Of a DNA stretch of 64,000 nt, positions 1-64,000 are shown one piece after another. Position 1 is the first letter of the stretch. Each line of letters starts with the position of its first letter. The notes below the pieces were generated by a model. That model saw only the letters and a list, made by a program, of their open reading frames with translations. It made no database searches and was not told the DNA's origin. The stretch is taken from the IMG/VR virus record IMGVR_UViG_3300028591_000078, positions 160,001-224,000 of that record; one strand, written 5' to 3'. Source of the stretch: a virus (taxonomy: Duplodnaviria; Caudoviricetes). The translations under genes and the position numbers were made by a program.

Positions 1-156
1 GTTAAATATGTTGGAGAATTATTCAAAACAATAAAGGAGACTAATTCTCCGTTAACCGAAGATCTTGGTGCTTATAAATTTGCTTTACCAAATGACGTTA
101 TGTTTCATGATCACTTAAAGAAATTAGACAAAGACCCTTTTAAAGATGAAGAATAA
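1..156 (+). CDS. 3' end of a hypothetical protein (partial)
   Basis: Frame 1 open from window start to TAA at 154-156 (..DKDPFKDEE*). Confidence 0.5.
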   Translation, partial: VKYVGELFKTIKETNSPLTEDLGAYKFALPNDVMFHDHLKKLDKDPFKDEE

Positions 157-279
157 TCGTGGATAGATATTCTATTTATATTTATAAATCTGGAGAGATA
201 ATTAAAGTATTTGAAATAACTCCGATGTCTTGTGTTTATCATTGGACATTAGTAACATTTCTTATTAGGAGGTATTAAT

Positions 280-603
280 ATGGTTATAAATTTTGATGGT
301 CCTATTGCAAAAATGGCGGCAGCATATACTATAGAACCTTTGGCTAAACCTGTACAAGTGAAATTATGTTTTGAACCAGATATAATATTATTATTCGATG
401 ATTATGTTAGATATGGGTCACAGCTAGGACTAGATATCAAAGAGCTTGAACAAGGCGAATCTATGATATATGGGCCAATGACTATTAAGCTTGATAAAGA
501 TAGTGTCTTTATAGAGTATAGTGAAGATATTGTCAAGCGCTATGCATTTATTGCAATAAAGTTTACAGAAGGAATTGTTATATCTAAGGATCTTGGAGAA
601 TAA
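280..603 (+). CDS. hypothetical protein
   Basis: ORF with AGGAGG RBS. Confidence 0.7.
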   Translation: MVINFDGPIAKMAAAYTIEPLAKPVQVKLCFEPDIILLFDDYVRYGSQLGLDIKELEQGESMIYGPMTIKLDKDSVFIEYSEDIVKRYAFIAIKFTEGIVISKDLGE

Positions 604-604
604 T

Positions 605-1309
605 ATGAATCCATTTGAACACATTGAAATTGTACAACACTCTAAAACAAATAGAGTATATAATCCATGCTTGAAGCTTACCATAGATATCAAGAATATC
701 CCTACATTCAATGATGAGGTCGCTAAGATAGCATGGTTAAAGTATATATTAGATAATAATAAGATTACTAAAGTATCTAGATTATGTAATAGATGCAGAA
801 GAACCCTATTAGATAATGAACAATATTGCTCTAACTGTGATTCTAAAAATATAAGGATATCTAAAGCCCAATGTATAGATATATTAATCACTAACACTAG
901 ACAGATATTAGAGATTCCTGTATCTATACAGAATATGGGTAAGAATTATTATACCTTAATAAATAGATTTGTTTTATTATTCCCAGGAGAATATTTAAAT
1001 ATCTTCGCAGCAAATGGAAAGAATATTGTAACTTATCCGAGCTTCACAGACTTCCCAGATGTGGAGGATGTAGAAACTATAGATTTGCTGGGAACGATTT
1101 TTTACGATGAATCGACTGGAGATACTTATATATTAGATTTTGAAGATATATACGAGTCTCTAGAAGATTTTTATCCAGTATCAGCAATGTATAATACTAT
1201 GGGATATAGATATGGGTTAAATTATATAAAGACAAAACCAGAAAACTTTCGATATATACTTGAACGATTTATATATTGGAATGATGAGAAATGGCAAAAT
1301 AAAGAGTAG
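605..1309 (+). CDS. hypothetical protein with zinc ribbon
   Basis: CNRC..CSNC motif; start at MNPFEH after GGAG; followed by hairpin terminator. Confidence 0.7.
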   Translation: MNPFEHIEIVQHSKTNRVYNPCLKLTIDIKNIPTFNDEVAKIAWLKYILDNNKITKVSRLCNRCRRTLLDNEQYCSNCDSKNIRISKAQCIDILITNTRQILEIPVSIQNMGKNYYTLINRFVLLFPGEYLNIFAANGKNIVTYPSFTDFPDVEDVETIDLLGTIFYDESTGDTYILDFEDIYESLEDFYPVSAMYNTMGYRYGLNYIKTKPENFRYILERFIYWNDEKWQNKE

Positions 1310-1336
1310 GGTCTAACCCTACTCTTTTTATTTTTA
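1301..1336. terminator. bidirectional intrinsic terminator
   Basis: aaagagtaggg-tctaa-ccctactcttt with flanking A/T tracts between convergent genes. Confidence 0.75.
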
Positions 1337-1438
1337 TTCTTCTTCGAGAGCCTTTCTTACAGCTTCACGCCATCTCAGCGGAACCTCTTCAAGAGTCATC
1401 TTACCCTCACGGATTCTTCTTACATAAATAGCAACCAT
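1334..1438 (-). CDS. CD1375/XkdX-like small tail-associated protein (34 aa, not in ORF track)
   Basis: Manual translation MVAIYVRRIREGKMTLEEVPLRWREAVRKALEEE; GGAGG RBS; directly downstream of XkdW-like gene. Confidence 0.8.
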   Translation of the reverse strand: MVAIYVRRIREGKMTLEEVPLRWREAVRKALEEE

Positions 1439-1451
1439 GGTTTCTTCCTCC

Positions 1452-1958
1452 TTAACCTATTAATCCAGCAAGCTCTACGATAGCATCCATATTTTCTTCT
1501 ACCATAGCTGTCTGCCTACGCTGATTCTTTTCAAGTTCAGAAAGTCTTGCAATCTCTACAGTATACAGAGGAATATACTGAGGATTAGGCATAGTAACTT
1601 CCTGAGTGTTTTCAGGATCTGTCTCTTCGGGCTGAGGAGGAATAAGTGTATACTTAGACTCGTCAAATACGAGCTTGCTAAGAAGTACAAACTCCTCAAG
1701 CAGTACCTTAGAATCCTCTATAACCTCACCCTGAGCTTCTTCAGAATCATCTGTTACAACAGTATGAACTTCGATCTCTGCAGTGTAATCTTCAGATTTG
1801 AAAATATTCTTAAGCTGATCAAAGTTTTCTACCTGATAACGATTGAAAGTAAATGTAGCAACTTCACGATCAGCCTTCTGGAACGATCTCTGGCTCTTAT
1901 TGAATGAAAGAGCTTCAAGAGTAGTTCCATTCTTAAATGTAATTGTAATCGTCTTCAT
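1452..1958 (-). CDS. putative tail fibre assembly/chaperone protein (XkdW-like)
   Basis: C-terminal coiled coil ending AIVELAGLIG; paired with CD1375-like gene; late promoter at 1987-1998. Confidence 0.55.
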   Translation of the reverse strand: MKTITITFKNGTTLEALSFNKSQRSFQKADREVATFTFNRYQVENFDQLKNIFKSEDYTAEIEVHTVVTDDSEEAQGEVIEDSKVLLEEFVLLSKLVFDESKYTLIPPQPEETDPENTQEVTMPNPQYIPLYTVEIARLSELEKNQRRQTAMVEENMDAIVELAGLIG

Positions 1959-1986
1959 TACAACAATTCCTCCTTATAGAATTATT

Positions 1987-1998
1987 TATTATAAAGTT
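1987..1998 (-). promoter_or_regulatory. late-type phage promoter AACT-N6-TA
   Basis: AACTttataaTA; motif recurs upstream of at least 13 other genes. Confidence 0.6.
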
Positions 1999-2030
1999 AG
2001 CTAAGTAGTGTTAAACTTGAATATTTTGAT

Positions 2031-2041
2031 TACATACTATA
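2031..2041 (+). promoter_or_regulatory. early-type phage promoter (ATAYTAT)
   Basis: attttgatTACATACTATA; same motif at 26253, 53440, 56719, 61054, 63490 and on the minus strand near 31135, 32990, 52960. Confidence 0.55.
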
Positions 2042-2061
2042 AAGATGAAAGGAGTAGTAAT

Positions 2062-2490
2062 ATGGAAACTGCAAAAGAATTTTTTGATGAGTTCTTAGAT
2101 ATGAGAGAAGACCTTCCTGAGTTAGTATTTGACAAGTCTAGTTCTAAAGTATATAAAGTAGATAGTGACACATTACATCAGATGAATTTGCGTCTTTATG
2201 ATTCAAATGACAGCAATTATTTTGAGATAAAGATAAATGTATCTCTTTTAAAAGAAGATGATTCTGGTGAAGAAATAGAACGTATGTGGATACATATATC
2301 AAAAGATGGTAAAGATAAAGGTGGTATATACCTTCGTATGTATAATTGGTCTAACTACTATTCTATATATAAGGATAAGATCAAAGATATTATATGTGAT
2401 ATATGGAAAAAATATGGAACAGATTCTGATTTCATAGATTTTGCATGCGATCTAATAAAGATTATCCATAATCATTGTCTAGGTATATAA
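2062..2490 (+). CDS. hypothetical early protein, paralog family A
   Basis: AAGGAG RBS before METAKEFF; highly similar to N-terminal third of next ORF. Confidence 0.75.
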   Translation: METAKEFFDEFLDMREDLPELVFDKSSSKVYKVDSDTLHQMNLRLYDSNDSNYFEIKINVSLLKEDDSGEEIERMWIHISKDGKDKGGIYLRMYNWSNYYSIYKDKIKDIICDIWKKYGTDSDFIDFACDLIKIIHNHCLGI

Positions 2491-2519
2491 TATACGTAAT
2501 AACAAAAAGGAGTAGTAAT

Positions 2520-3800
2520 ATGGAAACTGCAAAAGAATTTTTTGATAAATTTTTAAACATGAGAAAAGCTCATCGTGAGCTAGTATTTGACAAGTCTAGT
2601 TCTAGAGTATACACACCAAATAGTAATATATCGCATCAAATGTTTTTACGTCTTTGTGATTTAGATGATAGCAACTATTTTGATATAGAGATAAATATAT
2701 ATGCTTTAAAAGAGGACAATTCTTGTGAAGAAATAGAACGTATGGTGATACATATAATGAAAGATGATGAAGAGGAAGGAAATATATATCTCCGTATGTA
2801 CCACTGGATCAATTATTATTTTATAGATGTAGATAAGATCAAAGAGACTATATATGGTATATGCAGAAAATATGGAGTAGATTCCAATTTCTTAGATTTT
2901 ACATGCAATCTAATAAAAATCATCGATAACTATTGCTTAGGTATGTATCCATATACAATAACAGAAAGGAATGATAATATGGAGCATTTAAATTTAGATA
3001 AGGCATTTAATATTATCTTTGATAAGAAAATGTCAATGGCCAAAATAACCTATGAGGTATCATTTTATGAAAACTCTGTATGTAATTCAGTTAGTGCAGA
3101 TGTCTATATAACTAACCCTAAAGTATTTTCTATTCACTTTACTCATTATATTAAAGAGAAAGATAAAATTCGGGTTATAAATTACAATGTCAAGGATTCT
3201 CTATTTACCCCTCCTGATATAATGGTTGATAATAAAACTGGTGATATAGATATATTTACCAATTCTAAAAATGGAGATGAAGGATTCAAAAGAATATCTG
3301 TAGAAGAACTGAGCGTTATACTCAATAAGCATGCTTTAAATAAGGAAGTGTCAGATCTTTTTAGTGAGATTACCTTATTAATAGGAGATATGCAAGAGTT
3401 TGCTAAGACTCGAATAAAACCATCCGGCCCTGATATTATAGAGTGTATAAGCAAATATGGATATAAAGTCTATAATATAAAAGCCACTGATGATAGTCAG
3501 GCATCTATTATAATTAAACGTCATGAGCCTGATGCTGAGTGCGAGGATGGGTATGATATATTAGTAAATACTATAGAAAAAGAAGGAGATATTCTGATTA
3601 GTAAAACTAATACAGAGAAATTCTTGATAGATATTGATGATCTAATATCTAATCTCTATATCTTTGATAAAGAAAATAACCTGTATAAGCGTATTAGTGG
3701 AAGTGATTTATTTGATACTTATTATATAGAAGGTCATTTTCCAAAACTCTTAGATGCAGAACTTCGTTATGCTATCTATGATATATGCTTTGAATTATAA
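2520..3800 (+). CDS. hypothetical early protein, fusion of family A and family B paralogs
   Basis: N-part repeats 2062..2490; internal RBS plus ATG at 2979; C-part ends FPKLLDAELRYAIY like 3815..4648. Confidence 0.7.
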   Translation: METAKEFFDKFLNMRKAHRELVFDKSSSRVYTPNSNISHQMFLRLCDLDDSNYFDIEINIYALKEDNSCEEIERMVIHIMKDDEEEGNIYLRMYHWINYYFIDVDKIKETIYGICRKYGVDSNFLDFTCNLIKIIDNYCLGMYPYTITERNDNMEHLNLDKAFNIIFDKKMSMAKITYEVSFYENSVCNSVSADVYITNPKVFSIHFTHYIKEKDKIRVINYNVKDSLFTPPDIMVDNKTGDIDIFTNSKNGDEGFKRISVEELSVILNKHALNKEVSDLFSEITLLIGDMQEFAKTRIKPSGPDIIECISKYGYKVYNIKATDDSQASIIIKRHEPDAECEDGYDILVNTIEKEGDILISKTNTEKFLIDIDDLISNLYIFDKENNLYKRISGSDLFDTYYIEGHFPKLLDAELRYAIYDICFEL

Positions 3801-3814
3801 GGAGGTATAATACT

Positions 3815-4648
3815 ATGACAGAATTAAACAAATTATTTCAGATGGCATTTCTTAGAGGTGCAGAGAAGAAAGCTTATGCGCCTGTAACTCTTGAAACCAG
3901 TTTCTATGATGCAGAGGGCACAACTAACAATATCAGCGTAGATATCTATATACAAAACTCTGGAAGCTTTCTGTTTCACTTCGATAATGAAGTAGTTGGT
4001 AATGATGTATTTGATATTAAATCTAATGCATTATTACCTGATATAAAAATAGATGACCATACCGGTCTTATATACGTAGAAACAGAAAGTACAGAGACTG
4101 CTCACACCTATACACAAACCAACTTTAGTGAGATAAATACAAGAATCTCTAATCTTGATATTATTAAAAGATTACCTCCCAAATCAGAATCAAGAGAAGA
4201 AGTAGATAAATTCTTCGATAGGATAATTACACTGATGCATCAGATGCAAGAATTTGCGACTAATCGCTTAAAAGTATCTGGTGATGATATCAGAAATGGT
4301 ATTGCAATGGATAGGTATAAAGTTTATAATATACAACATGCATATCCTAACTGCATGGCTACTATTATAATTAAAGAAGTTCCGTTAACAGAAACAAAAA
4401 AGCATTGGATTATAGAAGTAAGATCTATTGAATCTAGTAGATTTTATAAGAATGCTTATATAAACAGCTTTAATTCCGAGAGTTTTATGATTAAGGATGA
4501 TCAGTTGTATATCTTCGATAAAGAAGAAAGTGTATATAGACCTATCAATAGAGGTATACTCTGGGACGATGTAATAACGACAGATTTCCCTAAGTATTTA
4601 GATGCAGAGCTTCGTTATGCTATCTATGAGATATGGTTTAACTTATAA
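3815..4648 (+). CDS. hypothetical early protein, paralog family B
   Basis: AGGAGG RBS; shares MQEFA, YKVYNI and LDAELRYAIY motifs with previous ORF. Confidence 0.75.
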   Translation: MTELNKLFQMAFLRGAEKKAYAPVTLETSFYDAEGTTNNISVDIYIQNSGSFLFHFDNEVVGNDVFDIKSNALLPDIKIDDHTGLIYVETESTETAHTYTQTNFSEINTRISNLDIIKRLPPKSESREEVDKFFDRIITLMHQMQEFATNRLKVSGDDIRNGIAMDRYKVYNIQHAYPNCMATIIIKEVPLTETKKHWIIEVRSIESSRFYKNAYINSFNSESFMIKDDQLYIFDKEESVYRPINRGILWDDVITTDFPKYLDAELRYAIYEIWFNL

Positions 4649-4658
4649 GGAGGATAAT

Positions 4659-5057
4659 ATGGAACTTGATAAAAAATTATTCGAAAAGGTAATAGATTTA
4701 AAGGGATCATTTGATATTATAACTGATGAAAGAATGGTCTGTGTAGGACCATTATATTATAAGAAGGCTAAATTAGCTATCAATATAATTTCTTTTAAGA
4801 ATGCTGATAATGATCATTTAATCATGGCTGATATCACAATACACGAATCAGACTATGGTAAAGATGAAGAGAAAACGAATCTTACGCTCAGGTTATATGT
4901 AAACACTGGAGTGTTCTTGTTTAACTTACCATATAGATCACTTGGGCTAGAGAAAGATAAAGATGCAGTTTTATATAAAATGAACCGTCTTACTTACCAA
5001 GAGTTCGAGGATGTAAACAAAGCGGTTATAGATCTAATGTATAGCTATATCAAATAA
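4659..5057 (+). CDS. hypothetical protein, paralog family C (1 of 4)
   Basis: MELD..FDIITD..FEDVNKA motifs; AGGAGG RBS. Confidence 0.75.
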   Translation: MELDKKLFEKVIDLKGSFDIITDERMVCVGPLYYKKAKLAINIISFKNADNDHLIMADITIHESDYGKDEEKTNLTLRLYVNTGVFLFNLPYRSLGLEKDKDAVLYKMNRLTYQEFEDVNKAVIDLMYSYIK

Positions 5058-5068
5058 GGGGGTATAAT

Positions 5069-5476
5069 ATGCAGTTTGATAGAAAAGTAGTAGATAAGGT
5101 GCTGAGTCGAAAACGGACATTTGATATAATAACAGATAAAAGACTCTGCACTGATTCTGACTCAGTATGCCATACTGTTAAATTGGAGATCAATATAATA
5201 GCATATAAGAACAAAAAAGGTATTCTTGAAGATGTCATTGCTCATATATTGATATATCATGATAACTCTAAAAATGAAGTATGGCGTAAAGTTGAATTTG
5301 ACTCCCAAAAGGGGTCATTTTTGATCTATTTTACTAGACCGGATAGTTGGTCTGCCTTGACAAGCATCTATTATGATAAGGATGTAGTTATCGATAAGAT
5401 AAATAGCATTACCGGTAAAGAGTTCGAGGATGTAAACAAGGCTATTGTCGAGCTAATGCTAAGCTACAAAGATTAA
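5069..5476 (+). CDS. hypothetical protein, paralog family C (2 of 4)
   Basis: Same motifs. Confidence 0.75.
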   Translation: MQFDRKVVDKVLSRKRTFDIITDKRLCTDSDSVCHTVKLEINIIAYKNKKGILEDVIAHILIYHDNSKNEVWRKVEFDSQKGSFLIYFTRPDSWSALTSIYYDKDVVIDKINSITGKEFEDVNKAIVELMLSYKD

Positions 5477-5488
5477 AAAGGAGGTATT

Positions 5489-5884
5489 ATGGAACTTGAC
5501 AGAAAAGAAGTAGACAAGGTATTAAGGCTTAAAAGAACGTTTGACATCATAACAGATAGAAGACTCTGTATTGATTCTGATTTAATATCTCATGATGTCA
5601 AATTAAAAGTCAATATAAGATCCTATAAGAATAGCTATCACGATCTTATAATTGTTTCTAATGTTACAATACAATATGATTCTAAAAATCACGGTTTTAG
5701 TATTAAGCTTAATGCAGACAGAGGATCATTCTTGATCAATCTTACTTCGGCTACTTTGTCTACACCAGTAGGAATATTTTATGATGAGGATGTAGTTCTC
5801 GATAAGATGAATAGTTTTACTTATAAAAGATTTAATGATATAAATAAAGCTGTTGTTGATTTGATGATGAGCTATATCGAATAA
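5489..5884 (+). CDS. hypothetical protein, paralog family C (3 of 4)
   Basis: Same motifs. Confidence 0.75.
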   Translation: MELDRKEVDKVLRLKRTFDIITDRRLCIDSDLISHDVKLKVNIRSYKNSYHDLIIVSNVTIQYDSKNHGFSIKLNADRGSFLINLTSATLSTPVGIFYDEDVVLDKMNSFTYKRFNDINKAVVDLMMSYIE

Positions 5885-5898
5885 AATGGAGGTACAAT

Positions 5899-6315
5899 AT
5901 GGAACTTAGTAGAAAAACGGTAGATAAGGTATTGGGATTAAAAAAGACCTTTGATATCATAACAGATAAAAAACCAATTCGCCTAAAGTATGACGCCGAT
6001 TTGGTAAGTGATATCGAAGCTAAACTAAAGATCAGTATAGCATCTTATAAGAATACTGATGGTGATCTTATAATTATTACTATCGTCAAAATGTATTATG
6101 TAGATCATAGACTACTCTTTTTTAATATTAAGCTAAATGCAAATAATGGAGCATTTTTAATTGATCTTATTAGGCCCCGAAGGTATTGGTCTGGCCAGGA
6201 AGTAGTATTTTATGATAAAGATGATGTTCTTGATAAGATGAACTTTCTTACATCTCGGGAATTTGAAGATGTAAATAAAGCCATATTAGATCTGATGTCG
6301 AGCTACAAAGAATAA
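5899..6315 (+). CDS. hypothetical protein, paralog family C (4 of 4)
   Basis: Same motifs. Confidence 0.75.
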   Translation: MELSRKTVDKVLGLKKTFDIITDKKPIRLKYDADLVSDIEAKLKISIASYKNTDGDLIIITIVKMYYVDHRLLFFNIKLNANNGAFLIDLIRPRRYWSGQEVVFYDKDDVLDKMNFLTSREFEDVNKAILDLMSSYKE

Positions 6316-6351
6316 AATAATAAGGTAGGCGTAATGCCTACCTTATTTTTT
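6316..6351. terminator. bidirectional intrinsic terminator
   Basis: aataaggtaggc-gtaat-gcctaccttatt between convergent genes. Confidence 0.8.
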
Positions 6352-6357
6352 GTATAA

Positions 6358-9300
6358 TTATGAATGATAACCATACCAAGCGCCAGAAGGACAGTTAGTA
6401 GTCGTTGCCGCTGCAGTACCAGAAGCAAGATGTCTAAGAGCCTGAGTTCCGTATGCTGTAGAATGGTGATCATGTGATGCAGCCGCATATGCTGTAGAAG
6501 CAGTATATGCTGCAGATCCAAGTCCCTTAACAGCAACATTAGCACTAGTACCATTGGTATTTACACTAATTGTACCATTTGAAGAACCTGTAGCTATAGA
6601 TCTTACACCAGAGTTAGAGAAAGTTGTACCACTAAGAGATATACCAGTACCTGCAGAATAAGTGGTATTTGTATCAGTAAACTTCGGCGAAGATCCTACT
6701 GTAACGCCATTGATCTGTGTAACATTAAGGTTACCAGTAGAAGGATTAAAAGTCAAATTACTATTCTTTCTAGCTCCTTCTGTTCTAGTGGTGTTATCTG
6801 CTGTTACAGAAAACAGAACTTCATAGTTTGCATTTGTAGAAGTAGCTGTCTGAGTAACCGCATTATTAGTATTTGTATCAGCAGGAGTTGTAAATATAAT
6901 AGATTTACCACCAGCTGTAAGCTGATACTTAGTATTAGCGGCGAGGGATATAGAACTTGTACCACTAGAAGCGGCAAGAGCTATAGTATGGTCATGTCCA
7001 GTTGGAGCTGCACCTACTTCACTTGCAGTATATGTAGGCTTGGTAGATGCTTGCGCCCATGCATATACTGTAGGAATGTCTGATGTATAAGCAATTTTCT
7101 TCCAAGCTTCCCATGATGTTGTAGCACCTATACGATGGTAAAGGCCAGTATCATTGAAAGCTAATTCATGAGACTTACCACCAGAATTATCAGACCAACC
7201 TCTAAGGCCAATAAGATAAGAGTAAGTATCATCAGAAGGAGATCCTATTGTAGCCTTTGATTTAAGGCCCATAAATGTAAATGTATTGGAATAGCTATTA
7301 GGTGTTGTTGCAACATTTCTTTGATCTCCAATAGTTGCAAGACTATAATGTGTATGACTAGCGGCCGCGGCACCTATACTTGCTGGTGTATGACTATGAG
7401 ATGAAGCGGCATATGCTGTAGAGTCGGTATATGCTGCAGATCCAAGACCAAGTATAGTCTTTATATTTGCAAGAGAACTCTTTCTAAGATATCCATCAGA
7501 GTTAGCATATATAATATAGCTAGATGTAGTCGGAGTTTCTGCACCAGATGACTGGTTTAGATAAGTGGCAAATATATAACCACTAGAGGTACGCTTAACA
7601 AGTGTAGAATTTGTAGCACTATCTGAAATTGTAGGAAGATCAGTAATCTGAGATACTGTATGAGTATGACTTGCAGGTGCGGCATAACTAGACCAGTTAT
7701 TAGTGTCTAATAATGTAGCCCAACCAGACCAAGTTTTTTGATTCATATACCTATGACCAATGGTAAGACTATTATCATCAATATATATCTGATGACCATA
7801 AGAATCAGACCATGGTATATCTATTATCATACCATCTGTATAAGATCCACATACCGAATTAGATACTTTACAAGCAGTTACATATCCAGGATAATGGAAT
7901 GCATTTGCTGCATCAGCAGTTGTACATTGAGCTCTCATAGCCATTTCAGTATGATCATGTCTAGTAGGCGCAGCTCCAACTTCAGATGCAGTATAAGTAG
8001 GCTTTGTACTTGCTTTGGCCCACGCATATACATCACTTGCAGGCATAGATGACGGGAAATCTGTAATCTGAGACTTAGTATGAGTATGCCCTTTAAGTGA
8101 CGGAGGCTGAGCAGTTACAGTAGTCTGAAGAGTTGTAAGACTGGATACATTGCTTATTGTAAAGAGTCCTGCAAAATTATCTATCTGAGTATAGCCGTTA
8201 GTCACATTACTAATGGAAACACCAGTATAATCACCACCATCGAATCCTACCCAAAGATTATTAGCAGAATCGTATCCAAAGTATACATTAATAGCAGCAT
8301 TAGTAGAATCTCCTAATACAACTGCTGTTGGAGAATACCAATGACTGTTACCATACTGATATCCAGATATAAGTACAGATGTAGCTCTATAGCTCTGATA
8401 CAGGTTTACTACAAATGAAAGCATCCAAGAAGTAGTACTATTAATCTTTATCTTAATCTTAGTAGTATTGCCTGTTCCACCATAATGGAATTTATGAGTA
8501 TATACTGTATCATGGTTGTGACCAGATGTTGCAGCTCCTATATTTGCAGGAGTAACTCTCTGCCATGTATTATCGTTTCTAAGGAATATCGAATTATTAG
8601 CAGTCTGTGTATCAGGTACATGGTTACCATGTGAAGTAAGTGCATAATCACCAGCATTCTTAGTAACAATAGTACCAAAGGCACCTTTCTTACAATATTC
8701 AAGATTAGAACTCGTATCCGCATATGCACCATTCCAATATGCTAATGTATTAGAAGTAATCAGTATATTGTCTGCCGAAGTTGAAGTCCATCCTAATGGA
8801 CCGCCCTTAGTATTATTTCTAGCAGTTACATTAAATGTAGTTCCAGAGAGTGTCAAATGTGTACCAGCAGAATAAGTAGTATTATTATCAGCAGGCATAG
8901 TAAAGATATATGACTTACCGCCAGCTGTAATCTGATACTTGCCACCATGTGCCAGAGTAATCTGATTAGTTCCTGTAGATTCAGCGATACTTATAGCATG
9001 TGTATGGCCACTAGTAGCTGCATAACTACTATAGTTGCTTGTAGTCAGAACCTCATTGATATTCTTCCATGTAGTAGTATTACCTTTAGCACCATTAAAC
9101 AGGAACATTCTAGGAGCAGCATCTTGCTTAATTATACCTAAACCTGTAGACCACGGTACATCATTACCTGAATAAGTATCCATGAGCAAGCAGTCTGCAT
9201 AAGTCGGGAATCCAGAAAGACCCTTAGGATTATTCATCATAACGAATCTTACTGTTGCATTAGATACAGCAGAAGGTGTAAGCTGTCCACCATTACCAGA

Positions 9301-12300
9301 ATAAGTACCAGCTACATTAGTTGCAGGGCCACCAGCAGAAGCTGATCCAGCATAGTTATGCGTATGAGACTTAGGGGCATAAGCAGAATCATGGTTATGA
9401 GATGTTGGAGCAGCTCCAATATTACCAGGAGTAATATTGATAGTGCTAGCACTAGACTGGTTAGCAGTAAATGTGCCAAGACTTGTACCATTGCCCTGAA
9501 TAGTAAGTGTACCATTGTTTACGGTATAAGTATGATCTGTCCATGGTACATTAACAGCAAGATATCCAGACTTGTCTAAAACAACAGGATATATTCTGCC
9601 AGCAGTTTCTGTAGCAGCTGCTGAGTCATTTGTAAGGGCTGTTTCAGATTTGAGTTTTGTCTTAAATGTAGTTCCACTTAAAGTTAAACCAATACCAGCA
9701 GAATAAGTAGTGTTATTATCTGCAGGCATGGTGAATATATATGACTGACCACCAGCTGTAATAGCATACTTACCACCATGAGCAAGTGTAATCTGATTAG
9801 TACCAGTAGATGTAGCTATACTTATAGCATGCGTATGGTTACCCGGAGCTGCATCAGTTGCACCAGTACCAACAGGTCTCCATGTATTCGTATCAGCAGG
9901 AGTTGTAAAGATATACGACTTACCACCAGCAGTGAGCTGATACTTGGTATTAGCTGCAAGAGCTATTGAACTTGTACCACTAGAAGCAGCAATACTTATA
10001 TCATGAGTATGACCACTAGTAGCAGCTCCAATATTACCAGGAGTAATATTGATAGTGCTAGCACTAGACTGGTTAGCAGTAAATGTGCCAAGACTTGTAC
10101 CATTACCATGAATGGTAAGAGTACCATTGTTTACAGTATAAGTATGGTCTGTAGGTGTAGTGAATATAATACTCTGACCACCTGCAGTGAGTTTATACTT
10201 TGTACTCGGAGATAATGTAATAGTGCTTTCACCATTATCTGCAGCAAGTGCAATACTATGAGTATGACCAGTAGGAGCAGCTCCAATATTGCCAGGAGTA
10301 ATATTAATGGTACTATCACCTGCCTGGTTAGCAGTAAACGTTCCAAGACTTGTTCCATTACCCTGAATGGTAAGAGTGCCATTGTTTACAGTATAAGTAC
10401 TATTTACAGGTGTAGTAAAGATTATTGACTGACCACCTGCAGTAAGCTTATACTTTGTGCTAGGACTAAGAGTTATAGCACTGGTTCCAGAATCTGTAGC
10501 AAGTGTTATACCATGAGTATGATTACCATAAGCGGCATTGGAAGCTCCTGTGCCGAGAGCAGGGCTAGTAATAGTAATATTACCATTTGCATCACTAGTT
10601 ACAGTTGTTCCACCAGCACCAGCAATCTTTCTTCTATCTCTAGCAGTACCATTGTCGCAGATAATCAGATAAGTATTGCCATTAGTAGTTGCAGCATTTG
10701 CATTACCATCAGAAGCTCCAGCATAAAGATGTGAAGTCCAATGAGTATCTGCAGGTGTTGTAAATACATAAGAGGTTCCACCAGCAGTAATAGCATACTT
10801 TGTAGAAGCAGCCAGACTAAGCTGATTAGTTGCACTAGAAGCAGCTATAGATGTAGCATGAGTATGATTACCATAAGCTGCAGTAGTAGCAGATGTGCCA
10901 AGAGATGGCATTGTCATCGTAGTGGTACCCTTACCTGTTACATGACCCTGAGCATCATAAGATACTGTAGGAATGGTAAATGTATCGCCAAATGTAAGAG
11001 TCTTAGTAGCAGAACCAGATGCAGTGCCTGCAGTAATAGCATTAGTGTGCTGGAATGTCAAACCATCATCAGCAATTTCAATACCACCACCGGCAGCAAA
11101 TGTAGGAAGTGTAACAGTGGTTGTACCTTTACCAGTTACATGACCCTGTGCATCATAAGATACTGTAGGAATACTAAAACTTCCACCATTACCTATGGTT
11201 GCTGTAGCAGAACCACTAGCAGTACCAGCAGTAACGGCATTAGTATGCTGGAATGTCAAACCATTTAGCTTAATACCAGTATTAGCTGTATAGGTAGGAA
11301 TTGTTATAGTAGTGGTACCCTTACCTGTTACATGACCCTGAGCATCATAAGATACTGTAGGAATACTAAAGCTTCCGCCATTACCTATAGTTGCTGTAGC
11401 AGATCCACTAGCAGTGCCAGCAGTTACACTATTAGTATGGCTTATCTTATTGCTAGCTAAGCTTATACCTGTACCTGCTGTAATAGCTGTCGAAGATCCT
11501 ACATGGCCATGAGCTGTAATACCTATAGCATAGAGTGCTTCAGATTTAGCTGTAGTATTTCTAGCAGAATCTGTAGCATGTGTATATGCAACAGCACCTC
11601 TATCTCCACGATATGCTGTAGAAGATGTTTCACCGAGTGCAAGATGAGAACCAATCGGAATATATGATTCTCCACCCCAACGATACTGAGTATTAGTAGC
11701 CTTAGCTACATATATCTTACCCTCTTCACCAGTATCAGGGAAATCATCTACTGTATCAAAATTCAATACGTCATCATAAGATCCAGGTATCTGAGAACTA
11801 GGAATCTTACCAGAAGAATCCAGAGTAGCGATACCATTATTGGATCCCATCAATGCTGTAACTGTGCCGATAGCCTGTGCAACAGCCTTACCAGATGTAG
11901 GTGTTGTACCAGTACTGGAATAAGTATCGGTTGTATCCATGTATGCAGAAGATCCAAGTCCCTTAACTGCTACATTAGCACTAGTACCATTAGTATTTAC
12001 ACTGATAGTACCATTAGCTGTACCTGTAGCTATAGATCTTACACCAGAGTTTGTAATAGATGTTCCAGAAACTGTAACACCATTAGACCCAGTATAAGTA
12101 GGAAGTGTGATCTTAGTAGTACCCTTATCTGTAATATGACCTTGTGCATCATAAGTAATAGTAGGTATTTCAAAGTTTCCACCATTACCAAGTGTAGATG
12201 TAGCTGTACCAGAAGCAGTACCAGCAGTAATAGCATTAGTGTGCTTAAAATTCAGACCATCAAGCTTGATACCATCACCTGCACCAAACTTAGGTGTAGT

Positions 12301-14916
12301 AATAGTAGTAGTTCCCTTGGTAACTATATGACCATGCTTATCATAAGATATGGTAGGCATGCTAAAGCTTCCGCCATTACCTATAGTAGATGTAGATGTA
12401 CCAGATGCTGTACCAGCAGTTACATTATTTGTATGCATGAAGGTAAGACCATCTTCACCGATCTCGATACCACCATCAGCAGCATATTCAGGAAGGGTAA
12501 TCGTATTAGTTCCCTTTGCTGTAATATGACCCTGAGCATCATATGTAATAGTCGGAGTTGTGAAGCTACCACCATTAACAAGAGTGCTAGTAGCAGTACC
12601 CTGAGCAGTACCAGCAGTTATAGCATTAGTATGCTTAAAGGTAAGACCGTCTGTATCTATCTTAACACCATCACCAGCCTTAAATGTAGGCAGAGTCATG
12701 GTGGTTGTACCCTTAGCTGTAATATGACCTTGAGCATCATAATTTACAGTAGGCATATTGAAGCTAGCACCATTTGTGAGAGTCTTACTAGAAGATCCTG
12801 CAGCGGTACCAGCAGTTATTGCATTAGTATGCTTAAAGGTAAGTCCATCTTCATCGATTTCGATACCATCTGTAGCTGCATATTCAGGAAGAGTGATTGT
12901 ATTAGAACCACTACCTGTAACATGACCTTGTGCATCCCATGTAACAGTCGGAGTCGTGAAGCTACCACCATTTTCAATAGTGCTTGTTTCTGTACCCTGA
13001 GCTGTTCCAGGAGCTATAGCATTAGTATGCTTAAAGGTTAAGCCATCCGTATCTATCTTAACACCATCACCAGCCTTAAATGTAGGAAGTGTGATAGTAT
13101 TGGTTCCCTTTTCTGTTACGTGACCCTGAGCATCATAAGTAACAGTGGGTGTAGTAAAGCTTCCGCCATTAGCAAGTGTAGATGTAGCAGTACCCTGAGC
13201 AGTGCCTGCTGTAACAGCATTAGTATGCTTAAAAGTAAGACCGTCTGTATCTATCTTAATACCATCTCCTGCAGCATATGTAGGATTGGTTATAGTAGTT
13301 TTACCATGTGCAGTTACATGACCCTGATCATCCCAAGTAACAGTAGGAATATCAAAGCTTCCACCATTAGCAAGAGTGCTAGTAGCAGATCCAGATGCTG
13401 TTCCAGTACCTACAGCATTAGTATGCTTAAAGGTCAGGCCATCAGTATCTATTTCAATACCATCTGTAGCTGCATATTCAGGAAGCGTAACAGTAGTGCT
13501 AGCATTGCCAGTTACATGACCATGCTTATCCCAAGTAACAGTAGGAAGATCTATAGTACCACCATTCTCTATGGTAACACCTTCAGAACCCTTAGCTGTA
13601 CCAGGAGTTACATTGTTAGTGTGCTTGAAAGTAAGCCCATCGGTATCTATTTTAATACCATCGTCTGCAGCAAATGTAGGAAGTGTAACAGTTGTTTTAC
13701 CCTTAGCAGTAACATGACCATGCTTATCATAAGATACTGTAGGAATATCAAAACTATCACCATTATCTGCAGTAAATGTAGCAGATCCAGATGCAGTGTC
13801 TGGAGTTACATTATTAGTATGCTTAAATGTAAGTCCATCAGTGTCAATCTTAACACCATCATCAGCTGCAAATGTAGGAAGTGTAATAGTATGTGTACCC
13901 TTACCAGTTACATGTCCCTGAGCATCGTAGCTAACTGTAGGTGTGGTGAAACTTCCACCATTAATAAGCGTACTTGTATCTGTACCTTCAGCAGTACCAG
14001 CAGTAATAGCATTAGTATGCTTAAATGTAAGTCCATCTTCATCAATTTTGATACCATCAGATGCAGCAAACTCAGGAAGAGTTACTGTAGTGGTACCCTT
14101 GCCAGTTACATGACCCTGAGCATCATAGCTAACTGTGGGTATATCAAAGCTATCACCATTCTCTGCAGTAAAGGTATCAGAACCCTTAGCCGTAGAAGGG
14201 CTAATAGCATTAGTATGAGATATCAGAGTTCCACCAGTAACCTGAATACCATTGTTTGCAGAATATGTAGGCAAGGTCATGGTGGTTGTACCCTTATCTA
14301 TAATATGACCCTGAGCATCATATCTTACTGCAGGAATCTGGAAAGATCCACCATTGCCAAGTGTAGTAGTTGCACTACCCTGAGCAACGCCAGGTTCAAT
14401 AGCATTAGTATGCTTGATCTTATTGGTATTATCCATAGTAATGCCATCGCCCAGAGTTACAGCTTCTACTTCATGTACATGACCATGTGAAGATGTAGAC
14501 ATCTTATACAGATTCATAGGCATAGCAGTATGAATCTGATCAGGGTCATCAGTATGACTATCAGAATCTCCAGAAGATGATACTAAGATCTTACCAGTAG
14601 CATCAGAAGTTACAGTTACATTACCAGCACCAACAATAGGTACTTCAGTAATAGGATTATCAAATACAGTTTCTAATCTAAGACCAGCTTCACCATTAGT
14701 AGCGTTAGCTTTCTTAGATACAAGGTTATACAGATCCATTGTAGTGAGACGTTCTGCAACAGAAGTATCTACTCCATAGTCTTCCCCATCAGGATCCGGT
14801 ACTATCTTATAATTGGTAGCATTCAGCGGAGTAATTTCTCCAGCTTCGATTTTTCTCTTCCATTCACTAATGGTTATAGTAACCCTAGTGGACTCAGAGA
14901 GGTTCTCGCCAGCCAT
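6358..14916 (-). CDS. giant long tail fibre protein (2852 aa)
   Basis: G/T/S/A-rich; ~66-aa repeats, many HxH motifs, KPTYTASEVGA and HTHTKSQITDFP fibre motifs; AGGAGG RBS. Confidence 0.85.
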   Translation of the reverse strand: MAGENLSESTRVTITISEWKRKIEAGEITPLNATNYKIVPDPDGEDYGVDTSVAERLTTMDLYNLVSKKANATNGEAGLRLETVFDNPITEVPIVGAGNVTVTSDATGKILVSSSGDSDSHTDDPDQIHTAMPMNLYKMSTSSHGHVHEVEAVTLGDGITMDNTNKIKHTNAIEPGVAQGSATTTLGNGGSFQIPAVRYDAQGHIIDKGTTTMTLPTYSANNGIQVTGGTLISHTNAISPSTAKGSDTFTAENGDSFDIPTVSYDAQGHVTGKGTTTVTLPEFAASDGIKIDEDGLTFKHTNAITAGTAEGTDTSTLINGGSFTTPTVSYDAQGHVTGKGTHTITLPTFAADDGVKIDTDGLTFKHTNNVTPDTASGSATFTADNGDSFDIPTVSYDKHGHVTAKGKTTVTLPTFAADDGIKIDTDGLTFKHTNNVTPGTAKGSEGVTIENGGTIDLPTVTWDKHGHVTGNASTTVTLPEYAATDGIEIDTDGLTFKHTNAVGTGTASGSATSTLANGGSFDIPTVTWDDQGHVTAHGKTTITNPTYAAGDGIKIDTDGLTFKHTNAVTAGTAQGTATSTLANGGSFTTPTVTYDAQGHVTEKGTNTITLPTFKAGDGVKIDTDGLTFKHTNAIAPGTAQGTETSTIENGGSFTTPTVTWDAQGHVTGSGSNTITLPEYAATDGIEIDEDGLTFKHTNAITAGTAAGSSSKTLTNGASFNMPTVNYDAQGHITAKGTTTMTLPTFKAGDGVKIDTDGLTFKHTNAITAGTAQGTATSTLVNGGSFTTPTITYDAQGHITAKGTNTITLPEYAADGGIEIGEDGLTFMHTNNVTAGTASGTSTSTIGNGGSFSMPTISYDKHGHIVTKGTTTITTPKFGAGDGIKLDGLNFKHTNAITAGTASGTATSTLGNGGNFEIPTITYDAQGHITDKGTTKITLPTYTGSNGVTVSGTSITNSGVRSIATGTANGTISVNTNGTSANVAVKGLGSSAYMDTTDTYSSTGTTPTSGKAVAQAIGTVTALMGSNNGIATLDSSGKIPSSQIPGSYDDVLNFDTVDDFPDTGEEGKIYVAKATNTQYRWGGESYIPIGSHLALGETSSTAYRGDRGAVAYTHATDSARNTTAKSEALYAIGITAHGHVGSSTAITAGTGISLASNKISHTNSVTAGTASGSATATIGNGGSFSIPTVSYDAQGHVTGKGTTTITIPTYTANTGIKLNGLTFQHTNAVTAGTASGSATATIGNGGSFSIPTVSYDAQGHVTGKGTTTVTLPTFAAGGGIEIADDGLTFQHTNAITAGTASGSATKTLTFGDTFTIPTVSYDAQGHVTGKGTTTMTMPSLGTSATTAAYGNHTHATSIAASSATNQLSLAASTKYAITAGGTSYVFTTPADTHWTSHLYAGASDGNANAATTNGNTYLIICDNGTARDRRKIAGAGGTTVTSDANGNITITSPALGTGASNAAYGNHTHGITLATDSGTSAITLSPSTKYKLTAGGQSIIFTTPVNSTYTVNNGTLTIQGNGTSLGTFTANQAGDSTINITPGNIGAAPTGHTHSIALAADNGESTITLSPSTKYKLTAGGQSIIFTTPTDHTYTVNNGTLTIHGNGTSLGTFTANQSSASTINITPGNIGAATSGHTHDISIAASSGTSSIALAANTKYQLTAGGKSYIFTTPADTNTWRPVGTGATDAAPGNHTHAISIATSTGTNQITLAHGGKYAITAGGQSYIFTMPADNNTTYSAGIGLTLSGTTFKTKLKSETALTNDSAAATETAGRIYPVVLDKSGYLAVNVPWTDHTYTVNNGTLTIQGNGTSLGTFTANQSSASTINITPGNIGAAPTSHNHDSAYAPKSHTHNYAGSASAGGPATNVAGTYSGNGGQLTPSAVSNATVRFVMMNNPKGLSGFPTYADCLLMDTYSGNDVPWSTGLGIIKQDAAPRMFLFNGAKGNTTTWKNINEVLTTSNYSSYAATSGHTHAISIAESTGTNQITLAHGGKYQITAGGKSYIFTMPADNNTTYSAGTHLTLSGTTFNVTARNNTKGGPLGWTSTSADNILITSNTLAYWNGAYADTSSNLEYCKKGAFGTIVTKNAGDYALTSHGNHVPDTQTANNSIFLRNDNTWQRVTPANIGAATSGHNHDTVYTHKFHYGGTGNTTKIKIKINSTTSWMLSFVVNLYQSYRATSVLISGYQYGNSHWYSPTAVVLGDSTNAAINVYFGYDSANNLWVGFDGGDYTGVSISNVTNGYTQIDNFAGLFTISNVSSLTTLQTTVTAQPPSLKGHTHTKSQITDFPSSMPASDVYAWAKASTKPTYTASEVGAAPTRHDHTEMAMRAQCTTADAANAFHYPGYVTACKVSNSVCGSYTDGMIIDIPWSDSYGHQIYIDDNSLTIGHRYMNQKTWSGWATLLDTNNWSSYAAPASHTHTVSQITDLPTISDSATNSTLVKRTSSGYIFATYLNQSSGAETPTTSSYIIYANSDGYLRKSSLANIKTILGLGSAAYTDSTAYAASSHSHTPASIGAAAASHTHYSLATIGDQRNVATTPNSYSNTFTFMGLKSKATIGSPSDDTYSYLIGLRGWSDNSGGKSHELAFNDTGLYHRIGATTSWEAWKKIAYTSDIPTVYAWAQASTKPTYTASEVGAAPTGHDHTIALAASSGTSSISLAANTKYQLTAGGKSIIFTTPADTNTNNAVTQTATSTNANYEVLFSVTADNTTRTEGARKNSNLTFNPSTGNLNVTQINGVTVGSSPKFTDTNTTYSAGTGISLSGTTFSNSGVRSIATGSSNGTISVNTNGTSANVAVKGLGSAAYTASTAYAAASHDHHSTAYGTQALRHLASGTAAATTTNCPSGAWYGYHS
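10920..14415 (-). repeat. 15 copies of a ~66-aa (198-nt) tail fibre repeat (12 + 3)
   Basis: HTNAxTAGTA...[YW]DAQGH[VI]TxKG...DGxKIDxDGLTF repeated with a ~198-nt period. Confidence 0.85.
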
Positions 14917-14998
14917 ATAATATTCCTCCTTAAAATTTTTTATTAATTATATGTGGAAAAGCCACGGCATGCATTTTGCACGCCGTGGTTTGTATATA

Positions 14999-15784
14999 TT
15001 AAGCCGATTTAAGGTCTTTAAGTAATACCCAGCTATACAGCTCTTTAATGAGCGCTTTTTCTCCACTAACTTTAGTAATTGTATAAGTAATCTTATCACC
15101 CTTATATGCTGTAGGTATTCTAGTAGATATACCAGCATATGTAGTAGCAGTAGATAAAATCTTAACCCTATCATTAGCTTTGAACTTAGCTTTTGGTGTA
15201 ACACTAGGTACTGTAGGTACAGTTTTAGGTGTGGTGTCTATGAGACCTCTAACTCCCGCTATGATCTTATCATAAGGGAATTGTTTTCCAGGACACGCTG
15301 CTCTGGTTATAGGATCTATTTCACAATGTCCGATGAAATGATCCCTATCATATTTTGGAGTAACTCCATGCATCTTCATATTGGGTATAATGACTTCTTT
15401 GATCAGCTCAACTGCAGCATGAATCTGAGCATCATTAATATTTCCCCACTGACAATGCACGAACTCCATTGAGTAGGTGAAATAGTTAGCATTTGTTTTT
15501 CTTGCTTTGACAAGCCTACTTGTAGCCAAACCATAGTAAAGTTTCTGACCAGGTGTCGTTCGAGTGCCGTTGCAGTAAGCGGCATTGTTTGGATTAACAA
15601 GCTGATATATAGTGCCGTCTACATCTATTACCCAGTTAGGACTGCACTGTGCATTAGGATTAAGGTACCATTTTAATGCACCTTCTAAACTGGTAGTGCC
15701 AGTCTGATGAAAGACAATTACATCAGCCTTCCATCCATTTCGCCCATTATAGTGATTTGGGCTATTGAGATATTTTATTTTCAT
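14999..15784 (-). CDS. endolysin, N-acetylmuramoyl-L-alanine amidase (Amidase_2) with C-terminal cell-wall-binding domain
   Basis: IVFHQT, IDVDGTIYQLV, IGHCEI and ACPG Zn-amidase motifs; SH3-like C-terminus. Confidence 0.85.
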   Translation of the reverse strand: MKIKYLNSPNHYNGRNGWKADVIVFHQTGTTSLEGALKWYLNPNAQCSPNWVIDVDGTIYQLVNPNNAAYCNGTRTTPGQKLYYGLATSRLVKARKTNANYFTYSMEFVHCQWGNINDAQIHAAVELIKEVIIPNMKMHGVTPKYDRDHFIGHCEIDPITRAACPGKQFPYDKIIAGVRGLIDTTPKTVPTVPSVTPKAKFKANDRVKILSTATTYAGISTRIPTAYKGDKITYTITKVSGEKALIKELYSWVLLKDLKSA

Positions 15785-16109
15785 CTTTTTTAGTTCCTCC
15801 TTCTAAGTATGCCGCAACCTTGGAGTTACTATCTTTTATAGCATTCATTTGTTTAAGTGCATGGTTAACCCACATAGAGAATATAAAGAACGGAAAAATA
15901 GAGGCGATGACGGGGAACTTTTTGATAAATAAGTCGTATACCATACGAAGCTTAATTTTACCAGTTCCCCCACCCATCTCTTTTTCCGATACTGTACATG
16001 CATAGATTAACCATTGATGTATTTTGGAGCCATTAGTTATAGATAAGTACCCAAGGAGGACAGCTAATATATATGGCCAGTTCTCCTGAAGAAACTCACC
16101 TATAGTCAT
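15762..16109 (-). CDS. holin-like protein
   Basis: N-terminal TM, EKEMGGGTGKIKL motif, adjacent to endolysin; start re-assigned to MTIGEF after GGAGG. Confidence 0.6.
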   Translation of the reverse strand: MTIGEFLQENWPYILAVLLGYLSITNGSKIHQWLIYACTVSEKEMGGGTGKIKLRMVYDLFIKKFPVIASIFPFFIFSMWVNHALKQMNAIKDSNSKVAAYLEGGTKKDENKISQ

Positions 16110-16482
16110 AGTCGTCTCCTCCATCATTATTATAAAGATTATTCTGATCAAATTCAGAATTCTCATTATTCATTTCATTCTGAAGTTTCTGCTCTTCGAG
16201 TTCTATCCCCAGAATTTTTGTAGAAGTATATGCTCTAACACTATTTTGTACTGCATAGCTAACGAACGATACACCACTTGTACCCCAGAGGGTTTGAATA
16301 ATTGCAACAGCAATCTCTGATACAGGATTCTTATCAAAAAATGCAAGTACATAAGATGCTATTGTAAATATACAAGATATTGCAATCACAGATATGAGCC
16401 ACTTTTTAGAGAACTCCATCTTGTTCTTGTTAGTCCTGAAATCAGTGTTCGAATCTGCTGGTCTTTTACTATAATCAGCCAT
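16096..16482 (-). CDS. two-TM membrane protein (holin/lysis accessory)
   Basis: Two hydrophobic helices; in lysis cluster; start at MADYSK. Confidence 0.55.
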   Translation of the reverse strand: MADYSKRPADSNTDFRTNKNKMEFSKKWLISVIAISCIFTIASYVLAFFDKNPVSEIAVAIIQTLWGTSGVSFVSYAVQNSVRAYTSTKILGIELEEQKLQNEMNNENSEFDQNNLYNNDGGDDYDYR

Positions 16483-16726
16483 GATCGTGATACCTCTTAT
16501 CCAGGTCCGAAAACTTTTCCTTGAGGGTTCTAAGTTCAAGATCGTAGAGTTTGTTTTCCTCTTCCACCTTGTACATTCTCTCAACAAGATTATTATGCTT
16601 GTCAACTTTCTTTTCTAGCTGCTCAATACGATAATTACTTAACTTAGAGCTCACCATAATTCCTACAAAGGTCGAAACAAGTGAGCAACTTCCAGCAATC
16701 AATGCAGAAATAACTACAGGATCCAT
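16475..16726 (-). CDS. small membrane + coiled-coil protein (XhlA/BhlA-like holin accessory)
   Basis: N-terminal TM then YRIEQLEKKVDKHNN. Confidence 0.6.
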   Translation of the reverse strand: MDPVVISALIAGSCSLVSTFVGIMVSSKLSNYRIEQLEKKVDKHNNLVERMYKVEEENKLYDLELRTLKEKFSDLDKRYHDHG

Positions 16727-16759
16727 TGGATGTCACCACCTTTAATTATTTTATATGAC

Positions 16760-16885
16760 TTAGGCTTCTTCCTTAAAGCCTATAAGTCTCTTGTGTTCTT
16801 TAACGCGCTTGTTTATATGCGCTACTGAGATCAGAGTCCCTAGAACAGCTCCGAATCCAGAGCAAATAGAAATAATAGCCATCAT
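16760..16885 (-). CDS. small membrane protein (41 aa, not in ORF track)
   Basis: Manual translation MMAIISICSGFGAVLGTLISVAHINKRVKEHKRLIGFKEEA; GGTGG RBS. Confidence 0.5.
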   Translation of the reverse strand: MMAIISICSGFGAVLGTLISVAHINKRVKEHKRLIGFKEEA

Positions 16886-16920
16886 ATTTTCACCACCCTT
16901 CGTCATATATTTGATGTATA

Positions 16921-18294
16921 TTACAAATAATACTTCTCAACTGTATCTACTTCAAATACGAAGAGGTCTCCGTCATTCGTAGTGTAGTCTAACAGTCTGA
17001 TAGTATTATCATAGACAACGTAATTAATATCATCAAATAGGCGAAGGTTGTTCTGATATACTCTTAAAGTTGTAATACCAGGCAGATACTGAGGAATATA
17101 AAAAGGTATAACTCCTAAGTTAGCATCTACTCTAGTAGCATAAGAATGAGTTGTAATCTTATAATCACAATACAGCTTGACATTATAGGCATTCTGCTCA
17201 GCAGAATATACAAGACAGATATAATCACCCTTCTTATATAATCCTGTTGCTCTTGTGCCGTTTACATATACAATAGTTTCAGCTAATGTATTAAGTCTTA
17301 CTACAGCATTGTTATTAAGATTTCTTGTAAGTTTTACATTAATCTCAGTACCATCCTGAAGATTAATATCTGGTATGGTAAGTACTATAGTATCACCTGT
17401 ACCACTAGAAACAGTCTTATAAACCCCACGATAATTAGTAGCTATATCATCTATCTTATCATTGAGTTTATTATATACACCATTTACTGCAGCTGCTGTA
17501 GCAACTGTACTAGCATCATCTATAAGATAACTAGAAGTTGTTGAAGCAAGTCTGTTAGTAGGTATAGAATATTTGGTAATATATCCACCCTCTATAACTG
17601 TCTGATATCTTTCAGAACCAGATATATTGGTAGAATTGAAAGTAAAATCAAATGTGACTACATCATTTACTCTAATATTGCTGGGATCTAAGAATACCAA
17701 CATTCCATCAGCAGAAATAGTATAGTCAGATTGTCTATTAAGTCTAATACCATTCAGATATACATCCATGATATTTCCACCAGCGAAATATTCATCAAAT
17801 GGGAATGGTATTAATACAGAACTAGTACCATCATAACCAATTTTGGTCAGAGCTACATAGTTTCCTAAACGATATGTATTTGCTATAAGAGCTTCTACAC
17901 TCTCACCAGAAGATGTATATACACAACTAGCAAGAGTTCTAGGAGCAAGCTTCATACCAGTGATCTGATTCTCCATAGTAAAAGGCACCATGGAATAAGA
18001 TCCATATAAAGCATCTGCTTCTTCATTAGTAAAGATTCTTCTGAAGCCAGTAGCTTCATATACATAGAATCTCTGAACTGGTTCAAGATAATAAACCTTT
18101 CCCAATACACGATCAGTTATATAATCGGGTACTAACTGAGCTTCTATTGAAAAGTTTACTTCTATACGTACACCATCAGCAATATCATAGAATGCTCTGG
18201 TGCTATCTGTACATGCTATATACTGACCAGGAACTATATTAGTTTCTGGTACAAGTCGCAAAAGAGTTTTGACAAGCGATAACTCAGACGCCAT
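16921..18294 (-). CDS. putative virion structural (tail/baseplate) protein
   Basis: Beta-rich repeats IPFPF..Y..GGN..DVYLNG; paralogous to next gene. Confidence 0.6.
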   Translation of the reverse strand: MASELSLVKTLLRLVPETNIVPGQYIACTDSTRAFYDIADGVRIEVNFSIEAQLVPDYITDRVLGKVYYLEPVQRFYVYEATGFRRIFTNEEADALYGSYSMVPFTMENQITGMKLAPRTLASCVYTSSGESVEALIANTYRLGNYVALTKIGYDGTSSVLIPFPFDEYFAGGNIMDVYLNGIRLNRQSDYTISADGMLVFLDPSNIRVNDVVTFDFTFNSTNISGSERYQTVIEGGYITKYSIPTNRLASTTSSYLIDDASTVATAAAVNGVYNKLNDKIDDIATNYRGVYKTVSSGTGDTIVLTIPDINLQDGTEINVKLTRNLNNNAVVRLNTLAETIVYVNGTRATGLYKKGDYICLVYSAEQNAYNVKLYCDYKITTHSYATRVDANLGVIPFYIPQYLPGITTLRVYQNNLRLFDDINYVVYDNTIRLLDYTTNDGDLFVFEVDTVEKYYL

Positions 18295-18402
18295 TGTTAT
18301 TCCTCCTCTACATAATTCAAAGATATTAATATAATGTTTTCCCAAATCAAGCCAGTTGACGTTAGATAAGAAATCTGGATGGCATTATAGCCATCCAGAC
18401 TT

Positions 18403-19227
18403 TTATTCTGTACCGCTTTCAGAGTCATTAGACTCTTCAGTAGAATCAGATTTTGTAAGATCAACAACGTTCTGAGCAATACTCTTATGAGTAGAAACTT
18501 CATCCATAAGAACCATTACTGCCTGCTGAATTGTCATACCGTTCGCTAAGTAAACATTCGATGCAGGTAATGTAACAGAGTCAGGATTATATGCTGATCC
18601 AGAGTAATCATTATACCAGAATATAAAACGAACTACTTCATTTGTATTCAGAGCTAAACTCTGATCTACAGTAAGTGTGTCACCGCTTATACTATAAAGA
18701 GTCTCATCAATTAACTTGGAATCAATAAGAACTTCTACATAGTTTCCAGCAGCAAGGTAGTTCTGAAAAGGGAAAGGAATTGTAAACTGGGTCTGACCAT
18801 CACTAGTAGCAACAGTTCTACCAGTTCTTCTTCCAATCTTTGAGATACCTGCTAATTTATCTTCTACTGTATGTCCATCAGCTGTATATACACTAGAAGC
18901 TTTAGTGTGCAGAGGAACCCACTCGTCGTCTAAATACAACCAGCCAGTACCAGTATCTCTAGTTATATATAGCTTATCATTCAGTGGTGATATAAGATCT
19001 GTGCGATCCTCCTCACTGTCTACAAAAATAACGTCCGAAACTTTGTTTCGGACGCCATTCTTTGTATCGACATAGTAATCTTTGGTATCCGCACAGAAAA
19101 TCCATTGTCCTGGAGTTATATCCACATCATTGAGAGCACTCTTGTTACACTGAACAAAGTGCGTAACTACGGGAGCATTAGCTTTGGCAGTCTTTATACT
19201 CCGCATAAATTCTTCCAATGGACTCAT
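18403..19227 (-). CDS. putative virion structural protein
   Basis: Shares PGQ.I.C.D N-domain and IPFPF..Y.A.GN domain with 16921..18294. Confidence 0.6.
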   Translation of the reverse strand: MSPLEEFMRSIKTAKANAPVVTHFVQCNKSALNDVDITPGQWIFCADTKDYYVDTKNGVRNKVSDVIFVDSEEDRTDLISPLNDKLYITRDTGTGWLYLDDEWVPLHTKASSVYTADGHTVEDKLAGISKIGRRTGRTVATSDGQTQFTIPFPFQNYLAAGNYVEVLIDSKLIDETLYSISGDTLTVDQSLALNTNEVVRFIFWYNDYSGSAYNPDSVTLPASNVYLANGMTIQQAVMVLMDEVSTHKSIAQNVVDLTKSDSTEESNDSESGTE

Positions 19228-19257
19228 ATGCAAGAACCTCCAGATTTAAAGATTAGG

Positions 19258-20547
19258 TCAATCTTCTACGATCTCCCATGACAGGAGGTCTACAACAGCT
19301 GCTGCAGAAGCAACCTGCGTATCTGTAGGTGTGCCTGTTGTGAGATCTGTATTGATAGAAGTCTTGGCTACATACTTGTCATCAGCAGCTGTAGCAACAC
19401 CATCAGCATATGCCTTAACAGCAGCCTCTGTAGCAAGGGTATTAGCAGTAGGTGTAGCAGCGATTGTAGCTCCGCCTATTGTCTTACCAGAATCAGCAAG
19501 ACCACCATCAGCACCTACAGTAGCGATATCGCCAGCTGTGAATGTTGTAAGTCTTGCAGCCTTGGTATCAGCATAAGCCTGAACAGCAGCCTCTGTAGCA
19601 AGAGTATTAGCATCAGTTGTAGCAGCAAGTGTAGCGCCACCAACAGCCTTGCCAGAATCCTGGATGTTGCCACCAGCAACGAAAGTAGCAATGTTACCAG
19701 CAACAGCAGCTGTAACCTTGTCTACCTTACCAGAAATGTCTACATAGAGACCTTCCTCACCCTCATTTGAGAGAGTCTGGATAGCATTACCAGTCTTAGC
19801 GGAGATACGTACATTAACCTGAATCTGAGTCTGACCGCTAACGTCTGTAACTGTTGTAACAGCTGTAGCAGTTGTCGAACCATAGTAGATATCGATAAGA
19901 GCAGATACAGGAATAGATACTGTAGTACCATTCTGCATTTCAAGTACGAGGTTCTGAGTAGCAGAATCATAGTGACCATCCTTAACGAAGTTGTCAAGCG
20001 GAATGTTAACTGTCTTCAGTACATTACCCTTAACGTCCTTAAGAGAGATCACACCTGTAGAACCATCATAAGCGATGTCTGTAGCGATCTTGTCAAGCTC
20101 AACCTGGAATGCTACCGTCTGGGCATCATCCTTGTATACCTTGAGCTTTCTAGCCTCGTTATCCCACTCTACGTTTGTTACATAGTCAGAGAAGTCGATG
20201 CCACCAACAGCATTATCGATAGCAGTATATACTGCACCAGATGTTACGAGGTTTGTAGAATTCTCTGTAACAGTAGTATCGATAGCAGGGATTACAACTC
20301 TCCATGCGGAGCCTGTCCAGGTCTTAGCTTCAGAAGTAGAAGCCTTGATGTAGATAACACCCTGAGCCTGGTTAGTTGCAGGGAAGTCTTCAACTACACG
20401 AACTGCTTCAGTGTAGTCCTGTGCACCACGATAGATCTTACCTGTGTTCTTGATGAAGTAAAGCGTCATCGGGTCCTTAGTCTCAAGACCAGCATACTTA
20501 GCCGCCGAGATATAGACCATCTTTAAAAGCTTAGATACATCAGCCAT
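19258..20547 (-). CDS. putative virion fibre/decoration protein
   Basis: Ala/Thr-rich, duplicated DSGKxxGGAT..ANTLATEAAV repeat. Confidence 0.6.
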   Translation of the reverse strand: MADVSKLLKMVYISAAKYAGLETKDPMTLYFIKNTGKIYRGAQDYTEAVRVVEDFPATNQAQGVIYIKASTSEAKTWTGSAWRVVIPAIDTTVTENSTNLVTSGAVYTAIDNAVGGIDFSDYVTNVEWDNEARKLKVYKDDAQTVAFQVELDKIATDIAYDGSTGVISLKDVKGNVLKTVNIPLDNFVKDGHYDSATQNLVLEMQNGTTVSIPVSALIDIYYGSTTATAVTTVTDVSGQTQIQVNVRISAKTGNAIQTLSNEGEEGLYVDISGKVDKVTAAVAGNIATFVAGGNIQDSGKAVGGATLAATTDANTLATEAAVQAYADTKAARLTTFTAGDIATVGADGGLADSGKTIGGATIAATPTANTLATEAAVKAYADGVATAADDKYVAKTSINTDLTTGTPTDTQVASAAAVVDLLSWEIVED

Positions 20548-20592
20548 AATATTTTTCATCCTTTCTGTAAAATTGGTTTAAAATTTATTATC

Positions 20593-21498
20593 TCAAGACT
20601 CACTGGAATCAAGGGAATCCTCAGGGGTGAGCCAAGAAATCAAAGTATTAACCTCGTCTTTAGTATATACCTTAGGAGATATAGCATCAACGAGGGCATT
20701 GGTATAAGAATCCTGATTATACTTAGTTTTCTTAACCAACCAGGACTGACCATAATTATATGTTTCGAATTCAAATACATAAGTGCTACCAGAATCAACA
20801 CTAGCATCACTCTTGTATTCAAATACTACGTTAGGCTGGAACTCTAATACTAAAGGATATGCACTAGTATCAAGTCTCCATTTAAAAGCAAAATACTGGC
20901 TACCACATACAGGGGGATATACCTGAACAGTCATGCTACTAGCAAGACCAGAGGTTCTCTGTATCTGTTTTCCAAGTAACTGTAATATTCCCATATCTGG
21001 AGAAACATCATAAACAACTAGATCTTCTCCACCACCGCCTCCTCCACCAGAAGAGTAGGTTTTCCATGTAATAGTATCTCCAAGCTTTACAGGAACTGTA
21101 TTGTCTGCAGCATTAGAGAATCCTACTAACTGAATCTTCTTATCCTTGTTAGTTATAGACATAAAGTCTACATTATAACCAGTAACAAGTTCACCAGGTT
21201 CAGTTCCTAAATCTGTTATATTTATAAGGCTATGCATTATATGCTCTAATGCATCACCAATAAGAATAGTACCAAGATCTTGAACAAATACAGTACATTT
21301 GTCTATTGACATTCCTTCTTTTGTAATTGCTTCTTTGATCTTGGAAGTAATATCATAAACATTTTCGCCGTTCTTTATATAGATACGACCATTGTTATAA
21401 TCGCACAATAATTCTCGTTCTTTTGCCAGCTGAATTCGCTCATAAGGTAATGGCGAGACCGCTATTCTGACATTAGAATTCGTAACATCATTGTTCAC
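20593..21498 (-). CDS. putative virion structural protein
   Basis: Late promoter at 21531-21542; poly-Gly linker; C-terminal motif similar to that of the 19258 gene (LxSW). Confidence 0.55.
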   Translation of the reverse strand: MNNDVTNSNVRIAVSPLPYERIQLAKERELLCDYNNGRIYIKNGENVYDITSKIKEAITKEGMSIDKCTVFVQDLGTILIGDALEHIMHSLINITDLGTEPGELVTGYNVDFMSITNKDKKIQLVGFSNAADNTVPVKLGDTITWKTYSSGGGGGGGEDLVVYDVSPDMGILQLLGKQIQRTSGLASSMTVQVYPPVCGSQYFAFKWRLDTSAYPLVLEFQPNVVFEYKSDASVDSGSTYVFEFETYNYGQSWLVKKTKYNQDSYTNALVDAISPKVYTKDEVNTLISWLTPEDSLDSSES

Positions 21499-21584
21499 GA
21501 AACATCCTCCTTCCAATAGAGTAAGTTCATTATATTAATGTTGCAAGACTGAACCGATGGGTTTTACACCCATCGGTAAGCCTT

Positions 21585-24500
21585 TTAGTTATTCATCAAA
21601 CCATTATCATCAGGAATATTAGCTCTTCTATCATTGTCAAGAACTGTAGAGATATATACTCCATCCTTATCAAAGTAATCCTTATCTTCATACTTATACA
21701 AGAACGGATCTGCATCTACAGACTCCTGATCCATATAGAAGTCAAGAATAACTCCATTATAGATCATTTCAGGTTCAATGTCATAGATCATCTCTTCTTC
21801 TGTATCACTAATACCATTATAAGTACCATGCATAGCATTGATATGATCTAAGTCTGCTCCTAAAGTACTGATCATGAAGAGATCATGCTCAGATTTATAC
21901 TGACTAACATCAATCGGCCAGTCTTCAGGATTAGCAATTCTTACTACATTAAGATTCTGGAGAGACTGTACATCTTTGGTTACTTTCATAAGAGAAGAAG
22001 ATATTCTCATCAGATCACTCTGAAGAACCTTCTTACCATTAATCCATACCAATACAGTCTGAGGAGATATTCCTATAGGAGCTTCATGTCTTCTGATACG
22101 AATATATCCATTACCGAATACTCCTAAATCATTTCCTCTATATCTGAAATAGAATACTATTACATAGGGGAGTATGTTAAACATACTACTCAGCTTAAAT
22201 CTAAGCGAGAGTCTAAGGTTAGAAGGCTTTCTAAAGGACTCTTCTACCATTCTATGGAATAGATCTATAATATACTTAGGTTCTTCACCGAACCATTCAT
22301 CTACAGAATCATGAAGCTGCTTCTTTATAAGAGGAGATCTCTCATAAAGTACAACGTCATCAAGTTCAGCATTATATCTAGATCTAGTAATCTGATAAAT
22401 ATGCTCGATCCAGTCATCAATTCTGTTATTGACAGCTATATATATAAACATCTCTGGCAGATGTTCTCTAAGAGACCACTCTGTAAGATTAGGTTCCATA
22501 TAAGCATCATCTACCATCTTATGAAGTATATCAAGTATTCTTGTAGGTTGGCCTTCAAAGTCCTCTTCTACCCACTGATGAGCCTTTTCTATAAGACCAG
22601 GATCAGTTGTATAGTAGATCTTATCAATACCACGCTCAGAATCATCCCAACGCTCAAATACTTGCTCTTCATATACAAAGTATCTATCAACCCTACCGAT
22701 AAACATATTAAGTTTATCTATAAGATCTCTATATACTACTTGGTCTTCCATAGGATCCAGGAACATTTCAGGCAATCCTTTTCTCAAAGACCATTCGATC
22801 TGAGAAGGAGTCTCAAATGCATTATCTACCATCTTATGGAAGAGTGTTAATATAGAATCAGATTCGTATTCAAAGCACTCATTTACTAAAGCATGAGCTC
22901 TAGCCAGTACTTCAGGATCTGTTGTATAGTAAATATCATCTACTCCAAGCTCTGTATCATCCCAAGACTTATATGCACAGTGCTCGAAGTCCATGATTTC
23001 ATCGATAGCTTCCATAAATATAGGAAGTTTATCTGATACTCTTATATAATCAAACTGGTCTGCAAGATTCTTTCTAAGAGCCCACTCTATTAAAGCAGGA
23101 CCATTGTAAGCATCATCAACCATTCTATGGAATAGTCTAAGTATACCAGCTCTTTCATTACCGAAGAACTCATTTACGAGATTATGAGCACTCTCTATTA
23201 CATCTATATCATCAGTATAATAGAACTCATCTGCTGCTACAATCTCATTAGAGTCTATATTTCTGAATGCATCTGTTGTAGCACTCATCATATTCTTTAT
23301 TCTAGACATAAACTCATCAAACTTGAACTGGAATGCAAGCTCGATTCTAGAATATCCAAGGAAAGTAACGGTTTTATTTGTGTAGTCTACTTCCATATTC
23401 TTGATCGGAGCACCATATTCATTAGTTATATCAACAGAGTTCTTGTCTTTAAAAAAGTCATCATAGGGCACAGGTATCTTATACTGCATTACATTAGGAT
23501 ATGTATATACTCTTCTTACAAGGTTGTATGTAGGTTTGAGCATATCCATCTTAATGCCTTCAGGCAGATAGAATACATCTACATAATCCCCAGCTTCATA
23601 TTCAAGCTCAAGATATATAGTAGTACCATGTACAGGAGAATCAGGTGTAGGTCTTACTATGCCAAAGCCAGGATTCATTTTCCTACCATTTACAAATACC
23701 ATATAATTAGCATGCTCATAGTAATACTTAAAAGTACCACCAAGATAGATTCTATTACTGGTATTGCTCATGGTATATCTAGCATATTCGAAGTGATTCT
23801 TAGTTACAATGGTTACAGTCTTACCATGGTAATATTCATCCTCAACTTTAAGCTTATCACCTTCTACTGTAAAGGGTATTGAATAGTATGCATATCCAGA
23901 ATCCTTAACAGTATATCTATTATTATCATGATCATCTGAGAGTATGGTGATATTAGCAGCAGGTAAAGTAGACTCTACATAAGGTATATATCCATTCTCA
24001 TCAATCGGAATATTCTCAAGAACTGTATTCAAGATATTCTTATAGAATATAAACTCGAATACATCATCATCTTCAATGAATTGAGGATATGCCTTAAAGT
24101 AGAACTGATGAAGTTTATATCTTACTGTATCAGATCTATTATAAAGAAGACCATTCTTGAAGATCATTACACTATTATCCATAGGTCTAGCAGTATATCT
24201 AACCATATGTACATAGTGCTGATCATCAATCATATCTTTAATCTCTTTACCAGACTTTACTACTATATCAGCAATAGTCTCAGGATCCTGCTCTAAGAGC
24301 TGGGAATTATATCTAGAGATATAATCAGTAGACTCTACCATATTAGTATAGTCAGACTTCTCAGGATCTCTATCAAAGTCAAACTCTTTGTTGAATACTT
24401 CAGGAAGTCTTCTAGCCTTATTGAGCTCTTTAGTAGCATAGTCCTGAAGATATTCTGTATTATCTCCAAGATGATATACATTATCATGCTTCCATTCTAC

Positions 24501-25259
24501 ACAATTAGCATAGAATATCTTGTAAGTAGCTACATACTGTATAACTCCAAAGCCCATAGTAATGATATTCAGAGGATTTACATGGAGAGTATAATCATGA
24601 TAGAGTAATCCATCTTTGAATATGAGGAAGTTTTCAGGCTTAAGCTTATGCTCAATCGGAACAGGCATAGTCTGATTAATAAGATCTTCATTAGTATCTA
24701 CAGAGAGAAACTGTATATCGCTATACGGATTCATATATACTACGATATCACCAGAGATATCAAGGTTTCCAAGCTCATTGAATCTAAATATCTCTACATA
24801 CTTAGAGTCAACTGTCTCATTAGTCTCTGTATACTTTACATTGAAAGGTAACTGGAGTATATCAGGATAATATACTACATCTCTGATGTAATCTCTACCA
24901 GTTATACACATAAAAGTAGCTCTTCCATCAAACTTGATCTTGATGTCAGACCACTTTACCATTCTACCATTCAGCCATAAGATAAAAGGCTGAATAACTT
25001 TAAGCCTGACGAGGGTAGGAACACTACCCTCGACAGGTCTATTCATATACTTAGGAGTGAGTAAGAATCTGATTCTATCAGTCTCGAAGACAAGTTCATG
25101 GAACTTATTCTTCATTCTCTTACCATTGAAATGATAATCGAATACTCTAGTTATATTCTCAGTAGAGAAATAGGGGATAGAACCATCCTGAACATCTCTA
25201 TTTCTAGAGGCAGTCTCTGATTCCAACCATCCTATTCTCTGACTAGGATTTAAACTCAT
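21585..25259 (-). CDS. large virion structural protein (1224 aa) with four internal helical repeats
   Basis: Repeated [IV]FxNG beta motifs; late operon context. Confidence 0.6.
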   Translation of the reverse strand: MSLNPSQRIGWLESETASRNRDVQDGSIPYFSTENITRVFDYHFNGKRMKNKFHELVFETDRIRFLLTPKYMNRPVEGSVPTLVRLKVIQPFILWLNGRMVKWSDIKIKFDGRATFMCITGRDYIRDVVYYPDILQLPFNVKYTETNETVDSKYVEIFRFNELGNLDISGDIVVYMNPYSDIQFLSVDTNEDLINQTMPVPIEHKLKPENFLIFKDGLLYHDYTLHVNPLNIITMGFGVIQYVATYKIFYANCVEWKHDNVYHLGDNTEYLQDYATKELNKARRLPEVFNKEFDFDRDPEKSDYTNMVESTDYISRYNSQLLEQDPETIADIVVKSGKEIKDMIDDQHYVHMVRYTARPMDNSVMIFKNGLLYNRSDTVRYKLHQFYFKAYPQFIEDDDVFEFIFYKNILNTVLENIPIDENGYIPYVESTLPAANITILSDDHDNNRYTVKDSGYAYYSIPFTVEGDKLKVEDEYYHGKTVTIVTKNHFEYARYTMSNTSNRIYLGGTFKYYYEHANYMVFVNGRKMNPGFGIVRPTPDSPVHGTTIYLELEYEAGDYVDVFYLPEGIKMDMLKPTYNLVRRVYTYPNVMQYKIPVPYDDFFKDKNSVDITNEYGAPIKNMEVDYTNKTVTFLGYSRIELAFQFKFDEFMSRIKNMMSATTDAFRNIDSNEIVAADEFYYTDDIDVIESAHNLVNEFFGNERAGILRLFHRMVDDAYNGPALIEWALRKNLADQFDYIRVSDKLPIFMEAIDEIMDFEHCAYKSWDDTELGVDDIYYTTDPEVLARAHALVNECFEYESDSILTLFHKMVDNAFETPSQIEWSLRKGLPEMFLDPMEDQVVYRDLIDKLNMFIGRVDRYFVYEEQVFERWDDSERGIDKIYYTTDPGLIEKAHQWVEEDFEGQPTRILDILHKMVDDAYMEPNLTEWSLREHLPEMFIYIAVNNRIDDWIEHIYQITRSRYNAELDDVVLYERSPLIKKQLHDSVDEWFGEEPKYIIDLFHRMVEESFRKPSNLRLSLRFKLSSMFNILPYVIVFYFRYRGNDLGVFGNGYIRIRRHEAPIGISPQTVLVWINGKKVLQSDLMRISSSLMKVTKDVQSLQNLNVVRIANPEDWPIDVSQYKSEHDLFMISTLGADLDHINAMHGTYNGISDTEEEMIYDIEPEMIYNGVILDFYMDQESVDADPFLYKYEDKDYFDKDGVYISTVLDNDRRANIPDDNGLMNN

Positions 25260-26185
25260 ACTGAGCGACCCCCTATTTCGAGAATTGCCTTGGTAAATGC
25301 AACCATTTCACCTCCGCAAACCTTCTCGATAGTCTTCTGATTGTTGAGATAAGATCCTACATATGCATCAGTAAGCATCTGAGCAAATGAGGGGAAGAGT
25401 TCAAGAGCAAATACTGTAGAAACTCCGAAGAGATACATCCACTTTTCAAGTATCATATCTATAGTAAGAGTTCCTACCTTAAGTACATCTGAAAGGCTCT
25501 CTACGAAGAACTTGATATTTGTGTAAGTATTTTCATTACACATCATATTTATAATCTCTTCTTCTCTTTCAGATATACCAGCTATCTTTCTAGCAACCTG
25601 ACAAGTTCTTTCAGACTTAGCATCCTTTTCGAGTATGCATACCATATAATACATAGCACACATATACATAGCTCTAGCCTTAAGTCCAGGTATCGTAGAT
25701 ATCTTATGGATATATTCTAATACATGGCAGAAGAGCTTTCCGAAAGCCATAGCACCGGTATCACTGATAGTATAATTATTAGTGATTCTAGTAGGATCAA
25801 GATAGTATATAGTAGAAGTCATAGCAGAAACAATATATGATATCAGTACATCAGGATGATCACATACCCATACACCATTAGAATCATATACTACTCCTGA
25901 TACATCTATAAAAGTTCTGATCTTCTTATCAGTTTTTATATCCTTACAAGTTACTACTTTGAACTGCTGGGATATAGACTGACCTGTACAGAGTACTACA
26001 TTCTTAGACTTCAGAACCTGTACAAGAGAAGATGAAATCTGTCTCTTCTTTACGTCTATAAAGACGTCTTCAAACTCCTTAGAGTTTACATCTATTCTTT
26101 CAGACCTCATAATGAAGTCCATAAGCTGCTTTTCATACTTAGGATATTTATTGTATAAAAAGGTATTGGCAAATGATTTAGCCAC
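25256..26185 (-). CDS. conserved jumbo-phage protein, probably virion-associated
   Basis: GTG start with AGGAGG; late promoter at 26213-26224. Confidence 0.55.
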   Translation of the reverse strand: MAKSFANTFLYNKYPKYEKQLMDFIMRSERIDVNSKEFEDVFIDVKKRQISSSLVQVLKSKNVVLCTGQSISQQFKVVTCKDIKTDKKIRTFIDVSGVVYDSNGVWVCDHPDVLISYIVSAMTSTIYYLDPTRITNNYTISDTGAMAFGKLFCHVLEYIHKISTIPGLKARAMYMCAMYYMVCILEKDAKSERTCQVARKIAGISEREEEIINMMCNENTYTNIKFFVESLSDVLKVGTLTIDMILEKWMYLFGVSTVFALELFPSFAQMLTDAYVGSYLNNQKTIEKVCGGEMVAFTKAILEIGGRSV

Positions 26186-26314
26186 GATATTTCCCTCCTT
26201 TAGGAATTAGATTACTTATATGTTTCGAGATGTAAAAGTAACCATTTTGACTGATATATTATAGTATTGAATAGAGGTCAAACGGATCTCTAAAGTGTAA
26301 AGGAGGATCATATT

Positions 26315-27388
26315 ATGATTTACATGTGCAAAAAATGTGGGAACCTCATATTCGATAATGAGATTCCTGAACAGAAAGGTTTTCATGAGGTGAAAGAGGT
26401 ATCATCCTGCTGCTCTGTCTATTCATGTAACTCTAATGAAATGATAGAGTTTGATGGCATCGAAAATGTCCCGCAGGCTCTTCCTATGTTGCTCGCGATA
26501 GGGAAATCTAAACAGTTTCATCAGATGGCAATCTATGCGATGAAGACAATCCTCAAAACAAAGTGCATCTCATTACATGTTGAGATGAACTATAATGAGG
26601 ATAAGGCTTCATATATTTATAAATATATGAAGTTAGCCATCGAAAAATTAAAAGCTATGCCTCATATATCTATCAAAGATTTCGGCTTTGAGAAAGATAC
26701 AACGTATGATAGCAAGGGTAATGTACGTTGTATAACATCGTTTGATGCTTGTGTAAATGAGTCATATCAGAGCACAGCTGAAACATGGGCCGTGATAAAC
26801 TCTCTTGTAGAAAAGAGTTTGGAATTTCTTACCATTGTTATCCTTAGCTGCATAGAGATAGATAATAGCGATGACGTAGAAAAGGAATATGAAAAGCAGG
26901 AGAAAGACCTGCTTATATTGTTCCATGAGGAAACTCCTGAGAAGGAAAAGGCCAAGGAAGAAGTCGAAGAAAAGGTAGAAGAACCTGAACCTGAGTCTAC
27001 TGTAGAGTCATGGAATCCTTTCGATGATCCTACTCCTAAGAAGGAAGAAGCTAAGGAAGAAGAGGCTGAACCTGAATCTGCTGAAGAGGAATGGAATCCT
27101 TTCATCGATAAAGAAGTCAAAGAACCGGAGCCTGCTCCTAAAAAGAAAAGAGCTAGCAGAGATGAGATATATGCTGCTCTTGATAAAGGATATACGAAGG
27201 AGCAGATAATGGAGGAGTTCAAGGTCAGCACAAAAACCTATAACAGGAGGAAAGAGGAATGGCTGGCCAAGAAGAAGGACAATATAAATGATGTGCCTGA
27301 AGCCAAAACATCTAAGGTTATACCTGAAATGGTTAAACCTAAAACTTCAGGCTACGAATGGAAGAAATTCAAACGGGAGGAAGACTAA
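26315..27388 (+). CDS. early protein with N-terminal Zn finger, acidic linker and C-terminal HTH
   Basis: CKKC..CC..C; IYAALDKGYTKEQIMEEFKVSTKTYNR. Confidence 0.65.
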   Translation: MIYMCKKCGNLIFDNEIPEQKGFHEVKEVSSCCSVYSCNSNEMIEFDGIENVPQALPMLLAIGKSKQFHQMAIYAMKTILKTKCISLHVEMNYNEDKASYIYKYMKLAIEKLKAMPHISIKDFGFEKDTTYDSKGNVRCITSFDACVNESYQSTAETWAVINSLVEKSLEFLTIVILSCIEIDNSDDVEKEYEKQEKDLLILFHEETPEKEKAKEEVEEKVEEPEPESTVESWNPFDDPTPKKEEAKEEEAEPESAEEEWNPFIDKEVKEPEPAPKKKRASRDEIYAALDKGYTKEQIMEEFKVSTKTYNRRKEEWLAKKKDNINDVPEAKTSKVIPEMVKPKTSGYEWKKFKREED

Positions 27389-27390
27389 GG

Positions 27391-28116
27391 ATGATTAAAA
27401 TCAATATCGATGTATCAGAAGATATGGTCTTGAGAAAGATAATAGGAGAATCGATTCACAAATCCCTGGTAGGGTCTCCGGCTTACATTAATAATGAAAT
27501 ACTTCTTAATGTAGATGCCAGCCCAAATAATATCATTCTCATCGTTGGTAAAGATAATGAGAATGATACTGAACTTAACGTTAAGTTCAGATCAATATCT
27601 AAGATAACTGAGGTAAACGAGGATACGTCAAAAGACTACAAGTTCAGCAATTTTAGTAATAAAAATGAGGTTTTGCTGAATTCTATCTTTTCATCTATCA
27701 CTGATGGCTTGCTCTCAGCACAAAATAAACGTGTGTTATCGACTTCTGATAAACCTCTGTGTTCTGGATGCTTTGAAGACAAGAATTCAGTGTGGGTTCA
27801 GAAATTCGTAATAGTATTCGATAAAGATCTTGAAGCAGCTATAGATAGACTGCTGATTGAATTCGGTACCAAAAATATATTATCTGAAAAATCTACAAGT
27901 GCATTTGAGTATGCACAGATGTCTGTAGATACGGGATATGCAAAGATAAAAGATGATGGTAACACTATCTATATCTTCGTTGTTTCTAAACCTAAGAAGA
28001 TGATTGGTGGGGATTTAGAGTTTTTGCAGAAAATACTCTACTCAACGATACATCGAATAATATCATCGTTACCTGATAAGTTCTTCAATGATCATTACTC
28101 AGACTATTATGAGTAA
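27391..28116 (+). CDS. hypothetical protein
   Basis: ORF following previous gene; ends at terminator. Confidence 0.65.
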   Translation: MIKINIDVSEDMVLRKIIGESIHKSLVGSPAYINNEILLNVDASPNNIILIVGKDNENDTELNVKFRSISKITEVNEDTSKDYKFSNFSNKNEVLLNSIFSSITDGLLSAQNKRVLSTSDKPLCSGCFEDKNSVWVQKFVIVFDKDLEAAIDRLLIEFGTKNILSEKSTSAFEYAQMSVDTGYAKIKDDGNTIYIFVVSKPKKMIGGDLEFLQKILYSTIHRIISSLPDKFFNDHYSDYYE

Positions 28117-28158
28117 TAAAAAATTAAAGGGTGGCTTAGCGCCGCCCTTATTTTTTTA

Positions 28159-28860
28159 TTAGAATAGCTTGTTGAATCCTCTCTTGACTGTGTATATATT
28201 ATAGTATAAGTATACAAGAGAGAAGAATGCCCTAGTACAAGCTTCAATGAATTGATATTCTTCCTGATTCTCAAAGTCAAGAAGATATTCATTGTATTCA
28301 GGTTTAACTTTACTGAGCTGTAATACTAAGCATCCATTTATAGATATACCTTTATTTACATAAAGCATATATCTATATGCTGCTAACTGTAAGAAGTACT
28401 TATATCCTACATGGTTAGAAGTCTTAAAGTCAATAAGATATACTTTATCATCTATAGATACAAGCATATCATAAGTACCACCGAAATATGGACATACAAG
28501 TTTCTCTTCTTGTCCTAATATACTCACTTTATGATTCATATTGAGTTTATTCCACCATACCATGAATGCTTGGAATGATATATTATCCTTGTCAACTTTA
28601 TCTTTCTGATCTTCAGAGAAGAATTTCTCTATGTTACTATGAGCTGCTGTGCCTATATTAGAAGCTTCGGTCATTATATCTGCATATCTTTTATGCTTGA
28701 CCAAACCCATATAGTTAGCCCATCCAAGAAGATCAGCCATATCTATAAAACTTAATATTTCTGTAACTCTCGGTACTGGAATTCCATCAAAAGTATAATG
28801 TGGGTCTCTAATCTCCATAGGATTAGAGTCTATCATCTTAAGTATATCCTCATTTTTCAT
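28159..28860 (-). CDS. PD-(D/E)XK exonuclease (Cas4/RecB-like phage nuclease)
   Basis: GTAAH, GGTYD, IDFKTS and QLAAY motifs. Confidence 0.85.
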   Translation of the reverse strand: MKNEDILKMIDSNPMEIRDPHYTFDGIPVPRVTEILSFIDMADLLGWANYMGLVKHKRYADIMTEASNIGTAAHSNIEKFFSEDQKDKVDKDNISFQAFMVWWNKLNMNHKVSILGQEEKLVCPYFGGTYDMLVSIDDKVYLIDFKTSNHVGYKYFLQLAAYRYMLYVNKGISINGCLVLQLSKVKPEYNEYLLDFENQEEYQFIEACTRAFFSLVYLYYNIYTVKRGFNKLF

Positions 28861-28952
28861 CCATATTACCTCCGAATTTATTACTAAAAGTTGATGGACA
28901 TGCAAAAAATAAACATGGCATGAAAGCCATGTTTATTTATATTCCTCCTCTC

Positions 28953-29972
28953 TTACGGCATCTGAATACCATATGTATTGAGAAGCTCTACAGCTGCATC
29001 ATAACGTTTCTTGGCTTTTTCGGCAGACTGATATTTCTTGCAGAAATCTGAATCATAGTTCCACTGGTATACAAATAAGTATTCTGCTTTTGCTTCTCTC
29101 TGAAGTTTCTTTGGCAGCTTAAGCAGATTTGGATATCTAAGCGGAGGCTTATTAATATGATAGCCACCTCTATAGTCAGCGTTTATCTGCATAAAGTCAG
29201 TACCCGCAAATTCACCTGTTTTCCAGGACATATATGTCACCTTATCTTCCTCTTTTTTAGGAGTCGACTCTGTATGTGAAGATGAAGTCTGAGCAGCCCT
29301 AAATTCAGACTCCCTACGCATAAGTGTGGTATTAGAAATACCATACTTAGTACATATCTCCTTACGAGGAGTACCCTTGCGAAGTTCTTCATAGATTAGC
29401 CCTTTGTCTACAAGAGTGTGCTTCTTCTTAGGAGGGGTAGATACTTCTGTAGGAGTTACATCTATAACAGGTGCTATAGATGTAGTCTCTATAGTGACAG
29501 GAGCAATCTCTTCTACTACTTCAGGTTTAGTAATATCTTTGAGGATATTACGCTTGTTGGAAATTACAGGATCTCCATTAAGCTCTGATAGAGCCTGATC
29601 GAGCTGATCTTTAAGCAACTTTATAGCTTTCATTGTCGGAGCTTTGAGAGCTTCCTGATGAGGTGATACAGTTACATCTCCCACTTCTACTGTAATCATC
29701 TGCATTACCAGGAGTTCTCTGAGTGTATCACTCTCATCAGCATACCACACTCTATTCTTCACGTTAAATGATGAGAGTGACTTCTGTGGGACAATCCAAA
29801 TTACTCCAAGGAATTTGGACACCCAACTGGGAGACAGAACCACATAAGGTCTACCAGCTTTCTTTGCCAGGATTGTGGTGTTATCCTGGCTGCGAATATC
29901 GAGCTCTTTCTTAAACAGAGAGCCTTCTTTAGGGAACACTAAAGTTCCCGGGTAAATAGTTGTATTTGTCAT
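28953..29972 (-). CDS. protein with PemK/MazF-like N-terminal fold and central HTH
   Basis: GRPYVVLS..IWIVP; IYEELRKGTPRKEICTKYGISNTTL. Confidence 0.5.
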   Translation of the reverse strand: MTNTTIYPGTLVFPKEGSLFKKELDIRSQDNTTILAKKAGRPYVVLSPSWVSKFLGVIWIVPQKSLSSFNVKNRVWYADESDTLRELLVMQMITVEVGDVTVSPHQEALKAPTMKAIKLLKDQLDQALSELNGDPVISNKRNILKDITKPEVVEEIAPVTIETTSIAPVIDVTPTEVSTPPKKKHTLVDKGLIYEELRKGTPRKEICTKYGISNTTLMRRESEFRAAQTSSSHTESTPKKEEDKVTYMSWKTGEFAGTDFMQINADYRGGYHINKPPLRYPNLLKLPKKLQREAKAEYLFVYQWNYDSDFCKKYQSAEKAKKRYDAAVELLNTYGIQMP

Positions 29973-29986
29973 TTTGAAATCCTCCC

Positions 29987-31072
29987 TTATCCTTGAGATT
30001 TATATTTGTCATCTATATACTCTTTTGCCGAATTGTATATATCTGTAAAAGAGTACTGGTGCATATAATAACTATAGCTTACTCCATCATTCATTATGGA
30101 TTCTCTCGAACAGCCTCTAAGTGATGTCATTCGATGTTTTGATTGTTGTTTAGACAACCTCTTGATTTCATCCCTGATGCTCTCAGCTTCGCACCTATGA
30201 AGCCATAAATATTGATCAAGAGCTTCTTGCTTTGCTTTCTGGGCTTTGTACTTTTCTTCCTGCTCTTTTTCAAAGAGCTCTCTTTCAGCCTTCTCAGAAA
30301 GCTTCTTGGTCGCTAAAGCATCTTTTAAAGATGCAAAGTTTTCTTCAGTAATACAATTACCAAAGAATTTATATATCTCTTCACATTCCTTTCTTTTAGC
30401 TTTCCAACCATCAGGGATTGGAAATGCAAAGTCCCAGAAACTTAAAGAGTAGACATACTTTTGTTTCATCTTCTTATACTCTTCACCATTATTAGCAAAG
30501 AGATATTCTAGATGTATTATGTCATTCCTACTCAGCATGCTGGTATCTTGTGGCATCTCTCCACGATCTAAACAATCACGGATTGCATTATTTTCCCGAA
30601 CTACTTTATCTTCGATGTAATTTAAATAATCTTTGTTAGAGTATTTCAGGGTAAATTTGAAATTATATGGAACTGTTATTGCTCCGATTCCGATAAGAGC
30701 AGTAATATACTCCAGAGTATTCAACTCCTCATCGATCGAGTTGAAATTATACGGAGTTTTATTATTATTGAAGTGATCAAGAACCTTCAATGTTTTTGGG
30801 AGTTCTTCGTTGCAGAATTCCTTTAGAGTGCCGCTATATCTAGCGGCCAACGGGAGTAGAAATGTGGCCTGGAGTATTTTCTTCTTAATACTATTTACAT
30901 CATTAGTATTAGACATATCTTGATCGCCTGTACGATATCTTCTCCACATTATATCGTAAAACTTATTGATCATGTATGTCAAATTTACATTTAGATCCAT
31001 GCAAGCTTCTATTAGTGTTATATCTCCCAATTTGGCTATGCATTTTTTTAGGTCTATACTTACAGTTTCCAT
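29987..31072 (-). CDS. hypothetical early protein
   Basis: AAGGAG RBS; early motif upstream. Confidence 0.65.
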   Translation of the reverse strand: METVSIDLKKCIAKLGDITLIEACMDLNVNLTYMINKFYDIMWRRYRTGDQDMSNTNDVNSIKKKILQATFLLPLAARYSGTLKEFCNEELPKTLKVLDHFNNNKTPYNFNSIDEELNTLEYITALIGIGAITVPYNFKFTLKYSNKDYLNYIEDKVVRENNAIRDCLDRGEMPQDTSMLSRNDIIHLEYLFANNGEEYKKMKQKYVYSLSFWDFAFPIPDGWKAKRKECEEIYKFFGNCITEENFASLKDALATKKLSEKAERELFEKEQEEKYKAQKAKQEALDQYLWLHRCEAESIRDEIKRLSKQQSKHRMTSLRGCSRESIMNDGVSYSYYMHQYSFTDIYNSAKEYIDDKYKSQG

Positions 31073-31208
31073 AGTATGACTTTACTCCTTTCGGTTTTGT
31101 AATATGAGTTGACAATCTCATATCCACCTATATATTATATAAATGAAAATATCGAGTTTAACTAATCTTAAAACTTACCAGTAATAATGGAAAGGGAGTC
31201 TTATACTT

Positions 31209-32372
31209 ATGAATTTTGGTATGAATCCGTTCATTCATATTGATGCAGAACCAGTAAAGAGAGGAACCTTAACAGAGGTTCATATTTCAGATATTCACTT
31301 TGGTGTATTTGATCCCAAGGTTCAATTTGATATATTATCAGAGCAATTCTTAGCAAAGATTGCTCCATTACATTTCGATGTAGTATCTGTAGATGGAGAT
31401 CTATTTGACCACAAGTTTTTATCAAATTCAGATGCAGTAATGTATGCAACTAAGTTTGTTGAAGCATTGGTGTGGTTATGTAGAGGCAATGGTGCTACTT
31501 TAGTATTACTCCATGGGACAGAGTCTCATGATGCTAGACAGTTAAAATTATTCTATCACTATCTTGGAACTCCAGGATTAGATATAAGAATAGTAGAAAC
31601 TGCAAGGTTTGAAGATATAAAAGGTATGAGAGTATTATGCTTACCCGAAGAATATGGAAAAGGTAAAGCATATTATCAGAGATTCTTATATGGGTCAGGA
31701 CTCTATGATACTGTGTTTATGCATGGTAATCTTAAAGGTGGATTATTTGGAGCAAATGAAGAAGATCTTGATGCAGTTAAGAATCCTACATTTGATATTA
31801 ATAGCTTTGGATTATGTACAGGTCCTATAATTGCAGGGCATGTACACATAGCAGGATGTTTTGATAAGTATATGTATTATAATGGATCTCCATATAGATG
31901 GAACTTTGGTGAAGAACAGCCTAAGGGATTCATGATAATACTTCATAATCTAGATACTGGTGAGCATTATGCTCACTTTGAAGAGATTACATCATTTAGA
32001 TATGATACAATCAATCTAGATAATATGGTGAACTCTGATCCTAAACAAGTAGTAGAATATATCAGACAATTACAAGCTTCTGGTATTGATAATATTCGTG
32101 TAGAGTTCACTATGGGTGAAGCTGAGTGGTTAGAGATAATCCAAAATTATTATAAAAATAACCCTACAATAAAGATCAAGGCAGACACTGCCTCAGTACG
32201 TGAACAAGCTAAACAGGAAATTGAGTTCGAGGAAAAATATAAACAGTATGAATATATACTTGATACAAGTTTATCTCCACAAGAGATACTCTGTAGGTAT
32301 ATAAATCAGAATAAGGGATATGTTTATATCACTGCCGAAGAACTTATTAAGATCTTGGAAGACGAGACCTGA
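31209..32372 (+). CDS. sbcD: SbcD/Mre11-like metallophosphoesterase nuclease
   Basis: SDIH, DGDLFD, HGTESHD, MHG, AGHVH and YNGSP motifs. Confidence 0.85.
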   Translation: MNFGMNPFIHIDAEPVKRGTLTEVHISDIHFGVFDPKVQFDILSEQFLAKIAPLHFDVVSVDGDLFDHKFLSNSDAVMYATKFVEALVWLCRGNGATLVLLHGTESHDARQLKLFYHYLGTPGLDIRIVETARFEDIKGMRVLCLPEEYGKGKAYYQRFLYGSGLYDTVFMHGNLKGGLFGANEEDLDAVKNPTFDINSFGLCTGPIIAGHVHIAGCFDKYMYYNGSPYRWNFGEEQPKGFMIILHNLDTGEHYAHFEEITSFRYDTINLDNMVNSDPKQVVEYIRQLQASGIDNIRVEFTMGEAEWLEIIQNYYKNNPTIKIKADTASVREQAKQEIEFEEKYKQYEYILDTSLSPQEILCRYINQNKGYVYITAEELIKILEDET

Positions 32373-32394
32373 AATCTTCCAAGATCTTTTGTGT

Positions 32395-32633
32395 GTGTTG
32401 ATAGCCTGATAAGCAGTTTCATTTTCATTAACCCATAAAGACAGCAGTCAAGCCTCCTGATCTTTTCAAGTTTCCTATATATTTTGCTAAGTTTAAAAGT
32501 TTAACACTTTACGCTTCTGATTTCTAAAGCGTATTGTGCTAGGGATTTTCATTCAGTTTTGCCCTGGCGGGCAATACGTTGGGGTCTTTAGCGTAAAAAA
32601 TAACCGTGGGAGAGATCCCACGGTTTTCTTTTT
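32395..32633 (+). ncRNA. candidate antisense/regulatory RNA (or degenerate cassette leader) complementary to tip-cassette leaders
   Basis: 24-nt exact complement to 38786-38809 and 47239-47262; further leader matches; nested G-U-containing stem at 32508-32598; terminator at 32602-32633. Confidence 0.5.
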
Positions 32634-32634
32634 T
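32595..32634. terminator. bidirectional intrinsic terminator
   Basis: aaccgtggga-gaga-tcccacggtt with A- and T-tracts. Confidence 0.8.
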
Positions 32635-32959
32635 ATGCTGGATATGTACCAGCATAAACATTTTGCATCATCTTGGTATTTTCGATCCTTATCAGATCGA
32701 GTAAGAATGCAAGCTGCTGTCTGAACCTGTATCCTCTGATTGTAAGAGGACTCGATAATTTCCAGAGCTCTCTATAATATCTAGAGTTCTGGATAGATGC
32801 TTTGTCTCGCATCCACTTTGTAAGCATATCAATATTCTCTATATTGATATACTTACAGAGTACAGGAAGAGTGTAATTTATGTAATCTTCCTGATTAGAC
32901 TTGGTGCCGATTCTCACCAAGTCATCAAATGCGTCAGCTAAGGCTTTTTCTTTAGTCAT
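32633..32959 (-). CDS. hypothetical early protein
   Basis: Start re-assigned to MTKEKA after AAGGAG; early motif near 32990. Confidence 0.65.
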   Translation of the reverse strand: MTKEKALADAFDDLVRIGTKSNQEDYINYTLPVLCKYINIENIDMLTKWMRDKASIQNSRYYRELWKLSSPLTIRGYRFRQQLAFLLDLIRIENTKMMQNVYAGTYPA

Positions 32960-33065
32960 TTTATCAACTCCTTTCATGACCACTATTATAATATATAATT
33001 GAAATCTTCTAGAGTTGCAAAAGACGTCCATGGCTATATTAGCCATGGACAATATATTGTATGTC

Positions 33066-33329
33066 TTAATTAACTACGTCAAAATACTCTGAAATCAGAT
33101 CGAAGTTAAAATACTCCAGATCAGCATTCAGAATAACTTCACATATATCTCCTTTTCGGAGAACTAAAGAAAGAAGTCCTAAGAGACTTTTGGCATTGCA
33201 AGTTCTAGACTCGCCCTGTTTTTTGAGATATATTGCAGATCCATTCGGCACTTTGTTGAATGCACTGCATACTTCAGAAGCACATCGACGTGTTATATCT
33301 ACTTTGCAAATAAGTGTCTTTGTTATCAA
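33066..33329 (-). CDS. HPr/Crh-like phosphocarrier-fold protein
   Basis: CNAKSLLGLLSL (HPr Ser46 region) and KGD motif; HPr-like size; lacks His15. Confidence 0.7.
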   Translation of the reverse strand: MITKTLICKVDITRRCASEVCSAFNKVPNGSAIYLKKQGESRTCNAKSLLGLLSLVLRKGDICEVILNADLEYFNFDLISEYFDVVN

Positions 33330-33479
33330 ATCTTATCTCTCCTTTCTTATTGTTATGTTATGTTATTACGTGTTATCTATTATTCATAATTCTACCAATT
33401 TAGATCGAATTATGAATGGAAAGTATTGAAAATAATCATTATATAAACAGTATAGTACAGGAAAATCTAAGTGTAAAGG

Positions 33480-35273
33480 ATGGTACTGTTTGATATGGAA
33501 ATATCAGTGAGGGAGAAATATAAAAGTAATAAAACTCCGACTAAAAATAAGCCAAAGTCGGATGTAGATTTCTCATTGTTTATGCTTCAAACTATCTGTG
33601 ATTATACAGTTAGTGAGAATAGAAATATAAGAAAAAGTCAATTGATGTCTCTGAGAAAGCTTATGGGTATATTAGATATACCTGGAAAATATATGCAAGA
33701 TGCTCAGAGAATGGATAAGATAGATTTCATCAATAAAGCTTTAACAGCTAGAATTGATTTAAATCTTAAAGATAGAAATATGATATTAACGTATGTATTG
33801 GGTTCTAGTGTAGATCCTAATACATATGGGCCAGATAAACTGGATAATGACTCATTGAATTGGGTTAATGACACAGTTACCGAGGCACTTAAAGATAGTT
33901 TCATATGTGAGGACATAGATGTCCTTGCAGGAATATTAGACGAGTTCAAATCGACCGAATATAAAGATAGAGGTCCGGTTGTAAAGAGACTTGAAGCTGC
34001 GATTGTAGATATGAACAATAAGTTCAGAAATGCAAGAGTAGAAAGAACAAGTGAGTCTATATTCAGTTTACGAGAAGGAGTCTTTGAAGATTGTGTAAAA
34101 GACTTCCATGATCAATTAATGAATCCTGCCAATAAGTTAATGACTGGAATGGTAGGATTGAATGAGATGCTTGCAGGTGGATTTGAGTCAGGAAGAACTT
34201 ATATGCTATTCGGCCTTCCTGGTGAGGGTAAGTCTACAAGTATGCTTGATATAGCATATCAGATTAAGAAATATAACAGAAACTTCAAGACAAAGGATCC
34301 GACTAAGATACCTTGTGTAGTATTATTAACAATGGAAAACTCTCCAAGAGAGAGTTTTGAAAGATTGTTTAATATGGCAGGTAGTACTGATGATATAATC
34401 AACTACTCTGCAGATGAAGTAATACAGTTATTGAGAACGAATGGTGAATTATATCTGTCAGATGATAACCCGATAGATATAATAATCAAATATGTTCCAG
34501 GTAATAGTGTAGATACAAGTTATCTGTATACATTAACTGAAGATCTCGAAGATGAGGGATATGAAGTTATATGTATGATACAAGATTATGTAAAGAAGAT
34601 TAACTCAACTAACTTTCATTCATCTCAGGAAGTTAGACTTGAGTTAGGAGCAGTGGTAAATGAGTTTAAGTCATTTGCAATTGCAAAAGATATTCCGATC
34701 ATATCTGCATCTCAGTTGAATAGAGATGCCACTAAGCATATAGATGAGGGTAGAAAATCTACTAAAGCTGATCTTGTTAGACTTCTTGGAAGGTCTAATA
34801 TAGGTGAGTCAATGTTAATGCTTGAAAATATAGATGCGGCATTTATGATAGCGCCAGAATGGACTGAGAATAATACTCATAAATATCTTGGTATTCAGAG
34901 TATTAAAGCTCGTTATAAGACATCTGGTAGACAGTATATCTATCAGCCATATGTACCTGGTAATTCAATCAAGTTGGTTGAAGATCTTTATATGGCAGAG
35001 CCTGCATTCAAGGATTCTCTTGCTGTAGCAGCAAAGATGAATGTTGGAACAGTTGCAGGTATAGCAAGTAAGAGTGGATATATGATCAATGATATTACTG
35101 ATCTTGGAACTCAGAAGCTTGGTAAGACTACTAATATATTTGAGTCTAGCAATGCAATTACTATTGCAGACTTTGATGATGAAGAAGATGATGAGATTGA
35201 GATGAGAGTAAGGCCTTATTATAATCCTTATATGGAAAGAGAAATTATCAATCCATTCATCCATGTAGCATAA
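33480..35273 (+). CDS. dnaB: DnaB-like replicative helicase
   Basis: Walker A GLPGEGKS, LTMEN, IQDY and ASQLNR motifs. Confidence 0.9.
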   Translation: MVLFDMEISVREKYKSNKTPTKNKPKSDVDFSLFMLQTICDYTVSENRNIRKSQLMSLRKLMGILDIPGKYMQDAQRMDKIDFINKALTARIDLNLKDRNMILTYVLGSSVDPNTYGPDKLDNDSLNWVNDTVTEALKDSFICEDIDVLAGILDEFKSTEYKDRGPVVKRLEAAIVDMNNKFRNARVERTSESIFSLREGVFEDCVKDFHDQLMNPANKLMTGMVGLNEMLAGGFESGRTYMLFGLPGEGKSTSMLDIAYQIKKYNRNFKTKDPTKIPCVVLLTMENSPRESFERLFNMAGSTDDIINYSADEVIQLLRTNGELYLSDDNPIDIIIKYVPGNSVDTSYLYTLTEDLEDEGYEVICMIQDYVKKINSTNFHSSQEVRLELGAVVNEFKSFAIAKDIPIISASQLNRDATKHIDEGRKSTKADLVRLLGRSNIGESMLMLENIDAAFMIAPEWTENNTHKYLGIQSIKARYKTSGRQYIYQPYVPGNSIKLVEDLYMAEPAFKDSLAVAAKMNVGTVAGIASKSGYMINDITDLGTQKLGKTTNIFESSNAITIADFDDEEDDEIEMRVRPYYNPYMEREIINPFIHVA

Positions 35274-35297
35274 AAAGTAACCTCTAGGCATTATAGC

Positions 35298-35720
35298 CTA
35301 GAGGTTATTCTCTGTTTTGTCGTTATATTGTGCTAAGAAGTCCATCTCACTACTGTAGATAAGGCCTAAGAGATCACTCATATCTTTTTTAGAAAGCATT
35401 TTGATTCTCTTTATATCAAACTCTTTCACAGAACACATATTATTTAGCATAAGTATAACGAAATATAATTCAGCATTACCGTATATATCTACAGCAAGGA
35501 GTTTAGGCTTATACTTATACTTCCAGAACTCCTGATCATTAAGCACCACTGTAGTAGATTTGCCTAATAATTCAAATAGGTAATCACTGACTACATTATA
35601 TATCGGAATCTTTATATCACCAGTTTCATCCAGCATACTTAAATTAGCATAAGATATAGTAACAGCACTACCAGCTTCGATAAACTGTTCCAAAGTAGAA
35701 GTACTTTTAAGACTTGCCAT
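35298..35720 (-). CDS. baseplate wedge-like protein (T4 gp53/LysM-like)
   Basis: PKLLAVDIYGNAELYFVILMLN motif. Confidence 0.55.
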   Translation of the reverse strand: MASLKSTSTLEQFIEAGSAVTISYANLSMLDETGDIKIPIYNVVSDYLFELLGKSTTVVLNDQEFWKYKYKPKLLAVDIYGNAELYFVILMLNNMCSVKEFDIKRIKMLSKKDMSDLLGLIYSSEMDFLAQYNDKTENNL

Positions 35721-36069
35721 GATTCTGATACCTCCCCACTATAATAGGCTTGGTGACATCTCCACCAATAAACTCTACTATCCAGAGTGTTCCAGCAGGA
35801 ATATATTTCTCTGGATAAGTAAGTGCTACATATTTAGGAAATGGTATAAAGAGTAGTCCATTATCACCATAGGAGTTTACCACAACTTCAGAAGGCTTCT
35901 GATTCTTAAGAGGTGTTTTAGAGATAGCAGGATCTCTAGATACATCAGGAGCATCAGACTGATAAGGAGATAAATTTGGTACATAGAATGGATGTATATA
36001 TGAATGATACTTGTTTACCATTACAACAAGTTCAGCAACTTCAACAAATTCGTGTCTACCTTGAGACAT
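35707..36069 (-). CDS. putative baseplate hub/spike OB-fold protein
   Basis: PAGTLWIVEFIGGDVTKPIIVG resembles the gp5/gpV N-terminal OB motif. Confidence 0.45.
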   Translation of the reverse strand: MSQGRHEFVEVAELVVMVNKYHSYIHPFYVPNLSPYQSDAPDVSRDPAISKTPLKNQKPSEVVVNSYGDNGLLFIPFPKYVALTYPEKYIPAGTLWIVEFIGGDVTKPIIVGRYQNHGKS

Positions 36070-36142
36070 TAATAATCACATCCTTGGAAACATAAATTTA
36101 ATAAATAGTTAAACCTATCTAAAATGATAGGTTGGAAAGGGT

Positions 36143-36424
36143 GTGCTTTTTATGGTAGAAATAAATACAGCGCCGACATTTGATCAAGCGTGCGAAATTA
36201 TAAAAAATTGCAATGAGGAAAGTTTAAAAGATATCAAGAAAGATATTATAAAGGTAGAAATGGATAGAATGCTGACATTTGATCAAGCATGCAGTAAAGC
36301 ACGTTGTACAGAAGAAGAATTAAAGAATCTTATAGAATCTGGAAGAATAAGACCGTTCTTAACAGATGGATATTATTTAATATCAGAATGGGGTTTAGAG
36401 CAGTGTTGTGATAAACTCTTTTAG
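36143..36424 (+). CDS. excisionase-like HTH DNA-binding protein
   Basis: MLTFDQAC..LIESGRI..YLIS pattern; TFDQAC duplicated. Confidence 0.55.
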   Translation: MLFMVEINTAPTFDQACEIIKNCNEESLKDIKKDIIKVEMDRMLTFDQACSKARCTEEELKNLIESGRIRPFLTDGYYLISEWGLEQCCDKLF

Positions 36425-36439
36425 GAGATTGGAGAGTTA

Positions 36440-36907
36440 ATGATGAGTAATAGTACAGATTTTGCAATCAAGATGATGCAAGAAATCGGACTTGAATTAG
36501 GTCCGAATAATTATGTAGTAGATCAGGATACTGGAGATGCTCTTATGTTTAAGGGCAAGAGAACCAGATTTATAACAGATCCTACAGATATGCAGTATAG
36601 ACGGGATGATGTACCATTCGACCCATTAAATAATAATAATATGATGAGTAATCTCTTCCAATACTATGCAACTAAACTCGAAGAGCAAGATGATAGATAT
36701 ATCTCTGTAGTATATCAGTCTTCTCAAGAGAGGTTTGAGAAAGGTACTGTAAGTTGTAGAGAGGGTAATGATACTATACAGTCAGATGAATACTATAAAG
36801 ACTCTCTTAAGTATGGTAGTCTGATCTGTAAGCTTAATGGTGGAAATGAAAGATTTGATGAGTTTGATGCTCCACCGATAGTTAAAAAACGAGGAAAGAA
36901 GAAATAA
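36440..36907 (+). CDS. hypothetical protein
   Basis: ORF with RBS in operon. Confidence 0.7.
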   Translation: MMSNSTDFAIKMMQEIGLELGPNNYVVDQDTGDALMFKGKRTRFITDPTDMQYRRDDVPFDPLNNNNMMSNLFQYYATKLEEQDDRYISVVYQSSQERFEKGTVSCREGNDTIQSDEYYKDSLKYGSLICKLNGGNERFDEFDAPPIVKKRGKKK

Positions 36908-36908
36908 T

Positions 36909-38111
36909 ATGGGTATCATATTAAACCCTGGACAAAAATATATAGTACAAGAAGCTAAGAAATGGTATCGTAGTGCTAATGAACAAGTCTTTCAGATACA
37001 AGGACCACCTGGAACTGGAAAGAGTGTTACATTAAATGCTATCATTGATGAGCTTAAATTAAATAGAGATCGTGTAGCCCCAATGTCATTCATTGGGGCT
37101 GCAGCAATTAATATGAGAGTAAAAGGTTTCTATAATGCTAAGACTATTCATTCATGGTTATATTGGCCTGTAGAAGAAGTCATGTTAGACGAAAATGGTA
37201 AACCTATAATAGATTCATACTTTAATAAGCCTAAGAAACATTTAGTCTTTGAACCTAAGCCTTTAGGAGATATAGATCTAATGGTTATAGATGAGGCTTA
37301 TGCTACTCCATTATCTCTTAAAAAAGATATAGAATGTAGGAATAAGCTTATATTAGCTGCAGGTGATAAAGATCAGTTATCCCCAGTGAAAGATGCTCCA
37401 GCATATCTTGTAGATGGTAGAATATACTATCTAGATGAGATAATGAGACAAGAAGAAGGATCTGCTATCATATATCTATCTCAGAGGATTAAACAAGGAT
37501 TACCAATACATTCCGGATACTATGGTAATGTATTAGTAATAGAGAATGAAGAGTTGAATGATGATATAATCTCACGAGCAGAAGTAATAATCTGTGGTAG
37601 AAATGAAACTAGGGATATGATGAATCATCATATACGACAAGATATTCTAAGAAAGACTTCTAGAGTACCAGAGTATGGTGAACGAATGGTATGTAGAAAG
37701 AATAATTTCCATCTAGAAGTAGATGGAATATCTTTGGCAAATGGATTAATGGGTAAAGTAACTTCCCATGTAGATCCAAGTACTTTCAATGGTAAGACTT
37801 ACACAATAGATTTCCAGCCAGATTTAATGGGTAGACCATTTCAAAGAGTACAATGTGATTATAATTATCTCTTAGCAAATAATGATCAACGACAAAAATT
37901 AAAGTTAGATAGGTTTTCACGAGGAGAGAAGTTTGAGTATGCTTATGCTATTACATCTCATATCTCTCAAGGAAGTGAATGGGATAAAGGTGTATATCTT
38001 GAAGAGCATTTAAATCCTAGCATGGATGCAAGGTTAGCATATGTAGGACTGACTCGTTTCAGAAAGTCTTGTATCTTTGTCAAGGCTAAACGTAGAAAAT
38101 ACTATATCTAA
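36909..38111 (+). CDS. Dda/RecD-like SF1B DNA helicase
   Basis: GPPGTGKS, IDEA, GDKDQL, IMRQ, YAITSHISQGSE and YVGLTR motifs. Confidence 0.9.
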   Translation: MGIILNPGQKYIVQEAKKWYRSANEQVFQIQGPPGTGKSVTLNAIIDELKLNRDRVAPMSFIGAAAINMRVKGFYNAKTIHSWLYWPVEEVMLDENGKPIIDSYFNKPKKHLVFEPKPLGDIDLMVIDEAYATPLSLKKDIECRNKLILAAGDKDQLSPVKDAPAYLVDGRIYYLDEIMRQEEGSAIIYLSQRIKQGLPIHSGYYGNVLVIENEELNDDIISRAEVIICGRNETRDMMNHHIRQDILRKTSRVPEYGERMVCRKNNFHLEVDGISLANGLMGKVTSHVDPSTFNGKTYTIDFQPDLMGRPFQRVQCDYNYLLANNDQRQKLKLDRFSRGEKFEYAYAITSHISQGSEWDKGVYLEEHLNPSMDARLAYVGLTRFRKSCIFVKAKRRKYYI

Positions 38112-38150
38112 CTTTATAGTAAAATAATTCTATAAGGAGGAATTTTTATC

Positions 38151-38606
38151 ATGGCCGAGGAAACAAAACCCGTGGTTGATATTAAGTCTTTTATACAGTT
38201 TGTAGATGGGACTGTTCTCAGAACACTTGCTGTATACAGTTATAAAGAATGGTTCAGCGGAGCAAATAGAGACGTATTTGAGATCCGTATGCCTGAAGAG
38301 GAAACCTCTTTTGAACAGATAAGGCAGATCGTCGACAAGGAGAACAATACTCAGCTTCTCATACTTATTGAAAGACATTATGATGAAGATGTAACTATCG
38401 TCAAGGAAAATAAGTTCCAGCATGGCTTCTATACACTGGTAATTGATAGTGGTATCAAATATATAGAAGACTTCGGTGAGTGCTTTGTTCTCAAGCTTGC
38501 TCAGATGACAAAGGAAGAACAGCAGGAATGGCTTACAGCTCTTGATATCGATGAACAGGGCGCTGCTATAGTAGAACTTGCTGACATCATTGCTAATATG
38601 CAGTAA
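38151..38606 (+). CDS. putative tail fibre chaperone, paralog of 1452..1958
   Basis: FxDGTxL, R[ED]V and C-terminal AIVELA motif shared; late promoter at 38110-38121. Confidence 0.55.
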   Translation: MAEETKPVVDIKSFIQFVDGTVLRTLAVYSYKEWFSGANRDVFEIRMPEEETSFEQIRQIVDKENNTQLLILIERHYDEDVTIVKENKFQHGFYTLVIDSGIKYIEDFGECFVLKLAQMTKEEQQEWLTALDIDEQGAAIVELADIIANMQ

Positions 38607-38610
38607 AACA

Positions 38611-38640
38611 ATAGTCCTAGGGAATTATCCCTAGGACTAT
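38611..38640. terminator. hairpin terminator (CCTAGG family)
   Basis: atagtcctaggga-atta-tccctaggactat. Confidence 0.7.
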
Positions 38641-38670
38641 ATTTTATATACCTATATTAAGGCAATATAT

Positions 38671-38756
38671 GACTGTGCTCGAAAATGAGCACAGTCTTTT
38701 AAATTATTTTCTACAACCTATATAACTTAAGTGTTTTACACTTAAGTTATATAGGT
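38671..38756 (+). promoter_or_regulatory. type-A cassette leader: 10-bp hairpin plus 19-bp palindrome with GTTTTAC centre
   Basis: gactgtgctc/gagcacagtc and acctatataacttaagtgt-ttt-acacttaagttatataggt. Confidence 0.75.
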
Positions 38757-38784
38757 GTAAAATTTTCGAAAGAAGGTTTGATAT

Positions 38785-39513
38785 ATGTCTTTATGGGTTA
38801 ATGAAAATGGAGTAATGAAAGAGATTACTGATGTAAATAAAAGCAATGCTATAAATATAGTAAAACTTGGAATAGATGATCTTGATGTAACTGCTGATCA
38901 GGTAAAAAACTATATTATAAATTGGACTGGTTGGAATAAGGCAGCTTTTAATGATGAATATAAAGGTGAATTACTAATTCCTATAAAAACGGTTAATATT
39001 GGATGTGCCCCTGAGCTTATAGGAATTAATTATACAAGAGAATATTTTTATCAAGATGATATAGATGATAGTAATGATTATTCAAGTTATGACCTTTTTA
39101 TATTATCTAATACAACAACTACGGTAACAAAAACAACTATAGAAAGAATCGGATATAGCTATGTAGAAAGAGGAGATTTTGGAATCTCTGTAGATCTTAA
39201 TATATTACGTCAAGGAAAGTATGCTAATCTTAAAGCAGAATATTCTTATAGCATGCCTTTTACAACAGAAACTAATCAGGTTTCTACAACACGCAATGGT
39301 CGAACTATTACATATAGACCGGTAATGACACCTATGAAGTGCGTTGTAATGCATTTATCTGGATCAAATCTTATATTCTATCAGTCAGCAAATATTTATT
39401 CATATGGCGGAGAACATGAAACTACTTCTGCACTTAGAAATAATCTTAGAGTTCAAGCTAGTTCGACTGGTGGTAAAGGTATAGCAATGTACACTATACC
39501 TATATTACATTAA
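38785..39513 (+). CDS. variable tip cassette protein 1 (putative receptor-binding adhesin)
   Basis: MSLWVNENG N-terminus; body related to 46283..46972. Confidence 0.7.
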   Translation: MSLWVNENGVMKEITDVNKSNAINIVKLGIDDLDVTADQVKNYIINWTGWNKAAFNDEYKGELLIPIKTVNIGCAPELIGINYTREYFYQDDIDDSNDYSSYDLFILSNTTTTVTKTTIERIGYSYVERGDFGISVDLNILRQGKYANLKAEYSYSMPFTTETNQVSTTRNGRTITYRPVMTPMKCVVMHLSGSNLIFYQSANIYSYGGEHETTSALRNNLRVQASSTGGKGIAMYTIPILH

Positions 39514-39602
39514 GTAAATATTTCCAATTAATCTATGTATAACTTTATAATACTCTTGTACATATAGTCTTAGATGACTATATGTATAGGAGGTTATTAT
39601 AT

Positions 39603-39875
39603 ATGTCTAATAATAAGCAACCATTTTTATTTGACATAGATTCTGGAAATATTGGGGTAGGAGAAGATACTCCAATTATACAATTTAAGCATCCACCAAA
39701 GATTGTAGTATTATATCTATATGATACAAGAAGTATTTATAATCCTATGAAAGTTATAACTCTTCATCAAGATACTTCTAAACACATCTTTGGTACTAAC
39801 TATGTAGAACTACAAGGAAAATATCTAATATTTAATATGAGTACCGATGGTTTCTCATGGCTAGCATTTTTCTAA
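39603..39875 (+). CDS. tip-like domain lacking the conserved N-terminal peptide
   Basis: PKIVVLY similar to PKFxxxFY/PKAFVVAY of cassettes; own plain late promoter at 39541-39552. Confidence 0.5.
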   Translation: MSNNKQPFLFDIDSGNIGVGEDTPIIQFKHPPKIVVLYLYDTRSIYNPMKVITLHQDTSKHIFGTNYVELQGKYLIFNMSTDGFSWLAFF

Positions 39876-39879
39876 AACT

Positions 39880-39909
39880 AATCCCTAGGGTATTAATACC
39901 CTAGGGATT
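39880..39909. terminator. perfect 30-bp palindrome / bidirectional terminator
   Basis: aatccctagggtatt-aataccctagggatt. Confidence 0.75.
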
Positions 39910-39916
39910 TATTGTT

Positions 39917-40345
39917 TTAATAGAAGATGATTAGTTCACCATCTTCATATTTATAACTACTGCTACCATACGTTGTAGAATCGGATCCATTTGAAATTTC
40001 AATAGATAATTTTTTAGTTGAATCATTATAGGAATATTTATAATGATATCGTCCAGTACTACCATTATTATTATTTATTCCTACAAAGCTACCACTAGAC
40101 CCTGAACTAGTATCTATGTTTAATCTGTCAACTCCATCACTATTAATACCAGAAGAACTTGGTTCTGTATATCTATAAAAACACATACAAAATTTTGGAG
40201 CGCTAGGAAGATCAACAGTTTTATTTAATGAACCAGTACTGGTTGATGCTTTAAAAGATTTTATTCCTGTTAATCCAGAACCAGCAGCAAGATATTCATC
40301 AGTTAAACTAGTTACAGTACCATCTTCATTAGCATATATTGCCAT
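39917..40345 (-). CDS. variable tip cassette protein 2
   Basis: MAIYANEDG; body related to 40930..41337. Confidence 0.7.
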   Translation of the reverse strand: MAIYANEDGTVTSLTDEYLAAGSGLTGIKSFKASTSTGSLNKTVDLPSAPKFCMCFYRYTEPSSSGINSDGVDRLNIDTSSGSSGSFVGINNNNGSTGRYHYKYSYNDSTKKLSIEISNGSDSTTYGSSSYKYEDGELIIFY

Positions 40346-40393
40346 AATAAGCCTCCTTATGAATGTAAATAAATTTTATTCCTATTTATTTTG

Positions 40394-40423
40394 CTAAACT
40401 TAAAAGTAAACTTTTAAGTTTAG
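40394..40423 (-). promoter_or_regulatory. type-B leader palindrome
   Basis: ctaaacttaaaagt-aa-acttttaagtttag; identical copies at 41386 and 47019, inverted copy at 48960. Confidence 0.8.
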
Positions 40424-40505
40424 TCGAAAATTAAAAATTACATACTCACATGCTGCCTAAGTATATGAGTGGTAAAAATTTTTGATCAAATTAATTTTTA
40501 AATGA

Positions 40506-40534
40506 CTAAACTTTCAGTTTTACTGAAAGTTTAG
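40506..40534 (+). promoter_or_regulatory. type-C leader palindrome
   Basis: ctaaactttcagt-ttt-actgaaagtttag. Confidence 0.75.
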
Positions 40535-40557
40535 GAAAGAAAGAGAAATGCATTTTT

Positions 40558-40890
40558 ATGGCTGTATATGCTAATGAAGATGGTACTATTAAAAATCTGA
40601 CTGATATAACTAATACTGGTTTTACAAAAATTACAATGGGAATTATAGGTTCTAAGGGTACTATATCAAAAAATGTTGGTTTTACTATAAAACATTGTTT
40701 ATTTATTGGAATTAGAGAAAGTGGCGGAGACAGTTATCCTGAAATACAGTCTAATACATTTGCGGTTGATAGTGGATCTATATATGTAGGAGGATATGAT
40801 TACGCAAATGTATCATTTTCTGGAACTACTATTTCCTATAGTAATAATGGTAGTAGCAACAGAAATGTTGTTTATATAGCATTTGGATAA
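40558..40890 (+). CDS. variable tip cassette protein 3
   Basis: MAVYANEDG; ends in YIAFG. Confidence 0.7.
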   Translation: MAVYANEDGTIKNLTDITNTGFTKITMGIIGSKGTISKNVGFTIKHCLFIGIRESGGDSYPEIQSNTFAVDSGSIYVGGYDYANVSFSGTTISYSNNGSSNRNVVYIAFG

Positions 40891-40895
40891 ATAAA

Positions 40896-40922
40896 ATCCC
40901 TAGGGTAAAATACCCTAGGGAT
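40896..40922. terminator. bidirectional terminator, near-identical to 39880
   Basis: atccctagggta-aaa-taccctagggat. Confidence 0.75.
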
Positions 40923-40929
40923 ATTTATT

Positions 40930-41337
40930 TTAATAAAAGACTATCATTAGACAATCCTCATATTTTCTATCTTCTGAAGTTTGATTGGTACCAGCGTGTC
41001 CATTATTTATACTAATTACTAGCTGTTTTGTTGATTCTATATAATTATAGGTATATAAATAACTGTTTGGTATACTTCCATTTGAATCAAATTTACCAAC
41101 CCAATGGCCACTTAGATTAACAGAATATCCTAGATATGAGTGATATTCAAGGCCACCAGCAGTACCACTTATAAGTTTATTATATGTATAAAAACATAAA
41201 ACAAATTTTGGCTTGCTATCAAGCGTTATAGTAGTCGATTTAGTAAAAGCTTTTATTCCTGTTAGCCCAGAATCAACAGCAAGATATTCACCAGTTAAAT
41301 CAGATATAGTACCATCTTCATTAGCGTATATAGCCAT
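40930..41337 (-). CDS. variable tip cassette protein 4
   Basis: MAIYANEDG. Confidence 0.7.
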   Translation of the reverse strand: MAIYANEDGTISDLTGEYLAVDSGLTGIKAFTKSTTITLDSKPKFVLCFYTYNKLISGTAGGLEYHSYLGYSVNLSGHWVGKFDSNGSIPNSYLYTYNYIESTKQLVISINNGHAGTNQTSEDRKYEDCLMIVFY

Positions 41338-41385
41338 AGTAAACCTCCTTATGAATGTATTTTATTTTTATTCCTATTTATTTTG

Positions 41386-41415
41386 CTAAACTTAAAAGTA
41401 AACTTTTAAGTTTAG
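41386..41415 (-). promoter_or_regulatory. type-B leader palindrome
   Basis: Identical to 40394-40423. Confidence 0.8.
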
Positions 41416-41522
41416 TTGCTTGTAAAATTTTACATATGGCCATACTGCCTAAGTATAAGAATGATTAAAATTCTATATTTGATTAAATAATAAAGCCGTA
41501 GGGAAATTCCCTACGGCTAATT

Positions 41523-42107
41523 TTATTCATCATCGTATACACTAGAAAGTTCTTTTCCAATATCTGTAACTCCAGCTTCATCATTAGATATCTGCTCTGT
41601 TGCTTCCTCATCTTCATTAAATGATTTTGCTGCCCATTCAGATATACCAATATCTTTAGTATCTTGGACGAATTCATCTTTACGAGTATATACTTTTATA
41701 GCATCAAGTACATATTGATCGAGCTTCATAGCATCTATGAGTTTTAATATATTAGGACTCAATCCATACTCTGACCCACATTCAAATAAACGCTCTTTAG
41801 CAACTCCAAGTATTGCCAGATAATACTCATCTTCAGTATTGAAATCACGTCTATTTAAAGATGCTATCTTGATTGCATCCTGTGCTACCTGATCAATCTG
41901 TTCGAGAATAAGTGTAAGATAGTCATCTACATCCATAGTGACTTCAGATTTTGCAGACTTCTTTCTACGAATCTCTAAGATCAACATAGCAAGATTTACC
42001 ATTACAAGTACTACTACTGCTACTATAAGTAAAACACTAGTAGCCTCATTCTCAGGTGTCATTACCTCGGGATGAGATTCTGCACTAAGTAAAATAGTAT
42101 TCATCAT
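41523..42107 (-). CDS. single-TM membrane protein
   Basis: Hydrophobic helix followed by RRKK; acidic C-terminus. Confidence 0.6.
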   Translation of the reverse strand: MMNTILLSAESHPEVMTPENEATSVLLIVAVVVLVMVNLAMLILEIRRKKSAKSEVTMDVDDYLTLILEQIDQVAQDAIKIASLNRRDFNTEDEYYLAILGVAKERLFECGSEYGLSPNILKLIDAMKLDQYVLDAIKVYTRKDEFVQDTKDIGISEWAAKSFNEDEEATEQISNDEAGVTDIGKELSSVYDDE

Positions 42108-42124
42108 CTTAAACCCTCCTCTTA

Positions 42125-43777
42125 TTAGCATACATAGTTATTATTCGTATTATTATTAGCAACAATTCCAGACAGTCCTTTACCTCTTAAGAGGTTATTG
42201 CTGAAAATGTTGTTCTGGCCATTTACATATATTGTATACTCATCATCTTTGTAGTCTTTAGGATCACCATTTCCACGGACTATAGTATTATATGCAAAAA
42301 TATTGTATTTCGGTACTACATCTGTAGAACCCTGAGCAGCATTCAGCAGAGCGATACCAATCTTGCAATTAATAAGATGATTATTCTCTATCTTATTATA
42401 CTGAGTATTAGAGTAGAAAGATGCTACATAGATACCAAGATTACAATCTATGGCTTTAGAGAATACTATAGAGTTTGTATAGCAAGGAGTATTGACATCA
42501 GATATTATCCAGAAGCCATACTTACAATTCTTAGCAGTACAGTTCTCTATAATATTATTATCTCCAGTAATCTTGATACCATGTCTACACTCTACAGTAA
42601 CATTCTCGATTCTATTATTGTTACCATGTACACATATATTACCCCAAGGACGTTCAATAGGACCAATAAGTCCCATAGAAGATATACTGAGATTTCTAAG
42701 AGTTATTCCAGAACCCTTGATATCAAATACATACTGCTCAGTCTTCTTATCAAACATATCCATATGTATAGAGTTGGTAATCTTAACACCAGATTCACCT
42801 ACTATTTCAACATCGTTTCTATTGATAATAATAGGCTTTCTGGTAGTATATGAATTATATGCTTTAAGAAGAACTATCTTTCTAGCATTCACATTATTGA
42901 GCAGCTTGGCAAATACTTCATGAAGAGAATCATCCTGTCCAACAACGAAGTCTGCACCTGTATATTCAGGACCTATAGTATATACCTTAGGTTCGAGTCT
43001 TACTATCGGAACTTTAGTATCTCTATATACTAACTGATTACCCTCAAACTGAATAGCTTCGAGTTTCATCAGCATTTCAGGAGACATAAGTCCAGACTTA
43101 TAATAGGTTACAAGGTTATTATCAGCCTTACTATCCCAAGATGAAATCTGCTCATCAGATACATGACGGATATTCTCATTAGAAGGATGGATATAATTAT
43201 TAGCATTATAGTCTATAGACTTAAGCTTATCATAGTCCTTTGCTGTAATAAGACCATCGATCTCACTAGTAGCAAGAGGATAAGTGAACATCTTTAAAGC
43301 TACCCACTTACCAGCAGTGTAACGATATCCTATGCCTTCATCATTTACTGGCACAAACCAGCCCTCTTCTATATTACTAAGACCAGAATACTTCTGTTTA
43401 AATTCTTCAGTATTCTTTACTGCTGGCTGCCATTTCATACCCATAGTAGCAGCTGCAATTTTATTATCAGTTTCACTACGAGTATACTTATCAAAGATCT
43501 TAGATCTTTCTTCTTTAGTAATATGAATAATAGCGTTATTAGTATGGGATCTAAGCTCAGATCTTACAAGGTCTGCTTTAGCCTTAGAGCCCTTAACAGA
43601 CTCTTTATTATTCCATTCATCAGTCTTCTCTTTAGTAAGATGAATATTCTGATTAGTTATATGAGCGAGCATTCTCTCATATATTATAGGATCAACAGAG
43701 ACATTCTCCTGAGTAATATTAGTAGTAGTTTCTTCTGCCTTAGAAGAATTGTCTGATATAATTCCAATCGGTTTCAA
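42125..43777 (-). CDS. tail spike with pectin-lyase-like beta-helix (putative depolymerase)
   Basis: N-terminal HITxEE..W/GLMS fibre motifs; C-terminal GxNNxIEN beta-helix repeats. Confidence 0.7.
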   Translation of the reverse strand: MKPIGIISDNSSKAEETTTNITQENVSVDPIIYERMLAHITNQNIHLTKEKTDEWNNKESVKGSKAKADLVRSELRSHTNNAIIHITKEERSKIFDKYTRSETDNKIAAATMGMKWQPAVKNTEEFKQKYSGLSNIEEGWFVPVNDEGIGYRYTAGKWVALKMFTYPLATSEIDGLITAKDYDKLKSIDYNANNYIHPSNENIRHVSDEQISSWDSKADNNLVTYYKSGLMSPEMLMKLEAIQFEGNQLVYRDTKVPIVRLEPKVYTIGPEYTGADFVVGQDDSLHEVFAKLLNNVNARKIVLLKAYNSYTTRKPIIINRNDVEIVGESGVKITNSIHMDMFDKKTEQYVFDIKGSGITLRNLSISSMGLIGPIERPWGNICVHGNNNRIENVTVECRHGIKITGDNNIIENCTAKNCKYGFWIISDVNTPCYTNSIVFSKAIDCNLGIYVASFYSNTQYNKIENNHLINCKIGIALLNAAQGSTDVVPKYNIFAYNTIVRGNGDPKDYKDDEYTIYVNGQNNIFSNNLLRGKGLSGIVANNNTNNNYVC

Positions 43778-43836
43778 TTGAAGTCCTCCCTTCAAAATTT
43801 GGTGGTCGGGATAGATATCTATCCCGACCGATTTAT

Positions 43837-45054
43837 TTAAAGATCTTCAGGATGGATCTCAGCATCATAAGAGTATCCATGAGGATGCATTGCAGTTGTA
43901 GGAACATGACGCATTGCAGGTCTAAGATCATGATGGTCAAGATCCCATCTGTCCTTAGATATCTGGTAATATCTCATACACTTAAGAGATTCCAAGCAAG
44001 GATCAGGTACAGTAAACAGCGATGCAGATGTACCAGCTTCAAGCTTGATATATTCTATAGTAGCATCTGCTTCAGAAGAAGCCATAAGTCCTACATAGTA
44101 ATTATCTACAGGCTCAGCGATATTGAATGTATACATATTCAGACCACTAGCACCACAGAGCTTAGTACCATTGGTAGCAGTAAGCAGATAGATATTAGCA
44201 CTACCAGTAAGCTTAGCAGAAAGTGTATAGTTTCCAGCAGGAAGATGCTCTATGTACTGTACTATATTACCACCAGTAGCAAATCTTACTCTGATAGGAT
44301 TGGACAGATAGAGTCCAGTATCATCAGCAAATATCTTACAACCATTAGTATACCATCTATCAACAGTATAACCAGTGATATCATAAGATACTTCTTCTCT
44401 CTGATTTATATAGAAAGAAGGATTGATAAGTATATTAGGTTTAGATGTAGACTGATCATAGGTAGCAGAACCACCTTCAGATTCTGTATTACATCTTACA
44501 AGTTCGAGTGCAGGATCAGGATCTACATACATAGTACCATTTTCACCATGCTCGATCTTTACATACTGAAGAATTATATCTTCACCAGAGTACACTCTGA
44601 TAACGAACTCATTGGTTACAGTATTATATACTATTCTAGGACCAATCTGAGTTACCTGTTCCTGATAGAAATAGCTATTATTGGTAGCATCTCTAATAAA
44701 TGCATCCCATGTAGCTTCATATCCAACAGTCTTACAAGAGATAGAAAAGAGACTTCCTACCTCTATATTTCTAGTAAGCTTCTGAGATATATTAATATAA
44801 GCATCAGAAGTACCACTTACTCTTACTCTGAGACCCTGTTCTACAGGATTTATCTCAAAAGATACATCAGGAGACTGAGAGCTTGTAACAGTCCAGTTAT
44901 TTACACATGATTTATTGAATTCTGTATAAGAATCTTTACCCGAAGTATTGATCTTAAAGTTTGAATTGATCAAAAGATTGGGGTTGCATATAGTATTAGG
45001 CGAGACGATTCTGGCATTTCCAGCAATCATGTTGCTTCCAATTGCAAGAGACAT
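43837..45054 (-). CDS. tail protein with two carbohydrate-binding-like modules
   Basis: Duplicated PNLLINxxFxIN..YxKxExG..PDP..E..C module typical of phage tail fibre CBM domains. Confidence 0.65.
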   Translation of the reverse strand: MSLAIGSNMIAGNARIVSPNTICNPNLLINSNFKINTSGKDSYTEFNKSCVNNWTVTSSQSPDVSFEINPVEQGLRVRVSGTSDAYINISQKLTRNIEVGSLFSISCKTVGYEATWDAFIRDATNNSYFYQEQVTQIGPRIVYNTVTNEFVIRVYSGEDIILQYVKIEHGENGTMYVDPDPALELVRCNTESEGGSATYDQSTSKPNILINPSFYINQREEVSYDITGYTVDRWYTNGCKIFADDTGLYLSNPIRVRFATGGNIVQYIEHLPAGNYTLSAKLTGSANIYLLTATNGTKLCGASGLNMYTFNIAEPVDNYYVGLMASSEADATIEYIKLEAGTSASLFTVPDPCLESLKCMRYYQISKDRWDLDHHDLRPAMRHVPTTAMHPHGYSYDAEIHPEDL

Positions 45055-45141
45055 ATAGGATTTCCTCCTTTTGAATTGATATTTAATATAAAGTTAAGAG
45101 AAGCAATATTAAACCCTACCCATATGGGTAGGGTTAATGTA

Positions 45142-46176
45142 TTAGGTATGAGTTCCATACAGGTATCCAGCAGGACAAGTTGTAGTATCTGCAGCTCTAG
45201 TACCAAATCCTATATTTCTTAAACAGCTAAGATAATAGTAGCTATCACCAGTAGAAGTCTTATGATTCTCAGTTGTTTCAGCAAGACTACTTGCATAGTT
45301 TGCATTTATTGCATTTAATGCAGAGCCACCAGCAGAATCTGATCCGGCATAATTATGTGTATGGGACTTAGGAGCATAAGCAGTGTCATGGTTATGAGTA
45401 GCAATAGCAAAGTATGAATCAGGTCTATATGCCGCGCTATCTATAGCATGAACCTTTATATTCTGAACAGAACCATTTATAGTAAACTGTATATTACCAT
45501 TTATAGAGCTTTCAGCAGCACTTGTAACACCAGTATTAGTGATTGTAGATCCAGTTACATTTATACCAGTACCACCAGTATATGCAGTACCAGCAGGCAG
45601 AGGTGCAGTTGCAGTATGATCATCACCATATGTATATACAATATTACCGTTTTCGACATTGATAGACTTTACATATGTACCCTTGATATTATTACCGCTC
45701 TGATCAGCAATAGCCTTATCAGCAGTACCATGAATATTACCAGTAAATCCATACTGCGATCCAATGCTACCATCATCACATACATAGAGATGTCCTATAA
45801 CAGCGCCATCGTGAAAGTATATATGCTTAGCGATATGAGTTTCACCCTGATCATTTATAAGGGCAATACCAGTTTCACCAGTATCAGAGATCTTATATCC
45901 ATTGATTGAATCTGCATTCAGATCAGGCATAGAATCTACAGTAGTTTTCAACCATTCTTTATCTACAGATATAGTACCAGTAGATGCGATATAGATTATA
46001 CCTTCACCGGCCTTAATAGATGATCCACTACCAGGATCTACATAGTCATCATATATATAATATACTGTCTTGGTGTTATGATTAATCTCACCAGTACTAA
46101 TCTTCAAAAGCCATTCGGATTTCTTTATTGGAACAGGCTCATTATTACGATTTTTAAGTCCGTTTATTACAGGCAT
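45142..46176 (-). CDS. short tail fibre protein
   Basis: Shares HNHDxAYAPKSHTHNYAGSxSAGG and the C-terminal LRxxxxGTxAAxTTxCPxGxxYGxH motif with the giant fibre. Confidence 0.7.
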   Translation of the reverse strand: MPVINGLKNRNNEPVPIKKSEWLLKISTGEINHNTKTVYYIYDDYVDPGSGSSIKAGEGIIYIASTGTISVDKEWLKTTVDSMPDLNADSINGYKISDTGETGIALINDQGETHIAKHIYFHDGAVIGHLYVCDDGSIGSQYGFTGNIHGTADKAIADQSGNNIKGTYVKSINVENGNIVYTYGDDHTATAPLPAGTAYTGGTGINVTGSTITNTGVTSAAESSINGNIQFTINGSVQNIKVHAIDSAAYRPDSYFAIATHNHDTAYAPKSHTHNYAGSDSAGGSALNAINANYASSLAETTENHKTSTGDSYYYLSCLRNIGFGTRAADTTTCPAGYLYGTHT

Positions 46177-46250
46177 TGAATACTCCTCCTTTTATAAAGT
46201 GTATTTTAATATAAAGTTAATACTCTCCAAATAGCTAGTGATAGAAGAAT

Positions 46251-46278
46251 TACCCATGTACCAATTGGTACATGGGTA
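46251..46278. terminator. perfect 28-bp palindrome / terminator
   Basis: tacccatgtaccaa-ttggtacatgggta. Confidence 0.7.
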
Positions 46279-46282
46279 TATA

Positions 46283-46972
46283 TTAATCATCAAAAGTAAG
46301 AATATTGAATACTCTAACTTTATCATTACCTGGATATACAGATATATTTGATTTGGCTTGAGATTTTGTAACACTACTATTTAACTGAAAAGCTTGTGAT
46401 ATAATAAAATTATTACCACTAAGAGTATATAGCATTACATTACTGTCAACTCCTCTAAATCCTGGTTTATATGGATATATAATGTATTGTGATTGCCCAG
46501 AACCTATTTGAATCGGAGCTCCACTTAATTCGAGCATAGCCCACGAATAACCAGTATTATTGGAATAATAACTTTGACCTTGTTTTAACTTATACCATGA
46601 CTGGGAACTAATAAGTTCATTTTGAAAACTATAAATAGTATTAGTACTTGTGGCTGTCAAACTTGTATATACTTCATCTGTATAAGTAGTTGCATCAGCA
46701 TCTGGATCATCACTTCGAAAATTTAAAGCAATATAAGAAGGTGTACATCCAAGATCTATAGTCTTTATTGGAATTACAAAATTTTCCATATTTGCATATG
46801 TTGATGTAGGAGTTTTAGTTCCCCATCTAGGATAATTATTAATTATAGTGCTTCTAAATTCAGCAGGACTCATATCACAAGTATCGCTAGTAATTTTAAA
46901 AGTTTGAAAGAACTTGGCACTTGCTTTACTAAGATCTTTAATACTACCATTCTCATTAACATATACTGCCAT
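46283..46972 (-). CDS. variable tip cassette protein 5
   Basis: True start MAVYVNENG after GAGGTG. Confidence 0.7.
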   Translation of the reverse strand: MAVYVNENGSIKDLSKASAKFFQTFKITSDTCDMSPAEFRSTIINNYPRWGTKTPTSTYANMENFVIPIKTIDLGCTPSYIALNFRSDDPDADATTYTDEVYTSLTATSTNTIYSFQNELISSQSWYKLKQGQSYYSNNTGYSWAMLELSGAPIQIGSGQSQYIIYPYKPGFRGVDSNVMLYTLSGNNFIISQAFQLNSSVTKSQAKSNISVYPGNDKVRVFNILTFDD

Positions 46973-47018
46973 ACTAAGGCACCTCACGTTCATTAAATTT
47001 TTATTCCTATTTATTTTG

Positions 47019-47048
47019 CTAAACTTAAAAGTAAACTTTTAAGTTTAG
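47019..47048 (-). promoter_or_regulatory. type-B leader palindrome
   Basis: Identical to 40394-40423. Confidence 0.8.
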
Positions 47049-47091
47049 TCGAAAATTAAAAATTACATACGGCCATAGCGAGGCAATATAT

Positions 47092-47220
47092 GATCATACC
47101 CATTTTAGGGTATGATCTTTGAAATATTTTTCTATAACCTATATAACTTATTGGTTTTACCAATAAGTTATATAGGTTTAAATCGTGTAAAACACTTAAG
47201 TTATATAGGTGTAAAATTTT
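47092..47220 (+). promoter_or_regulatory. type-A leader (covariant hairpins plus extra flipped half-palindrome)
   Basis: gatcataccc/gggtatgatc; aacctatataacttattggt-ttt-accaataagttatataggtt; gtgtaaaacacttaagttatataggt. Confidence 0.75.
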
Positions 47221-47237
47221 GAAGGAAGGTTTGATAT

Positions 47238-47990
47238 ATGTCTTTATGGGTTAATGAAAATGGTACTATGAAAGAAATTGCTACAGATAAGGATAGTACT
47301 GGTGCATATAAATGTACTAGAGATCTTGTATACTGTAAATGGTCATATAACAATGTAGCACGAGAAGGATATCAAGGATATCAGGGTATTACTGCTGCTA
47401 CATTAGGATTAACAAAAACTATATTAGTTGATAAAAAGACTGGTTCTGGTCAGAGTGGATCTTATTCATATCCATCTCGTGATATAAGTATAAAAGATCT
47501 TGATGAAAGTTATAAAAAGACTATTTATACTGGAACATTTCCTCGTAATATGTGTCCAAATGCAGCAATGGTATCACAAATCAGAACTGATACACTAATC
47601 AGTTCTGATACTGGTTTGGTTTTAAAACAATATTTTATTAGTAATACTGCTGAATTTGATAAGTTTTTAGAAGTTGGTGATTCTTTTAGTAGTATTGTTG
47701 GATGCGGATACCCAATTGCAGATGATTATAGTAATAATGCCTCTAAATCTAGTGACCCTAGAAATTGGTCGTCAAAAGTTGAACTGAGAGCTATGGGAGA
47801 ATGCTTAGATGGTATTAATTATAGATTCTATGTAGTACTAGCTAGAACTTCTGACATTACAGAACAGGCAGCTTTAACTACAAAACTGTATTCTTATCAT
47901 AGATTAAATTCTCCAGGATTTGATTATAAATGGATTGGTACTTATTTAATTCAACATATACCATCATACACTGAATATACTATAGAATAA
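47238..47990 (+). CDS. variable tip cassette protein 6
   Basis: MSLWVNENG; body unrelated to cassette 1. Confidence 0.7.
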   Translation: MSLWVNENGTMKEIATDKDSTGAYKCTRDLVYCKWSYNNVAREGYQGYQGITAATLGLTKTILVDKKTGSGQSGSYSYPSRDISIKDLDESYKKTIYTGTFPRNMCPNAAMVSQIRTDTLISSDTGLVLKQYFISNTAEFDKFLEVGDSFSSIVGCGYPIADDYSNNASKSSDPRNWSSKVELRAMGECLDGINYRFYVVLARTSDITEQAALTTKLYSYHRLNSPGFDYKWIGTYLIQHIPSYTEYTIE

Positions 47991-47996
47991 TATAAA

Positions 47997-48021
47997 ACCC
48001 GTGTACCATTGGTACACGGGT
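47997..48021. terminator. terminator, covariant copy of 46251 palindrome
   Basis: acccgtgtacca-t-tggtacacgggt. Confidence 0.7.
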
Positions 48022-48053
48022 ATATTATTTTATTGAAAGCTCATTACGTTACC

Positions 48054-48371
48054 TTAATTGTATGCCTTTGTCTGTAAGTATATGATCTCATAGCCATATT
48101 CTTTTGCACAGATGTGTTCTATATTACATCCACGTGCAGTATTATATCCATCTACAAATGCAACGACATCTGCATTAGACATAAGCTTGAGACTGTCTGC
48201 AAGATACCATAATGGCTTAGCATCTACAGGAGCATCCTTGAAGAAACTATCGATGATTTCTATCTCTTCTTCTCTATATCTTTCCTTTATTTCCTTGATT
48301 GCCTCTTCTCGTGTAGCAAGAATCTGCTCATCTGAGAGACTTCTCATCGGCTGAGAGATAAATACCTTCAT
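48054..48371 (-). CDS. DUF4406-like (nucleoside deoxyribosyltransferase-fold) protein
   Basis: MKVFISQPM..ADVVAF..ARGCNIEH motif. Confidence 0.7.
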   Translation of the reverse strand: MKVFISQPMRSLSDEQILATREEAIKEIKERYREEEIEIIDSFFKDAPVDAKPLWYLADSLKLMSNADVVAFVDGYNTARGCNIEHICAKEYGYEIIYLQTKAYN

Positions 48372-48425
48372 AACTATATCATCCTTTCTTTTGAATATAT
48401 TATATAGTTATTGAGGATTTGCCTT

Positions 48426-48830
48426 TTAATACACTACAAATACACCATACTTTATTGAACTGTCACTTTTTACAATTAGTGTTGTTGCATTATTTGTATC
48501 TTTTGCTAAGTTAATATATGCTCCACCTCTACCAGCATTAACACTATAGTTCCAACCTATATTTCTACTAGTAATTTCCTCACCATTATAAGTAGTAAAT
48601 ACCATATCTTCAACTTTTATTATTACTGGAACTCTTACTGTAGTTTCTGTCTCCACATGGAGAGGTATAAGTACTATATATTTATAATTAGTATAATTAG
48701 GTATACTAACAGAATCATCCGTTGTTCTAGTACCAAAATATTTGATACCATTTATTACAAATCCATTACTATAATCTGTTTTTTCAGTTAAGTTTTTTAA
48801 AGTTCCATTTTCATTTGCATAAATAGCCAT
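48426..48830 (-). CDS. variable tip cassette protein 7
   Basis: MAIYANENG; DYxxGFVINGIKY subfamily. Confidence 0.7.
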   Translation of the reverse strand: MAIYANENGTLKNLTEKTDYSNGFVINGIKYFGTRTTDDSVSIPNYTNYKYIVLIPLHVETETTVRVPVIIKVEDMVFTTYNGEEITSRNIGWNYSVNAGRGGAYINLAKDTNNATTLIVKSDSSIKYGVFVVY

Positions 48831-48845
48831 AAAATCAAAATCCTC

Positions 48846-48877
48846 CTAAACTTTTCAAGTAAACTTGAAAAGTTTAG
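48846..48877 (-). promoter_or_regulatory. type-C leader palindrome
   Basis: ctaaacttttcaagt-aa-acttgaaaagtttag. Confidence 0.75.
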
Positions 48878-48959
48878 TCATTTAAAAATTAATTTGATCA
48901 AAAATTTTGGCTATTCATATACGGCCACAATGTGGTCGTATGTAATTTTTAATTTTTGA

Positions 48960-48989
48960 CTAAACTTAAAAGTTTACTTTTAAGTTTAG
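48960..48989 (+). promoter_or_regulatory. type-B leader palindrome (inverted copy)
   Basis: ctaaacttaaaagt-tt-acttttaagtttag. Confidence 0.8.
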
Positions 48990-49037
48990 CAAAATAAATA
49001 GGAATAAAAATTATTTACGATCATAAGGAGGCTTACT

Positions 49038-49493
49038 ATGGCCGTATATGTTAATGAGAATGGTACAGTGCAAACGTTAGCTACAGATGGCGAACCATTA
49101 AACATGTCAGTTCAACATTATACAGCAAAATTTATTTATGCATATGCTCAGAGTAATCCATGGCGTGGATCTGGCTTTGAAGACCAAAGTTTTACTTTAC
49201 CATTTACTCCAAAAGCTTTTGTTGTAGCTTATGATAATGCAAAAATGCCAGTAGAACACGCTGACAGTACAAACAGTCATCGTATTATAACATCAAGAGA
49301 TATTGCAATAGGTGATAACTCAATAGATATAACTGCCTCTTTTACCACTAACCATAAAAGCGTTTATTATCATTATTTTAAAATTAATGGTAATACAGTC
49401 ACTATACCAAAGACTACATATACTAGTTTTGCTCTTCCTTCGGTAGCATCTCACACTTTCATAATAAATTTTGATGTAATCTTTTTCTATTAA
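49038..49493 (+). CDS. variable tip cassette protein 8
   Basis: MAVYVNENG. Confidence 0.7.
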   Translation: MAVYVNENGTVQTLATDGEPLNMSVQHYTAKFIYAYAQSNPWRGSGFEDQSFTLPFTPKAFVVAYDNAKMPVEHADSTNSHRIITSRDIAIGDNSIDITASFTTNHKSVYYHYFKINGNTVTIPKTTYTSFALPSVASHTFIINFDVIFFY

Positions 49494-49531
49494 ACAAAAT
49501 TTACCCACAGGGAAAACCCTGTGGGTATTTA

Positions 49532-49966
49532 TTATGTAAGTCCGAATACAAGATACTTAGGATAATAGTTTGCACCATTGTCATGAAACTTAATATTTAA
49601 TCCAGTAGAATTTATTAGAGTTGCTTTTATTATTAATCCACCTCTACCAGCAGAACCACTATAGGCCCATCCAACAGATCTAGTAGTTGCTCCATTAAGG
49701 CCTCCAGAAGTTTGAAAAGTTAAAGGTGTTTCTAATATAAACATTCCACAAGAAAGTCGCATGCTTGCGGTAGGATCATCAGGCTGTATAGGAAGTCCTA
49801 TGATATATTTATATCCTGTATAATTAGCAATATCAATTCCGACTTCAGTACTAGCATGCTCTACAGTACCAAGATACTTGATACCATTGATTACAAAACC
49901 ATCACCATAGTCAGTCTTGTTGGTCAGTTCTTTCATTACACTGTTTTCATTAGCATAAATCGCCAT
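49532..49966 (-). CDS. variable tip cassette protein 9
   Basis: True start MAIYANENS; body related to 48426..48830. Confidence 0.7.
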   Translation of the reverse strand: MAIYANENSVMKELTNKTDYGDGFVINGIKYLGTVEHASTEVGIDIANYTGYKYIIGLPIQPDDPTASMRLSCGMFILETPLTFQTSGGLNGATTRSVGWAYSGSAGRGGLIIKATLINSTGLNIKFHDNGANYYPKYLVFGLT

Positions 49967-49991
49967 AACTCTTAAATCTCCCATATATAAA

Positions 49992-50074
49992 ATTTTCAGT
50001 TTTATGGCTTAAGAATTATTACTAAGAACTTCTTAGTAATAATTCTTAAGGTGAATTATGATAAAACTGAAAAT
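49992..50074. promoter_or_regulatory. type-D shared leader: 21-1-21 palindrome inside 14-bp outer inverted repeat
   Basis: cttaagaattattactaagaa-c-ttcttagtaataattcttaag (50008-50050); attttcagttttat/ataaaactgaaaat. Confidence 0.75.
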
Positions 50075-50096
50075 AAAATCATAGAAGGTTTTATTT

Positions 50097-50531
50097 ATGG
50101 CAGTATATGCAAATGAAAATGGCAATATTAAGGAATTAACTAGTAAGGTAGACCTTGGTAATGGCTTTGTTATAAACGGTATAGAATACTTAGGAGAATA
50201 TCTTCCTTCTCAAAGAGATGGAACTTTTACTTTACCAAAACCATATACAAGCTATAAGTATTTAGTTGTGTATGATTTCTATGGTAAGAAAAATAATGGA
50301 GAAGCTAGCTGGACTAATGTAAAACAGCATTCATGCCTAGAATTTATAGATACATCACTGATTAATCCAAGTGATAGATACACATATGATGGATATATGG
50401 TTGGAGGGGATGATCCAACTACAAGTAACAAATTATGCTGTATTATTGAATTTGGTAATACTACGACATTAAGTATAGACTGTGGAAATTATTATAGTTA
50501 TAATAGTATAAAATTTTTCGGTATATACTAA
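50097..50531 (+). CDS. variable tip cassette protein 10
   Basis: MAVYANENG; GFVINGIEY subfamily. Confidence 0.7.
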   Translation: MAVYANENGNIKELTSKVDLGNGFVINGIEYLGEYLPSQRDGTFTLPKPYTSYKYLVVYDFYGKKNNGEASWTNVKQHSCLEFIDTSLINPSDRYTYDGYMVGGDDPTTSNKLCCIIEFGNTTTLSIDCGNYYSYNSIKFFGIY

Positions 50532-50568
50532 AAAATAAACGGGTGGAAGTTCCACCCGTTTTATTTTA
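50532..50568. terminator. bidirectional terminator
   Basis: aaacgggtggaa-g-ttccacccgttt. Confidence 0.75.
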
Positions 50569-50572
50569 TGTC

Positions 50573-52669
50573 TTAGTCAATTACTAAAGCCTTGAAGTTC
50601 TCTTTATCCTCATCAGTCTTAAGCTCACCTATTCTTATAAGCTCCTTATATTCATAAGGAGTTATATAATAGATATACTTATAATACATCTTAATATCCT
50701 TGATAGGCCTAATTCTGTTGAATGGTAAGATCTTTCCAGCTGATAAGCGTAAGCGATGTAATATAAACAGATTTTTAATAGCACTACTTGGAAGATCAGT
50801 GCTATTGTTTATATCACCTAAGATACATTGTACTGTATCATTGCGAAGCGATATTATCTGATCTATATACGGAAATGCATCATTTACACTTGCCGTGTAA
50901 ACATAGTCAGAAAATAAATCATAAAACGTCGCTCTATTGGGAGCAAATCTACCAAAATAGTTCATTGGTTCTACCGCATTCATATATGTCGAAAGATCTA
51001 TCTTCTTGTTTATAAAGAGTCTAGGATTCTTTATAATTATCTCACGGCCATTATCTTCAGAGAAGTGATCGCATAAGATATTTACAAAGCTTACAGGAAT
51101 ATTAGGGTTATTAGCCCATTTTAATCCTCTAAAGTGAAGGACATCATTCCAGTATCCTAAACAAGACAATATGATATTGTACCCAGCATGGCTATAGTAT
51201 GCTCTATAGAAACTTATAGCATCATCTGTCATATAAGTCTCATTTGTATTAGCGAACGCATTTCGATAATCAACAGTTTCAGGATGCTTCTCCCACTGAT
51301 ATTGAGTGATTACGAATGAGGATGCTGCACCCCAATCTATATACTTATCGAATGTAGCTGCAAACAGCTCAGTTATAGCTACAGATCTTGATACAGTCTG
51401 AACAGCCTTGTGCTTATAAGGTTCTTCAAGCAATTCCAATATTGGAATTATAAGATTTATATCGATCTGTGCTAATTTATAAATCAAGCTATTTATATAG
51501 GAAGGATACAACTTGACTGCATCTTTGAGCATCTCTGCTACATTAGCATACTTATAAGATTCATCAAGTATCCGATTAATTATGAATTCATTTGCATTTA
51601 TTACTATATCAGATACCATGTTGTCTAAGTTCTTATCTTTCCACTTAGACTCTTCTTTAGATTCCTGATACAGATTGAATTCTTTATAGCAATACTTCAG
51701 CAGATCATCTAATACTGTAGTAGTAATATGAGGATCTCCAAGGAAGATACACATATCAGTGTGACACATACCAAGCCCAGTATCGAAACAAGAAATGAAT
51801 CCGATCTCACTGTCGATTACTCTTTTAAAGATAGCTTTATACTCATTAGTAGTAAACTTTCTCATTCCTTTTACCACCATAGTTGCAGCTATATGAGTAG
51901 GAATTTCAGATATGTCCTTATCTACCATAGTTCTGGCCATATCAATATCGCTCTCAGTGATACCACTTCTACGAATATACCAGTCTACACCTGTGCCGAG
52001 CTTGTATTTGCTTATATTTATATTCCTATCATCAGAGTTAGACTTGCCATCCATTATACCTTTGACAATCTTAGAAGTAAGCTTATTAGAATACTTGTCA
52101 AAGAAGCTACGCTCTATAAAGAATGGCGTATAAGTTGCTAATGCATTCCAGAAGATTCCTTTTTTCTGACTTTCCATATCCTCAAGTATCATATTGACAC
52201 TAGTCTCATGATCATAGATCTTGACTATATCAATATTCTGAGCACTGAGAAGCCGGAAATGATGTGCTATATTAGTATATTCTGGTGCATATATAGCTTC
52301 TTGTTTTATCAAGCCGTAAGCTTTTACTTTAACAAGCCGATAAGTATTTGAAGCTAGTAACAGAGGAAAAGCTTTATCCCTATAAGCTATAGCCGCTTCT
52401 TTAGGGGTAGTACCTATATTGATAGAATACTCACCATAGTTAATATTATTGTAGCTGAAATGCCTATTGCTATTAGTATTAAAGTACTCATTTGCAATCA
52501 TGGTGATTCCAACTTCATCAATATGGGAGTTGTCAATGTCACCGAATTTGTCTAACAAGACATATGCATCAAGTGCATCTTCTTTCTGAAGATAGAACGG
52601 AAAGTCAATGTGATAGTCTCTTACCAGCGGGCTTTCAATATTAAGATTCTGAATCTCTATAGGTTTCAT
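50573..52669 (-). CDS. hypothetical protein (698 aa)
   Basis: Long ORF with GGAGG RBS. Confidence 0.7.
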   Translation of the reverse strand: MKPIEIQNLNIESPLVRDYHIDFPFYLQKEDALDAYVLLDKFGDIDNSHIDEVGITMIANEYFNTNSNRHFSYNNINYGEYSINIGTTPKEAAIAYRDKAFPLLLASNTYRLVKVKAYGLIKQEAIYAPEYTNIAHHFRLLSAQNIDIVKIYDHETSVNMILEDMESQKKGIFWNALATYTPFFIERSFFDKYSNKLTSKIVKGIMDGKSNSDDRNINISKYKLGTGVDWYIRRSGITESDIDMARTMVDKDISEIPTHIAATMVVKGMRKFTTNEYKAIFKRVIDSEIGFISCFDTGLGMCHTDMCIFLGDPHITTTVLDDLLKYCYKEFNLYQESKEESKWKDKNLDNMVSDIVINANEFIINRILDESYKYANVAEMLKDAVKLYPSYINSLIYKLAQIDINLIIPILELLEEPYKHKAVQTVSRSVAITELFAATFDKYIDWGAASSFVITQYQWEKHPETVDYRNAFANTNETYMTDDAISFYRAYYSHAGYNIILSCLGYWNDVLHFRGLKWANNPNIPVSFVNILCDHFSEDNGREIIIKNPRLFINKKIDLSTYMNAVEPMNYFGRFAPNRATFYDLFSDYVYTASVNDAFPYIDQIISLRNDTVQCILGDINNSTDLPSSAIKNLFILHRLRLSAGKILPFNRIRPIKDIKMYYKYIYYITPYEYKELIRIGELKTDEDKENFKALVID

Positions 52670-52926
52670 GCTTTTATTCCTCCTCTTCTTTCAATCACAT
52701 CAGTTGAGATAGCTAATGCATCAGAAAGCATCTGAATAGCAGTAGCTTTTTCCTCTGCCGAAATATTAGGATTTGCAAGCATTGCTGATGCTTGCTGCGT
52801 CATCATACTAGCTTGTACTAAGTTAGGATCTACAGGCGATGAGTACTGGTGTATTCCAGTACACTTTGGGTCTCCGCAACTACAGATATTGCCTCTTGTT
52901 GCGCATGTCATCATTTCAGGAATCAT
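52666..52926 (-). CDS. small hypothetical protein with Cys cluster
   Basis: Start re-assigned to MIPEMM after GAGGAGG; CSCGDPKC; early motif upstream. Confidence 0.6.
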   Translation of the reverse strand: MIPEMMTCATRGNICSCGDPKCTGIHQYSSPVDPNLVQASMMTQQASAMLANPNISAEEKATAIQMLSDALAISTDVIERRGGIKA

Positions 52927-53004
52927 ATATGAATTCCTCCTTTCTATTACACTATAATAGTATATATCTGAATTTATTTTAAATATCATAATAAACACTT
53001 GAAT

Positions 53005-53390
53005 AATGAGTCTAAAAGATTTATTTGGAAGTGATTCCAAATCCATAAAACGGTTGTTGTCTTATAAAACAATAAGCAGTAAGAACGATTAAGGAAAAGG
53101 TTGACTGCTGTAATCTGTATAAAAGTTTCTACGATATGGATAGTTTAAATTCTGCAACATTTTGAAGACCAAAGAGAGATTTTATCTTACATATCTAAAT
53201 TCACGTTGTACAGGCAACTTCTTAATCAAGACCAAAACAACTATCACTTGGGTTGTGGTCCATAAAAACAAAGCGACAATATTCAATAACCGATAACTCA
53301 ATCAAATCAATATATTGTATTTCGGTAATCTTTTAAACTCATTACGTTATCTAAGAGTCTCCAGTAGCATCATAGCTACTGGAGATTTCT
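53005..53390 (+). ncRNA. candidate large structured ncRNA (~340 nt plus terminator)
   Basis: Late promoter at 52994-53005, terminal stem 53004-53021/53327-53344, several nested G-U-containing stems, terminator at 53358-53385, no substantial ORF. Confidence 0.6.
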
Positions 53391-53504
53391 TCTATGATAC
53401 CAAGGTTATATTTGACAAATGGTTAAACTTTATAATGAGTATATATTATTGAGATGAAGAGAAGCAGTGCTTCTCTATCTTAAATATTCAAAGGAGGATT
53501 TACT

Positions 53505-53900
53505 ATGAGTAAATCACCATATAAGATGTCAGTGCTCTTATTAGAGCACGTACTTGAGGCTGTTAAGTCTGATTTACTGATTGTGTGTGGATCATACAAA
53601 GCAGTTGTAGACGTTTTCATTCCTGAAAACGACAGAGAAGAAATATTTCTGATAGTAGATGACATCGATAGTGAAGATGTAATGACTACTGGAGAAATGG
53701 TCAATAAACTTAAGACCATTAAATCTGACTACAGTGTATCACTCGCAAAAGAGAACCCTGATGATAAGGGCGAACTCTATAAACTCTGTGACCTTGCTCA
53801 GACCATTATGCTTCTTGAGGGAACAGATAAAGATGATAAACCTGTAATACGTGTAGGCCTTATGGCAATGCCGAATCATAATGGAGGATTAAAGATATGA
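53505..53900 (+). CDS. hypothetical protein
   Basis: AGGAGG RBS; early motif at 53440. Confidence 0.7.
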   Translation: MSKSPYKMSVLLLEHVLEAVKSDLLIVCGSYKAVVDVFIPENDREEIFLIVDDIDSEDVMTTGEMVNKLKTIKSDYSVSLAKENPDDKGELYKLCDLAQTIMLLEGTDKDDKPVIRVGLMAMPNHNGGLKI

Positions 53901-54298
53901 ATAGAATGATAAGAATGACAAACCAGAACCTGATTGATGAACTTGAAAAGGTTTCAGATAAAACTAAGAAGGTTCTTGTAAGAGACTATGATGACGATAA
54001 AGCTGCTATTAGAGGTGTAAGACCTGAAACTGATGAACATGAAGATATTAATATGGTACTTCAGATCACAAAGTTTATTCCATATATAAACTTTGAGAAA
54101 GACTTTGATAGGGATGCATATACCTTATCTTGCGAACAGCTTATTCAGCATCTTAAGCAGTTTGATAGAGAGCTTTTCACCATAATTGGTATAGATGTTG
54201 GTGGATACTATATTCAGTCTGTTACAGAAGATGATAAGCATGTAATTATCTCTTCTAAGATAGAAGAAAATAATGAAGAAGGAGAATCTAATGGTTGA
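53897..54298 (+). CDS. hypothetical protein
   Basis: Coupled ORF; similar two-repeat pattern to previous gene. Confidence 0.7.
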   Translation: MNRMIRMTNQNLIDELEKVSDKTKKVLVRDYDDDKAAIRGVRPETDEHEDINMVLQITKFIPYINFEKDFDRDAYTLSCEQLIQHLKQFDRELFTIIGIDVGGYYIQSVTEDDKHVIISSKIEENNEEGESNG

Positions 54299-54911
54299 TG
54301 AAGGTAAAAGAAGTCTACAAGCTGCTGTAGTTCAGCAGCCTGTAGCAACAAAGGCAGAATCTATTAATCCCTTTGTACACATGACCGAAGAAGAGGTCGA
54401 GGAAAGAAACAAGGTCATGATTCCTGCACAGGATCAGCTGATCGAAGAAGTAAAGTCTAGACCTGCAATGGTGACAGATGCAGGTACAGAAACGGAGAAA
54501 AAGAAAGATGCAGAGGAAAAATACTACATCATTCTCTTCGTGTTCGCAGACAATGAAGGCGATGCAAACTGGTGGCAGAAAGTTCTTGGTAGAAAAGCTG
54601 CCTATGAACGCATCAAAGACAATATAGATGGATGTGATATATATTCATCATTTGTCTTAGTAGAAGGTATAGCTATAGAAAAAGCTGTAACTGTCTATGA
54701 GTTTATGAAGTATTGTCAGGATAATGATTTCTTTGAAAAAGACTCTAGCTTCGATATCGAAGACTATAATGTCGGTTACGAAGAAAGTTCTAACAAGACT
54801 GAAGATGGTATTCTGCCGACTCTTATTGAGCAGACAGAAGACTCCACTAATGAAAGACCAAAAGTAGTCAATCCATTTACCCATATAGGTATGGAAGAAA
54901 AAGATGTTTAA
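54291..54911 (+). CDS. hypothetical protein
   Basis: AAGGAG RBS before MVDEG; two NPFxH motifs. Confidence 0.7.
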   Translation: MVDEGKRSLQAAVVQQPVATKAESINPFVHMTEEEVEERNKVMIPAQDQLIEEVKSRPAMVTDAGTETEKKKDAEEKYYIILFVFADNEGDANWWQKVLGRKAAYERIKDNIDGCDIYSSFVLVEGIAIEKAVTVYEFMKYCQDNDFFEKDSSFDIEDYNVGYEESSNKTEDGILPTLIEQTEDSTNERPKVVNPFTHIGMEEKDV

Positions 54912-54927
54912 GAAAGGATGATACACC

Positions 54928-55377
54928 ATGGGACAGAAAAATGGTGGCAAGAAGAGAAAGAATTGGTTTGAACAGCAGATCGAAAGATATGGTTCAGACT
55001 TCATTCATTCTATCAGAGCTGATGAAGCTCAGAAAGGCGCTGTTAAGGTATTCGGAGATCTCGCCAGAGGTAATATAAATATATCTACTGAAGGTGGATA
55101 CTTCCTTGATCCTCAGTTCCTTGATAATTGTATTATAGCAGCTAATTCTAAACAGGTGTTTTATAAGTATCTCTACGAAGGTCTTAATGCCTCTGTAAGA
55201 GAGAATCCTAACACTGCTAACGATCAGAGCTTCCAGGCTGTATATAGAAATATATCTAACAGTCTGAGCGCATTCTCTTATATCTATCAGGCATTACACG
55301 GGATTAAAGATACTGGAAATCTTCAGTACCTCTATACTCTTGTAAGTCAGCTTGCTCCCTATAAGTACGTAATCTGA
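54928..55377 (+). CDS. hypothetical protein
   Basis: ORF with RBS. Confidence 0.7.
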   Translation: MGQKNGGKKRKNWFEQQIERYGSDFIHSIRADEAQKGAVKVFGDLARGNINISTEGGYFLDPQFLDNCIIAANSKQVFYKYLYEGLNASVRENPNTANDQSFQAVYRNISNSLSAFSYIYQALHGIKDTGNLQYLYTLVSQLAPYKYVI

Positions 55378-55381
55378 GCAA

Positions 55382-55768
55382 ATGCAAAAAATGAAGCTAA
55401 AAGTGACTTCACATCTTAATAAGAGGCGGAAGCGCTTAGGCTTTAATAAGCAAGGATTTAAATCTTTCCTGGAGAAGGCCTGGTATAAAGGCCTTCGACT
55501 GAAAGATTTGAAAAGTAAACCCGACCTCTATAAGTATATGAAGAGATTAATCAGACCTGGGTATTATCCAATACTTTATGACAAGTTTTGTATTGTAGTA
55601 TCGGAGCATACACACTACGGTATAACTGTTTTAAAGCTTAATCCCAAGTACTGTATTATGCTACAACAAATCTTAGGAGGAAAGCCTGATGGAAAAAGAC
55701 ATAGTAATCGCTCTCAGGAAGAAGCTGAAGATGGGGAAGAATCGCCCCCTTATTATACGAAGCGATGA
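55382..55768 (+). CDS. basic hypothetical protein
   Basis: Lys/Arg-rich ORF filling operon gap. Confidence 0.55.
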   Translation: MQKMKLKVTSHLNKRRKRLGFNKQGFKSFLEKAWYKGLRLKDLKSKPDLYKYMKRLIRPGYYPILYDKFCIVVSEHTHYGITVLKLNPKYCIMLQQILGGKPDGKRHSNRSQEEAEDGEESPPYYTKR

Positions 55769-56609
55769 AAACTACATGATAGATGAGAGAACTAATCTTG
55801 TCATGTGGGATGATGCTAATTCTATATTATACTCTGCTGGTGCAAATCAGAACAGAGAAACTAATGTATCAGAACCTGCTACAATGATTGCCATCTCTTA
55901 TGATAATATCGTAAAGATGGAAAGCACTTATGGTTCTGAGGACTTTAAAACACTGCTTGATAGTTTTGTATCTGATGGTAAGACCAATGCAGAGTCAGTA
56001 GAAAGAATGATGGACATGCTCTTCAACCTTACAGATATGAATACTTATGTAGCAGCTAAGGATAGAAATCCTGACATCCTTAAGAAGGTGGACGTGGCTA
56101 CTGGTCATTACTCTAATGAGAAGGCTACACCATATATACCGCCTGAGGAAAATACTTTGGAGGTGAATCCGGTGATAACAGATATGTCATCTCTTACCAA
56201 TCTTGATGAACTGTATAGCGAAAAGCTTGCTGCTCATCAGGCACAGGTTAAGAACACACTGAAAGATCCTGTACATCCTGTAGAGCCTGAAAAGACTTAT
56301 GAGGATAGAAGAACTCCTAAAACAGAACCTACTACAACAGAAGATACTGGTGCAGGTGCTGGAACTGTAAGTGGTGGAGGTACAGACCTTGATGATACTA
56401 CATCCGATACTGGTGCTGGAACAGGTACAGTAGATGGTGGTGGTACAGATCTTGATGACCTTGATGATACTACATCTGATGCTGGTGCAGGTACTGGAAC
56501 TGTAAGTGGTGATGGAGCAGATCTTGATGATCTGGATGATACCACTGAAGGTAGTACTACAATATCAGGTACTGGTGATGGAGTTATCGACTCTGATGAA
56601 GATAACTAA
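55689..56609 (+). CDS. hypothetical protein with acidic Gly/Thr/Asp C-terminal repeats
   Basis: AGGAGG RBS; DTGAGxGTVxGGGTDLDD repeats. Confidence 0.7.
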   Translation: MEKDIVIALRKKLKMGKNRPLIIRSDENYMIDERTNLVMWDDANSILYSAGANQNRETNVSEPATMIAISYDNIVKMESTYGSEDFKTLLDSFVSDGKTNAESVERMMDMLFNLTDMNTYVAAKDRNPDILKKVDVATGHYSNEKATPYIPPEENTLEVNPVITDMSSLTNLDELYSEKLAAHQAQVKNTLKDPVHPVEPEKTYEDRRTPKTEPTTTEDTGAGAGTVSGGGTDLDDTTSDTGAGTGTVDGGGTDLDDLDDTTSDAGAGTGTVSGDGADLDDLDDTTEGSTTISGTGDGVIDSDEDN

Positions 56610-56778
56610 TTCACTTACCTAAACACATTAAAACTCATGCGATTATGCATGAGTTTTAATACCCCGATTTGCAATTAAAAATAATTGCAAAATATTATAA
56701 GTTAAACATACTTATAATCATATACTATAAGTATGGTTAAAAGACCAATAATATTAATCCAATAGGAGGAAACGAACC

Positions 56779-57720
56779 ATGTATAACAACAACTTTTATC
56801 AGCAGCCCTTTGGTGGCAACCAGTATTACAGTATGCAGCCTACTCAGCAGCAGCCTGTAACTCTGAGCAATCCGCTTACTAAGGAGCAGCTGGAACTTCT
56901 CAAGAAGAGAACTGATAAGCTTTCGCTTGTAGTAACTCCTCTTGAGGTAGCAAAAGCAATTTGCACCCACAAGCAGGGTAACTCGATCTGCCTCTACAAC
57001 GAAGATCCTGCTAACCCTGAAAGGGTAACTTGCTCGATCTGCGGTGAAACCTTTGATCTTACCAATGGTGATCAGGCAGCCGTAGAAGGTGCAGTAGAAC
57101 TCATCACAAACATAATCCAGACCATCAAGACATATTGGCTCGATGTTCCGGACGATGTAGCAAGAGAACTCTTCACCATACTTCCCCTTATACAGAGACT
57201 TCCGAAAGTCTATGCACTGGCTACAAAGAACTTCAACTCTGTACAGGATATGCACAGAATGTCTGAAGTTAATCAGCCCTATGGATTTGGTATGCTCGGC
57301 AATATCATGAATCCTATGGTAGGTATGGGATATGGTGCTTATGGATATCCTCAGCAGGGTATGGTACAGCAGAATCCTTATTATGGACAGCCTGCTTTCC
57401 CGAACCCGATAGGTTATCCTCAGCAGGGGTTTGTTCCTCAGCCTAATGGCTATGCGATGAATCCTGTTATGATGCCTCAGCAGCCTGTTCAGGCTCCTAT
57501 GTATGATCCTGCAGCTGCAGGTGTAAATCCGTTTGGATATAATGTGCCTACAGCTCCTCAGCAGACTCCGTACAATGTACAGCCTCAGCAGCCTGTAGCA
57601 CCTGTAGCTCAGCCGGCTCCGGCTCCTCAGGCAGCTCCTACAGCTCATCCGCCTCTGAATGCTCAGGGTGTTCCTGCACCTGCAGCTGATGCGGTAAATG
57701 AGAAGATGTTCAACGTATAA
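56779..57720 (+). CDS. Zn-finger protein with Pro/Gln-rich C-terminus
   Basis: CTH..CSIC; low-complexity P/Q tail; early motif at 56719. Confidence 0.7.
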   Translation: MYNNNFYQQPFGGNQYYSMQPTQQQPVTLSNPLTKEQLELLKKRTDKLSLVVTPLEVAKAICTHKQGNSICLYNEDPANPERVTCSICGETFDLTNGDQAAVEGAVELITNIIQTIKTYWLDVPDDVARELFTILPLIQRLPKVYALATKNFNSVQDMHRMSEVNQPYGFGMLGNIMNPMVGMGYGAYGYPQQGMVQQNPYYGQPAFPNPIGYPQQGFVPQPNGYAMNPVMMPQQPVQAPMYDPAAAGVNPFGYNVPTAPQQTPYNVQPQQPVAPVAQPAPAPQAAPTAHPPLNAQGVPAPAADAVNEKMFNV

Positions 57721-57862
57721 TCGCATAGATAAGAATAAAGAGATGGGTTCGCCCATCTCTTTATCTTTTATCAAATACAACTAAATTTTATCTCACCAGA
57801 TAACTGAAAATGAATAGCCACAGGAATGGCAACTTTACAGTAATCGAAAGGAGTGGATATGC

Positions 57863-60506
57863 GTGTCTAGGAAGACAGACATAACAAATACAACACTAGA
57901 GGAAGAGATAAAAAATTATGGAAACTCTATAGTTTCTATAGATGACCCTGTCCAAGCAGTGCGTCAAATAGCAGATGTCTATATTGGGGCACTTGGAAAC
58001 CCCGCCTTTTTGACTATGACTAGAGAGATCATTCAGAACTCATTTGATGAAGATATGAAAGGTTTTTCTAGTAGTAGAAACGTTTATGTATGGTTTGATG
58101 AACGTGATCTGAGAGTTACTGTCCAAGATTCTGGTCGAGGAATTCCTGAAGGAATGATCGATACATTATTTGGAAAACTTCACTCGTCCTCAAATTATAA
58201 TAAAAAGCCAGGTGAGTATTCTGCAGGTAAGAATGGTCAAGGTGGTAGCTTAGTTAATATGCTGTCACATACATTTACTGTAGATACATTTGTTCTTGGG
58301 AAAGGAAGACATGCTGAGTTTATTGAAGGACATATGTGGAAGAAGGGAGAAGTTCCTATTCCTAATTCTGAAGGTAAACAAGGTACAATTATAAGCTTCG
58401 TACCTAACCAGGATGTTATAGGTCAGTTGACTATAACTTGGTTAGATGTATATAAACTTATAGAAGTCATTATGCCTGCAACCAGAATAGGTCTGAATAT
58501 ATTTATGGAGTTCATTGATAAGAATGGTAAACTTCATAAAGAATCTTTGACTAATACTGATGGTATAATGCATCACTTGTATAATATGACTCAGTCTCCT
58601 CTCATTAAGCCAATCTTAATGAGCGCTGATACTGGATATTTCAAGGCAGATATAGCATTGACTTATGATAGTACAATGACTTTTACAGATGAAGAAATTA
58701 TAGGATTATGTAATACATGTCCTACTGTAGGAGGATCTCATATAGAAGGTCTTCTTAATGGTGTATGTAACTTCTTCCGTAAGTATATGAATAATATATT
58801 CCTTGCTGGACAGAAGTCTAAGAAACCTCTCACTGTAATGAATTCTGATATAAAGGCTGGACTCAAAGCAAGTATATCAGCATTCTGTCTTAAAGCGTCT
58901 TATACAGGTCAGTCAAAAGAAGTTCTCTATGTTCCTGAAATGGTGCCTTTCGTATCAGGATTGGTTACTAAAGAACTTGATAACTGGGCTAAGACTAATC
59001 CGAACGACTTAAAGAAACTCTGTCAGTATTTCAAAGATATTGCAGAGGTTAGAAGTAAGTCTGAAGAAGGTAGAGTAAAACTCTCTACTAAGTATGCTAC
59101 TAGTGTAATTGGTGGATTACCTAAGAAGTATGTAAAACCGAATGGTAAAAAGAATCTTGAACTCTTTATAGTTGAGGGAGATTCAGCTCTTGGTCCTGCC
59201 AGATTAGGTAGAGATCCTGAGAGGCAAGGTATATTCCCTATAAGAGGAAAAATATCTAATGCTATAACAACTCCAAGAGATAAGTTCTTACAGAATGAAG
59301 AAGTAAGTGCTATTCTTAATATCTTGGATGCTGGATATGGTAGATCTTTTGATATCAATAAATGTAAGTTTGAAAAGGTAGTAATGATGTGTGATGCAGA
59401 CCCTAGACCGTTGGGGCTTCGGGGAGCGATCCTCGTTGAAAAATCTCTTTAACTGCTGGAAGTGTCTAATGCTTGATTGACTACAACATAGCTTGAAAAG
59501 GCAAGTGTGAATGTGACGAAAGTCGGAAAGAACTAATCAAGATAGTATATGAGGATAGTAACTCTAAGTACTTTATAATGTACTGATCAGCAGCCAAGAT
59601 CCGCTAAGGATAAGGTTCAACGACTAGTTGAAAAACGTAGGGCCGAAAGGTTCGAAATGGGAGACATCTCTATGAGATGATGATATAGTCTAACCAACAA
59701 TGTTGGACGGCAATCACATTAGATCATTACTTCTCCGCTTATTCTTGCTTTATTGTGAACCATTAGTAGCCTCTGGAAGATTATATGGAGCAGTTCCGCC
59801 TCTGTATAATATGACTAAGAATGGTAAGAATGTATACTTCACTGATATGAAGGACTACATCGATTATGTACAGAAAGAGTTCATGAAGAACAATGTAATC
59901 TGTGATGTAAATGGAAAGCAGTTACCTTATGCACAGCTTTCTAGAGTACTCAGAGATAATATGTATTATGTAGAAACTCTGGAGAATACTGCAACAACCT
60001 TTGCAATAGATCCTGTTCTCTTAGAGATCGTCCTTATTAATAAGGATATGCCTTTCAATAAGTTTAAAGCTTATATTGAAAAGCTCTATAGATTTGTAAC
60101 TGTATCTAAGAATGGTAATACAGTTATCATATCTGGTATAGTAAATGGTCTTATGGATAATATCTTCCTTGATGATCGTTTACTTAGTTTCTGTGGATCT
60201 ATACTGCAGGCTATCAAACATTCGCCAAACTACTTTATTATGAATGGGCAGATGGTTTCTTTGTATGGATTGCTTAAAGCATTTGATACTACAAAGCCTC
60301 CTCATATAGAACGTAATAAAGGTCTTGGTGAGATGGACCCTGACCAGTTATCAGAATCAACCCTGTACCCTGGATCTAATAGAACTCTGATTAGATATAC
60401 TGTAGAGAATATCAAGAAAGAGATCGAACAGATTAGATTCATTGATGGTAACAGATCCGAACTTCTGAAGGACGTAAAAGTTACTAAGGAAGATGTGCTT
60501 GGATAA
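57863..60506 (+). CDS. gyrB: type II topoisomerase GyrB/ParE-like subunit, spliced: join(57863..59404,59706..60506)
   Basis: EIIQNSFDE, DSGRGIP, VEGDSA, PIRGK and KGLGEM motifs; splicing restores DADP|DGNHI. Confidence 0.9.
59405..59705 (+). mobile_element. group I self-splicing intron (301 nt, no homing endonuclease)
   Basis: 5' exon ends in U and intron ends in G; P aactgctggaa (59451), Q atcagcag (59586), R gttcaacgacta (59615), S atgatatagtc (59680); IGS ccgttgggg pairs with both exons. Confidence 0.9.
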
Positions 60507-60518
60507 AGGAGAACAACT

Positions 60519-60989
60519 ATGGATGAACAGCAAACAACTGGCTTTTATATTGAATCAAATCCTGTAACACTTGTAGGTACTGGAGTAGAGGCTACTGATT
60601 TCATAGAACAGATTAAAAAGCAGGATGCTACAAATCAGAAGATCTATAATAAGATCAATAAGGTTAATACTAATCTTACAAAGACTCAGAAACAGCTCAG
60701 TGAGACTATTAAACTTATGGAGTCTGCTGGAAATGTCATTCACGATCAGGGTGAGAATATAGAATCACTTCTGAATGTGGTTGAAAAGCAGCAGGATAGT
60801 TTGACTGAGATCGTTAATCAGATGGCATATATGAAAGAATGTGATAATACACAGCTTCAGGCTATCAATGCTATAGATAAAAAGACAGGTAAAGAGTTAG
60901 TAAAGCTTTATGGTTTCTCTATCTTTGTAGTAGCATTAAATATTGTTGAATTCTTTCTGGTAGCATTTCATATAGGACTGATTAAGTGA
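60519..60989 (+). CDS. coiled-coil protein with C-terminal TM anchor
   Basis: Heptad-rich body, hydrophobic C-terminus. Confidence 0.65.
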   Translation: MDEQQTTGFYIESNPVTLVGTGVEATDFIEQIKKQDATNQKIYNKINKVNTNLTKTQKQLSETIKLMESAGNVIHDQGENIESLLNVVEKQQDSLTEIVNQMAYMKECDNTQLQAINAIDKKTGKELVKLYGFSIFVVALNIVEFFLVAFHIGLIK

Positions 60990-61107
60990 TAGATATAAAC
61001 AGGTGGTTTCTACCACCTGTTTTCTTTTTTGTAAATCTTATTATTTTGAGTTGCATATTATAATGATGTATTAGGTTAAAGACATTAAATTAAAAGGAGG
61101 AATACTT

Positions 61108-61662
61108 ATGGCTTATCCTAATTTAAAAAATGTATACTCATTGATGGCTAAGTTCGATGATTCGCTCGAAGTTCTTGGTTATCATGATAGAACCGAAAAA
61201 GAGAGAATCATGGATTATCTCTACAAAGAAAGTAATTATGATCTCTATACGAATGACACAGAAGAAGAAATCTGGACTGCTATCGAAGGCTTGTCTGATA
61301 ATATTAAAAATCAGGCAGAATATGCAAGTAAAATAAGGAATCTTATCGATACCTCAGGACTGCCCAAATCATCCTGCGAGCATGTAAGGGATAATTTTGA
61401 AAAGGCAATCAAATTAGATTGTCCTTATGTAGTAGTAGCATACCTCTGTGGTGAAATAATAGGGGTGATGGCTCATACTCCCACAAAAGACAAAAGCAGC
61501 ACTTCTCAGAAGAAAGCAAGGCAGGACGGTATAGGGGCTATATATGATTATATGGAACTTGTACTTCCTGTAAGCGTATTTGACGAGCTCTTCATGGATA
61601 AGAAGGAAGCTCCCTATAAGGTCGAGGATACTAATACTACTGTATCCGAGGAAGAAGAATAA
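61108..61662 (+). CDS. hypothetical early protein
   Basis: AGGAGG RBS; early motif at 61054. Confidence 0.7.
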   Translation: MAYPNLKNVYSLMAKFDDSLEVLGYHDRTEKERIMDYLYKESNYDLYTNDTEEEIWTAIEGLSDNIKNQAEYASKIRNLIDTSGLPKSSCEHVRDNFEKAIKLDCPYVVVAYLCGEIIGVMAHTPTKDKSSTSQKKARQDGIGAIYDYMELVLPVSVFDELFMDKKEAPYKVEDTNTTVSEEEE

Positions 61663-61719
61663 GCAACAATTCAGCATCAGGATAACTCCTGATGCTGATA
61701 AATTTTCAGGAGGTAAAAA

Positions 61720-61923
61720 ATGGCTGTTAAAAAATGGAAGATCTACGGACAACTCAACCACGATGCTCAGAAAGTAGTTACCATAGAGGTAAAGGCAAAT
61801 GGACGTCGTAAGGCTGAGGAAAAGGGTGAGGATATGATGAAGAAGAAGTTCAAAGCATCCTTCACATCTGTCCTCAAAGTATGCCAGATCGATGATGATG
61901 GCAATGAGATAAAGGAGGTCTAA
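61720..61923 (+). CDS. small hypothetical protein
   Basis: AGGAGG RBS. Confidence 0.65.
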   Translation: MAVKKWKIYGQLNHDAQKVVTIEVKANGRRKAEEKGEDMMKKKFKASFTSVLKVCQIDDDGNEIKEV

Positions 61924-61924
61924 T

Positions 61925-62887
61925 ATGAATATAGCAGTCTTTCACCATACAGATTTCGATGGGTATGGTTCAGCGGCTGTTATTTATAACAGCCACTTAA
62001 TCAAGGAAGATGAATTCAAGTCGATATCATTTATTCCTGTCAACTATAATGATAAACTCGTTAAGTGCGATAGGATTGATGAATTCGATGAAGATGATGA
62101 TACTAATATCATCTATATCGTTGATCTGTCACTGACAACTCTTGATAGCCTCAAGGAAGTTCAGAAGATGATCTCTAAATATAACTGCAAGGTTGTATAT
62201 ATTGATCATCATGTAACCTCTATCGAAGCCTGGAAAGATTATATCAACTATCCTGAACTCAGCGTTCTGAGAGAAGCAGAAGAGTCAGGACAACTTGAGA
62301 AGATACTCGATATAAACAGATCAGGCGCCTGGCTAGCTTATGATCATCTTATCGGTAATGATTATCCTGATATAATTACCTATATAGATGACTATGATCG
62401 CTGGGTGCACAACTACCCTGAATCAAAGATGGCTAACACGGCATTCTATGCATCCACCAATCTTACAGATCCTACTGATGGGGTATGGAGTGATATGCTT
62501 GCTGATGATACAGAAACTGAAGGCTTTGTTGAAAAAGGCAGAGCTATTATGGAATATGTAGCATCTAATAATAAGCGCTACAGAGACTCATATATGTATC
62601 AGAGTACTATAACAGATGAGAATGGGAAAACATACCCTTGTGCAGTACTCTCATATAAGACAAATTCAGATGTCTTTGGTGCAGCATATGATGAGTATCC
62701 GATCGTAGTAGCCTGGGCATTCGATGGTGAAAGGTTCGTATATTCATTATACTCGAACCTCAAAGATCCTAATATCAACTGTGCGGCTATAGCCAAAATG
62801 TATGGAGGTGGCGGTCATACAGGTGCTGCAGGATTCACATCTGATACTCTCTTATTCAAAGGAAGTCTGAAGCTTAAGGGGTTTTAA
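61925..62887 (+). CDS. DHH-family phosphoesterase (DHH/DHHA1)
   Basis: HTDFDG, IVD, IDHH and GGGGHTGAAGF motifs. Confidence 0.85.
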   Translation: MNIAVFHHTDFDGYGSAAVIYNSHLIKEDEFKSISFIPVNYNDKLVKCDRIDEFDEDDDTNIIYIVDLSLTTLDSLKEVQKMISKYNCKVVYIDHHVTSIEAWKDYINYPELSVLREAEESGQLEKILDINRSGAWLAYDHLIGNDYPDIITYIDDYDRWVHNYPESKMANTAFYASTNLTDPTDGVWSDMLADDTETEGFVEKGRAIMEYVASNNKRYRDSYMYQSTITDENGKTYPCAVLSYKTNSDVFGAAYDEYPIVVAWAFDGERFVYSLYSNLKDPNINCAAIAKMYGGGGHTGAAGFTSDTLLFKGSLKLKGF

Positions 62888-62970
62888 TTATAACGATGCA
62901 CATAACTATTCATTAGAACACGTTTGTACGTCGTTTAAATAAATTAATTATATTGTAGGAGGAATCTGAG

Positions 62971-63441
62971 ATGGGATTTCAGAAAACAAACAACAATAAC
63001 GGCAAAAAGTTCGTCAAAAAGGAAAAGCCTAAGACCTTTACAATAACATATCCGATGGATATGTCTGGGACGCAGGGAGATAGGCAGTATGATACAGAGA
63101 CTCTTGTAGCACTTCTTAAGAGTGTGCCGTGGGAGAAAATCTCTTTCCCTATCAGCTGCGCTAAGGATCTGGTCTTTGAAGATCAGAATAAGACTGGCAC
63201 TACAAATGTCGGCTATGTAAATTCAGTTGAGGCTAAAGAATCTAAAGAGGGTACAGAGGTATATCTGACTTGTACAATCTTCCCGAAGAATGTACCTTCA
63301 ATCGAGAAACTTACATGCCCTTATGTATGGCCTAAAGTAAGGACCAATCGTTCTGGTGAAGTAGAAGTGATTATAAGCTTCGAGATCATGAATGATGATA
63401 GTTCTGCTACTTCTTCTACTGAAGAAACACAGAATAACTAA
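62971..63441 (+). CDS. hypothetical protein
   Basis: AGGAGG RBS; late promoter matches at 62904 and 62917. Confidence 0.7.
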   Translation: MGFQKTNNNNGKKFVKKEKPKTFTITYPMDMSGTQGDRQYDTETLVALLKSVPWEKISFPISCAKDLVFEDQNKTGTTNVGYVNSVEAKESKEGTEVYLTCTIFPKNVPSIEKLTCPYVWPKVRTNRSGEVEVIISFEIMNDDSSATSSTEETQNN

Positions 63442-63560
63442 CAACATACACCAGCAGGTTTCGGCCTGCTGGTTATTTTTTGTATTGATTATATACTATA
63501 GATGTGGAAATATAGTGATTCAAAAACTATATATTAATCATTTTAAAGGAGTATAGAATC

Positions 63561-63929
63561 ATGGCTAAATTTGAAAAGTTATCAAAGACAAACCGCATAT
63601 ATGATATGGTAGAAAATTTTAATATACAATATGCTGAAGTTACTCATCCTGATAAGCCATTTAGAGTGATTTCCGCATCTGATGATATGAAAAAGGCTAA
63701 AGGTAATAAGTATATGGTATGCATAACTTATACAGATACTCCTTGTTATATAACTATTATAGACACTATTGCAGATAATGAGTATAATAAACCTCTTAAG
63801 AATGTCACTGCTAGTTTCTATCAGGATACATTAGTATTATCTGATTATCTAGACAATACAATTATAGATAGTATAGCATTCATAAAAATAAATATGGAAA
63901 GTGAGGACAAAAACAATGCCAGCGATTGA
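63561..63929 (+). CDS. hypothetical protein
   Basis: AAGGAG RBS; early motif at 63490. Confidence 0.65.
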   Translation: MAKFEKLSKTNRIYDMVENFNIQYAEVTHPDKPFRVISASDDMKKAKGNKYMVCITYTDTPCYITIIDTIADNEYNKPLKNVTASFYQDTLVLSDYLDNTIIDSIAFIKINMESEDKNNASD

Positions 63930-64000
63930 TAAGAATCTTAATTTTCCTGCTGGAGCTCCACTGCTCGAATACTTTATAAATATGGTAAGAGGACAAGGTG
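63916..64000 (+). CDS. 5' end of a hypothetical protein (partial)
   Basis: GAGG RBS, MPAIDKNLNFP.., open to window end. Confidence 0.45.
   Translation, partial: MPAIDKNLNFPAGAPLLEYFINMVRGQG

Follow-up and report, generated by a model that had tools for sequence, protein, structure and literature searches.

Ten small genes with a common start peptide around the tail-fibre genes of a rumen jumbo phage: leader types and body families paired almost at random

A 238-kb rumen jumbo phage has, around its tail-fibre genes, ten small genes that share a start peptide of 9–16 residues, and the leader types of these genes are paired with their body families almost at random. We consider it somewhat better than even, at a probability of roughly 0.6, that the ten cassettes form a single, rapidly evolving family of paralogs whose parts have been re-paired by general homologous recombination or gene conversion. 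Recombination is needed and has left traces, but the array is ordinary phage mix-and-match evolution in a tidy new form, with no new mechanism. All coordinates refer to the window, the whole 64,000-nt stretch of viral DNA that was analysed (positions 160,001–224,000 of IMG/VR record IMGVR_UViG_3300028591_000078).

The pattern M..[YWF].NE[NDS][GSN] begins exactly ten ORFs of the 238,365-bp genome, which is estimated to be 97% complete, and all of them are found at 38785–50531 of the window. In these cassettes, numbered c1 to c10, the tag takes the form MA[IV]Y[AV]NE[ND]G or MSLWVNENG. The motif AATGARRATGG occurs nine times in the window (0.24 expected), each time at the 5' end of a cassette; c9, with its variant NENS, has no match to it. 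Codons 2–9 of the tag (pS 0.52, pN 0.16) are free to vary at synonymous sites, so the stretch has been kept as a peptide and not as a DNA site: the start peptide is conserved at the protein level. Among 1.84 billion proteins the tagged family has 14 representatives, all 14 of them with the tag, and these searches indicate a small and lineage-restricted family. The ORF at 39582–39875, considered as an untagged member, was rejected, as the family profile did not match it. Enclosed by the array are tail-fibre/spike genes (344, 405 and 556 aa) and the gene for a 202-aa protein (41523–46176, minus strand), with matches to phrog_4492 (tail fiber) and a NosD-like beta-helix.

Four leader types precede the cassettes. 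Leader A is found at c1 (38785–39513, plus strand; 242 aa, long body family I) and c6 (47238–47990, plus; 250 aa, a singleton long body). Leader B is found at c2 (39917–40345, minus; 142 aa, body family II), c4 (40930–41337, minus; 135 aa, also family II, in a 992-nt tandem copy of the c2 unit), c5 (46283–46972, minus; 229 aa, long family I), which lies upstream of the tail-fibre genes and on the same strand, and c8 (49038–49493, plus; 151 aa, a singleton body). Leader C belongs to c3 (40558–40890, plus; 110 aa, a singleton body) and c7 (48426–48830, minus; 134 aa, body family III), and leader D to c9 (49532–49966, minus; 144 aa, family III) and c10 (50097–50531, plus; 144 aa).

The basis of each leader type is a long AT-rich palindrome that is absent elsewhere in the genome, and all ten copies combine a palindrome with an RBS and ATG. 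The palindromes are perfect and 13–21 bp long. The two A leaders are 95.7% identical over 47 nt and share a second block, the B leaders are 92–100% identical over 53–98 nt (c2 and c5 100% over 72 nt), and the C leaders 87% over 109 nt, while c9 and c10 share a single 43-nt palindrome that is read both ways. The A palindrome of c1 (38716–38756) has a 19-bp stem, and the B palindrome of c4 lies at 41386–41415. In the divergent control region of c2 and c3 (40346–40557), a B palindrome (40394–40423) and a C palindrome (40506–40534) stand on either side of a central GC-rich patch. The divergent region of c7 and c8 (48831–49037) is an inverted copy of it, with a C palindrome at 48846–48877, a central hairpin at 48917–48943 and a B palindrome at 48960–48989; the two regions are about 95% identical, as judged by eye, over about 175 nt except for a 16-nt central patch, against about 80% for the adjoining codons. 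The divergent region of c5 and c6 (46973–47237) contains a B palindrome (47019–47048), a variant A palindrome (47136–47178) and a half copy of the A palindrome (47185–47220), the c6 leader carrying a 33-nt partial duplication with the variant palindrome. In the c9–c10 region (49967–50096) one central D palindrome (50008–50050) serves both genes.

The palindromes may represent promoter or 5'-UTR elements. A role as ordinary terminators was rejected, because they are AT-rich and have no T tails, and separate GC-rich hairpins fill that role; such hairpins with T runs are present upstream of the A leader of c1 and the B leader of c8. Sigma-70-like sites are not enriched (58 versus 71.7 expected). 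The phage itself is AR9-like and uncultured, and has its own RNA polymerases. The AR9-type late promoter has the form AACA-N6-TA/G (PMC5312081), and this motif occurs about 35–45 nt upstream of the start codon in about 35 genes of the phage genome. It was not found before the B, C and D cassettes; in type A, c6 has AACA-N6-TT and c1 has TACA, and the palindrome arms are degenerate look-alikes of it.

Cassette pairs with the same body share a leader in two of five cases (P=0.22 versus random pairing), as scored by a cluster-level contingency test on one genome in which the different leader types are not alignable. Copies of a leader resemble each other much more closely than the adjoining coding DNA does, so leader and body do not have one common history, and identity over nucleotides 1–30 tracks neither body family (P=0.49) nor, with type A excluded, leader type (P=0.24). 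The body families rest on weak similarity (25–43%) within a hypervariable family: BLASTP with the first 16 residues removed joined c1 to c5 (25% identity across 205 aa at E=2e-9, the IPIKT, GC.P and LSG.N.I motifs being invariant), c2 to c4 (43%) and c7 to c9 (39%). It found no significant partner among the cassettes for the bodies of c3, c6 and c8, and among the other B cassettes nothing comparable to the c1 match for the body of c5.

Much of what a sequence-only reading had claimed for single cassettes is borne out by these comparisons. The common leaders of c1 and c6 and of c3 and c7 do stand before differing bodies, the similarity being limited to residues 1–28 in the first pair and, at the protein level, to residues 1–19 in the second; c1 and c5 do share a body under leaders A and B; and type B leaders precede three body types (c2/c4, c5 and c8). 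A gapped blastn HSP that carried the c3–c7 homology up to +132 was rejected beyond about +57, because the protein similarity ends at residue 19. The proposed match of the c7 body to those of c9 and c10 stands for c9, but c10 has only about 42 N-proximal residues in common with c7 and c9, without the AGRGG motif, and differs in the remainder. Bodies described as unrelated do show no similarity in sequence searches, but that description goes too far for the seven short cassettes, which align through a shared core motif, [LI]P..PK[FY] with a hydrophobic strand after it, and all end at the C-terminus in hydrophobic-F-[YG]; a profile of the seven also matches the core of c5. The small bodies are not truly unrelated and have one beta-sandwich core in common.

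Membership of the short cassettes in one family would also suit a history with no shuffling of bodies, in which each leader was duplicated together with its gene, the leader tree gives the true gene phylogeny and fast divergence makes the c1–c5 and c7–c9 matches misleading. Bodies do evolve fast, as c7 is 75–84% identical to its close relatives (proteins from Logan/ENA assemblies) versus 90–94% for the neighbouring 698-aa protein, and c3 has no significant body match even to c7, of the same leader type. We nevertheless regard such a history as unlikely. The c1–c5 match crosses leaders A and B and comes with a shared long architecture (229–242 aa), with no comparable match of c5 to other B cassettes; the c7–c9 match crosses types C and D, while c3 and c7, both of type C, match only within the N-terminus; and a pS of 0.52 in the codons rules out an equal age for leader cores with 100% identity. 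For the first 48 coding nt a PHI test, with 26 informative sites in these 48 saturated nt as its basis, gave 0.443 versus 0.549 in permutations (P=0.01; 161 of 325 site pairs incompatible), also against duplication as units, and the relative P0011 is chimeric, joining a c4-type N-terminus (residues 11–22) to a c2-type body. In another relative, P0014, a c2-type N-terminus of 27 residues precedes a strongly diverged body. Related arrays were sought by megablast and tblastn against GenBank phages, which gave nothing usable, by DNA patterns (the B palindrome and the tag) in IMG/VR, which gave no match or only SspB-like chance matches, and by scanning IMG/VR and JGI metagenomes with the proteins of c7 and its 698-aa neighbour as guides, which gave no related array.

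The discordance, the PHI result and the chimeric relatives favour the earlier suggestion that leaders and bodies were reassorted by recombination. Its further point, that crossovers fall in the NE[ND]G codons, is not supported by the position of the tracts: exchange points are not confined to those codons. The ends of the homology tracts are scattered between +28 and about +100, and the start of some is at -2; for most pairs exact identity in the tag stretch, which varies synonymously, covers only 6–12 nt versus 51–72 nt in the B leaders. On the supporting side, the longest exact 5'-coding runs across leader types (23 nt in c2–c3, 20 nt in c3–c4 and 17 nt in c7–c10) all involve close neighbours in inverted orientation. 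The most recent exchanges (c2–c5, c4–c5 and c5–c8) share only the leader core, from about -123 to -50, beside which the RBS region and N-terminal codons are diverged; the youngest exchanged cores are 50–100 nt long and 96–100% identical, with both ends in non-coding DNA. The identity of the cores could be due to purifying selection on regulatory sequence instead of recent conversion, and the freely varying central patch inside a conserved control region fits that explanation.

Because the youngest tracts are leader cores with both ends non-coding, the palindromes are confined to the array and the c6 leader is partially duplicated, the cores might instead be mobile or self-propagating elements (MITE- or PeSL-like and palindrome-bearing) that insert before tagged genes, the N-terminal codons being uninvolved. 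This appears unlikely to us: no target-site duplications, transposase or homing nuclease were seen beside the array, the cores are found only before tagged genes and in constant polarity, and the mosaic signal in the first 48 coding nt would be left unexplained.

The conserved 5' coding ends could also be read as crossover sites of programmed DNA inversion (shufflon, Gin/Cin/Min or invertible promoter), with control regions of 130–265 bp flipping and thereby switching the leader of each tip gene within a phage population. Four head-to-head pairs (c2 and c3, c5 and c6, c7 and c8, c9 and c10) have short control regions bordered by inverted 5' ends, the ends of c2 and c3 matching over 53 nt at 81% with the 23-nt exact run included, and the B–C control region is present in the genome in both orientations. 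In the Gin system of Mu, Cin of P1, Min of p15B and the R64 shufflon, a dedicated invertase acting at defined sites fuses a constant gene part to alternative C-terminal segments. The array resembles these systems in its variable, probably receptor-binding parts, inverted repeats and constant N-terminal part, but its cassettes are whole genes, each with a start and leader of its own. Searches revealed no invertase: the 97%-complete genome gave no match to PF00239 (Resolvase), PF00589 (Phage_integrase) or PF01548 (IS110, DEDD), that is, no serine, tyrosine or IS110-type recombinase, while controls matched. Candidate sites are 73–94% alike with synonymous differences, and their common core is only 11 nt and degenerate. 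Loop polarity relative to the gene is the same in 8 of 8 full A, B and C palindromes, so that no flip is recorded in this assembly, and the two B–C regions flank different genes and are thus not two states of one switch. We consider programmed inversion highly improbable. A recombinase-free host-range switch, in which UvsX-driven high-frequency inversion between the tag-coding ends of head-to-head cassettes would flip control regions and the leader types would be expression classes, seems quite improbable as well; if true, it would mean a population-level change in which hairpin-docking receptor-binding modules are made in quantity.

Under re-pairing by general homologous recombination or gene conversion, the reading we prefer, the family would consist of small beta-sandwich proteins, probably tail-tip or receptor-binding accessory proteins, that may dock through the conserved N-terminal beta-hairpin. 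Each gene would have a portable control module made of an insulating hairpin, an AT-rich stretch, the long palindrome and an RBS. Re-pairing would have occurred repeatedly, among paralogs and with related phages, probably driven by the phage's own UvsX-like recombinase, and a protein of this type is encoded in the genome (phrog_97, E=2e-34). A recent layer would comprise copying or conversion of 50–100-nt leader cores with tract ends in non-coding DNA, and an older layer short-tract exchanges from the RBS to about codon 20–30, for which the shared peptide-coding stretch would provide microhomology, above all between neighbouring inverted cassettes. The data themselves show the discordance, the difference in age between leaders and coding DNA, the mosaic signal, the chimeric relatives, the set of recombinases and the conservation of the tag as protein; the direction of any transfer, the enzyme behind it, the docking by the tag and the promoter or 5'-UTR role of the palindromes are inferred.

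The nearest known counterparts are PeSL cassettes and the leader peptide that targets T4 internal proteins to the capsid. PeSL (promoter-early stem-loop) cassettes of T4-type phages consist of an AT-rich stretch, promoter, stem-loop, SD and start codon, fall into several subclasses, precede small variable genes in plastic regions and are homologous-recombination substrates that reshuffle genes (Arbiol et al. 2010, PMC2839356; Comeau et al. 2014, PMC4122927). The array likewise has repeated composite intergenic modules (AT-rich, stem-loop, SD, start), of four types, before small variable genes. PeSL stems, however, are G/C-rich terminators in place of perfect AT-rich palindromes of 13–21 bp; the array, in an AR9-like phage with its own RNA polymerases, is without sigma-70-type promoter enrichment; and its modules are confined to one 12-kb array and one gene family and coupled to the shared N-terminal peptide. 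PeSL cassettes are further marked by a functional sigma-70-like early promoter, by mini-circles and by insertions, deletions and replacements between close relatives with the cassettes as their boundaries.

T-even internal proteins, encoded at a polymorphic locus, are diverse small proteins with a short constant N-terminal capsid-targeting sequence (Rao and Black 2010, PMC3012670). The array, too, encodes small proteins that are diverse apart from a brief constant peptide at the N-terminus, in 10 of 10 cassettes. The conserved 5' sequence of the T-even internal protein genes was reportedly proposed by Repoila et al. in 1994 to mediate gene replacement. The T4 peptide directs proteins to the prohead core and is then cleaved by the prohead protease, whereas the array genes flank tail-fibre genes and have bodies that may be fibre-tip-like; this position and fold argue weakly against prohead targeting. 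For gp38 adhesins, conserved glycine-rich motifs between hypervariable segments have been proposed as recombination linkers. Those linkers lie inside one gene, while in the array ten separate genes have the N-terminus as their constant part and reassortment extends to the regulatory module. Trojet et al. 2011 (PMC3157838) describe these small host-range proteins of T4-type phages as complex modular determinants.

With its control modules, putative docking tag and variable bodies, the array offers a compact case, found in nature, of modularity in three parts within a host-range region. It carries the PeSL or linker-sequence concept of modular reshuffling beyond T4-type phages, into a jumbo phage that has RNA polymerases of its own. 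Should the tag prove to be a universal docking peptide, the array would show how a large phage carries and re-pairs many small receptor-binding modules, and the tag would serve as a handle in the search for these modules and for the partner to which they dock.

PHROGs and Pfam gave nothing significant for any of the ten cassettes, and PDB sequence searches with the cassettes gave no match. The AF2 model of c7 (pLDDT 78) is a beta-sandwich with an N-terminal hairpin (residues 3–5/11–13), for which Foldseek found no match at E<=0.001. Its best fold matches (VIA), at Z 4.4–6.0, are to distal domains from phage fibres and spikes; among them are the phi812 baseplate protein, phage K gp144, a Klebsiella tailspike and T7 gp17, at Z 4.6–6.0, which is below the tool's typical chance level and below what it calls distinctive. 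The structure model of c1 reaches a pLDDT of only 31, and an Atlas lead points to aerolysin/ETX-like proteins (0.94) as candidates.

Exactly 10 ORFs in the whole genome start with M..[YW].NE[ND][GS]. These small genes, or cassettes, lie on the plus strand (c1, window 38785–39513; c3, 40558–40890; c6, 47238–47990; c8, 49038–49493; c10, 50097–50531) and on the minus strand (c2, 39917–40345; c4, 40930–41337; c5, 46283–46972; c7, 48426–48830; c9, 49532–49966), and enclose the tail-fibre/spike genes of the minus strand (41523–46176). The motif AATGARRATGG occurs 9 times as opposed to 0.24 expected, each time at the 5′ end of a cassette. The encoded start peptide (the tag) is conserved as a peptide and not as DNA, with a mean pS of 0.52 and pN of 0.16 at codons 2–9 and with varied synonymous choice (all four codons for Ala, and several for Ile, Tyr, Glu and Gly). 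It is present in 14 of 14 family representatives found among 1.84 billion proteins, which makes the family specific to this lineage of phages. Most cassettes have a GC-rich terminator-like hairpin on the 3′ side (19 such sites versus 3.9 expected). Between c6 and c7, the array also contains a gene of the nucleoside 2-deoxyribosyltransferase-like family DUF4406 (48054–48371, minus strand; E=3.7e-5). Behind c1, a 97-aa ORF without tag or leader (39582–39875, plus strand) is reminiscent of the cassette core in its PPK-plus-hydrophobic-strand motif and its hydrophobic C-terminal end; it is not matched by the cassette family profile.

The upstream control modules (leaders) are of four types: A (c1, c6), B (c2, c4, c5, c8), C (c3, c7) and D (c9, c10). 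Each type is organized around a perfect AT-rich palindrome with a stem of 13–21 bp, absent elsewhere in the genome, whose other long palindromes are mostly GC-cored and terminator-like in look. Leader cores are 92–100% identical within a type, for example, 100% over 72 nt for c2–c5, 100% over 53 nt for c4–c5, 98.7% over 76 nt for c5–c8 and 95.9% over 98 nt for c2–c8. Head-to-head cassettes form four pairs, with the leader combinations B|C (c2|c3), B|A (c5|c6), C|B (c7|c8) and D|D (c9|c10), the last with a single central palindrome common to the two genes. The control region of c7|c8 is an inverted copy of that of c2|c3, and the two are ~95% identical (by eye) over ~175 nt except for a GC-rich 16-nt central patch that is hairpin-forming in the c7|c8 copy, and the adjoining start and N-terminal codons are only ~80% identical.

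The variable protein parts behind the tag (bodies) were compared by BLASTP without the first 16 residues. This comparison produced three families with weak similarities, c1~c5 (25% over 205 aa, E=2e-9), c2~c4 (43%) and c7~c9 (39%); the match of c10 to c7 and c9 is limited to ~42 N-proximal residues, and no significant partner emerged for c3, c6 or c8. Pairs with the same leader match only to residue 28 (c1/c6) or residue 19 (c3/c7). A common core and a common C-terminal strand were seen in the alignment of the seven short cassettes with their relatives, whose profile also matches the core of c5.

The claim of the sequence-only reading that leader type and body are decoupled was borne out. A leader is shared by 2 of 5 same-body pairs, which random assignment reaches in 22% of trials. 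In one of these two pairs (c2/c4) the cassettes are a tandem copy of 992 nt, and in the other (c9/c10) they have one palindrome in common. Identity over nt 1–30 is associated with leader type when type A is included (P=0.026) but not without it (P=0.24), and shows no coupling to body family (P=0.49). Because it is coupled to the leader only via type A, and not to the body, the tag-coding stretch is a third unit that goes with neither of its neighbours. The leader–body discordance is real and needs recombination. Pure duplication and divergence of the cassettes does not account for 100%-identical leaders that adjoin saturated codons.

That reading had also placed the crossovers in the NE[ND]G stretch. 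Recombination is indeed required, and the first 48 nt carry a mosaic signal (PHI test, 26 informative sites, P=0.01), but the homology tracts end at scattered positions relative to the start codon, +28 to +32 for B pairs, +45 for c1/c6 and ~+100 for c7/c9/c10; the tracts of c7 versus c9/c10 start at −2. Furthermore, the most similar leader copies share the core only and, in c5, a diverged RBS region adjoins a 100%-identical leader core, so the coding stretch played no part in the youngest exchanges. Exact identity extends over 51–72 nt in B leaders and over 6–12 nt in the 5′ coding region for most cassette pairs; coding runs reach 23 nt (c2–c3), 20 nt (c3–c4) and 17 nt (c7–c10) in pairs that are close, inverted and of different leader types. 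Among related proteins from other assemblies, P0011 combines c4-type residues 11–22 with a c2-type body, and P0014 retains 27 c2-type residues in front of a strongly diverged body; P0014 comes from a 236.7-kb relative in which the neighbouring 698-aa protein is 94% identical.

The picture is that of paralogs that undergo general homologous exchange and conversion, in which breakpoints are scattered and leader cores are portable. The same pattern of exchange with portable modules has been described for the PeSL cassettes of T4-type phages (PMC2839356), and the constant N-terminal peptide on diverse bodies resembles the T-even internal proteins (PMC3012670). A gene for a UvsX-like recombinase (phrog_97, E=2e-34) was identified outside the window (G000:C1:236741–237983, plus strand); RecT was not found in the genome. 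A site-specific switch is unlikely: Resolvase, Phage_integrase and IS110-type recombinase were not found in the genome, and the loop polarity of the palindromes does not point to flipping in this one assembly. The T-rich loop is on the sense strand in 8 of 8 full A, B and C palindromes, consistent with a fixed polarity such as that of a putative 5′-UTR hairpin.

The record is 238,365 bp long, with an estimated completeness of 97% (IMG/VR virus record), and the window covers its positions 160001–224000. Its Dda-like helicase is ~31% identical to the counterparts in Bacillus phages AR9 and PBS1, and ~35 genes in the whole genome are preceded, 35–45 nt from the start codon, by the AR9 late-promoter consensus AACA-N6-TA (PMC5312081), which together identify the virus as an AR9-like jumbo phage. 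The form AACAT-N5-TAA is seen, for example, upstream of 16921–18294 and of 33480. The canonical promoter is absent upstream of B, C and D cassettes, and the palindrome arms resemble it in degenerate form. Nor was it found before the tail-fibre genes at 42125–46176, which have GC-rich hairpins between them and may be expressed from the c5 leader (type B). The c6 leader (47136–47220) contains a variant of the A palindrome, with matching changes relative to c1 on the two arms of the inner stem. A half copy identical to the right arm of c1 lies 33 nt beyond it, with the loop AAA instead of TTT, which yields AACA-N6-TT on the sense strand.

At the centre of each divergent control region, TACATAC and TATATGA flank a GC-rich hairpin; GC-rich hairpins are located at 38671–38696, 40528–40545, 47086–47120 and 48917–48943. 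Their inner 16 nt are entirely different between copies, with leader cores 92–100% identical on either side. The copy at 48917–48943 scores as terminator-like, and the central hairpin may be an insulating bidirectional terminator.

For c1, the nearest protein-atlas feature clusters are of the monalysin/aerolysin/ETX-MTX2 type (score 0.94, 158 shared features), a resemblance without support from Pfam or PDB. The AlphaFold model of c7 (23 sequences; pLDDT 78, pTM 0.68) is a beta-sandwich in which the tag forms a beta-hairpin that turns at NENG; pLDDT is only ~55 in this part. Structurally, the model comes closest to the distal domains found in phage fibre, spike and baseplate proteins. The theme of these matches is consistent, but their scores (Z 4.4–6.0) are below the distinctive level of the tool.

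Follow-up and report, generated by a model that had tools for sequence, protein, structure and literature searches.

A candidate gene for a late, structured non-coding RNA at a strand switch in the genome of an uncultured rumen jumbo phage

The locus between two divergent operons

The DNA considered here derives from an uncultured jumbo phage of the rumen, represented by a 238,365-bp IMG/VR record with 35% G+C, of which bases 160001-224000 were analysed as one stretch of 64,000 nucleotides (the window, to whose numbering all positions refer unless the genome is named). The nearest relatives of its GyrB-like protein, at ~28% identity, are those of AR9-group jumbo phages such as Staphylococcus phage S6 and Yersinia phage phiR1-37, and the multisubunit RNA polymerase of its own that characterizes phages with AR9-type late transcription units is encoded in the phage genome in the form of split β and β′ fragments (PF00562, 52 bits; PF00623, 49 bits). 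ARAGORN detected no tRNA or tmRNA gene, neither in the window nor in the whole genome. A group I intron (Rfam RF00028, 62 bits) is present at 59394-59706, where it interrupts a GyrB/topoisomerase II-like gene, the two parts of which lie at 57863-59452 and 59700-60506; the phiR1-37 homologue of this gene is also interrupted. Outside the window, two blocks free of ORFs (genome 126854-129413, 2.6 kb, and 81687-83574, 1.9 kb) are built of units with a 35-nt period, and two further gaps of 440-520 nt (genome 136603-137043 and 66780-67296) hold no SD-preceded ORF; neither the blocks nor the gaps have a match in Rfam.

The RNA locus is situated in a 576-bp gap (52930-53505) at the strand switch between two divergent operons. 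To the left, an 87-aa gene followed by a 698-aa gene is encoded on the minus strand, and to the right, a 131-aa gene on the plus strand is the head of the opposite operon. Between two outward-facing early promoters are arranged, in this order, a late promoter motif (52994-53005), a folded domain (53004-53344) and a terminator (53355-53393). Both early-type promoters are context and not part of the RNA. The left one, TATATACTAT-N6-G on the minus strand (52950-52966), is one of the 47 genome matches to TATATA[T/C]TAT, lies 30 nt before its first gene and serves the 87-aa and 698-aa genes, and the right one, TATATATTAT-N6-G on the plus strand (53440-53456), belongs to the 131-aa operon, is located downstream of the terminator and shows no change in any of the variants described below. 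Across these variants, hardly any change is seen in either early promoter, in the ribosome-binding sites or in the terminator. When eighteen neighbouring proteins were compared with Pfam and PHROGs, no match was obtained except for the GyrB-like gene and a DHH-domain protein further right, and a search of the ESM Atlas with the 698-aa protein gave none; from these three sources, no function of the flanking proteins and no binding partner for the RNA is indicated. A further perfect 8-bp hairpin, GAGAAGCA-N-TGCTTCTC (53459-53475), is located in the 5′ UTR of the 131-aa gene, past the early-type start at G53456; its centre base is G, T, A or C depending on the lineage, the rest of this UTR being invariant across variants.

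In AR9, early promoters conform to the consensus AAATATATATTAT-(6N)-G, and late promoters, read by the non-virion RNA polymerase, to AACA-(6N)-TA/G (PMC5312081). The early-type motif TATATA[T/C]TAT occurs in the genome of the rumen phage in 47 copies, mostly followed by N6 and G and often embedded in a longer common context. A subset of these 47 promoters shares a much longer, near-identical context, aaagatttcaat-TATATATTAT-aatagtga-, with copies at 32997 of the window (minus strand) and at genome positions 9729, 18871, 46009, 66847, 76654, 112650, 157124 and 233018; several of them are hundreds of bases away from any ORF of at least 70 aa and may drive small early genes or early RNAs.

The late-type motif AACA-N6-T[A/G] is 2.8-fold denser in intergenic than in coding DNA of the phage genome, and 43 copies are found 12-60 nt before genes, with an extended preference for AACAT..A[G/A]TAA. 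At the RNA locus, AACA-N6-TA (AACACTTGAATA) stands on the plus strand at 52994-53005, directly upstream of the folded domain, with the predicted transcription start at the last base of the motif, A53005, the position at which AR9-type late units begin. Its sequence AACACTTGAATAA resembles copies located 17-27 nt before genes (AACACTTCAGTAA, AACACTTTAGTAA and AACACTTAATTAA), and it is identical in four of the five variants, the fifth, L005, having one extra spacer base (N7 spacing). The copy is below consensus, as it falls among the lowest ~12% of the 43 well-placed copies and the top ~7% of the other copies. A first-pass annotation of the stretch, made from the sequence without database searches, had given the RNA a late promoter of its own: the motif type proves to be real by its intergenic enrichment and its position before genes, and this particular copy, sub-consensus and with altered spacing in L005, is a plausible prediction. 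The terminator proposed in the same annotation had a correct core (53358-53385). It is an intrinsic terminator on the plus strand (53355-53393), in which a stem of 14 bp carries a 6-nt loop and is followed by a U-rich tail, and G-U pairs extend the stem to 53355-53388; the stem is kept in all variants, and a T-rich tail follows the hairpin on the plus strand only.

Architecture of the RNA and its upkeep among variants

Variants of the locus were fetched through close protein homologues of three flanking genes and the contigs that carry them. Five distinct forms of the RNA were obtained from rumen and gut metagenomes: the form of the window, L002 (identical to L003, L004, L007 and L012), L013 (identical to L014 and L015), L006 and L005, which is the most distant with 68% identity and to which the partial L009 is close. 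Apart from three invariant islands, the body of the RNA is the fastest-evolving stretch of the neighbourhood, with 65-68% identity as compared with 80-93% for the neighbours. The distribution of the RNA is confined to one narrow phage clade. No similar DNA was found in the phage collection or among cultured phages, and a sequence look-up across the other genomes scanned found no look-alike; scans of IMG/VR and JGI with the flanking proteins, the invariant downstream anchor and three invariant 16-24-mers gave chance matches only and no relatives. A covariance model (R1), built on the arm 53087-53227, rejected all of 130 IMG/VR loci picked by invariant 16-mers as well as two 20-mer matches, which were due to chance, and among AR9, S6, phiR1-37, a faecal phage contig and the phage's own genome it recognized only the RNA locus itself. 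Likewise, nhmmer, blastn and R1 found no paralogue in the own genome.

All helices listed in the first-pass annotation were recovered at their positions, both in the minimum free energy (MFE) structure and in the consensus of the alignment. The domain is closed by P1, the strands of which (53004-53020 and 53328-53344) enclose 341 nt; the previously estimated length of ~340 nt thus holds for the domain, the full predicted transcript up to the terminator being ~388 nt. The terminal stem, annotated with 18 bp, comprises 17 positions including one C·A mismatch, and the 18th pair, 53021/53327, is only possible. Sixteen pairs of P1 are kept in all five variants, one of them with a U-A to U-G change, and the mismatch is conserved as C·A or A·C. 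P2, a peripheral hairpin (53025-53030 with 53035-53040) with a GUGA tetraloop of the GNRA type, is present in four variants and deleted in L005. In P3, strands ~230 nt apart are joined (53051-53059 with 53284-53292), enclosing P4, a 141-nt arm and a variable hairpin; three of its pairs are changed on both sides and two on one side, and 100% of its cells are paired. For the 5′ strand of P3 (53054-53059), an alternative local partner exists in CAGUAA (53077-53082), formed with wobble pairs in four variants, and fully Watson-Crick with 10 bp in L005, where it displaces P3 in the MFE structure, which suggests a folding intermediate or a switch.

The P4 hairpin (53060-53084, with 53060-53063 pairing to 53081-53084) shows one double change from C-G to U-A. 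Its loop contains the invariant AGCAGU (53075-53080), which in each of the five variants is complementary to ACUGCU (53104-53109) in a bulge of the arm, one U-A pair having become U-G; both segments are invariant islands amid variable surroundings, and to judge from their complementarity, a loop-to-bulge pseudoknot probably ties P4 to the arm. The long conserved arm P5-P9 itself (53087-53227, 141 nt) consists of P5 (53087-53094), an AAAA bulge (53095-53098) flanked by G-U pairs, P6 (53099-53103), which like P5 pairs within 53215-53227 and has one double change, a 10-nt bulge, P7 (53114-53122 with 53206-53214) with three double-changed pairs, a 10/10 internal loop, P8 (53133-53138 with 53190-53195), P9 and a 23-nt apical loop (53154-53176). 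Although the RNA as a whole drops to 68% identity, the segment 53139-53189 is near-invariant, and since such an invariant core is devoid of covariation, the fold of P9 and of the apical loop is a prediction. The arm is followed by a variable hairpin with linker (53228-53283), a gacca/ggtc hairpin of which the 5′ arm is replaced in each lineage and UUGUGGUC is invariant; a clear hairpin is re-formed in the window, L013 and L005, and a weak one in L002 and L006. Adjoining P1, the weak 5-bp hairpin P11 (53313-53327), with 92% of its cells paired and no double change, is uncertain. All these elements are read on the plus strand.

Thermodynamic stability is of little help at this locus. With the terminator included, the z-score of the MFE is -6.8, and when it is left off, -3.8; for 82 random 341-nt windows of the genome, which were taken from either strand and likewise fold far more stably than dinucleotide-shuffled versions of themselves, the mean z is -2.25 (sd 1.84, minimum -7.6). 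The whole genome is thus unusually hairpin-prone, z-scores alone are unfit for calling RNAs in it, and the stability of the domain, which by itself does not exceed this background, cannot carry the claim of an RNA; the z-score was consequently dropped as evidence.

The comparison of variants is more telling. In alignment A4, the alifold consensus comprises 93 pairs, with 99.1% of 454 cells paired, and eight pairs have changed on both sides (three in P3, one in P4, one in P6 and three in P7), as compared with none in every slid control, where ~40% of the cells were paired, and 2.4 +/- 1.2 in shuffles. All double changes trace to one lineage, L005; independent alternations between G-C, G-U and A-U occur in L002, L006 and L013 (53056/53287, 53053/53290, 53134/53194 and 53114/53214). 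As alifold itself seeks covariation, two fairer tests were run. The same pipeline applied to 347-column windows of the flanking genes usually gave 0-3 double changes, with a maximum of 6, and always more broken pairs. Between the window and L005, the structure conservation index (SCI) reached 0.65 on the plus strand at 65% identity and 0.45 on the minus strand; that of coding windows was 0.57-0.69 at 80-83% identity and 0.72-0.94 at ~90%. In an additional out-of-sample test, L005 was kept out of the structure prediction, for which only the four close variants were used, and was then scored against the predicted pairs, with random placement of the same 69 substitutions as the null. L005 showed 6 double-compensated, 6 single wobble-compatible and 6 broken pairs as compared with 1.7, 6.5 and 22 under the null, at least 6 double changes having P = 0.0015 and 6 or fewer broken pairs occurring in 0 of 2000 runs.

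The strand is given by the wobble pairs, as the first-pass annotation had argued. The consensus contains 42 G-U cells that on the minus strand would read A·C; 99.1% of the cells are paired on the plus strand and 90.1% on the minus strand, and the alifold energy (-52.9 against -42.1) favours the plus strand by ~10 kcal/mol.

No ORF of at least 25 codons preceded by an SD-like motif is present on either strand of the RNA region. The 28-codon leaderless ORF at 53006, the translation of which had been named as a possible cause of the conservation, does not explain it, since in L005 it has only 15 codons and ends differently; a 44-codon ORF starting with TTG at 53162 loses its start in L002, and a 27-codon ORF on the minus strand (53172-53089) has no SD motif and accumulates mostly amino-acid-altering changes. 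An ORF conserved in length and frame and equipped with a ribosome-binding site, as a gene for a small protein would require, is therefore not found in the region.

Neither does the RNA belong to a known family. In agreement with the annotation, which had found no hallmarks of tRNA, tmRNA, RNase P or group I introns, ARAGORN identified no gene and Rfam gave no match in 52800-53600 even at E <= 10, beyond noise driven by the terminator, nor in the RNA region of the variants L005 and L006; the gathering threshold of Rfam 15 was not reached for any family, among them group I and II introns, RNase P, tmRNA, 6S RNA, Y RNA, pRNA, ROOL, GOLLD, HEARO, OLE, T-box and riboswitches. Compensatory changes, a high SCI at low identity, no conserved ORF and no match by Rfam or ARAGORN together bear out the reading as a structured non-coding RNA on the plus strand. 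Two resemblances were considered and discarded: GGA motifs of the CsrA type are not enriched (4 copies as compared with ~4 expected, counted by eye), and a short-motif resemblance to the TIGR repeats of the genome found no significant similarity with nhmmer and blastn.

A probable stand-alone late RNA and the alternatives to it

The locus is probably a stand-alone gene on the plus strand for a structured non-coding RNA, presumably a late one, and that it constitutes an independent transcription unit is likely. The multisubunit RNA polymerase of the phage itself would most likely initiate at A53005, using an AR9-type late promoter, and stop at the hairpin terminator near 53390, with a product of ~388 nt. 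The 341-nt domain is closed by P1 with its 17 bp, and within it a junction that bears P4, the 141-nt arm (P5-P9) and the variable hairpin would be organized by the long-range helix P3.

The alternative closest to this arrangement is that of a long structured 5′ leader: the 131-aa operon would be transcribed from the late promoter at 52994, with the domain and the terminator as a conditional attenuator or antiterminator allowing read-through in late infection. [quoted passage not shown] Against it, genes elsewhere in the phage genome that possess both promoter types have them within ~100 nt of the gene, whereas here the late motif lies 499 nt upstream of the 131-aa gene with a strong terminator in between, a distance and an order which fit a separate transcription unit better than a leader. 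Between P1 and the terminator there is a 13-nt linker, and only the shared GAGUCU (4-5 bp) could compete with the perfect 14-bp terminator stem, so that the exclusive pairing expected of an attenuator is not found; in addition, no riboswitch or T-box of Rfam matches. A leader is hence an unlikely explanation. Slightly more improbable is that the segment between the divergent early promoters is a spacer without function, with a fold that is a by-product of AT-rich, hairpin-prone sequence and an apparent covariation due to chance. That the segment evolves faster than its neighbours (65-68% as compared with 80-93% identity), that random windows of the genome already average a z-score of -2.25 and that alifold yields 0-6 double changes in coding controls, with only five variants at hand, is what a spacer would predict; it would not predict the 6 broken pairs of L005 where 22 are expected, nor its excess of double changes, nor an excess of the SCI that is specific to one strand, nor the invariance of a ~50-nt core, of the AGCAGU and CUGCU islands and of the terminator within a fast-evolving stretch.

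The position at a strand switch between divergent operons, the AT-richness and the many inverted repeats would suit an element acting at the level of DNA, such as a replication origin, a packaging signal or a cruciform, in which the inverted repeats themselves are conserved. Pairing of DNA does not favour G-U over A·C, however, and ~15 pair positions are of the G-U type as compared with 2 of the A·C type; the helices bridge as much as 230-340 nt, and the GC skew displays only the strand switch and no signal of a replication origin, which makes such an element highly improbable. Even less credible is that one or more small proteins are encoded by the 28-codon, the 44-codon or the minus-strand 27-codon ORF: these ORFs are present in the window, and an AUG is found at +2 of the predicted start, but none of the three has an SD-like motif and each is shortened, deprived of its start or altered in its amino acids among the variants as described above.

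As for the function of the proposed stand-alone late RNA, targets of antisense pairing were looked for within the phage itself. When the conserved core was compared with 218 translation start regions of the phage, the best duplex had -23.6 kcal/mol, no outlier in view of -23.7 to -28.6 for shuffled cores, which, as far as these phage regions are concerned, argues for another mode of action. Closing and long-range helices that are compensated, a periphery that is lost or replaced, and an arm with invariant unpaired segments are what would be expected if the RNA offered a constant surface for a partner to contact. We tentatively propose a stable trans-acting scaffold or decoy RNA, made late, to which a protein or other macromolecule would bind through the invariant apical arm and A-rich bulge, with P1, P2 and the variable hairpin serving only to hold the fold and to protect the ends. 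A broader view, in which this RNA would be one case of an unrecognized habit of AR9-like jumbo phages to equip RNA-protein machines with late RNAs that are encoded on their own and intricately folded, has a low probability. By analogy, such a machine may take part in the handling of the virion-packaged RNA polymerase, the switching off of the flanking early promoters or the assembly of the particle in the manner of phi29 pRNA, and the alternation of P3 with the local hairpin, with AGCAGU freed for the pseudoknot, may be a built-in conformational switch.

Few structured RNAs of such a size are encoded by phages, and a function is known for hardly any of them. With ~340 nt and clear boundaries, this RNA is small enough for chemical probing and cryo-EM, natural variants already mark its important helices, and the invariant core of ~50 nt points to a predicted binding surface. 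Should the predicted late transcription hold, the late programme of AR9-type phages with RNA polymerases of their own would gain an RNA component. Its value is limited by the narrow distribution and the uncultured host.

Relation to known phage RNAs and late transcription units

A survey of IMG/VR reported candidate structured RNAs of 29-151 nt (PMC10690425), a size range in which the present RNA would not appear as a whole. Among the large RNAs of phages and prophages, GOLLD (RF02032) and ROOL (RF03087) have been termed 'ornate' (PMC12286853). Like these, the RNA described here is a stand-alone, multi-branched phage RNA without coding potential, and ROOL is also known from the rumen. It differs from both in size, ~340-390 nt as opposed to roughly 580-800 nt, in its helices, which no covariance model of theirs matches at E <= 10, and in its surroundings, as GOLLD and ROOL are frequently neighboured by tRNAs and the present phage genome has no tRNA genes; in size, helices and tRNA context alike it thus falls outside these families.

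With the late units of AR9, the locus has in common the type of promoter motif with the start at its last base, in a genome with split β/β′ RNA polymerase and an AR9-like early consensus. Units described for AR9, however, are protein-coding or antisense (PMC5312081), and with model R1, no homologue of the RNA was found in AR9, S6 or phiR1-37.

The packaging RNA of phage phi29 (pRNA, ~174 nt), as a trans-acting structured phage RNA that works in a protein machine, exemplifies the kind of role which, by analogy, may be assumed by the RNA described here. The latter is twice the size, has another architecture and no Rfam match, and is unrelated to any packaging gene. The phi29 pRNA is made from an early promoter. 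Judged by its sequence, the RNA of the rumen phage is a new family among the orphan structured phage RNAs, to which GOLLD, ROOL and phi29 pRNA belong, distinct from each of them by the very features that define their membership.
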